NCBI RefSeq assembly: GCF_964194025.1
Contig: NC_134469.1
Location: 57,908,001 to 57,972,000 of the forward strand
Length of the DNA stretch: 64,000 nt
Source: Convolutriloba macropyga
Lineage: Eukaryota
Reading direction: 5' to 3'
A program made the position numbers and the translations under genes. The notes below the pieces were generated by a model. That model had not been told where the DNA came from. It ran no database searches and was given only the letters and a program-made list of their open reading frames with translations. This document shows positions 1 to 64,000 of this stretch, piece after piece (position 1 is the stretch's first letter; each line of letters begins with the position of its first letter).

Positions 1-440
1 CTAATCTTAATACGTTGCGGCGGCTATTCCTAATCTTAATACATTGCGGCGGCTATACCTAATCTTAATACATTGCGGCGGCTATACCTAATCTTAATAC
101 ATTGCGGCGGCTATACCTAATCTTAATACATTGCGGCGGCTATACCTAATCTTAATACATTGCGGCGGCTATACCTAATCTTAATACATTGCGGCGGCTA
201 TACCTAATCTTAATACATTGCGGAGGATATTCCTAATCTTAATACGTGGCGGCCGCTATAACTAACCTTAATACGTGGCGGCCGCTATTACTAATCTTAA
301 TACGTGGCGGCCGCTATTACTAATCTTAATACGTGGCGGCCGCTATTACTAATCTTTATACATGTACGCCTATACCCTATCTTAATACATTAGTGTAGAC
401 CCTCTCTCAAAAATTACTCCTATACCCTATCTTAATACAT
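1..440. repeat. 29-bp minisatellite (ctaatcttaatacattgcggcggctatac), truncated by the window start
   Basis: About 12 tandem units start at 1, 30, 59 and so on up to 320. The variant switches from cattgcggcggc to cgtggcggccgc after ~233. Degenerate cores lie at 369-390 and 419-440. Confidence 0.95.
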
Positions 441-809
441 GGGGTCTACATCCCCCCCCGGGGAGACTTGCTCACCCTATTACTACTGTAATATCCGGAC
501 AGATTTGAAACCACTGAAACGAACCGAGCGGTGTAAATTTTTCCATGACTTAGATAGGAGAGCAGACGTTACAACACTATTACGCCAAAACAATTTCGTT
601 TTAGTCGAGCATCTGCACGTTCAATCACTTTCTAGAACTTCTAAAGGATCAAGGCGAAACGACAACAAACAGATCCACAAATACTAATGAGGATGAAAAA
701 CTAACATAATTTTTTTGAGGATTTATAGTGAAAAGTCAAAAGCATCAGTTAAAACACAAAACCAGCAGAAAATATTTCTTTCTCATCTTAATTTCATCTC
801 TCCGCCCTT

Positions 810-1505
810 TAAAGCCATTGAGAACTTCATTATTGAAAACCTGTTATACGACAGCAAAAAGAAACTTATACGAACAAGATTCCAGAATTCAATTTGCTAG
901 AAAACATCGAAGCTTTTAAAACTGCGAGCAATTCGTTCAAATGTTTAAAAAATTTTAGTTATGTTTTTCTACAACAGCAACGTGAACTGTATTCAAAATT
1001 ATTCTCTGACATGAAACAACAAGACGAACCACAAAAACAGGAAATTACGCTTTAATCATAAATTTCCTTTTTGTTCCTTTGAAATCTAATATCAAAATTA
1101 CAATTTATAGTACCGCTCAACATATAAACTTTTTTGCACCCGAAAAAAGCGGAAAAAAGTATTTGTTAATGATTTTTTGGTCGTCTAACCTTCCAATGAA
1201 GTCATTGAGAAATGGCGATATTAAAAACTTGTTATACCAATTCAAAAAACATTAAATACAATCAAAATTCCGGAGTTCAAATTGCGTGGAAATATTGAGG
1301 CCGTTAAAACCTTTAGTAACTCACTGAACTTTTCACATTTTTTCTGTTAGTGCTCCTTTCAACAGCAACAGGAACTGTCTTTAAATTGATAATCTGACAA
1401 GAGACAGTAAGCGATCCACAAATACAGACAATTACCCATAAATCATGAAGTTCTCTTATAAAAGCTCCTAATATCAAAGCCATAGGTTATAGAACCGCTC
1501 AACAG
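810..1505. repeat. Old diverged tandem duplication, period ~390 bp
   Basis: aagccattgagaac...tgttatac...agtaccgctcaaca (812-1122) aligns by eye with aagtcattgagaaa...tgttatac...agaaccgctcaaca (1199-1504). Confidence 0.55.
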
Positions 1506-3017
1506 AGTAAATTGTGAGGAGTAAATTGGAAAGTGGTACAGTTAAAAAATTCGCCCATTTTTTAAACAAATATATTGACCGTCATAAGCGCCGGTTGTTA
1601 AAACAGAACAGCTCAACAGATTAATTCTTGTTTCCCTGAAAAGAATAGTTGGCCGTTCAATAATGAGACTAAACTACAAATTGACAGAAACAAGGTTAAA
1701 ATTGTGGCAAAGCTCCGAAATTCAGTGATTTTATAAGAAGTGTTTTTAGAGACATTTGAGTCATTATGTATGAATGGAACGCATTAGATAGTTTAACTGA
1801 TACCTATTGAGAGTTTCAATTGAGCCTTTGAGTATGGAGGCTAAGTCTTAAGACTGAAAACAAACAAAAAAATGTAGAATTCATCAACAATCACCAAATT
1901 TTTTGTTGGATCTCTGAAAACGGAATATTTGTTCAATGGAATATTTGATCTCATTTGAACGGAATATTTGATTTCATTTGAACGTAAATGGTGCGCCACA
2001 AAAATGCAGCGAGCTTTTAGATTACGAATACTTTTCAATTTTGAGGATTCACGATAAGACGAAAACTAGTTTTGCTATCGCTGTACGCTTATTGAAAACT
2101 CGTAGCTGTTCCAACTCTTAGCGAGCTATGTTAATTGGTTAATAATCCTTATTATCTAAAAACAAATGCATTGTTGTGAACAATGTTAGTTTCCCTTCCC
2201 TGGCCCTATATTAAATTATAATGAAAGTGCAAAACTGCAGGAAAAATGCACATTCAAACATTTAGCTGTTCAAATGTGCGAAAAAAAACTTTTACCATTT
2301 CACATAAATAGTATGCACTTTTTCTAAGAGGCGTTACGGTTTTCTGTTTTTTTATAAATGAAACAAATGCATTGCAGATAATTTTTGATTTAAATTTTCG
2401 ATGATTGGCAAAATTTGGTGTCATGTTCACGGAAAAATTGCTAAATGTTCAGATATTTGGTGACAATTTCTGCCATAAAAATTGTATCAATTATTTTCGA
2501 AATTCCCCTCCTTTTAACTGTTGAACCGATAACACTTTAGCTCTGAATTAATATCCAATTTTCAATCAAAATTGATCAGAATTGGCTTGGAAACGAAGGA
2601 AAATGTCAACTCAACAACTCCACGGTAATAGCAAAATCCGAAAAAGAGTGATATTTTAGGCTTAACAAGCTTTATATTGATACGACCTACAAATCAAATG
2701 TTGACCGGCCAAAATTGACTCAACAAAATGAAAAAAAAAACAGCTGAGCTTGTAGTTCCGCCCCCACAAATGTGGCGTCGGTAAAACTATTGAGCATTTA
2801 ACCCGTGCTCAAGTGCCTCAGAGGAAAAAATTTATTACGACAAACAAAGTCAACTGATCAGAGGAATAGAAAGACTGTTAGTTTTATTACAGTTTTGTTA
2901 TTTCCTTAATTATAAATCTAAGAAATTGTGACAACAAACAGATATTTTTATGTTGATTCCTGTTGATCATATGTTGTTTCATAACAATCTTTTGTTGATT
3001 CGTTTTGTATGTTTCAG

Positions 3018-3156
3018 CGAGAAAGAGGTTGATAGTGTCTTGTTTCTCAGTCTCTACCTTCTTCTTTATTTGCTGGTTCCCAAATCAGTCTGTTTTCTTC
3101 TTACACGCAATGCAGCTCCCATTCTGCCCCGTTGAATTGGATTCCAAATACTACAT
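3018..3156 (+). CDS. Class A (rhodopsin-like) GPCR, internal exon encoding the end of ICL3, TM6 and ECL3
   Basis: Acceptor tttcag|CG and donor AT|gtaaga. Frame reads RKRLIVSCFSVSTFFFICWFPNQSVFFLHAMQLPFCPVELDSKYY, containing the FxxCWxP motif. The terminal AT joins the G of the next exon (phase 2) to make ATG. Confidence 0.9.
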
Positions 3157-4109
3157 GTAAGATGATCACCCATCTGCGAAACGTGAACATACATCTAAAT
3201 TATCTACAATTGTTCATTACGTTGTACTAAAAAGATCTCGACTTGCTCCAGAAGACGCCATCGACTCTTGTATCATATTCAGGCATTAACCATCAATTAA
3301 TCGTAACCAGGCATTAATCATCAAATAATGCAGGCTTCTTTCACACCTGAATCAGGTTTTTAATAAGATTAAAAGAATTAAACCACGACTTTTGTAACAG
3401 ACAGAAAATTTTTTGGCAACATAGGTTATGTTGAATTGTATGATTAGCTTAAAGAATAGTAGAACAAATTCTATAATGTAGCTAAATTATATCAGTATAC
3501 TTGTATCAACTAGAATTATTTACGGCGCCTAAGATGTCAACTCCGCTCAAACCAACTTTGAAGCAATTATTTTGGTCCTGCTGGACTTCTTAGGCATTTC
3601 TTCCTTTGCTTGTTGTCAAGGAACTGCTTTGACTTTTCGAGTGACATCCTCGTTCTTGACAGTTTGAGTTTCGCGTTATAAAAAAATTGCTCTTATACAT
3701 GATTTTAAACTGTTGATTTCTAATGCCCGTAATTTATTGCCATTTCCATAACTTGCGAACATCCTGATCTGTTAACCTCTGCTAATGTCAGTCTCTCAGG
3801 ACGACTGAATCAAAGTACATTTTGGGGTAGAGCTTTCATCTCTACCCAAGATGAGTTGCGCGACCCAAGCCGGCCCTGATGAGACCGACTTGAGTCCTGC
3901 ACGGTGGTTAAACATATATAATAATAATAATAAATTCGTTTGCGATATACAAAGAATACAGTCATCATTCATGTATACCGCGCGAGCACCAAAAGGCTGG
4001 AAGCCTGCGTGAGGGGCCGCTTTAGAGCGTCTTTTCCCATAAATTGTCCTTTAGCTTTACATTTTTTTCAAAAAAATTGTTAATACTTGTTCTAATGCTA
4101 GTGAAAAAC

Positions 4110-5640
4110 GCAGTGAAAAAGTAATTTCCGGCTTCATTCTTTGGTCCCTTCTTATAAACGGGTATCACTCTACCAATTTTAAGCAAATTTGCGAAATATT
4201 CCTCCCCAATGCATTTGTTGAAAATTTGACTAAGCTTTTCTAAAATTGTTGGTGACACAATCTTGAGAAAAAAATTTGATAGTCCAAAGTATCAAATTCT
4301 TGTTCAAATACTTAAGTTCATTAAACACTTCTAGTTTGTTTGTTTTGCTTAGAAACATTGATTTTTCATTCCGTGGTATGCTAGATATTTCACAGTTGGT
4401 ATTGAGTTTTTTGTCAAATTTGGTCCGACTTCAACAAAAAAATCATTGAGCACTGTTGCAGATTTATCTTTCGAGGATCAAAGTTAAGGCCTAAGCTCTT
4501 TTCGTTCGTCAAGTATTTTTTATAAAGTGGAAGAATTTTTTGTTGTTTTTGTCATTTTCTTTACAGAAAAATTTTGAGTGAAACTCTTTTTTTGATCTGC
4601 AACCTGATTGTTTACATTTGTGGCGCTGCCTTTTCAATTGTTCTGTGGCCTCTTCAGATTTAACATCTAAAAAATTATTCCAAAGCTTTATCTTCTTACA
4701 GCACTGGTTTTCACTTCATTAGTTATCCATCTCTTCCCTTCACTTTGTGGTTTGATATTATTTGGGGTATTGTTTTGTCGAGTACTTTTTCCAATATTCT
4801 TAGTAAATTTTATATCATCGAGTTAGTGGGTATATTTTTCGGGAACGAGTTATTTTCAAATTTTTTCTCGAATTTTGTTATTTAAGAGGAGTTTTGTTTC
4901 TAACTTTTCTAGGTTTTCCAATTTCGCGAAATGAAACTCTTTTTTTTTTCACTGTAATTTTTCGTGTTGATTGATCTTGATTATATGATGATATCGAAAC
5001 CATGACTCGCTAATGAATTATGAACCTGTGTTTGAACGGTAAAGTTTTGAAAAAACTAAGTCAATTGTTGATTGGCTTGATTGTGACACTCTCGTAAATT
5101 CTTAAGGGTTGTTGGCCAGCTCAAATCCTAAAACATGTAGATTTTGTATAAGATTTTGTTTCCAATCTGACTCACCCGTAATGTCTATGTTGAAATCACG
5201 ACAAACAATGTGATCAGTTTTGCTTTGTTATCCAATTTCAAATAAATGATTCATACGAATGTCAACAAACTGAAAAGCGTTCATTTTTGGAGCCTTATAT
5301 ATTACAGTAATCAGAAGTTTTTTCCATTTTGTGACATTTGTTTTAACAGTTAAAATCTGTAAATCTTCGTGACTAGTTTTTTGGTGGTATTAATACAATT
5401 TTGTTCAGTACTAAGGACGGCCACACCACCGCCCCTTTCAGTTTTTCAATTGCTTTTTTCAATAGGCTTCAACCTGTCTTGGCAGAAGATGTTGAGATTT
5501 GAATACTCACGCAGCTATATTTCTGTTACAATTAAAAATTGAGGCTAAATATATAAATTTTCAAGCTCAATATTGAGTTCATCAAAATTGGCTCCTAATG
5601 AGCGATTGGTTTGCAAGTATAACAGTTTCTCCATTTCATG
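4110..5640 (-). mobile_element. Decayed CR1/L2-type LINE ORF2 fragment (APE endonuclease and linker, RT lost) inside the GPCR intron
   Basis: Minus-strand remnants GGGVAV (~5415-5435), IVCRDFNID (~5185-5210), TRVSQSSQSTIDLV (~5055-5095) and LSQIFNKCIGEEYFANLLKIGRVIPVYKKG (ORF 4022-4258). Many stops and frameshifts. Confidence 0.8.
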
Positions 5641-6636
5641 TTGACTTGACCTAACTGCTTTTTTTAAAGGATGTTCTGCTTTAGCATACCAATTTTTAGT
5701 TAACATTGTTGATTTAAAAAATATTATTGTAAAAGAAAATTCCTAACATGGCGTCGAAAAGTGAATTTCGTGAAGTTAAACCGCGACCACTCCTCAGAGT
5801 CTGGCAGCAGAATGTATGTTCTCCACATTCTGATCAGAACCCCATCAACGGTCTGATCAGGGCATTAACTGGATAAATTGTTCTTCGCTTTTGTTAAGGA
5901 AACGCATGAAACGCTCGATCACTACGCACAGTGTTCAGGGCGTGGAAAAAAACTGCGTTTTCATTAGGGAAGACTCAAAATTTTTTATTCAACTTAACTC
6001 AAACTTAATTTCTTTCAATGTAATTTCAATTGATATGGATGAGGACCGTGTTGAAAATGCTGCGTAAAAGTTTCATTTAAAACTGAGTAGACGCATCAAG
6101 ATGTCCAGCATGGCCTCAAGAATTTGCAAAATACTATCTCGCCAATAATGGATTCTCTTTCCCTGAATTCATCTCAAAAGTAGTCTTCCAAAAGGCAATA
6201 ATGCTGTCCCAAATTCTCTAAGTACTGGCCGGAAGGTTTTTTTTAATTGCTCTCTGAAGAAAGTTTTTAGTAATTGTTTTAGTTCTGTGGTTTTTTAATG
6301 CAAGTTTTTGCTTGACCGATTTTTTTCTGACCCCTTTTAACTTTTCGTCCCCCAAAACGGGATAAACAGGCAAAGCCCGAAGGGAATTAAGTGGCTGAGC
6401 AGCTCTCTTAGAGCTTTACACCTTACTATTCTCGAAGGATGTGATTCATGAAAACTGTTTTGGGGAGACTATTTTGTGGTGTAAAGGGCGGTTCTTAATC
6501 TAAAAAGTGTGGCCCCTCATTCACCCCCCCCCCCCCGTCACCCTCCCAACACTCCCCTTTCCACCCCGTTCTCCACCTGGCGAGTGCACCCCCCTCATCC
6601 AACTCTCCCAACCCTATTAGAAAGCCGTTTGAAAGC

Positions 6637-6796
6637 AATCTGTTCGTAAGTTGGTTTTGTTTTTTTGGTTAGTTCTATCTTTCAGGCAGATTTTTGTAAT
6701 ATGAGTGGTGTGAATATATTCACACCACTTATATTACAAAAATCTGCCTGAAAGATAGAACTAACCAAAAAAACATAACCAACTAACAAACGGATT
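6637..6796. repeat. 160-bp near-perfect spacerless palindrome (80-bp arms)
   Basis: Centre gaata|tattc between 6716 and 6717. The arms match with about 5 mismatches, 2 of which are G-U compatible on the + strand. Confidence 0.95.
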
Positions 6797-6899
6797 AAAA
6801 CCAAGACCAGATTTTTCCTTGTTCAGCAGTCATCATTAGGAAAAGTGAACATAGACTAGAAGTAAAGAGAATTTGATTTTTAGCAAATTTTTTTCCCAG

Positions 6900-7083
6900 G
6901 TATGCGAACGTGATTGGCTATTTGACTTGTGCTTTGAACCCATTCTTTTACGCAATACTGAATCCATCGTACAAGAAAGCGTTGAGAAAGCTGAAGAGAA
7001 GTTTGCTTCGCAACAGATCTCCAATGTCGCAGTCGGAAAATGAGATCACAATTACCCAGGAGGGATACGAGAGTCTGTCATAA
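6900..7083 (+). CDS. Class A GPCR terminal coding exon (TM7, helix 8, C-tail)
   Basis: Acceptor tttttttcccag|G. Frame reads YANVIGYLTCALNPFFYAILNPSYKKALRKLKRSLLRNRSPMSQSENEITITQEGYESLS*, containing NPxxY and a basic helix 8. Phase-compatible with exon 3018-3156. Stop TAA at 7081-7083. Confidence 0.92.
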
Positions 7084-7140
7084 CTTCATTCCATCTGTCT
7101 TTCTATGTTACTTGCCATTGATGAACTTACGTTTTTATTT

Positions 7141-7457
7141 AGGAACTGCCCCCCCCCTGTAAAATTTTTACCGCTAAAACTTGTAATTCTTACAAATTTC
7201 ACTGCTGAGAGCCGCAAATCTTACAAAAATTTACGACTAAAATTTTTCGACAAATTCACCGATTAATATTTTTCACCGCTATTCACCAAAAAGCTTACAC
7301 TATTTTTTTTGCAAAACCTCGACCCTGGTATATTGATATATCAGTTTATCTAAATCAGCTGAGAAGGGTAACACAGCAAAATTGCGCATTATTTCTTCAC
7401 ATAATCTGCTAAAAGAACTTTTAAAAAGGTGTGAATTGTGGAGGGGTGGCAGTTCCT
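7141..7457. mobile_element. MITE-like element just downstream of the GPCR stop
   Basis: Terminal inverted repeats aggaactgcccccc (7141) and gggtggcagttcct (to 7457). Short internal subrepeats resemble aaatttcaccgct. No clean TSD. Confidence 0.6.
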
Positions 7458-9698
7458 TTTTTAGAATAGCCAATTCATGATTTTTTAATACATTTATTTG
7501 TGAACAAAATTAAGAACACATTTGAACTGGAGCTGTTTTTAAATTTAGTTACTGTTTTAGCATGGATGCATAATCCAATACATCAGGTCAGTTATTTTTT
7601 CGAATTAGGTTGAAAAAATGAAAAACGACAGACATTCTGTGATGGATGTATGATGGATTCGATTGGTCAGTTTTTAGTCCATTTTGATAGTAGTCAGTGT
7701 TCAAGATTTGAATTGATGAGAATTTTGCGATTAACTTAGGTTCTGTAAAAAGATTGTCTACCTAAGGAAGTTAATATTGACTGTGAGAAGAAAGTTTTCG
7801 ATGTGGTCCTGATCATGTACCCTTACATCAACGAGAAAATTAGCTTGGTTTTTATTGCAGGCAAGCGTAGCAGATGACATTCAAAAATAGGCACAAGAGA
7901 ACCCCAGAAGCTTCTTTGAATGGAGAAATTGCCTCGTTTTAATAACATCAGGGACCATAGTAACATAGTAGAAAACAAAAACTCTTAGAGTACTATGAAA
8001 CAGCACTGATATTGCGTTCTACTAATGAAATATTTTGAATCAGTACTGATTAATATGAGATTAGGGTCCGGGATGCTGAATTTAGCAATTCTTAGACCAA
8101 GGGATTCACTGCGAATTAACACATTGAAATCTTGCAACATTTGGGTCTGAAATTAAATGGCAGCTTGTTGAATCAACTAGATCTAGCTTTTTTCCTTACT
8201 TTGTGTTCCTTTGATATAATCAAATCCTGTCAACAGGTGAAGAGCAACACCAAATTGATTATTAAAAATGTTGAATGATTGATGAATATTTTTGAAGGAA
8301 GATAGTTAGCTATAACTTGTCAACTCACATTGAGCTAATGAAAGAAAATTCAAAATATCGTCAAAATCATAATTACCGAAAGCTAACAAACCCCCCCCCC
8401 CCCCTCCCCATCACCACCACCAACACCGTCGCCGGTACAACCCCGCACTCCCTCTCCCTCACCAAAAAACGATGATTGAGGAGGGTGAATTGAAATTGCA
8501 AGGTGACTGCATGCCTGAATGGCCCGGTGGCAGGTATGCAGGCAATCATGCATTGGGAGGGAAGGGAAGGAGGGAGGGAGGGAGGGGGAAGAGGGGCGCA
8601 ATTTGTATCACATCAGAAAGAGACTGGAGTCTGGCTGCGAATACTAATGGCACAAAGCTGGGAAAATAACTTCACTCCAAATCACGTTCTCCTCAATTCA
8701 ATGAGCATCCTATCACCGGAAGGTATGGAAGCGTGAAATTATGTAATTACAGGCATGAATAAAAGTGCGTCTCAATTGATTCTCAATTCTTCTCTTTTTT
8801 TTCTGTCTCTATCCTACCTGAAATTGTGTCTTTTCCATTCCTTTGAAATTTGCCAGTATATTCCAGTCCGAGGGGGAAATTGTGGCAATAAAAGTTTGCT
8901 TTAATGTCATTTTCCCTAAAATTAAAGTAGACTTCTCTGCCCTGTGATATTAAAGAAAAGCGTTGTTGACATTTAATCAATAATTAAGTGACCATCTTAG
9001 GTTTTTTGGCACACTCAAATCATATAGAGCTACTTTCGCTGTCTCAATTTTTGCTTTCATTCAATATATTTTCTCCAGAGAGAAAGCAAACATAGCAGCA
9101 ATACCAACTTCACGCAAGCACAACACCACCAACCATAGTCTGTCTATATTCATTCCCCTCCCCTCAATTTTCAACAAACAGTAAACAGTGTTTATTTATT
9201 TAAGATCCTTGACACTTTTACACTCTTCATAAAACTGAGTGTCCATTTAATTTAGAGATTATTACTCTTGTGTTGCCTCATTCTTTCCATTAGTTATTTT
9301 TATTGCAATTTTTCAATTCAACATTTTGAGTCTCGATTTTTTTGTGCCTTGGAGGTCGAGCAAGTCTAAAGCCACACCAGTATCGAGCTTCTACGGGGTT
9401 TAGTATTGCTATACTTAAAGAGGACAGATCAGATCATCAGCCTTCGTTGGGGTTTTCGATTTAGGGGCAGATAATGATTTGTGTAAGTACAAAGTTAGCT
9501 GATCGGGTCCTGTAATTGACAGGACCATGGTTCATTTTTGGTGAGTTTGAAAAAAACTTCAGAAGCCTTCAGAACCTCCAAAAGCGCCCCCAGAGGGTTA
9601 ACTTTATGATAGCAGAAGTGTTTATATATCTCAAACACAATATTTGAAAGCATATAATATCTGCTGTGTATAACAATTTCTATGCTGTGTAATTTAGC

Positions 9699-9862
9699 TG
9701 TTGCGGATGCAACTTCAAGATGGCTAAATATGGAAGTTAAGATGATTTGCCGCAAAAAACTTGACTTTATGTCCCACATTGCTAACTGTCAGTTACCAAA
9801 AACATGGAAACAAAACATCTGAATTTGACTTTTTCAATGCTAGAAATATGTTTTTCACTACA
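9699..9862 (+). repeat. 5' LTR (164 bp)
   Basis: tgttgcggatgc...ttcactaca. Differs from the 3' LTR at 2 positions (gcta/gata and atttga/attgga). Confidence 0.95.
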
Positions 9863-9972
9863 TATTAATGGTAACTAACCGACATTCAACCTTCTGATGT
9901 TACAATTACAGACGCTAACGATTACTTGGTTGTGACAAGAGCAGACAACGATCTCCTGCATGGATTTTTTAC

Positions 9973-10106
9973 TGGAATCAGATGTCACCAAGAACAATTT
10001 TTTTTGGAAGTTGGGTTTCAGACGTCACCCCTACAAGAGGTTCTAGTTTTTTTACTGGTTTCAGACGTCACCAGCAGAAGTCCGCCCGAGGTCTCAGACG
10101 CCACCT
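9973..10106 (+). repeat. Cluster 1 of the 18-nt NGGT-N10-ACCN' hairpin motif (4 copies)
   Basis: TGGAATCAGATGTCACCA at 9973, GGGTTTCAGACGTCACCC at 10013, TGGTTTCAGACGTCACCA at 10056, AGGTCTCAGACGCCACCT at 10089. Confidence 0.85.
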
Positions 10107-10330
10107 CTGATGTCCTGTTCCCCGGTTAGATCGAGCCAAAAATCTCTAATTTTTTCGACAAAAAGCCACCAAAAAATTGAAATTTGTCCCCCAAAAACCT
10201 GTTTTCTGCTACTATAACACCTCGATTGATAAACTTCGACTAGTTTTATTTTTCTAGTAGCAAGTAAAAGCAATTTAACTACTTTGAAAGAAAAATTTGG
10301 TGAGAAAAAGGCCAAAAGTCAGAAAAACGG

Positions 10331-11610
10331 TCGCAAAATCAGAAAAATCAAAAAAATCCATTTTGATTTTCTGATTGCATATTCTAATGAAATACCAAAA
10401 AAGTTTTTGAACTATTTTTTTAGCTAGTTTTCAAATAGCGAGAAGGCCATTCTAGTCGATATGTCATACTGGAGTCTTAGAAACAAGAAATGTTAGAAAA
10501 TTTTTTCTGAAATCAGAAAAATCAAAAAACCCATTTTGATTTTCTGGCCCCATATCTTATTGATTCACAAAATAAACTCTTAAACTATCTTTTTGAGTTA
10601 GTTTTGCAGTAGCCAGAAAGCTATTTTGGTCGATATAGTATACTGAGTCATCAAAAATGTGAATTGTCAGAAAATTGTTTGTGAAATCAGAAAAATCAAA
10701 AAACCCATTTTGATTTTCTGACCCCGTATCTTATTGATTCACAAAATAAACTCTTAAACTATCTTTGTGAGTTAGTTTTGCAGTAGCCAGAAAGCTCTTT
10801 TGGTCGATATAGTATACTGAGTCATCAAAAACGAGAATTGTCAGAAAATTGTTTTCTGAATTCAGAAAAATCAAAAAACCCATTTTGATTTTCTGACCCC
10901 ATATCTTATTGATTCACAAAAAAAACTCTTAAACTATCTTTTTGAGTTAGTTTTGCAGTAGCCAGAAAGCTATTTTGGTCGATATAGTGTACTGAGTCAT
11001 CAAAAACGAGAATTGTCAGAAAATTGTTTGTGAAATCAGAAAAATCAAAAAACCCATTTTGATTTTCTGACCCCATATCTTATTGATTCACAAATTAAAC
11101 TCTTAAACTATCTTTGTGAGTTACTTTTGCAGTAGCCAGAAAGCTATTTTGGTCGATATAGTATACTGAGTCATCAAAAACGAGAATTGTCAGAAAATTT
11201 TTCTGAAATCAGAAAAATCAAAAAAACCATTTTTATTTTCTGACCCCATATCTTATTGATTCACAAAATAAACTCTTAAACTATCTTTGTGAGTTAGTTT
11301 TGCAGTAGCCAGAAAGTTGTTTTAGTCGATATAGTACACTGGGATCTCAAAAAACAAGAAAGATCAGGAATATTTTAAAATTTTTTCTGAAGCCAGAAAA
11401 ATAAAAAAAAAATCCTTTTGATTCCTGACCTTATACCCTGTCTATTTGCAGTTTGAACTCTTATGCTAGCACTGTGAGTTAATTTTACACTGGAGAGAAA
11501 GCTATTTAGGTCAGTACATCGAATTGTGATCTCAATAACGCGAATTGCCAAGAAAACTTTTTTGAAATCAGAAAAAAAAAATTCGAAAAATAGTTTATAT
11601 TTCTGACTAC
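10331..11610. repeat. ~174-bp tandem array (~7.3 units) inside the BEL leader
   Basis: Unit anchor aatcagaaaaa (or a close variant) at 10337, 10511, 10685, 10860, 11034, 11207, 11391 and 11566. Central units are near-identical; edge units are diverged. Confidence 0.95.
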
Positions 11611-12136
11611 ACATCGCCTTGAAAGCAAACCAAGTTGTCAAACTAGCCCTCTGATTTACCGTGCAATTGCCGAAGGTTGATATTTAGTTGATATATGAGT
11701 CAGCCTCAGAAAAAAAAGAGAAGTTAGAAAGGCCTTCCGAAAAAAGAAAAGAAAAACGGTTTCGATTTTTTCGGACTGCACAAAAAAAACCTAAAGTGTG
11801 AATCAAACAGTCTAACTCATTTTTTGAGTAAGATTTTGAAATTGTCTCAAAATTTTTCTTTTCGAATATATTATATCTGGAGTCTGGAATCAATAAGAGT
11901 TACAGAAAAAAGTTCGAAACAGGTTTCTTTAAAAATAGAAAACACTTATTACAAAATCCCAAGAACACCTCCGATAAAGAAAGCAAAACACATAAAACAA
12001 CTTCCCAACTAGAACAAAGCTTTGATTTTTTGAAAGATTTGCAAAACGATATATATAAAATATAGCCTTCAGCAGAAAAAAAGCAAAAAGTTTTCCCCTG
12101 TTAACTTTAAGAACCGTTTAATTTTTTCCTTGTCCG

Positions 12137-12318
12137 CGGTCACAAACGTCACCGAGAAGAAGTCCCTATTCCCCTGCTGGTCTCAGTAGTCACCAATCAG
12201 AAGAACAAATTTTGCACGGTTCCAGTAGTTACCGAGAAGAAATCGATAATTTTTACTGGTTTCAGAAGTCACCATTGTGAAATGAGAAGCCTTTTCTTTT
12301 TGGTATCAGTAGTCACCC
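12137..12318 (+). repeat. Cluster 2 of the 18-nt NGGT-N10-ACCN' hairpin motif (5 copies)
   Basis: CGGTCACAAACGTCACCG at 12137, TGGTCTCAGTAGTCACCA at 12178, CGGTTCCAGTAGTTACCG at 12217, TGGTTTCAGAAGTCACCA at 12257, TGGTATCAGTAGTCACCC at 12301. Confidence 0.85.
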
Positions 12319-12927
12319 CATTTAGAAGATTTCAATTAATTCAAGAAGAGCAAAACATCTCTCAAGAACCTCAAGCAGTTCTACACAGTAAAGTCTTTAG
12401 TGGGTTTTCCTAAATCAACACAGAGACAACTCAACAACCAACGTTTTTTCTTGTAACCCTCGTTGCCTAGTCGCTCCGCAAAAAAAAAAAGAAAAAAAAA
12501 TATATATATTTTTAGCAACCTCCTTTTGGGCTTCTCGTAAAATTAAAACAGTAGAACTAATTGTTTTTGCTTACATTCAGGGAGAAAGCACAAACCATTA
12601 CAGTCATTGTCCGAAGAAAAAAAACTATTTGAAAACAAAAAAGAAAATCTATTCGTAGCAGTTATTTGGTCCTGCAAAAAAAAAAGACGATAAACGTTCG
12701 AACGATTTTTTTTTCTTTTTTAGCAATTAAAATCTACTATAATTAGCACCACCACAACCTTAGGATTCTTGTTTTTGAAAATATTTGCGTCGCTGAACTT
12801 TTATAGGAAATTTTTGGCTGATTAGCCAAATTAGATTTTGACATCAAAAGTTCGTCGCTCCGGTTTTTAGCCGTTTTCATTTTAACCTGAAACACAAGCA
12901 TAACAACAACAACAACAGAGATCAAAG

Positions 12928-15900
12928 ATGTCGCAAAGGAACAACGACGAGTGTCAGTTTGCAGTGAACATGTTTAAATCAACGGAAAGTTCTTTGAAAA
13001 GCCAGCTTGATTTGTTGCAAAAGGCAATAGACGATAGAAAGAGCTTCCGATCATTAAATCTACTGATAAGCAGAGCCAAAACGCTGCAAACAGAATTGGA
13101 CAAGAAGACAGAAGCAGTGTTGAGGGCGAAGCCTCACCAGAGTACAGCAACTTCGATTCTCGACAGACAGAAAGCCCTAACATCCAGACTGCAGCAATCC
13201 GAACTGGAAGTTGACACATTGGACGATGATGGTCTATTAAGCCAGTCTTCAACAAGATTTCGCGATGACGTCACAATTCCTTCTCGCCCAAGCAGCCGAC
13301 GACTGGATTCAGAACGATCAACACCAACACGCAATGTTATCGTTGAGCAAGCAGCCAGTTCACAAACGAACGACACAACAGTCTTCATTAATCCACCGCC
13401 CATTCCTCCAAGACCAATCAAGCCACCACTATTCCTGAACAACCAGCAAATCCAGGATCCTCTTATTAGCCATTTGATAAATCAACAACAAAATTTCCAT
13501 CAACAGAACAGAAACCAGTTTGTTGACTCCAACTCAACACATCATGCTAGTCATTATCAACCAACGGCATCAAACACCCTAGAACAACCCAATGCTAATC
13601 ATCAACAAGAAATCTTAACTTTGCCGCCTCTCAACATGTCAAACTTGGATCATCAGTTGAACCAAGAACCCAATTTCCTAACGGCAAAGGATTTAGAATT
13701 CAGCGGTTCTCAATCCAATCAAAAGCAGTTTGTTAACCGTTTCAGTTTATCTTTGACCCCTGAAAGTCAGAGAGGCTTCCGAAACGTCAACGTACCTTGT
13801 CTAGCCCTTCAAGATGAAGGTGGAAACCCATTCCTTGGCAGAGCAATTATTGACAAGCCTCTTAATCATGGACCTGAATACGTGACAATAGATCAAAACC
13901 CTCACTCATCTAAACAAAACTACGTTCAGCCTATGCATTATTGTTTCACAAACAATCTACAACCAACAACAGCTGCAAACGTAGTTTCGGATGTCCAGAG
14001 CTATTGTTTTTCAAAAGAACAAGATGTTCAACTCAAACCTCAAAAGTCTGAAAACAGTTTTGTGCAACGTGTCAGTTCTTTCAACATCGGTCCCAATGAT
14101 CCTGTAAAAAACACAACCTTGACAAACAGCTTCCCAATTCAGGGTTTAGCAGTTCAAAGGCCTCCTGTTTACCCATATACTACCCCAGCGCAAGCAAACA
14201 TCCAGCCAGTGCAGAGCGATCTACAACTTCTTACAACGCATCCCACAACCTCTCAAGAAGCGAACAATCCAGTCCATAGCTTCAATCCGGCTACTCAAAC
14301 CAGTATGGTGGATATTGGTCAGAACAACACAAACGCTTATTTATCATATCCTTTACCCATTAAGAACATGGCAGCTGAACCCGCTGTAAATCAAAGTCAT
14401 TCAAACGACGAAATTTAGCAGTTGCGACCTCCCCCTCTACCTAATCTTTATCCAACTAACATCTTGCCAACTTCAAGCGTAAGGCAGCATCAGGCTCCAG
14501 TGTTTGCTACAGCTGGACAATTTATCCCCTCAATGACCAATAGTGAACTTCAGCCAACATCTGTCGACCTAAAATGCTCGATCAAATTACCGCCATTAAA
14601 ATTGCAAAATTTTAATGGTAACCCCATGCACTATCTCGAGTGGATAAATAATTTTTTCTCAATGGTTCACAATAACATTTCAATTACTGACACACACAGA
14701 ATAACCTACCTACAGAATTCAGTGTCGGGTAAGGCAAAGGATCTGATACATGCTTACTCTTGTGATCCATCCTATTATAATACAGCCCTCAACGAGATAA
14801 TGAGCCGCTTTGGCGACCCTTCAGTTGTTGTCAACGCTTTTATCAACCAATTAGAGAGCTGGAAATGTAACATTTCTTACAACAAGCAATCCTTCATAGC
14901 ATTTTCTTCATTTCTAAAGAGACTAGTCCAGGCTTTTCAGAACCTAGGTTTTCAAGCCGACCTTCAATCGTCTACTTTATTGAGGAAAGCGAAAGAAAAA
15001 ATTCCCCACAATTTGCTTCTTAAATGATTTGAATACACCCTGACAGAGAATGTTACAACAACTACCCTTGTTGAGTTTCAAAAATGGCTTGATGTTCAAG
15101 CAAGGGTTTATGACAAAGTAAACCAGGAAAATAGAACCAGTACCTTCACTCACAACAAAAACGGTAATTATCCTGCTGTGACAGCACAACAATCGGTTCA
15201 AGAACAGTTTAAGCAAACAACTGCAAGACAGTCTCAAAGGAACGATTTAGATCAAGGAAAGGTTAATCACAACGGCTCGAAAAATGAGCAACAGTTTGCA
15301 AACAAGCACACAAATTGTGTTCAATGTCACAAACCGCATTTTGTTGCAACTTGTTCAGACTACCATAAATTGTCCCCTGAAGGTCGATTTCAAACTATCC
15401 AGAAAAATAGCTTGTGTAAAAACTGTCTAAGTAATCAACATCGCAGAGACACTTGTCCCTTCTCGAAGCGTTGTCAAGTGTGTAATGGTTTTCACCATAC
15501 AACACTACATAATCCAGCTAAACAATTCAGCAGAACACATGCCGCTTTTACTACCAGCAACGTCCAACAGCAAACTAAAACCCCAGGTCAACAAAATTGG
15601 TCATCGAAAGACGACAACAACTCACAAACGCAAAAAAGTATTGAAGCAACTCAGAATAAATTAACACAATTCAAACCCAAAAGCAATCTCAGGTATGGAA
15701 AAAATTTCGGAAATAATAATAATCAACAGTCATCGAAACATGCGAATTTGAATGGACCTTCTACCAGCCAAAATTTCAATGTCAACCAAATATCCAGTAC
15801 ACCGAAATATTGGTTTGAGCAGTTACTGCTGCTGCCAGTATCCTTTATCAAAGAAGATAAAGTATTCGACACGTATGCTCTCATTGACCCCGGCAGTCAG

Positions 15901-18900
15901 TTTACGTTTTTATTAGATGCTGTTTCTGACTACCTGGAACTCCCACGCGAATATCAATCTTCAACTACTGTTCAATATCTAAGCGTTGATTACGAAATGC
16001 CCCTATCAAAAATAAAGCAACCAATAACAGTTTGCCCTTTCAATCAGTTTGATGAAAAGTTCCAAATATCCAGAGCCTACAGCACCCCTACATTAAACGT
16101 TAATGCAGCCAATGTCACTGAGCTTAACTATGTTTGCGATGCATTCAATGAACTTCGACACATATATTTCCCAGACATTGCCGAAGGTAAGATTGGAGCA
16201 CTCCTTGGTGTCAATGCTTTTGCCTTTACGCATCCTACTGAAGTAATTCAAGGCACCGAAATCCGCCCCTTCGGAGTAAAGACAAAGCTGGGATGGACAC
16301 TTGCAGGAGAGTACCTGAACACACTACGAAACTGCTCTTCAAAATCTTCTAATAAATCGAAAGTATTTGTATACCATGTCTGTCGGTAAAGTCCAGAACA
16401 ACCCTTGGACAATTTGATACAAGAATTTTGGTCAATAGAGAATGATGGTACCAGAAAAGAAGATAATACTATCACTGAAGATGAAAAGTCTGCCATTCGA
16501 ATACTTGAGAGTACTATCAACCACACAGGGGAAAGGTATGAAATAGGTCTTCCATGGAAAGTACCTGCCAATCTTCAAAATAACTATTTTTCTGCCCTCA
16601 ATCAGCTAAACAGTTTGAACAAACGACTTAATAATGATCCAAAACTAAGTGATATGTACCAACAGACTCTTGTCACAGATCTCGAGAAAAATTACGTCAA
16701 GCCAGTGGAAATGACAGACCCACCCCCTGAGAAAATATGGTACTTGCCGCATCACCCTGTTCAAAGCGCAAACAAACCAAACAAAGTGCGTCGTGTCGCC
16801 AATGCAGCGTCAAAATTCAAAGGCGAGTCACTAAATTCCAATCTTCTAACAGGACCAGACCTCTTAAACAGTCTAATAGGAATTTTGGTCAGATTTCGTT
16901 AAAAACCTATTGCTATTTTGGCAGACATTGAAGGAATGTTTATGCAAATCGGCATCCGAAATGAAGATCAATCTGCACTACGTTTCCTATGGTCTATTGA
17001 CAACGATGTGCGACAGTTTCAATTCACCAGATTGATTTTCGGTGCAACTTGCTCACCATCTTGTGCAATTTTTGTCTTAAACAGATGCGCAGAGGACAAC
17101 GTCGAGACATATCCAAAAGCACAGAGCGCTATAAAGTCTTATTTTTTATATGGATGACTACATCCAGTCCTTCGACTCTCCTGAAAATGCCAACGCGACT
17201 GCATTTGAAGTAAAGAACTGCCTGAGAGCCGGTGGTTTCCGCCTCACAAAATTCCTGTCAAATCATCAACAGGCTCTTCAGTGTATTACTCCAGAAGACC
17301 TCGAGGAGCCCAAGAGTGAAACAAGAGTCCTCGGACAAAAATGGAACCTTAAAAAAGATACATTTTTCATGAAATCCCTAGGAGAATTCCCTAAAGAAGC
17401 TGAACAATACACTCAACGGAAACTTTTCAGTCTGGTGTCATCGATTTTTGACCCAATTGGGTTTCTTGGCCCAATGACAATAAAGTTCAAAATTCTTCTT
17501 CAGCAGCTTTGGAAGTTAGGTAGAAAATGGGACGAGCCACTCCCAATTGAACTTCTACATCCCTTACAAAAGCTCCTTAACAGTTATCACTCTATGCCTC
17601 AACTTGAAATTCCACGACAGATGACAACACAGAATCTACTGGAGACAGAGAACCAGTTGCATGTTTTTGTTGATGCATCGATTGTTACAACGTGTGCTGT
17701 TGTCTACCTCAGGAGCTTGAATAAGACCAGCAACGAAGTACAAACTGCATTCGTGATCGGGAAATGCAAAGTAGCGCTCGTAAAACAGTTGAGCGTTCCA
17801 AATTTGGAACTAGAGGCATCTGTCACAGGTGTTCGACTCCTGAATTTTGTTAGACATGAACTCTCTGTTGAAATCAGCAATGTTTTTTATTGGACGGATA
17901 GTCAAGTTGTCCTTGACTGGATTGGTTCTTCCAAGAAGCAACCAGTTTTTGTTGCTAATCGCATTGCAGAAATAAAAGTAAAAAGCAAACCTGACAATTG
18001 GAACCATATTGCGACAAACTTAAACCCAGCAGATCACGGTACTCGTGGTTTAGAACCCAAGGAAATTGAAGCAAAATGGTTTAAGCCACCAGATTTTCTC
18101 AACACAAATGATGTCTTTTGTAGACCTACAAAGCAAATGCCGATTTGTGCTGCAACAACACGATCTGCCTTAAGAACCAAGAAACCATTACTCGACCCTA
18201 AACAGTTTTCAACATGGACAAAGATTTTGCTAACGATAGCTACTGTTTTCAATCTGATCTACAGAGCGAAAAAACAGCTTGACAATCACCATCAATACAC
18301 TGTTGAAGACATTGAATTATCAAAATCTTACTTGATACAAATGTCGCAAGTCAATAGCTTCCCAACCGTCATCGAGTTGCTAAAAAGTAGCCGTAAACTG
18401 GACCCGAAATTCAAACACAGGTCGTTAAACCCAATGCTTGATAAGAACGGTATATTACGCGTCTGTGGAAGGCTAATTTTTGCTCCCAGTGAACTCGAGT
18501 TGGCCAAGCGGCCAATACTACTTCATGCAAAAGATCACATTTGTCGTTTATACCTCGAACATGCCCATCGCATCTGTGTGCATCAGGGAACAGAAGCCAC
18601 TAAGGCTTTTGTACAGCAAAGGTACTACGTAATTGGTCTCCGCAGGACACTGCAGAGCATTAGATACAAATGCTTCCTTTGTCGACGTTTCGAACCGCAA
18701 AACATTGAGACTTTTATGGCACCGCTACCTGATTGCCGCTTCCCGACTGAAAACAAACAATTTACATTTGCCAACTGCGGATTAGACTTTTTCGGCCCAT
18801 TTTACATTGAGGAAGAAAAAGATAAGTTTCAGAAACACTACGGCCTCATCTTTACTTGTCTGGTAACGCGAGCTGTTCATTTGGAAACCTGTCCAGATTT

Positions 18901-19663
18901 GAATACAGACACTTTTCTGAACGCCTACCGCCGCTTCACTTCGCGAAGATGTCAGCCCGCTGATTTGTACAGTGACAACGGTAAGACTTTTCTTGGTGCC
19001 AAAGAAGAACTCAAAAGGTGTCTGAATGATCTCGACAAGGATAAAATTCACAAAGCACTTGCAGCACAGAACACCAAGTGGCAGTTCAACCCACCTTATG
19101 GCCCTCATTTTGGAGGCGCTTGGGAGCGGCTGATCCAGAGTGTCAAGCGGACGCTCCTGATCATTCTAGGGTCAAGAAAGTTTACTTTTGACGTTTTCCA
19201 CACAATCATGGTTGAAGCAGAAGCTATGATGAACTCCAGACCACTTACAAACGTGTCGGACGCCATGGAAAACGAAGAACCATTGACGCCAAACCATTTT
19301 TCACTTCAACGTCCTTACAACTCTCTTCCCCCTGGTATCTTCCCGTCAACCAAGCCAGCTAACATGAAGTCTTGGAAAAATGTTCAACAATTCCTCAACC
19401 ACATCTGGAGGAGACTGGTCCGGGAATACCTACCGACCTTGATAAAGCGACCAAAATGGACCGAAAACGCCGGGAATTCACTCAAAGTCAACGATGTGGT
19501 GTGGATCCTGAAAGACTTCACCCCACGTGGTATTTGGCCTCTGGGAAGAGTAGAAGAAGTGTTCCCTGGACGAGATGGTAACAACAGAGTAGTTAAAGTG
19601 AAAACGGCTTACGGCACCTTCGTCCGCCCCGTGTCCGGTCTCGCCCGTGTTTTCGCTGATTAG
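12928..19663 (+). pseudogene. BEL/Pao gag-pol polyprotein (~2240 codons), disrupted
   Basis: ORFs starting at 12928, 14422, 15178, 16405 and 16918 share one frame, separated by stops at 14416, 15025, 16387 and 16900. An extra T in the run at ~17142-17147 splits the (F)YMDD motif. Motifs: DUF1759-like KLPPLKLQNFNGNP, three Cys/His knuckles (CVQCHKPHFVATC, CKNCLSNQHRRDTC, CQVCNGFHHTTLH), protease ALIDPGSQ, RT YLPHHPV/ADIEGMF/YMDD, RNase H HVFVDAS, integrase H-H-CFLC plus GLDFFGP/SDNG, and a C-terminal WPLGRVEEVFPGRDG segment. Confidence 0.95.
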
Positions 19664-19828
19664 CTTTTTTGTTGATATTTTTTGCGCTCCGGTTTTAGGC
19701 AAAGGGGGTTGCATATAGTTTTATTCAATTTAATTTGGGTTTATGATTTCTAACTGGAATTGGAAACATATTTATTTGGTGGATTTATTCGTGTTTTATC
19801 CTCTTATTCCTGTTGCCCCCGTGGAGCA

Positions 19829-19992
19829 TGTTGCGGATGCAACTTCAAGATGGCTAAATATGGAAGTTAAGATGATTTGCCGCAAAAAACTTGACTTTAT
19901 GTCCCACATTGATAACTGTCAGTTACCAAAAACATGGAAACAAAACATCTGAATTGGACTTTTTCAATGCTAGAAATATGTTTTTCACTACA
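19829..19992 (+). repeat. 3' LTR (164 bp)
   Basis: Direct repeat of 9699-9862, followed by the TSD TTAGC. Confidence 0.95.
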
Positions 19993-21699
19993 TTAGCTAT
20001 CGATAGACTTTAGAAATTTTAAAGGTAAAATGTATGCAACCGATTCTCGGTTGAAAAATAAGAAACTTCCACAGTTCTATGTCGTTTTAGCCCCTTTCGG
20101 AGAAAAAAATCTGAAACTTTAGAAATATGAAAAATTTCTCAGAAGATTACAAAAATCATCCACAAAACTTCGAGGTTTTTCAAATTTAATCACGGTTATG
20201 AATTGTCTTTTACTTTGTATTTTACAGATAAAACATATGCTTATAAATATTTGAGTAACTATTAATTAAGTTCTATAAAGCTGCTGTTTGGTTTTTTAAG
20301 CGTAAAACAAGGAGGCTCGTTAATGCGCGTTTGCACATGATGTTCCGACCCGCGCTCATCTACATTTTTGACTCAACTGTCTTTTGACTTACATTTCTGA
20401 CAGAGATAATCAAAAATAGATTTTCGAGTTTTAAAACAATCGTTGCACAACCAAACTAATAATTGAATTAAATAATGCCATGCCTCATTACAACGAGATT
20501 TGCATTGAAAAGACTACGAGAAAAAACAACAAAAACAAAAGAGCAAAAAACAAAAATTTCAGACAAAACCATAACAACACAAATTTATTTTTTTCCTAAA
20601 TACACAGCAGATGGGATTTTTCTTTAATGAGAATAGGTAACGCGAAATTCAAGAATTAATCTGCCTTTTTTAAACCAAATAATTTCAAGTCTTAAAAATC
20701 ATTAGCTTTTAATAAAATAATTCTTATTAAATTTACTAAAAAGTCATAGTGAAACCAATAGGACCTGTTTTTGGTTAGACTAAGCCATTGGAATGGACTA
20801 TAGATGTTGAAAAACTCAAAAAAAGACTAACAACAAAATAAAAACATTGCGAAAACACAAATTAGTGAAGCCATCATAGTGAAAATCATTAGCAATTATC
20901 TAAGTGTTATGTATTTTTAATGCAAATTCTATTTATAGTAATTCAAGTAAATTATACTGAATGAATAAATAGGTTCAATTGAGCCACTTTTGAAAATCAT
21001 TGGGATCTCTTGTTACGCGATTGTGCTCAAACAGGAGAAAAAGAAACACAAAAACAGCACTCACATAATTTTATGGATACTGTTCAACAAACAAAACATT
21101 AGTTACGTCTTAGTATACGTATAAATGTTATGTTTTAAATTAGGGAATTGTATGGGAGCTCTCAATGATGAGACAAATTTACAAGTTGACGATAACCACA
21201 ACAAAATCTGAAAAATTGAAAAACCCTTAAAATCAAAAAAATGTATAATATTATAAACTTTAAGACCGTTCGCTATAAACTGACTGCTTTGGTTATCATT
21301 ATTCAATCAATCATCTTTTACAAGCTGACTTACACCATTTTACGGCTACCTAAAGAATAAGAAAAACAGGCTAACACAGCAAATTCAAAAAAAAATTGAG
21401 CGAGAAAAGTGACGAAGCCATTAAAAAAATGAGCTTTTCAGTAAAAACTTTTCTTCTTTCAATTACTTTTTTACAGCTTTGGGGTTCTTCTTTTTAACAA
21501 TTTTACTCCAATGAATCAGCGAACATGAACAAATACATTAAAACAACGAATTTTTTGAGAAAATCCGTATTATCAACGTGATTAAATTCAATGACTTTCA
21601 ACGGAAGCTAGAAAATACACTAAGTTAAGCCTCGATGAGAGAACGAGGACGTTCGTGATTCAATACTCATCAATAAGGTATTAAAAACCATTGACAATG

Positions 21700-22640
21700 A
21701 AAACAACAACAAATAGAGGCAAAATCTAAAAAATAAGTAGAGAAGTGCGAAAAGAAAGTGTCGAAGCCATTTAAACCATTAGCGTTTCTCAGACAGCTTT
21801 ATTTTGATGTAAATTCCGTTGAACAACTGCTCTCAGCCAATGCAATTATCAATTTTAGAATAATGTGTTGAGATTCGAAGAGGAACAAAAATTACTACAA
21901 AATGTTCAGAAAATTAAAAAAAAATATATGAAAACTCGTGCATCGAAGTCATAACACCAATAGTTAGAACATAAACCGCTAATTAGATCAATTCTGTTTG
22001 AAATAGAAAAGAAGATTCTGATAATTACTGAGACTGACATACATTTCACAAAATAAGGGTTAAGACCGTTTAATGTTAAAAAAAATTTCCCGAAGAATCT
22101 TTTCTAAAGACTTAACAGGCATTATATTCAATAGCATTCAAGGGAAGTCATTAAATACGCTCAGTTACCCCTCAAAAAATAAAGATATTTCACATGCATA
22201 GGTGATCAATAAATTGTCACAATAAGTCTGATGACTATGGAAACAACAATAAAAACAGGCGAAAATCAAAAATTCAGGGGAAAAGTTCGCGAAGAAAGTG
22301 TCGATGCGCTTTAAATCATTAGTTTTCCTAAAGAACACCTTCTCTAAGCCAACAGGATATATCTATGTCAGGAAAATGTGATAAAATTTGTGGAGGGACC
22401 AATAATAAGAAAATATCCAGAAGTTTTTAAAGAAAATTTTGAAAACTTGTTGCATTGAAGTCATATAACAAATAGTCAGAAGTTAAAACCACTAACCAGA
22501 TTAATTTTGGTTAGAGTAGAAATTAAGGGTAACTGTAAGTCAGCTAATTATTAATTAGACTGACTTACAACTCACAAAATGAGTTTACGGTCGGTTAATA
22601 TTTATAAAAACTTCTCGAAAATTTTTTTTTTAAGTCTTAA
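21700..22640. repeat. Old diverged tandem duplication, period ~540 bp
   Basis: gaaaacaacaacaaatagaggc...aagaaagtgtcgaagcc (21700) versus ggaaacaacaataaaaacaggc...aagaaagtgtcgatgcg (22239). Related motifs at ~20865, 21405 and 22800. Confidence 0.55.
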
Positions 22641-24551
22641 CAGCCATCAACTGTCCACTCAAAGCTCTAGATAGGTTCAATTAATGCTCATTACGAAACC
22701 TAGTACACTTTTAATAAACGAGTCTGTGCCATAGGACTTCAAAAATTTCGTAAAACATCAAAAAGAAAATCAAATTTTTATTTAAATTTACGAAAACTCA
22801 AGAGTCGAAGCCAAAAAAAAAGACGAGCGATTCCCTGAAAACGATTTTTTTTCGTTGGGCTTAATTAGACTGTAGAGCAAGTTTTTCATTAACAGAGAAT
22901 TGTTATCAAAAGTGACTATTCTCTCAGTGACTTAACAAAACAGAAAAATGAAAAGTTTTCTAAAAAAGAGGTTTCAAATAGAATTCTAATTTTTTTGATA
23001 GTAAACTTCCCTATAAGACCAGAACTAGTCTTTTTATCGTTTTTCGTCTATTTGGAACTCCAAATACTTTTTGTGGCTTGAAATGTAATTTTCAATCAAA
23101 ATTGATATGAAAAATGTCTTAATTTGAAGAAAAATTACACTATAAAAGTGAACAAATTCAAGTCAAATATCAGGTCAGAACTGCCTGTACCACAGAAAAA
23201 AAATCAACTAATCCAGCTTTTTTTGCTGTGGAGAAGATCATCTTCTTACGCTTTTTTAAATAAAGAAATTGATTTTAATGTTTTCTTATTTTAATGCCAT
23301 TTTCATAAATGGGGAAATTACATGAAATTGGAGCCCTGAGATAAGTTTAAGGGAGTCCACGGCATGTCCGATTACAAAGTCGCTTCGATTAGACATTAAA
23401 TTTCTAATTTGTGTTTTTTTTCAGACAAAACGAGACCGCAGTTTTGTAGTGCCCAAGTGGAACGTAATTGGTCGCTATTTAAAACTATTATGATTATAAA
23501 AATTGAATCTGACAACAAAATTGAGTATCATTTCTAAGGTATTTTATTCGTAGAGCTTTTTGATGCCCAGTGATCGTTAAAGATAAAAATTGCAGTTACT
23601 TTTTATGTGCAGTTTTCTATTGATATACTTTGGTGGCCAAAGATCAGTGTTGGGACACTATCTGTCACGCGAATCTTTTTCAACCTTTTTTTTATATAAT
23701 TAGTTTGTGTTTTGATAATGTATTCAGCTTGTGTATTTACATACTAGAGATCTAATAAACCCAAACCCAAATCCAACTACAGTGCAGATAATCTCAGCGC
23801 TTCATTAGTTGATGAACAAATTTTTTCCCATCAAATTGTATGTCATTGTTATTAGGCAGTTTTTCAGCCGTACTTGTTTTGATAACAATAAATCTCGCCC
23901 CTTTCAAATGTTGGCAGCAATTCAAATCCTGTGAGTTTAATCTTATTGTCAGAAATAACCTTTTGACGTAGAGCAACTTCAAGTCAGCACAACCTCTTTT
24001 CCATTGTTTGAGTTTCATGAGCTGGTGGAGAAACAATAGCACTGTAATTGATATGCTACAACAAACATATGTAAGGTATAATGTGTACACTGTGCGTGCG
24101 CGATGGAAAAGAGAGTGTGTGTGCAAAACACAGCCTGTGGTAGTTTGTTCAAATTGATTTTTAAGTGCCTGACGTCAATTTTTTACAAATTATTTTACTC
24201 GGGACATTATAAAATTTTGATGACTAAAATTTTTGTTGTATCTCAATTAAATTAGAACCGCGTATAACTCCATCGAGTTGAGGGTATATATACATATATT
24301 ATTATTGTTGTTCAAAGAGTATATCAGACTCGTATTTTGGTAATTGGCTGAAGTTCGCCGCCAGTATATATTTTACAATTGCCATAACTTGCAATGCGAT
24401 CTAATTCAACCCAACATGACCCGTCCTATATTTAAAGTACCATTTCAAATATCACCAGTTTCTAGTTTGCACTTGTAAGCGAGCGGCCTTTTAACCCAAC
24501 CCGGCGTTCCACGCAACTGTTAATGGAACCGCATTGAAATAGACTAGTTAC

Positions 24552-24560
24552 CCGGAAGTG
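24552..24560 (+). promoter_or_regulatory. ETS-type CCGGAAGTG site in the putative iGluR upstream region
   Basis: Consensus match ~920 bp upstream of the ATG in locally less AT-rich, non-repetitive DNA. Motif match only. Confidence 0.2.
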
Positions 24561-36150: not shown

Positions 36151-39100
36151 CTAGAAGGCGAAGTCTAAGCTGTTAAAAGCATAATCTATTAAAATTATGA
36201 ATCGATTAAATTAACATGAATCGATTAAAATTATCAATTGTGCTTTGTTTTTGAATGTCAATAATGTTTGCGGACCATAAACTACAGGTTGACCACAAAG
36301 GAGAGAAAAGTCGCAAAGCTCAATAAACCATTGTTTTGTTTTGAAAACAAGGATTTTTCAGTACGACCATATGCTTTCGACAAAAAAACTAGATAGGTTT
36401 CCATTAAACAACCAAGGAAATCAATTAGGCCTGCCACTAGTAATAAATGACTTGAACTGTTGTGTTATTTAGTTAGCATAAAAATAGCAAAAAATGCGAA
36501 CACGTTTTCAAAAAGGCAGCGACTGATTACAATCCTATTTATTATGAGACCGTAAAAACAATGATTATACTCAAATAGCCGTGTTATTGTTTTTCGTTAA
36601 TTATGAACAAGTAACTTTTTCAAATAATAGGGATATCCACAATTTGACGAAAAGGCTCAATATATCAAAAATGAGTGATTCATTTCTTTTTTGATAATTA
36701 TCGCGTTAATTAACAAAAAAAAACGTAAAATTTTAGTTCGAGAAAAATCTCAAAGGAAGTGCCATTAAAACCTAACCTCTTTTAAGTTAACACAAACTCT
36801 TCAGCACTTTATTGTGTTATTCCGTTGATTTTTTAATATAGTGTACTACTAAGCTTAATTCGTGCCATTTTTGGTGAGAAATGGCTAAATTTTGAAATAC
36901 TGGCAATATTTTCTGCCAAAATGCTGAATTAAACGGTTCAACAACACTCTTCCATCTTCAGCAGGAAATTCAACACGGCTGTTTTCAACAGTTTCAATAA
37001 TTTATTCAATAAAAATGGCAAAAACTTGAAAAAAAAACGAAATTGTGAACAAAATCAACGAATATCAGTCAAATGTGCACATACATTTAAACCTCAATAT
37101 TTCCATGGAAAGAAACAAAATTGGCAAAAATCTTTCTATTTTCTACTGCACGCTGGATAGGATTTCTATTGATAGCACTCACAAAACTTTATAATAAATG
37201 TTTCGATTCGCCAAAATTGACTAAACTAAAAACCCGTTTGAGCATTATTTCCTCCCATACTAAAGTGGGTTGGGACAGTTAAGTTTTCAAAATTGAGATC
37301 ACCAAACCGTTAATTTCGATTGGAGTCGTCCAAAACAAGAGTATGGTTGAGTTTTCAATTCCAGGTAAAAAAAATTCCAGGTAAAATCAATGGGACAGTA
37401 TAGACCATGGGTTAGAACTAGAAAAGAACATGCATGTATTTGAATGAAGGAGATTTTGTTTTTCTCTCTACGAGGTCTCTGTGACAGCCATTTTCGAACT
37501 AGTTGTTTTCATTTTTGGAAAAACACTTAAAACTTAGTTAAAGTAATAACGGACTTTAAAAAAACAGAACTAGTCAATAAAAAACAGCTGTTTTAGAGAC
37601 TTCATAGCGAGACAAACATAAACTTCTCTAGACAAAGCAAAGTTTGTAACAACTGGCCCTGACTTCCTGTACATTTTTGTTCCGAACCCCTTAAGTGGGG
37701 GAAGAACTGTTTGCTCAACTGGTTGTTTTTCAATTAGTCAAATTTCGCTGGTCGATATTTTTTTTTTACCGTACAGTGTTGTGAGTAGCATCATTTTCGT
37801 CGTTTGACTTAGTCACATCAACTACTTGTCCAAGTTAATTGCTAAGCATTAGGAAGTCAATCTAATTAATATTTTTAGGTAGAAGCTTACTCTTGTTATT
37901 TCGTATGACTCCAAAAACGTTTACAAAACTGTTGTTTTTTTAGTTTCCAATTTTGTTCTTTTCTGTGCCCCTTTTTAGCGTAGTTTCAACAAAAAGAGAA
38001 ATTGCTGACTCTTGCAAGTGATTTCGAATGTAGTCTTCATTGTTGCTTTATCAATTGAATAACTGTTTTTTGGCGTTGATGCTACAAGTTTTCAAAATTC
38101 TTTTTTATTTTAGGTTTTTTTTTAAAAATTTTTTGGGTTCTTTTGCTGTCTTGTTCTATTCTCAGATTAATAACACAGCAATTACCCGTATTATTTTACA
38201 CAAATGGCATTGGAAGAAGGCGCAATTGATTATATTTTTTGTTTTTAGGGAGAAGAGTTTGATTTTGTAGGCATCGACACTGACACATTTTTTCTCGCAG
38301 AATTGAATTGACTTTTTAATTAATGTTGTGTTTTTTATCTTTGTTTGAATGTGTGAATCGAGCCTTTCAGTTTATTCACCTTATAGCTAATGGTTTTCAT
38401 GACTTTTAAGTAGTTGTTTTCAAAAAAATAAACGTGTTACTTAACGTTTTCTACTTAAAGACAGAACCTGTGGATTTTCTCAATAAAGACAGAACCTATA
38501 TCTTTTCGGTTAACATTCCAGTCATTTATTGAATTTTATGTTTATCTGATGCTATTCTGAATTTTTTTATGTTTTTTCAAAAATAAAGGCAGCCATTGTG
38601 TTTGATGCTTGTTGTTTTTATATTTTTGCCGATTTTGCCGTTTTTTTGTCTCTTAGTCTCCTCAATGGATCATCAGCCTTCCAATGAAGCTTTTTAAATT
38701 TGCATAGTTTGAGCTTAAAACAATTTTTTAAAATGGTTTCATCATTTGTTTTCGCAGAATAACTGAATTTTTTGAAAGTATTTTGTCTGTTCCGCATTTG
38801 GTGGTCAGTTAACTGAAAAACGTGTTTGAGCAGGGTCGAAATATTATGTGCGAACGCACATTAGCGAGCCTCTTTGTCGTATTTAGGTTTATGCTCAAAA
38901 CCAACTGCTGCTAATTGAAAGCCCTAATTGACTTAAATGATCAATGCGATTATGCGAAACGAAAGTTCTTGGATCTCTAAAATCATATGAAACTGATCAT
39001 AAAATCAGTCTTATATCAAGTTTGTTGAATTAAATATCAATCACTAACGATTATAGAGATCAGTCGAAGTCTGCGCGGAAATTAGTTCGCATGATTCTCA

Positions 39101-41226
39101 AAGCGCTTCAACAGTACTTCGACAAATTTTTTCAAGGGTTTTTCAAGTTTTAAAGGTGTCAAATATTTTATATGATGTAATATTTTCGCTTTTAGATGAT
39201 GCGAAACTTGCGAAATTCGGTATTTTTGTTCCAATCCCAGTATGTGTGGGGACCAATTGAATGCGGAATGCTTGATTTAATATATGAATTTTCGGCCGAA
39301 GTCACGAAGAAAGCGCATTAGAATGCTCATCCAAAGCATAACTTTTTTGAGGCATGTTTGTGCAACTTTTTGTCTACGAGTACATTATGAAATGTGAAGT
39401 TTTCAGGAGCGGCGGCTATTTTACCACCCAAATTGATCCATTTGTTTTATTTTTCCGTATTCTCCATTGACGTATGCATGTGAACTATAAGTATTTTAAA
39501 TTATTTCAGTACCATTCAGTCGTAAACAGACTATCATATTGAACAATCTTAATTGCGTTTTAATTGTTTTACCAACCTCTCTCCAAATTTCAATTTTGCC
39601 TTTATTTGTTACAGGTTTAATTTTTTTAGCGTCTAATCTATCAAATTGTTCACGGGAGTTTACGGAGTAGGACAAATCTACGGAATGAAAGAACAAAGTA
39701 GAAGAGTTATTGAACGAACATTTTCAGCAGCTTAGCCGGAGTTTTAGTAGTTCAGTTTTAAACATGGTTATAGCACTTTGCATCTATTTTTGGAGGTTCA
39801 AATTTTTGTCGGCTAAAGAATTCGGCAATAGTTGCCAGTCATTTCAAATAGTGACATCAATGATTTAAAAAATACAAAGCCTAATAAAAATTTTCACAAT
39901 AGTTTCTATTTATTTTAGGAACATTTGTTTTGTCCCATTTTTGTCCTCTCAACTATCAAAAAATTCTGTTGCTATCTCGGCCACATTGAGCATCTTGACA
40001 TTTTGTTTATAAAAAGTTATAAAGTAAGTAGAAAATCCACTTAAAAATTAATCGTCTATTTTATTGTTTTTATATTTTGCATCCGTTGAAATATATTTAG
40101 CAATTTTCTTAATTGGTCGTTGCTCTCATTTACCTTTATTTCGATTTAGCTCATAATCATATTTTAAGAAAAAATGATTTAAAAATAGTAGGAAAAATCT
40201 CAAGAAAGTTTTTTCCAGTTTGCAATCTTTCGTCAAATTTTCCCACTTTTAATTGCTGTCTATTGGTCATTTGGTAGTTGAGCTTTAATGAGAGATACTA
40301 TGTGATTGAACTGTCACCCAGGACCAGATGTGAAAATTTTCAGTGAACGGCGAGCTTCCGAATCAAATTACATCACGAAAAAACTACTGGTCACGGTTCA
40401 TTAAATCTTAATTTCTCGATGAATTTTATAAAAACCCCGAAATTATTGGCATACTTCTCAAAACCCTTTGTAGAATAAATGTCTCCACTTTTTATTTGTG
40501 TTACTTTACGTTTTCTTACAGTAGAAGCATTGTTTCGGATGCCTTCAAAAAGAAAAGTTTGAAGCATTTCAACTTGAAAACTCTCGTTTTTCCAGAAGTC
40601 AAAAAATAAAGTCAGTTTTTGAACATATTCCACGGTTCGTTTATTCTTTAAAAATTTTTTCTGTTATGGTTTCGCGGCAATTATTATTTCAATTATAGAG
40701 CAATATCAATTTCGTAAACCAAATTCTGATTGGATTTCAATTCAAGGTGTGAAGTACTATGAATGATATCGTATTTTTTTTTTGGAAAATATCTATCCAT
40801 TTTGAAAAGGATTTCAATTGTTTTCAGATGCTTTCAGTTTTTACAAAGTTATCTATGCTCAAAACTTGAAACCAAAGATTTTCTTGCCGAAATATTTTAA
40901 ATTATAAATTAATACCGAGTGATAGAAAGTGGTTTTATTTAGTTTTGCTGCAAAACTAAATAACTTTTCTGTTTTTTCACGGGATTTTTTTTTAATATGG
41001 ATTTTGAAGTTGTACTCAACAGTTTTGTATTAAAATGACGCGACATTAAGGAAAGTAATTACATCTACATTATTTTTTTTCCCGATTTTGAAGTCTGTTT
41101 ACGAAACTGTTTTGGGAATTTATCAAGTTTGTGCAATGTGAAAGACTCAAAAGCTGTTCATGGATTGTGAACGCACATTTGTATATTGATGAGTCAGCCG
41201 CGAAAAAAAAGATATTTTTAATTCAG

Positions 41227-41413
41227 GTTAATCCAATTGAGTGATGTGGACTCGTACGAGGTGGTGAGGTCAGCATGTGTGATGCTGGGCTCACATTTTG
41301 GACTGTTCCTCTCAATCACCACCTGCGCCAGCAATGCAGTCCTCTCCGGAATGGCCAGGGACAAAAGGGTCCCTCATCTCGCTGTTAACTACCACTGCGA
41401 CACCTACGACACT
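41227..41413 (+). CDS. iGluR coding exon 2 (ATD)
   Basis: Acceptor aattcag|G completes the AG|G Arg codon. Frame reads LIQLSDVDSYEVVRSACVMLGSHFGLFLSITTCASNAVLSGMARDKRVPHLAVNYHCDTYDT, the iGluR ATD pattern DSxE...AC...CAS...xPHL. Donor ACT|gtaagc, phase 0. Confidence 0.9.
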
Positions 41414-42077
41414 GTAAGCAGATTATGCATTCACAGTTTTTACTTTAGGTTTTGAAATATGAAGTCAGTCTACGTTATTGTAAACATTTTCTCATCTAAG
41501 TTTTTAAATACGTGCGTCCTATATACTTGATTCTATTGACCTCTATACTTAGTATAAACTGACGACAATTTCCTTTTCTTTCCAATTCAGATGTTTTCAA
41601 GACTTTGTGCATTTTAACTTTGTGCCTTTGGGCTTCCTTTTTAAGGCTTAAACATTTCCAGCGTTATGATTTAAAAAGATACAGCACAAATTGCTTGCCC
41701 GGCGCTTTTACTCATTCGCCAAATAACAAATTATTGTCAGGCTATTTGTCTCAAAAACAAACCCTTTCCTCCCTTTTTAATTTTTTTAAACATAGCTGCA
41801 GGGAACGGTTGCATGACATTTCTCTGCGTTGAGCTTTAGTGCCTCGAGGCGAAAAGTTTCTCTGTATCAAACAGTTCATCAGTTCATCTTTGTTGTATTT
41901 AACGGACGAAGGCAAATAGACGGAAACGCAACAATTCTTCAATCAGACAACTGGTGGTTTTGTGAGGTATTCCAAACGGTTTTTCATTCCACCTCTCAAT
42001 TTGATCACTTTTTGGTATTTAGCAAATAGTTCGTTCTAATAAAACATTCGAAATGGGAATGTTTAAGCAAAAACAAA

Positions 42078-44300
42078 GAGGCCTGGTATTGTGCGTTGGC
42101 ACATAATGTTCCGAGCCTGCTAAACTAAGTTTAAGACTTAATTGTCCACCAAATGAGGACGCAATAAAAACTTTTAGAAAAGCTCTTGTTTTTCGAAAAT
42201 AATTGGTGTATTCATTTAAAAACTTGCTTGAAGCTCTAACGACTATATAAATGAAAAATAATTTATTAGAGGGCCAGTGATACCTGCCATTAAGGAGATT
42301 AAGATACAAGACAAACAACAAAATAAAATACAAAAAACAAGTATTTCTTACGATGAAAACTCAAAGTCTATCTATTTTTCTTGAAAAAGTAATGAAAAAA
42401 TCAGTATAGCATCAGATAAAAAGTAAACTAAACCACATGTCTTGAACTTTACCAAAAAACATATAGAGCCTGCCTTTATTGAGCACAATTATCAAATAGA
42501 CCATTTTAGAAAGGGCAAAATTAGAAAATACGTTTACACTTTTGAAAAACAGTTAGTTTCAAAGTCATGAAAGCAAATAGCTATCAAGTGAAACCATTCA
42601 CCGGCTTCGTTAAAAACCTTAATACAAAGTCATTGGGACCGGTTATCATTCAGAAAGTCGCATTAATACAAAGTGTGCAAACACAGACAAAAATCAAGGA
42701 GTTACTTCATTTTTGCGAGGAAACGGTTTTGAAGCCTATAAGATTAAAATCTCTTAACAAAATAAGATAAAAAATCGAAACATTGAAAACAATCAATTAC
42801 GTATTTTTCAACGCCACTAATGTGATATATTTCTTGTAATTAAAATTCGGAGAATCGAAAGTTGGAAAATGTCAAAAAAATTAATGAAAACTTGGAGTAT
42901 CGTCAGAAAAAAACCATTTTTTAAAAAAACAACAAAAAAGACTAAATAATGATTGACTTCAAAACATGCGATTTTGCTCTTTGCTGAGAGTAGGCAAAGA
43001 AGTAGCAGAAGTAAGACAAAAATTGGTAAATCTCAAATTAATATCATTTTTTTAATGCGTAAGGCAAAAAAGCCGTAAGCGTTCAACTTAAAAAGGCTAA
43101 AAAGTTTCCCTTGATATTGTCTAGGAGGCCAATGGTAACACGTAAATGGCGGGAATAAGCGTATAGACTTCACATTAACACCGAAAACAGTAAGAACTCA
43201 AAATTTTTTAAACAATTTTGTGCAAATGTCGTTGACTATGTTCATTGGCCTCCTTTACTCATAAGTTAGATTGGTCAATAATTGATGTTTGATTAGAAAT
43301 CATTCTGGTCTGTAATTAAACAAACATAGACAAAAATATGTCAAAAATTACATGAAGCGCCATATTTCAATCCGATAAATTGTTTGAACTGTAATATTCC
43401 TAAATTGGTTCTGCTCTTTTCCAAATATTCCAAATGATATTGAAATAGCTAGTGTGATCGAAAAGTCAATATATCAAAATTAAATGGTGAATTTTGGATA
43501 CTTATTGAATAATATTACCAAAAAGTCATTTTCTATCAACTGAAAGCATTAGAAAAATATTTATTAGCTCCACAGATGTGAAACTGGACATTTGACAGTT
43601 TAGACTCATTCATAAGACAACAAAAAGATCATCCAGCGCTGGCAATATTCAAGAACTAATCAACAATTTACGAAAAATTTATTGGAGCCATAAAATCCAT
43701 GAGCTTTTTCCATAAAATACAAAATTGTTTCACTGTACATTATTGGACCATTGGAACATGAATTTACCTCTTGTTTATTAAACTTTTAAATGACAAAAAA
43801 CATTAGCTTTCAATCGGGATGAAAAAAATGCGAAAACCAATTCAAAAAGGAGGTTACCAAAACAAAATCAGATTCCTTTTCCATTGCAATAAACAACGAT
43901 GTGACCAAAATTGGCCTTGCTATTTCTGCGCGGCTGTTCAAAAACTCATTTGTTCTATAAACTTGTTAATACTTTTTTGGCAATCAAGAACCCAAATATC
44001 TGAAAATTAATCTAGGCATTTTTTTATTAATATTGTTTTAAGTTAGCTAAAAACCGCAAAAATTTTGTTCCCAGAAAAGTTTCATAAGAACCGTAGGTGT
44101 AATTAACCCATATCTGAATAAAAAAAGGTTGTGCAGGCAATTTTCATGGTTGCACTAACGGTCAAACTGGACAAAGTGGAACAAATAGGCATAATTGATG
44201 CCCAATTTTAAGGAAAAGAATAAAAACTTGAAACTTAAAACTAATGAGACTATCGTTTACAATTTTATATTAATTTGTTTAATTTATATTTTTTTATTGC
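42078..44300 (+). mobile_element. Highly decayed LINE 5' portion with a conserved hairpin head
   Basis: Shared ~45-bp head at 42078 followed by accaaATG. A faint GDFNA-like endonuclease remnant lies at ~43816. The right boundary is uncertain. Confidence 0.35.
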
Positions 44301-44499
44301 AAAAATTAATCAAAATTTACAAACACAAAAATACTAAAAAAATCTGAACAAAACAAGGGAAAGAATTTGAAGATACAATTTAAAAGTAATTACAGGAACA
44401 GAGGACTGTTAGTTTTTGCTAAGTTTAACAAAGTTGTTTACCGAGAGATGTCGTAAAGTTGTTACTAGGACATCTCAAAGTGGATAAAAAACTTTTACT

Positions 44500-46400
44500 T
44501 GTATGCAGCTTGTATCAGAAATTATCCCAAAAAGTGAGAATTTTGTGACAATATACCATTCACTGAGTTCTTGGTTTCTTTACAGGTCGTTTTTAATAAT
44601 AATCAATAAGCTTGCGAACAAAAATTTTGTTATTCTGCGCTTATTTATTACAATAAAAAGCTCTGGTTGTTGCTTTTTTTCTCTTTTTTACGAGAATTTC
44701 TTTAACATCAACAGATATTGACAGACAAAAAAATCGTTTTTTATTGGCGCTCGTTTTTTTCAATATTTTTTTCTGAAACAAAATGGTCAACGTTCCGACT
44801 GTCACAGTTTGGATTCAGGTTCCGAACTTGTTTAACTGTTAAAAAGTAGAATTGAAATAAATTTTGTTGGTTCTTTCTTTACTTGATAGTCGTAGAAAGT
44901 TGATTTCACGGAAGTTTGATTTAATTGATATCTTTAGTTGATAAAGGAAATGGTACAGCTGTCACGGTTCGTTAGTAAGTGCAGATTGAGTGCTGTTGGT
45001 TGACGTTTTCCCTTTGTTTTTGAATAAGTTTATTTTGAAATCTACTGCTTCAATCAATTTTCTTTAATAAACATTTGCACTCTAGTTTTGTATAGATTTT
45101 GTGCTGACAGTGAACAATCTTACCAGTTCTCTTCTAGCTAAGATCTCTTGACTAGATTCTTGCTGATTATTGCTACAAAATTAGAAACATTTATACGACG
45201 CCAGTACAAAATACCCAACGCAAAGTGTTGGAAATCTACCCAGTATTTTGGCGTTGGAAAACTATCAAGTAACAATCGTTTCATGATTTGCGGAATAAAG
45301 GTTTGATAGAGATAAGGGAAAACGACGTTTATGAAAAATAATGGCACAATCAATAATCTGTTGACAAATTGATTATTTTAACACGCTTTTTCTATTTGTC
45401 ATTTTATAAGTTATAGATCGTTAATGTAGCATACTGCTCAACGTAAATATTTCTCAGTGTTTTCTTTGCTGAAAGAGATCGGAAAATTTAACTGTTTATT
45501 CGAAATTGGACATCCTAATTTTCTTTAGAGAGATTAAAATATTTACGTCTTCAAAAATGCAAACAATCACTTGAAAATTTCGTAGCAAACAAGTGGTTAG
45601 GTAAGTTTAACAATAAGAACGCAACATGGAGAAATGGTGAAAAGAACTTGTTAATTTGCCACTGTTTTCTTTTGCAAGTATCAGATTTTTAAATACAGTG
45701 TATTTTGTAAATCTGTAAATAGAAAAAAAATGCTGTGACAATTTTAAAAAGAAAGTTTTTCAGCAGGTTCCAGGTTAAGAAGAACAATGGAATTTTATCA
45801 AAAACATATTGAAAGACCTCAATCAAGGGGAAAACCTGACAAGATAAAAGGAGGTGATCATATTGATGAATTTGAAAAACGAATCGCCAATTTGATAAAC
45901 AATTCATTAGCCAGATTTCGTTTGAACGAAACTGAAAGATTTCATCAAAATTCACGTGATTTAAGTTTTCAGGACACAAAATTCAAACTTTCAATTTGTC
46001 ACCGGGCAATTTTTCGTTGATATTGTGCGTGAACGTCAACCAATTTGACCTAAAAATACTTTCATGGGCGCTGGAGAGCTTTAAACTTTCTATTGAAACT
46101 CATTTTCAAATCGCCCTCCAGGAGTTCTTATATACTAACTTTTTATAACATTCTTAAAAAGTTGATTATAAGAAAAGGGAGTAGTTCAAATAAGAAAAAT
46201 TTGAACCATCTCAGTCTCCGCAAACTTTTCCAGAGTTTTTGAACGAGCACTACTGATTACTTAAAAGCATCATTAACAAAAGCTAGGTGAGTTCTAGGCA
46301 AAAAAATGTATCTGCATACACAAGTTAATTAGGTGTATGAAATAAGCATTTTTTCTTAAAGGGTTATTGTATATAAGCCGCCAGAGAAGGGAGTTGATTG
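44500..46400 (-). mobile_element. Highly decayed LINE ORF2 (endonuclease region)
   Basis: Minus-strand VDVHAQ (~46023-46040, GDFNAH-like) and YDHLLL (ORF 45689-45979, SDH-like) occur in the expected order. Boundaries uncertain. Confidence 0.35.
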
Positions 46401-46581
46401 AGATATTTTAAACAAACCAATTAAAAAAGAAAAGCATATTGAGCTGCTTTTGTTTTATTTTGTTTTACTGTGCTAATTCAACTAAAAATATTTAGTTGAA
46501 TTGGCAAAGTTGAATTTCTGCATCAGGCCAAAATCGAAATGTGTGATTTAAATTTAGAAGAAAACCAGAGAGCGAACATTT

Positions 46582-49500
46582 GAAGTGAACTAGATATTTT
46601 GAACAGAACTGGAACTTCAATTTGAAGTAAATCAAAGTGCAATTTTGAATTTGCAAAATAATGGGCATACCCAAACCTGGTACACCTCAACTCTTTAAAG
46701 TATATTCATCATTGGACTCTGAAAAATTGTGGAGATGTTCCCCTATTGATTTTCCATATATAATAGGGATGTGCGGCCGGTTACACCTTTTTGATCTGAA
46801 CTAGTTAAGTAAAGTTTTCTTGATTAAGAGTATTTAAAAAGGCAATTTATCAGGTTTTCGAAAAACCCTGGGTACAGAATTTGTCCGACACCTCCCGGAA
46901 TGCGAACGAGCTATTGATTGATAACCAATCAATGATGGGAGGAACCCCTAATGATCCTCTATTGCAAGTATATTTTTAGGGCCAAACAGACCAATTGCCA
47001 CCAGTTATTAACACCGGAAGTAGTGTGTGAGTAAGAAATAATGGGATTAATCAGTCGTAATGTCATGCACGTATGAATTAAGTTTTTGCATGATCTTGGG
47101 AAGGGATTAGGATGTAAAATGAAGATTTTTGCTAATATTGTTAGTTATCACAGGAAGGTGTATTGTTCGGAAAAGTTGAAGTTGGGTTGACGTGATACTT
47201 GGGGGATAGACTAAATTAGGTACGAAGAATCCAGTTTAAGTGTCAGATTTGACCGCACACCAACTTGCACGGCACTAGCGCACGCCCGTGCTGTGGCACG
47301 TAAAATTTGGATTGCCCCAGTCAATTTTGACGAATTCGGATTTTTCGGGTTTCGGTACCCACGAGTCTTTAAAAATTTTCAAATTGCAAACGACTGGCAA
47401 CGGCTGATCCGATTGTCATGAAACCTGGCTGGCAGGTTGGTGGCACCCTATTTTTAATAGAAATTTTTATCCGAATACGTTTTGACCACTACTTTCCGAG
47501 ATTTTGATTTCTGAAATTTGGGGTCATCCGGGAGGTAGATGAAAAGTGTGCGTGGTTTTTGTTCCTGTTCTAGTGGGAGTTAGGCCATGAAAATTTGTGG
47601 GTAGGTGCAAATGTGAGAAGAACTTCCTTGAAAATAATTAGTTTTATTTAACTTGACCTTTCATCTTGAATGATTGATCCCTTATTGAACCCTAGAGATC
47701 AAAATGTAGTAGGTTTTTTGGAAAAGTAGACTTTTCGGCTGTTATAACAGGGAATTCCGTGAAATGTTGTGCAAACTCAGAATAACAATTGTTCTTAGCT
47801 TTAGGATGAGTTTAGTTCTTTATTCATTATATGAATTTTGACAGGGATTGATTGCAGCTGGTTAATTTGAAAGCGGAAAAAGAGGAATAAGAACTTTTCA
47901 GAGCAACGTTCAATGTTTACTAAGCACACTCTGATTGACATGTCAAGAGATATAATGGTGTGAAATTGTTTAAAGAGTCCAGAGGTCGTTTGAATAAGAT
48001 AAGGAGAAAGTTGAACAATTGTTGAGAGCAGTTGAATGACAGAGCATAAATTGATACTGATTTGTTTGCACAGCAAACAGAGGCCTCCTACAGATGGTGA
48101 CAGATTTCAAGTGTGAGTTGCAATGTTTGTTTAAGAGATTATAGTTTGTTTGCTTAAGATAAGAGCGTATTGGTTGCGTATAAATTGAAGTGACACGCAG
48201 AGAGATCAGAGAGGGTAGAAGCGACTTGTTGAGACACAGAAGTTTGGACACAGGAGAGAGTTGCGCACAAGCGAGAGAAAGTAGTTGGTTTAGTGGGACT
48301 AAACTTTAGAAGCTAGTGTGAAAAGCAGAGAGGAGACTGAACGCTGGAAGTTTGTAATTGCTAGACAAGTTGGGATATTGAGAGCGTTTTTTGATTTAAT
48401 TCATTTGGGAAGTGAACTAGATATTTTGAACAGAACTGGAATTTCAATTTGAGGTAAATCAAAGTGCAGTTTTGAATTTGCAAAATAATGGGCATCCCCA
48501 AACCTGGTACAACTCAACTCTTTAAGGTATATTCATCATTGGACTCTGAAAAATTGTGGAGATGTTCCCCTATTGATTTTCCATATATAATAGGGATGTG
48601 CGGCCGGTTACACCTTTTTTATCTGAACTAGTTAAGTAAAGTTTTGTTGATTAAGAGTATTTAAAAAGGCAATTTATCAGGTTTTCGAAAAACCCTGGGT
48701 ACAGAATTTGTCCGACACCTCCCGGAATGCGAACGAGCTATTGATTGATAACCAATCAATGATGGGAGGAACCCCTAATGATCCTCTATTGCAAGTATAT
48801 TTTTAGGGCCAAACAGACCAATTGCCACCAGTTATTAACACCGGAAGTAGTGTGTGAGTAAGAAATAATGGGATTAATCAATCGTAATGTCATGCACGTA
48901 TGAATTAAGGTTTTGCATGATCTTGAGAAGGGATTAGGATGTAAAATGACGATTTTTGCTAATATTGGTATTTATCACAGGAAGGTGTATTTTTCGGAAA
49001 AGTTGAAGTTGGGTTGACGTGATACTTGGGGGATAGACTAAATTAGGTACGAAGAATCCAGTTTAAGTCTCAGATTTGACCGCACACCAACTTGCACGGG
49101 ACTAGCGCACGCCCGTGCTGTGGCACGTACAATTTGGATTGCCCCAGTCAATTTTGACGAACTCGGATTTTTCGGGTTTCGGTACGCACGAGTCTTTAAA
49201 AATTTTCAAATTGCAAACGACTGGCAACGGCAGATCCGATTGTCATGAAACCTGGCGGGCAGGTTGGTGGTACCCTATTTTTATTAGAAATTTTTATCCG
49301 AATACGTTTTGACCACTACTTTCTGAGATATTGATTTCTGAAATTTGGGGTCATCCGGGAGGTAGATGAAAAGTGTGCGTGGTTTTTGTTCCTGTTCTAG
49401 TGGGAGTTAGGCCATAAAAATTTGTGGGTAGGTGCAAATGTGAGAAGAACTTCCTTGAAAATAATTAGTTTTAATTAACTTGACCTTTCATCTTGAATGA

Positions 49501-50254
49501 TTGATCCCTTATTGAACCCTAGAGATCAAAATGTAGTAGGTTTTTTGGAAAAGTAGACTTTTCGGCTGTTATAACAGGGAATTCCGTGAAATGTTGTGCA
49601 AACTCAGAATAACAATTGTTCTTAGCTTTAGGATGAGTTTAGTTCTTTATTCATTATATGAATTTTGACAGGGATTGATTGCAGCTGGTTAATTTGAAAG
49701 CGGAAAAAGAGGAATAAGAACTTTTCAGAGCAACGTTCAGTGTTTACTAAGCACACCCTGATTGACATGTCAAGTGCATATATGAGATATAATGGTGTGA
49801 ATTTGTTTAAAGAGTCCAGAGGTCGTTTGAATAAGATAAGGAGAAAGTTGAACAATGGTTGATAGCAGTTGAATGACAGAGCATAAATTGATACTGATTT
49901 GTTTGCACAGCAAACAAAGGCCTCCTACAGATGGTGACAGATTTCAAGTGTGAGTTGCAATGTTTGTTTAAGAGATTATAGTTTGTTTGCTTAAGATAAG
50001 AGCGTATTGGTTGAGTATAAATTGAAGTGACACGCAGAGAGATCAGAGAGGGTTGAAGCGACTTGTTGAGACACAGAAGTTTGGACACAGGAGAGAGTTG
50101 CGCACAGGCGAAAGAAAGTAGTTGGTTTAGTGGGACTAAACTTTAGAAGCTAGTGTGAAAAGCAGAGAGGAGACTGAACGCTGGAAGTTTGTATTTGCAA
50201 GACAAGTTGGGATATTGAAAGCGTTTTTTGATTTAATTCATTTGGGAAGTGAAC
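46582..50254. repeat. Tandem duplication of a ~1.83-kb unit (2 copies, highly similar)
   Basis: GAAGTGAAC at 46582, 48409 and 50246 delimits copies of 1827 and 1837 bp. Confidence 0.95.
47275..47300 (-). mobile_element. Helitron-like 3' terminus (second copy at 49102-49127)
   Basis: Minus strand reads cgtgc-caca-gcacg (hairpin), ggcgtgcg, then CTAG|T. The 5' TC end was not identified. Confidence 0.55.
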
Positions 50255-52588
50255 CATGGATATTTTTTATTATTACTTTAACTATTTTTATAAATTGCCT
50301 TAAGTTTGTCCTTTTCTTTGATGTGCAAGTAATTTACTTACTTTTGTTATCCATATTACTAGAATTGATATAACGAGCCCCATTGTGAATTAACTTATTT
50401 CAAGGCAATCTAATTTGCAACATCAGACAATTGTGGAAGAGGGGAAATAGCAGAGTAACAAAGTAACGCTTGCTTCACCAATTCAAAATTTTTGATTTAT
50501 TTTTTTAACGATCTTCTGGGGGACAGAGTCATCTCACTGTTGAGCCTAGCAGAAATTCAGAAGACAACAGAATAAAAAGCTTTTATTTCAAAGTTTCTGG
50601 ATATTTTTCAGGAGAAAGTAAAAGTATTGGCTGTAGTAGAATTGATAGATTTTCGATTTTTTTTTGCAAATGGAATCATCAGAAAACGAAATTGGGGTTA
50701 ATTATTTGTTTGCTTCATCAGAGAAGAATTTTAGATTCAATGAAATTCACAATGTAATTGTTTTCATCAAAACCGTTGCAAGCACTTGTTGTTATATATT
50801 ACAGTTTGCAGAAGTTACACTTTTCAAGGTTTTGTAAATATTGAAGCACAGATATATTTTTTTTGTTTTTTGACTTAGAAAGTTTTAAATAAACGCACTA
50901 GTATACGAAAAAAAAAACAAGTCAGCCTTGAATGAGGAAAAGCAGAGTTAATCGTTTCCAAATGTAAAAAAATGACCAGTTGCTCAGAGCGCGTTTTTAA
51001 AAGGCACTGCTTGGAGCTAACTCTTAAGAACAGGTGTCTAGACAAGCCCTCGATAAAAAATTAACAAGAGATTTTCAACAGGAAATTTTCATCAGGAAAA
51101 ATGGCATGCAATATTGGATCCATATATTGGTTCGTTGCTAAATACCTTTAACGTCATGAAAAATATTTTCTACTCAGTTGTAGTGCTCCATGCAGGTTTC
51201 AGTGCTATTTTTCCAAGATATGTTTTATTATTCTATTGATAGTGCTAGCAAACAACATTTTCGGGGAATTAAAGCTTTCTTTTACAAAAAAAACGATACT
51301 GTCAAAAAAGATTTCCAGTAGTAAAAAATCAGAATGACATTAAATAGATCTTTTAATATCTTACTAGAAAACAGACCGGTCTAATTATGCATCAAAATAA
51401 TCAATAACATGCCAATCAATGTAAGCCGCCGAGTCCATGACCTCTGTTAGCATCAAAATTTAACTCAAATGGAGTAACTGTTCAATGATGCGCAATTTTT
51501 ATTCGAAATTGAGTTCACTTCAAATTAAATTTGTTACGAGACGTCCAAGAACCATTTCAAGCAGAAAATAACAAGATAAAGGTTTCATCGGCAATTTAAA
51601 AGTTTGAAAAGAGAGAAAGGTAGAAGTTTGCGAAAAGAGGTAAAAGCGGCAGAGTTCTATTACCCCCTTTGATTTTAAAGAAAACCGAACTTAAGGTTGT
51701 TTTATTTTAGGAAAATAATAAAATTAATTTTATATATTTGAAGCATGTACTTTTAGCTAAATGGTTATTTTTTATTTCGCATATTTCGGATTCAAAAAGA
51801 AATGATTTTGAGGGTTTTGACAGCAGTGTTTGATAATACAGTGATGAAGCAAGTGGAATTGGCGACAGTTTTTTTACGACTCAGCGATAATTTGTGAATT
51901 TTCAGTTCTTCGAATGACGTGGTTAAACGTCTGTGGATACGTTATTAAACGTCAGCGAATTCGGCTGCGGATAAAACTGCCTCAAAAATTTAGGCAGGAA
52001 AAATCAAGGAAAAATATCCCCACGGAATCAAACACTCTCTTGACCGTTAAAGAGCTACGCCTTGAGTGCATTTTGACCTTGCCTCGTAGACCATGGCTAT
52101 CTGTGCCTTAGCGGACCATTTGACTTCATTTGAAACTTATCACAGCCGAACAAATTGTTAGGATCAAGATTCAATGTTAATAATGTGTTTTATTTCCGTG
52201 GAGGTTTATTTCGTTGGTTTTTTTCCTATTAGAAGCAAACTGGTTTTTTTTGGTGAGGTTTATTTCCTAGACGCAGCGTAATAATTTTATCTTGAAACTC
52301 GTTATCTTTCTAGTATATAATGGAATTTTGATGTGAAGGTGTAACAAGTTGATGATCTTTAGCAAGCTGTAAGTGTGTGTTTCTACACAATAACCCTTCA
52401 ACTTCTACCCTGATAAGCCCAAGCTAATCGTGACTACTACTAATGTCTCAATGATCAGTGTCTTATTGTTCACATACCTTATTTCTGCACATTCATCGAT
52501 GGGAGTTGGGTTGGTATTCACGTAATAACTTTCAGTACTGAAACTTTTCACTCTGAGGTTGTTTATACTCGTTTGTTTGTTTGTTTAG

Positions 52589-52671
52589 AACCTGGAGAAG
52601 AGTGACTTCAGCTTCCCTCTTGTTGTTGACAGCTTCAGAACAGTAGACGTGGCTGTCGCCCAAATCATGAA
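52589..52671 (+). CDS. iGluR coding exon 3 (ATD)
   Basis: Acceptor ttgtttag|AAC, phase 0. Frame reads NLEKSDFSFPLVVDSFRTVDVAVAQIM. Donor AA|gtcagt, phase 2. Bridges exons 2 and 4 in frame. Not in the ORF track. Confidence 0.8.
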
Positions 52672-53387
52672 GTCAGTCACACCTTTGCACTCTCAATTTT
52701 TCTATATTGGTGTCACTACTTACCTTTACATTTTCAATGATAAAGTCAACCAAAAATAATATAGGAAACGTGAAAACCAACATAATTGCAGTTTAGACCC
52801 AAATGGTTATTTTTAATTCAATAATATAATGTCCCTGGCTAATTCCCCTTTTACAAATCACTCATAATTGGTTGCGTTCTTGTCATCACTGCTCATAATC
52901 AGTTAGATTATAACGGTTTTTGCGTTATTGGTTTTGCGTTTTTACTCTTTCAGACATGCTCAACATGCTTTGTACAAACAATTAAAATCACCTAGGATGA
53001 ACTAATGAGTGGTTTTGTTCATTGTTTTTTTTTCTATGAGGAAAAGAATATATCTCTAACGTGTGGCTGAAAATGTTTGCAATGCGAGTTTGACTTATCC
53101 TTTCTGACATCTGAAGTTAGGGTTTTGTGGAGCCAAAGTTGATGAAAAATGATGTACAATCGATTTCTGATTTGTTTTTTTTTCAATAATGATGAGCTCG
53201 AAAATGTTGACTATGGAACTCAATAAAAATTTTCGAAAAAAACATTGCATTTCTGTACCTCAAAAACAATGGTGCCAATATTTGAGCAGTGAGCATAAAA
53301 ATTTCCATAGTTACGCAGATAAGGCAAGACGAGAGCTTGCTTTTATGAGATAACAAAATAGAGAAATATCAAGAAAATGGGACTTTA

Positions 53388-53509
53388 CCATTATAGCCCC
53401 CCATGAAAATTGTAGCCCCCATTATGATATATTTACCATGATTTGGGGGTGGGGGGATATATGTTATCTGACCACTCAGTTGAGAGGGGGGGGGGGGGGT
53501 CTATAATGG
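53388..53509. mobile_element. Small MITE-like inverted-repeat element
   Basis: ccattatagcccccc at the left end and ggggggtctataatgg at the right end. Confidence 0.45.
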
Positions 53510-54614
53510 GAGAGACTCAAGACTTGAATCTAAAATGTCAAATTGTTTTGCTTTGCTCTTTGACATTGCAAATGTTAAAAATTAATGTTATACATTGACT
53601 TAAACACATCACACAATCATGCATACAAAACTGAAAATTGATTATTTTGGGGAAATTTATAAAGAAATTGATTATTTTGGGGATGAGTATTAAAAACAGA
53701 TTTTCTAAAAGTCTAAATTTTTATATTTTGTAGAAATCATTTTTCATAAACTGCGATTGCCAAGGGTAGTGATTTGGTATATTAAATGAAGATAATAACA
53801 ACTGAGAAAAATTTGTAAATTATTTTCTGTTTTTGGTTGTAAATCGTCGACAAATAAAATGAGCTCAAATAATTTGATTATTAACAAACTTGTTAAATAC
53901 TTTAGCAGTATTTTAACTTTGTTGTTTTGTCCACATAGTAAAATTATGAGAAACAGAGGATAATGAAAAACTTCTGTCACAATTTCGTGGTATTTCAGGA
54001 TTGAAAATTAAGTTTTATCTAAGCTTGTCTTATTAGAAAATCATTTTTCCCTACAAAAGAGCATTTCTTTTTTTTAATAAGTAGTATCTAAAATATCTAT
54101 GTTCAAATAATGCTATCGGTTCTCTAATAACACACTTTTTCTTGTTTATCTTGAAAAAAGACACGTGAGAACGGATCTAGTAGAAATCAAAAGTGTTCTC
54201 ATTTTCTGTTTCATTGAGACTGTAAGCACTTCTGTTGGCAGTAAATAAACAAGACTTTGTGTGTTTGGAAATGGGAAAAGAAAAAATTATTATAATTTAT
54301 TTTTTAAAAAATTAACTTGTAATAACTTTGCGGGAAAACTTGAGAAGCTTTTTTGTTATTTTGGATTTTGTTCACTACTCTGTCATTTGACTACTAAAGG
54401 TTTGAGACCCAACTAGGAAAAAAATTAATGACTAAAAAATCACCAGAAGCGCTTCCTTTTTTTTGCTTCATGACCCTTATGAAACGCCGTAAAGTTATCA
54501 TTTAAAACTGATTATGTTCTACCAAAGGAAAAGGAAACCAATCCCATCTAGAATGCATTACACTTTTTTCACTCAAATATTTAATAGCCTGATATGGATA
54601 TCAATAATTTGCAG

Positions 54615-54897
54615 GATTGAAAAGTGGACAAGTTTTGTGATAATCCACGACGAGTCCATCTCCAACAACAGAGTGTCTGCATTCATTGGGAGTGTGGAGA
54701 AACAGACCAAGGACCTCAAACACACAGTCATTGAGATACACCAGTCCAAACTGGCCAATAAGAGTGCAGAGGGGTGGAGTGAATTGTTCAACGAGAGGAT
54801 CCGATACATATTTGAGGAGGATGCCAAGGATTACTTCAATTTCATCATTCTTGCAGAATTGGAGACTACTGAACATGTTATCAAGAATGCTGAGCAG
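54615..54897 (+). CDS. iGluR coding exon 4 (ATD lower lobe)
   Basis: Acceptor atttgcag|G completes the AA|G Lys codon. Frame reads IEKWTSFVIIHDESISNNRV...FNFIILAELETTEHVIKNAEQ, with the ATD WxxFxxxxD motif. Donor CAG|gttcat is weaker, phase 0. Confidence 0.85.
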
Positions 54898-54964
54898 GTT
54901 CATTCTAACATATAAATGATAGTGACAAAATCTCGACTCTCGTTTTTGCGTTTTCTCAGAAGTT

Positions 54965-55873
54965 CTCTTTTGTTCCGACCTACTTTAGTGGGGGGGGGGG
55001 GGGGGGGGGGGGGGAGGGAGGGGGAGGAACCATATACTCAAATGGGTTTTTTTTGTTCTCTCAATTTTCGCCGATCGGTAAATTCATCGTAGACAGTTGT
55101 GTGTGGTATCATTGAAAACCCGTCCAGCGTAGAATATGGAATATAAAGGATTTTTCTTAAATTTATTTTTAGAGCGAATAATCGTGGTTTAAATTTTTGT
55201 GAATATTAGACCGATTTGCGTTATTTTTATTCACATTTTCTAAATTTTTTGCCGAAATTTCGTCAATTTTGCTAAAATATGTAAAAATTTTAAATCATAG
55301 CACTGTCCATTTTGTTTATAAAGACAAAAAGTTATTGTTGACTAATTTATTTATTTTTTTGGCCAAACTTTTGGCTAAAAATTTCAAAATTCAGCCCTTT
55401 TCATCAAAAATTGCCCCAAAATAAGCCTTTTTTTAGTCCAATCTGATTAACTATCTGATCTGAGGTTTAAAATTTGTTGAATAATTGACCGATTCCCCTT
55501 GTGACTAAAGTCTGCACGGTAGACATATAAAATTAAGTTTTTAAACGCACATTTTTGGCTTAGATCGTACTTCGAACGAAGTTTCTAGTGCACAGTAGTC
55601 TCTCAGACATTGGTTTGCTCAGGATGGTCTGATCAGAGCATATTTGACTCAGACAGTTCGATCAGAAGTGACATCGGTCTAGAAAATCAACCTGGGTAGC
55701 AATTATTCCTTCAATTGCACTCCAGGCCGACAAGCTGAAGTAAACGTTGCAACTTTTCGCTCATCAAAACAAAGCTTTTATTCAGAAAAAATTTTTAGTG
55801 CCACAACATATGACTCCTCATCCTTTTGATGTGAAACTTTGCTAACAAAATCAATGTAATCATACACACGCAC

Positions 55874-55904
<31 letters not shown>

Positions 55905-57029
55905 AACACACACAAGCAAACAAACAAACACACACACACACACACACTATTGTCCCGACCAGATTTTAAGGTGAAGAACTCTGAACATAAAAGATAGTTT
56001 CTGTTCAGTCAATCTTGGTGAACTGATATATTTCTCGTTAAAAGCTGGTGGTATCATTAAAAAGCCTAAAATTGCTGAGTTTTTGCCTCAGTTTTTCTTT
56101 CAAAAGAGTTACTAACGGACATCAGGTTTATCTTAAGTTATGTCCGATTTTGAAAACGTTTTTTGTTCTGACCCCACTTTTAGTGGGGGGAGGTACTATA
56201 TACTTAACTGGTTTTTTTTGTTCAGAAAATTTTGACCGATCGATATTTTCATCGTAGAGAGTTGTGTGTGGTATCATTAAAAAGCCTGCTGTGCAGCGTA
56301 GAATATGGAATTAAAAAGATTTTTTTGAATTTCTATTAGAGCGAGTTATCGTGCATTAAATTTTATTGAATATTAGACCAATTTGCGTTATTTTTAATCA
56401 CATTTTCTGAATTTTTTGCCGAAATTTCGTCAATTTTGCTAAAATATGTAAAAATTTTAAATCATAGCACTGTCCATTTTGTTTATAAAGACAAAAGGTT
56501 ATTGTTGACTAATTTATTTATTTTTTTGGCCAAACTTTTGGCTAAAAATTTCAAAATTCAGCCCTTTTCATCAAAAATTGCCCAAAATAAGCTTTTTTTA
56601 GTCCAATCTGATTAACTATCTGATCTGAGGTTTAAAATTTGTTGAATAAATGACCGATTTCCCTTGTGACTAAAGTCTGCACGGTAGACATATAAAATTA
56701 GGTTTTAAACGCACATTTTTGGCTTAGATCGTACTTCGAACGAAGTTTCTAGTGCACAATAGTCTCTCAGACATTGGTTTGCTCAGGATGGTCTGATCAG
56801 AGCATATTTGACTCAGACAGTCCGATCAGAAGTGACATCGGTCTAGAAAATCAACCTGGGTAGCAAATATTCCTTCAATTGCACTCCAGGCCGACAAGCT
56901 GAAGTAAACGTTGCAACTTTTCGCTCATCAAAACAGAGCTTTTATTCAGAAAAAAATTTTTGTGCCACAACATATGACTCCTCATCCTTTCGATGTGAAA
57001 CTTTGCTAACAAAATCAATGTAATCATAC

Positions 57030-57088
<59 letters not shown>

Positions 57089-57835
57089 AACACACACAAA
57101 CAAACAAACAAGCACACACACACACACTATTGTCCCGACCAGATTTTAAGGTGAAGAACTCTGAACATAAAAGATAGTTTCTGTTCAGTCAATCTTGGTG
57201 AACTGATATATTTCTCGTTAAAAGCTGGTGGTATCATTAAACAGCCTAAAATTGCTGAGTTTTTACCTCAGTTTTTCTTTCAAAAGAGTTACTAACGGAC
57301 ATCAGGTTTATCTTAAGTTATGTCCGATTTTAAAAACGTTTTTTGTTCTGACCCCACTTTTAGTTGGGGGAGGTACTATATACTTAACTGGTTTTTTTTG
57401 TTCAGAAAATTTTGACCGATCGATATTTTCATCGTAGACAGTTGAGTGTGGTATCATTAAAAAGCCTGCTGTGCAGCGTAGAATATGGAATTAAAAAGAT
57501 TTTTTTGAATTTCTATTAGAGCGAGTTATCGTGCATTAAATTTTTTTGAATATTAGACCAATTTGCGTTATTTTTAATCACATTTTCTGAATTCTTAGCC
57601 AAGTTTTCGTCATTTTTGCTAAAATACGTAAAAATTTTTAATCATATCACTGTCCAAAGACAAAAAGGTATTGTTGATTATGTTATTTATTTTTTCGGCC
57701 AAACTTTTGGCTAAAAATTTCAAAATTCGGCCCAATTTATCAAAAACTGCCCGAAATAAGCTTTTTTAAGTCCAATCTGATTAACTGTCTGATGTGAGAT
57801 TTAAAATTTGATGAATAATAGACCGATTTCCCTTC
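54965..57835. repeat. ~1180-bp tandem repeat (~2.4 copies) carrying a (CA)n microsatellite; resembles non-autonomous Helitron/Helentron elements
   Basis: Anchors accccacttttagt at 56171 and 57351, with a diverged copy at ~54978. CA tracts at ~55864-55946 and 57027-57126. Hairpin acttcg-aa-cgaagt followed by ttCTAGt at ~55570 and 56733. Confidence 0.85.
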
Positions 57836-58499
57836 TTTTTTTTCACATTTTTAGAAATTTTGCTCATTTTTTCGTTAATTTTGCTAAGTTGTTAATTTTG
57901 TTAAAATTAGTGCTATTGATTTTGCCTGAAGACCCAGAGGAGGGTTACTGATTATTTTTTTTGTCTATTTTGGCTTAAAAAATGATGACTTTTAAAATAA
58001 ACTTTAGACTTTTTTTTTCAAAAAAGGCACCAATTGTTTCTTTGGCCCATTTTTTAAAATTTGCTGGAGATACCCACCTCAAACTGCTAACAGACGCTCG
58101 AACCAACTCAAAAAAAGAACAATTCCACTTCCTTTTCTTTTAAGAGTGCTCTGGAATAAAAATGTTGCTCTTTTTTTGCCGGCTTTTAACAATCATTATG
58201 CTAGCTAAATGAATCTTCCATTTTTGATATATAGACATTTTTTTGCCAAGTTATCTGTTTCCTTTGAAAATGGATTAAAAAATTGCTGCTATTGAATGTG
58301 CTTCATTTTCAAAGTTCGTTTTAGTTTTTTCATTGTTTTCGACAAAAAATATGATTTCCCTGAAACAATTTCTTCCGTAAAGACTTTTTTAACAGTTTAG
58401 TTTTCTTTCTATGATTATTCTTTATTACACAGCCTAAAAAGTTCCGATCAAAATTCAGTTACTACCCACTCCCGGTTTTGTCAGAAAAAGGCGCTATAA

Positions 58500-61104
58500 T
58501 TATATTAGGTTTTCAGCGAGTTTCTTGGTTTCTATGCCTTCAACAAAACGTTACCTATTCAAAATTTGCCCGCAATTGTCGTCCTTTTTGCAGTCTCACA
58601 AAAATGCCACTGGTTCCCCTAAATTATGTACTTGAACCTATCTTATGCTTTCAGTTGACATCTAATGGCTCTTTTGTATTTATTTTAATAGATTATTTTA
58701 AGAAAATCTGTTTTTCTTTATATTTTGAAAATTGTTTCCAAAATCTATCAACCTGTTCTTTAGTCTCCGTAAACAGAAAATGCAACTGTTTTCTTTTGAG
58801 TGAAAACTAATCCTTCTTAACGTTAATTTTTTAATTTTGGTTTGATTGCTTCGTTACAACGAGTACTAAATTAATTTTTTTTGACTTTGGCACATTTGCC
58901 CATTTCAAAATCTGTTTTTGTTGCCTTGTTTTCTGTCTCTTTAATAATAGGTCAAATAGTTTTGAGATGAGAACATAAGTGTATATATAGAAGGTTTTTA
59001 ATTAATAGCGTATAATTTTAAGCGCTTCAAAAACCTGTTCTTGCCAAAAATAATCGATTTTTTGTTTTAATTGTATTTCTCTTTCTTTTCTGATGTGCTA
59101 TCACTCACTCTGGATAATAGTTTCAGAAGCTTTCTCTGGTGACATAAACAATCGTAATTTATGATTTCAATCGATTGCTAATGATATTAACGACTTTGAA
59201 TTTTTTATTTTGATCGATTTTTTGAGCACTACACTTTCTTTTTTTCTTTTTGTACATGCATCTGAATTTTTGTACAGACATCTGCCGTCCATTTTTGGTG
59301 AAGCAGAAGAAAGCTGTTTTATTGCTTTTTGGTTGCAGCTGATGGTTTTAGGGCTATGATGCTATGTGGTTTCAGAGTTTCTTTAAAATAACTTTTGAAA
59401 CTGGTCTTCGATTGTTGTCATTTTTTGTGGTTTTTTCTCATAGTCCCTTTGAAATGAGGGCTCATTGATGTTTCAAAAAACTCAAATAAACAGTCACAGT
59501 CTTTTCCATTGATAGTTTTTGGTTTTTAAGGATTGAACAAGATTTTGTTTTGTAATATTGTTTGAGGACTTTTGAGCTCTGTCTGTACTTGTTGTTGATC
59601 TGTTTTCTGAAGACTAATTCTCGTATAATTTGAACTAAAATTGATGTCCCATGAAGTTAAAAGTTTTTTGCTTACTATAGCTAAAACTAGTTGATTAAAA
59701 TTTCTGATTATCTGCTTTAAAAAATCATAAAATTTTTAATTTTCGGCGATTTTTTAATCTCATATCTGAATATGTGCTACATATTCATTAATCTATACGC
59801 AGTCTATATCGTCTTTCTAGAGAAAATGTTTTACCTGTCTCCCTTTTTTCGTTTATAAGTGGTTTTGTGGCTCTATTGTTTTGATTTCATGTAAATTTTT
59901 GTTGAATCATTTTAAAATATTTGACCAAAATTGTGTTTTCTAATTTTTGTTTTCGTGTCATACTACAACATTATTGACGGTTTCTATTAACTTCCACTAG
60001 ACAAATGATGAGAGCAATTAATCAATTATAACAGTTACAAAGAATAAGTTATGGTTTTAACGATTTCGTCATAATTTTCTCGCGAAACTTAACCGGATAT
60101 TTGATTTTTTTGTAGGTCTTATGACAGATTCTATAAAATGAGCAATTTCAATGGCTCCTTGTTTTGAGTTACAAAAAAGTTTGTCAAATTTTGGCTTTTC
60201 AAAACCAATAGTTTTTTTACTGCGAAATTGTTTTTAAAAAGACGTATCTTCAGTTTCTCTCTTTTGCTCCCTTTCTGTGTACTTGTTACCTATTCTCAGT
60301 AAGGACAGGTCCCACATGTGTTCGGGCCACACACTTACAATTTTTTTTTTGCTGATGCCAATTAACTGTTAATTTGTGTTTGAATTCATACTAATTAGAC
60401 TTTTATCTTGTATTGTCTTTTGCCATTTTGACTTTTTTATTACGAGTTTGTAAAAAAGATACTAATTTTTGAATTTTTGTTCGTAGTCAACAGTTCTTTT
60501 TGATAATTAGTATTGTTGCTTATCTTGTCTCCTAATATTGTCAATGGCAAGTATCATTGGTTCTCCAAGGTCTTTTTTATTCAATTCAGTTTCTTGGTAG
60601 CGGTGGCTCACAACGGCTCCAATGGAGTTACATAAAACTCTACCTAGTATTTGTAGTTGACAGCTGATTTTTCCTCCGCTTGACTTTTCTTCCTCTTGTT
60701 CTTGTTCTTCTTGACTTCTTAGAAAGTCGGAGAAAAGTCACATCTGCTTTAAGCTGCTCTGAGTACAAGTTGATTTTTGTAGTTGATGTCTTAACTGATG
60801 TAGTTTTTTTTTGATTTCTTATAGAAAAGAAACAGATTTTGAGTTAATTGATTACTGATGTTTTGTTCTTTTTGTTGCCTGTCTTGTCCGGTTGTTTTTT
60901 GTTATCAGGTTTTGTCGGCTCTCCAGTACGGCAGTGATTATTTCATTCATCGGTTTTGCACTTAAGACAAATTACTGATGAACCAATTACTTTCGAAGAA
61001 TATGTGTATTTTTCAAAGTTTTCGGTCTTCTCATTTAGTTGACAATAAAGTCAAAAGTATGAGCGTGGTCGGAAAATTATGTGCAAGCGCACATTATCAG
61101 GCCT
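58500..61104 (-). mobile_element. Highly decayed LINE 5' portion with a conserved hairpin head
   Basis: Head at 61061-61104 (minus), followed by actaaATG, an A-rich ORF1-like stretch and a Cys/His-like remnant (~60305-60340). The left boundary is uncertain. Confidence 0.35.
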
Positions 61105-62794
61105 TTTTGTTGGCTAGTAGTGAAAAATTAATCAATTTCTAAGGCTACTGGGCAAACTATTGCATACAACCCTAATCTGAAAACAAGTGAATAAATTTAT
61201 ATACATACATAAAATCGAAACTGCTGCTCATAATGGTTATGTTTGACGAAGAAATACATCTATGGTAAAGAGCCCGTCAAAAGTAGAGCAATTTAATTTG
61301 AGAAACTTTGTCTTTTTTGAGAACTTTTGCAGTTTTAATTTTTCTGAGGACAGCTTTTCGTTACTTTAGTTCCTTATGTCACTATTTTGTTCTACTTTGC
61401 TAAAATTGGCCACAACTGTTCACCATAAAGTTGTTAGTTTTAAACAATTAAAAGATTGCTGTCTTGTTTGAGGTTTCCAATTATTTAGTCTTTTCTCATC
61501 AGTCAATCATTTGAGTTTTTTGAAGTTCAATAAGTTCAACCTTTCCCATAGCACATTATAGGGGACACGAAATTTACTTCAGCAAATTGTTATTTTCAAT
61601 TTTTCTTCAATATTCACATTCTCGTGCAGCATCCACTTTAATTGCTATTGTTTCAATTTCACTTTCTTTCGATTTCTCAATTGTTCGATCTTTCTTTTTT
61701 GTATATTTGTATTTCAAGTTAATTGAGATATTGGAGCTTCAAACATATGAGCAGTATCATGAGCGTACCTGACCGCCTACCTCAGTTGTTTTTATCTTCC
61801 CCTGCATATCAAGTTCAATTTGATTCTAGTTTCTTCTGCAATAAAGTGAAACGTAATTATGCCTACCATGCACTCTTAAAACCTTGCTTCCCTTAAAGTT
61901 ATAGTATTGTTTTAAGTTGGGTTATATAAAAGAAATACAAATTCACGAACTTGGGTTTTCAATCTTTCAGTTGAAATAGTAAATCTATCTTACAGAAATG
62001 CATTATTTATGGTTTTAGCAAAACTTGAAAAATTTTGATGAGTTTTGTGGAAATTTGCTTAAAATGATTTCTTGAAGTTTTGTTCTTAAAGTTGTAGGGT
62101 GAATTGGTTTTGTTTAAACAGCCTATCAGTGTTCACTTATCAGTCGTTGAATAAAATTTTTCTTTGGTTTCATAGTTTCTTCGATGACAGGGTCGGAGCA
62201 CTATGTGCACTTGCACATTATCGAACTTTCTGATTTTAGTTTTAGTAGCAAAATTGTTTCTGAAATTTTGTAATTTTTTTGCGGTCAAACAACTTTGAAA
62301 CAGATCATGCACATGCCTAACCAAAGTAGTAGATATCCAATTTTTTTGTTTTGTGTAAGGGGATAGACTCTATCCCCTTCACAAAACAAAACAATTGGAT
62401 ATAGATTTCGGAAAGAACACATCATAAATCTATACAAAATGTTCAAAGCACTAAAGACCAGAAGCACTGAAGTCTTTCAATCTTTATAAATTTTGAAGAA
62501 AATGACAAGAATTTCACAAACCTCCGTATTAAGTTGCAAATGATACAATTCGAAATTGTGAGACTTTTAGGGTTTTTCGTGGCCGACACTGAAAACACTC
62601 GTCACTGACATTAATTTTCTTTACGCAACTGTTGTCCACGATCAAAAAGTAAATCGATATATTAACCGTGGGCGAGTGACAATAATGAATAGCGAATACT
62701 TGACACCCATGATGTTGCTTATTTTTCTTGTGGGCCGGGATATTGATAGTTACTCAGTCAAAAACTGTCATCATAACGCACAGCTAGTTATGCC

Positions 62795-63058
62795 AGGGAC
62801 TCTTCTAAAACTACTCAGCAGTTAGGTTTTTCACTTAAGTCTAATTGAGACCTTGTTAACTATCATAGAAATTAGATGGTATAATAGGTGATAACAGTGT
62901 TGACAACAGTGATATCAAAGTCATAGACTTTATTGTTCCTGTGGGCCAAGATTTTGATTGTTGCTGAGCCACAAACTGCGTCTTCTTTATGCGTAGATAG
63001 CATTGCTAGGGACTCTTCTGAAACTACTCACCAGTTAGGTTTTTTCACTCAAGTCTAT
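62795..63058. repeat. ~50-bp direct repeat pair
   Basis: agggactcttct(a/g)aaactactca(g/c)cagttaggttttt...aagtcta at ~62795 and ~63008. Confidence 0.7.
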
Positions 63059-63989
63059 GTTTCACTCAAGTTGACGCATTGTGAATTATCATTGACTTTA
63101 GATGCTGAGTTTGGTTACAAAAATTTTGGTGTGGGCTACAGTGAAGGCAAGCATGGACAATAGGGCCAAGATCTTGGCACTGTCGTCCATGTTTGCTCAA
63201 AAACCCGGGGCATTGTGGACAAGTTCGACAAAAATGTCAAGCTGTTGTCCACTCACACGCTTGCATGATAGTGAATAACACTGATTTTTCGATTTAATTG
63301 TCTCGATAAGATTTACCATTTGCAACATAACGCGGCAATGTAAAAAATGAAAGGTCCGATTTTTTGAATTAATATTATTTGAAATTTTGAAATGGATTTT
63401 TTTTATTTACAACAAATTGAGAGCGTATTTGCTGATTTGATTAATATATTGTAGAAAACTGTCTTAAAAACTAGCATTCAGTAGCAGTTATATTTCAATT
63501 GGCTTGCTCGTGTTTGCTCATTCATTAATCTAAGTTACTGAGGATCAGTCGAATAAAACAAAAGATGAGTTAGCGATAACAAAAAGAGTGTTGTTTTTAT
63601 TTCATTTTAATTCCATTTCGACACCTAAGCGCTATTTTTGATAAACATCGTTTTTGTTTAACTGGAGGTAAAAAGGTAAAGTGGTCAATAGATTTTTGAG
63701 TTGACCAGCAAAATGTAATTACCATACAGCAAACCTGTATGATTTTTAATGTTGATAGCGCATATTTTTACAGAAAGCAAATGTTCTTTCATTATGATGA
63801 AGGACAAATAAATGTGTTTTACAACTTTTGGGGCTATAGCTTACATAACCACTAAGCTATGGGGGGGGGGGGTGAAATAAGAAAGACACAATTTTTTTCA
63901 CAATTTTTCTTGTCATAATTTCGGACGAAGCTTTGGAATGAGGCGCATTTAAGTTAACTAAATTAATCATTTTACTTGTTTATTTTCAG

Positions 63990-64000
63990 GTAATCGAGGA
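63990..64000 (+). CDS. Probable start of iGluR coding exon 5 (truncated by the window end)
   Basis: Strong acceptor ttttacttgtttattttcag|GTA ATC GAG, phase-0 compatible with exon 4. Only 11 nt are visible. Confidence 0.4.

Follow-up and report, generated by a model that had tools for sequence, protein, structure and literature searches.

The window, a stretch of 64,000 nucleotides from Convolutriloba macropyga (NC_134469.1, positions 57,908,001 to 57,972,000), carries on its forward strand a BEL/Pao retrotransposon of 10.3 kb (9699-19992; Table 1). Its LTRs are paired and flanked by a 5-bp target-site duplication, with the same 5-mer at 9694-9698 before the 5' LTR and at 19993-19997 after the 3' LTR, as is characteristic of BEL/Pao (Belpaoviridae). 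The gag-pol region encodes the Pfam domains DUF1759, Peptidase_A17, DUF5641 and Integrase_H2C2 (accessions cited: PF03564, PF05380, PF18701), and three Cys-His knuckles are encoded in the ORF at 15178-16389; these BEL-type Gag/Pol domains together with three knuckles likewise place the element in Belpaoviridae. The leader is 3.07 kb long and contains a first hairpin cluster, a 174-bp tandem repeat and a second hairpin cluster, the distance between the clusters ranging from 667 to 2048 nt at 14 loci. Up to 21 upstream ATGs occur between cluster 1 and gag.

Table 1. Features of the BEL/Pao element and its leader (window positions)
Feature	Positions	Strand	Remarks
5' LTR	9699..9862	+	164 bp, TG...CA; 99% identity to 19829-19992
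Degenerate PBS for tRNA-Trp(CCA) 3' end	9869..9886	+	duplex -14.8 kcal/mol vs -37.3 for a perfect site
Auxiliary box	9887..9898	+	12-nt perfect complement of tRNA-Trp nt 37-48
Stemless extra unit	9909..9915	+	7-nt complement of tRNA-Trp nt 23-29
Hairpin cluster 1	9973..10107	+	units at 9973, 10013, 10056, 10089
Tandem repeat	10336..11353	+	174 bp, 5.9 copies; variable spacer between clusters
Hairpin cluster 2	12137..12318	+	units at 12137, 12178, 12217, 12257, 12301
gag-pol, BEL/Pao	12928..19663	+	split over five ORFs in window copy
3' LTR	19829..19992	+	164 bp; pair of 9699-9862

The hairpin clusters had been noticed in an initial annotation of the sequence, which described nine copies of an 18-nt unit, four in the first cluster and five in the second. 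All nine are present where they had been placed, with exactly the spacings given (40, 43 and 33 bp in cluster 1; 41, 39, 40 and 44 bp in cluster 2). The GGT...ACC core was found with its full three base pairs in eight of the nine, but copy 1 begins with GGA. As had been claimed, the outer base is complementary in eight units (T-A four times, C-G twice, G-C and A-T once each), the exception being the last copy (T/C), the stem is extended by a further pair in copies 3 and 4, and the hexamer GACGTC is present in copies 2 and 3. Cluster 2, said to lie about 600 bp ahead of the gag ATG, ends 610 nt before it. Cluster 1 is situated in the leader, but it begins 110 nt past the LTR end (9862), beyond the PBS, and not immediately after the LTR. 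The supposed 10-nt loop is resolved by ViennaRNA, in eight of nine copies, into an AGNN-type tetraloop closed by a C-G pair above a 2x2 internal loop, which is 1x1 in one copy. The string GGT-N10-ACC occurs 13 times in the window, eight of these within the array, where 5.4 would be expected, and none of 100 shuffled sequences reached 13.

The array is a recurrent feature of this genome. A 16-nt unit pattern gave 1032 genome matches compared to 4 for the reversed control, and a two-unit pattern gave 1711 compared to 3. Among 20 further copies of family A, cluster 2 is present in all 20 and cluster 1 in 14 within the stretch examined, with the variants of the window fixed. The two-cluster array is kept in seven families (A, B, B', G, C, D and E, assigned by eye from the linkers and by a tree), the RT segments of which are 55-67% identical to that of the window, and the tree places the array-bearing families together on one side of a branch with support 82/93 (not starred). 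An adjacent unit pair was detected at 39 of 40 loci of this clade, of which 20 had been chosen by the motif itself, so that their count is circular, and 20 by protease similarity (19 of these 20 carry the pair). It was found at none of 40 loci from other BEL families (pol about 25-40% identical), a comparison in which LTR pairs were mapped for 8 outgroup loci and coverage of the leader was assumed for the rest. A search of the same 40 outgroup loci for hairpin arrays of any kind returned just plain tandem repeats, at three loci among the matches listed. Beyond this genome, the motif had no match in a collection of viral contigs, which holds no eukaryote genomes, and seven matches in metagenome contigs (again not eukaryote genomes), none of them BEL-like; most were GC-rich and one was a plain 24-bp tandem repeat. 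The protease segment of a relative, P0010, reaches a best identity of 42% in this genome.

Evidence that the units act as RNA comes from their stems. For one real copy per family we compiled 53 units from the seven families (26 from cluster 1, 27 from cluster 2). The outer pair (-1/+1) is Watson-Crick in 42 of the 53, against a shuffled mean of 14.6, with all four pair types represented, and the next pair outward (-2/+2) in 26 of 53, against 15.5. Flanking positions -3 and -5 gave no pairing signal in these 53 units, and -4 none overall. When identical inherited states were collapsed per slot, the excess persisted at -1/+1 (13/23 vs 6.5 expected, p=0.003) and at -2/+2 (16/34 vs 9.5 expected, p=0.012). 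Control pairings were much rarer, with 11-18 of 53 in a slid register and 7 of 39 when flanks were matched to the neighbouring unit. About seven double changes were identified at equivalent slots, including a G-C to A-U exchange inside the core in families D and E, and the covariation score (0.283 vs 0.105) was attained by none of 500 shuffles, although such shuffles ignore relatedness; by the same kind of shuffle, the number of pairs with double changes was not significant (98/500). The sister-family comparison proposed in the initial annotation thus bears out its view that the stem-loops are under selection. An alternative register slid by 3, which is 76% paired and resembles an anticodon loop, was rejected for want of covariation support.

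The RNAalifold consensus comprises a 4-bp stem, a 2x2 internal loop, a C-G pair and a 4-nt loop. The C6-G11 pair and A7 are invariant in all 53 units, a pyrimidine mismatch occupies positions 4/13 in 48, and loop positions 9-10 vary. Cluster 1 is the tighter of the two, its outer pair being Watson-Crick in 24 of 26 units compared to 18 of 27 in cluster 2. Folded singly, the hairpins have little stability (-1.1 to -4.5 kcal/mol, with no fold for copy 1), and clusters fold no better than shuffled sequences (z 0.02, 0.09 and -0.83). Stem G-U and A-C counts (11 vs 9) do not indicate which strand folds. Rfam returned nothing at the gathering score; there were ten weak matches in 9500-13000, all far under the cut-off. 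Because the outer stem pairs covary, we consider the units to be selected hairpins rather than dyad DNA sites, and the comparison of sequences shows, at that level, an RNA element with a stem under selection for pairing that has been kept across the clade. Conserved leader stem-loops with compensatory changes are also the hallmark of the retroviral psi/DIS elements.

The reverse transcription primer of these elements proved informative. In the families where LTR ends were mapped, a TGG follows 5-8 nt downstream and is succeeded by family-specific sequence. An 18-nt site in one B' copy led to the host tRNA-Trp(CCA) genes (16 pattern matches, with ARAGORN calling seven of the eight examined), and families A, B' and D each include copies with the perfect 18-nt complement of tRNA-Trp at the PBS slot (13 matches). 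Copying of the primer tRNA during plus-strand synthesis leaves a perfect complement, as described for mouse ERVs (PMC7472051), and the perfect tRNA-Trp copies behind LTR ends are the signature of this process; judged by sequence, they show tRNA-Trp to be the primer of the clade. At one family-D locus (L232, around C1:44502322-44502366), the perfect tRNA-Trp complement behind the LTR end extends to 39 nt (nt 37-75), meaning that plus-strand copying went far beyond the usual 18-nt stop.

The common PBS is nevertheless a poor one, with duplex energies of -13.5 to -18.8 kcal/mol in the seven families against -37.3 for a perfect site. It is adjoined by an auxiliary box, the longest tRNA-Trp complement in the whole element, which targets the 3' strand of the anticodon stem and the variable loop. 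The box is perfect in 12 of 13 family-A 5' ends and is present with 8-12 nt in six of the seven families, family D being without it, while two outgroup families with a tRNA-Trp PBS have a 7-nt version. Because tRNA-Trp copies occur at the PBS slot and a box follows the PBS, we regard an extended tRNA-Trp site as well supported. A weak site for the tRNA 3' end with a conserved separate box for another arm is an arrangement shared with the multipartite PBS of the Ty1/Ty3 type.

Each family keeps its own degenerate PBS despite perfect revertants, which hints at selection against a perfect PBS. Perfect sites were counted in 2 of 14 copies of A, 5 of 12 of B', 3 of 7 of D, 0 of 2 of B, 0 of 2 of C and 0 of 8 of E, tallies that are enriched by the search for perfect sites and do not represent frequencies. 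A separate observation, confined to family A, is an LTR stretch (9789-9799) complementary to the PBS at 10 of 11 bases. Self-priming in the manner of Tf1 was considered for this pairing, which falls to only 6-8 bases in other families, and was rejected because the tRNA-Trp copies settle the primer.

The hairpin units are complementary to this same tRNA, over nt 16-35, with unit positions 5-12 opposite tRNA nt 30-23 (gene numbering); the 3' arm of the unit fits the D-loop GGU and its GG fits the anticodon CC. The tRNA segment nt 23-30 includes the partner strand of the stretch that is complemented by the box. A link of the motif to tRNA had been suspected initially, with the 3' end of tRNA-Leu as candidate; that candidate is not supported, and the tRNA that the units do match is the clade's own primer, tRNA-Trp, in its 5' half. 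All seven of positions 6-12 pair with tRNA-Trp in 25 of 26 cluster-1 units but in 9 of 27 cluster-2 units, and positions 11-16 pair in all 53 in one fixed register with two bulges. The loop is AGAC in 24 of 26 cluster-1 units (33 of 53 overall), while AGTA loops (11 of 53, conserved at two slots) break two central pairs with the tRNA. The stemless unit at 9909 retains its complement in 13 of 13 family-A 5' ends, and in family D the loops are kept though the box is lost.

By duplex energy tRNA-Trp ranks first of 19 tRNA types (-17.4 vs -14.1 for the next), in a tRNA set that is incomplete and partly composed of pseudogenes and with base modifications ignored; 8 of 500 shuffled tRNAs bind the units as well (4 of 400 with a variant gene). 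With opening costs counted, the units have a net binding energy of -8.4 kcal/mol for nt 1-35, which puts tRNA-Trp first among 25 types and is equalled in 8 of 200 column permutations; this test presumes that the box has opened the anticodon stem. If tRNA nt 1-57 keep their fold, the units bind the tRNA no more strongly, in net terms, than they bind shuffled tRNA (74/150). The specificity is limited in other ways also: for nt 1-35, 17% of 24-mers drawn from the leader at matched GC content equal the binding of the mean unit, the units read in antisense also pair well (-15.6 vs -17.2, variant gene), and tRNA-Arg(TCG), which shares the stem, scores -7.3 compared to -8.0. Pairing of the loops with tRNA-Trp, an idea that arose after the data had been seen, is thus suggestive, with modest statistics (p about 0.02-0.04) and one negative test.

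Of several possible explanations for the array, we tentatively favour one in which the loops are repeated additional docking sites for the 5' half of tRNA-Trp, that is, a multi-part mode of primer binding as in Ty1/Ty3 where the box has been multiplied in the form of hairpins; we place its probability a little short of even. The weak PBS and the box would take up the 3' half of tRNA-Trp and open its anticodon stem, and the strand so freed would pair with a hairpin loop, chaperoned by the three-knuckle NC. Before the tRNA arrives, the stem would serve to present the loops and prevent them from being drawn into other folds; being weak, it could then melt and so lengthen the tRNA duplex. Seven to nine copies spread over two clusters would boost capture of the primer into the particle, and one tRNA could bridge two genomic RNAs. 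A more far-reaching version, which we consider rather unlikely, is a distributed tRNA trap: a strong PBS would have been replaced by a deliberately imperfect PBS, the box and 6-9 hairpin-gated sites that together tile tRNA-Trp from the D loop to the CCA end, unfolding it, loading several primers per genome, bridging two genomic RNAs and denying 3' tRNA fragments a perfect target.

The main rival is a multivalent packaging signal, in which Gag/NC would bind each hairpin directly, at an AGNN tetraloop that a C-G pair closes above an internal loop of pyrimidines, and the match to tRNA would be due to chance or reflect only the origin of the motif. Retroviral NC is known to bind tetraloops, and the invariant positions, the free positions 9-10 and the pyrimidine mismatch would suit a tetraloop read by protein equally well. 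Position in the leader and the three-knuckle Gag are also in its favour, and it accounts better for cluster 2. It leaves unexplained, however, the prevalence of AGAC in cluster 1, the stemless copy, and the match to just that tRNA strand which lies opposite the conserved box, and we think it rather unlikely, albeit a serious contender. The two functions, tRNA docking and Gag packaging, are compatible with each other, and in cluster 2 drift may have left only the binding of protein.

The initial annotation had also pointed to dimerisation by kissing loops of the HIV-1 DIS or MLV type, here through the palindrome GACGUY. A self-complementary hexamer (G-U allowed) is indeed available in 23 of 26 cluster-1 units, but in only 9 of 27 in cluster 2, and two family-level variants, one of them present in 14 of 14 family-A copies, break the palindrome yet improve the pairing with the tRNA; as these are both of the changes that discriminate between the two readings, we judge kissing loops improbable. 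The same low standing applies to a host-protein or processing signal, concerned with how a 3-kb leader rich in upstream ATGs is translated, or with export, localisation or splicing. Apart from the abundance of such ATGs, this idea can draw on a donor-like GT after cluster 1 in six of the seven families and an acceptor-like AG before cluster 2 in D and E. Family C, however, is without the donor-like site, the one predicted exon junction examined (for a spliced retrocopy joining the clusters) has no match in the genome, and no Rfam family is found at the cut-off.

More doubtful still is pairing within the genomic RNA between the loops and the box, as a switch or long-range bridge, both being complementary to the same tRNA stem. 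Units of the AGAA type resemble the tRNA's own nt 38-44 and at least 7 bases can pair with the box, but the AGAC loops fit the tRNA and not the box, and family D retained its loops after dropping the box. A series of sites in double-stranded DNA, to be bound by a dimeric transcription factor or an insulator protein, would suit the dyad core and the regular spacing, and repeated factor sites occur in LTR-element leaders (gypsy), but a homodimer would not predict copy-specific matching of flanks in all four Watson-Crick types, and the covariation data make such sites, also raised at the outset, very improbable. Least tenable, and largely refuted, is a multiplied PBS for a tRNA 3' end (tRNA-Leu) or priming by a tRNA half: 19 of 53 units do start with TGG, but only those, the -1 base tracks the +1 base rather than CCA, in the mapped families it is the slot 5-8 nt past the LTR that sets the LTR ends, and 14 pattern-match loci yielded no tRNA gene whose 3' end matches.

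Retroviral leaders contain the psi and DIS hairpins (SL1 and SL3 of HIV-1, the HIV DIS, the GACG loops of MLV), and AGNN is a label in use for tetraloops. The present units are likewise small, located in the leader near the PBS and equipped with a G-containing tetraloop, and many cluster-1 loops contain a palindrome; they differ in being one weak hairpin repeated at 32-47-nt spacing, with the palindrome not kept in cluster 2.

In its working, the closest system to the docking arrangement that we favour is the multipartite PBS of Ty1/Ty3, a short PBS with separate boxes for other primer arms. In Ty1, packaging of the primer and initiation both require boxes that complement the T and D arms of the tRNA, and a tRNA-bridged dimer or circle has been proposed for Ty1/Ty3 (PMC4974528). 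These elements use tRNA-iMet and three single segments directed at the T and D arms (PMC4974528), whereas the BEL clade uses tRNA-Trp, would address the anticodon stem and D loop, and would have its box repeated 6-9 times in the form of covarying hairpins across 2-3 kb. The second tRNA-Lys2 site of Drosophila gypsy (PMC1635307) can be likened to the additional tRNA sites described here, but it is single and located at the 3' end of the genome, in contrast to a hairpin array in the leader. Mouse ETn, MusD and IAP elements share an imperfect common PBS and some copies with a perfect tRNA complement (PMC7472051); in the BEL clade the PBS mismatches are more numerous and are accompanied by auxiliary boxes. 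The T-hairpin of the traffic jam piRNA element was also compared and set aside, as it is a different, U-rich fold (PMC8925976).

Within Belpaoviridae, the element conforms to the ICTV profile (PMC8742986) in its LTRs, gag-pol order and a PBS after the 5' LTR, and its 10.3 kb are at the upper end of the size range. The profile lists tRNA-Arg or tRNA-Gly as primers, describes no leader RNA element or cis-acting RNA structure, and regards replication of the family as poorly understood (PMC8742986). This clade departs from it with LTRs of 150-200 bp and tRNA-Trp as primer, a degenerate tRNA-Trp site taking the place of an 18-nt PBS for tRNA-Arg or tRNA-Gly. PMC3118150 makes no mention of primer, PBS, tRNA or hairpin. 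Full-text literature searches turned up neither an array of this kind nor a tRNA-Trp box described for BEL/Pao, though a description could exist in subscription papers, Repbase or supplements. What appears to be new here is priming of the clade by tRNA-Trp via a degenerate PBS, the post-PBS box, and a complementarity of the loops to the very strand that the box would free.

The array thus represents an RNA element backed by covariation, with a concrete candidate partner in tRNA-Trp nt 16-35, open to testing with short RNAs. If the docking model is true, an animal BEL clade joins the yeast Ty elements in having multipartite primer binding, here repeated and hairpin-gated, and a reason is offered for the survival of a poor PBS in the face of constant reversion. 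If the hairpins are instead a Gag signal, they are still a defined candidate packaging motif, in a group for which we found none described.

Several further features of these leaders and of the window deserve mention. Conserved blocks CTGATTAG, CGTCGCTCCGG and AGCCGTTTTT occur in most families 40-130 nt upstream of the gag ATG (about 12815-12890 in the window); because of the many upstream ATGs, they may represent a translation-initiation element. Leaders of family E contain counterparts of the 174-bp tandem repeat at about 70% identity. Unrelated long direct or tandem repeats are located elsewhere in the window, at 30533-36222, 46582-50083, 55045-57878 and 1-440, with periods of about 800, 1830, 1170 and 29 bp. 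Two single copies (L058 and L125) have deletions between or within units, which is consistent with recombination between repeats. The linker ahead of the last cluster-1 unit (about 10074-10092) is conserved, with a spacing of 32-33 nt in 7 of 7 families while other spacings vary, and in folding models it is predicted to pair with tRNA-Trp nt 5-13. Finally, GAWGTC with a C/T-rich block follows both the last unit of cluster 1 (about 10108-10130) and the first unit of cluster 2 (about 12155-12175), and because the two clusters share this block, it suggests that cluster 2 arose by duplication.
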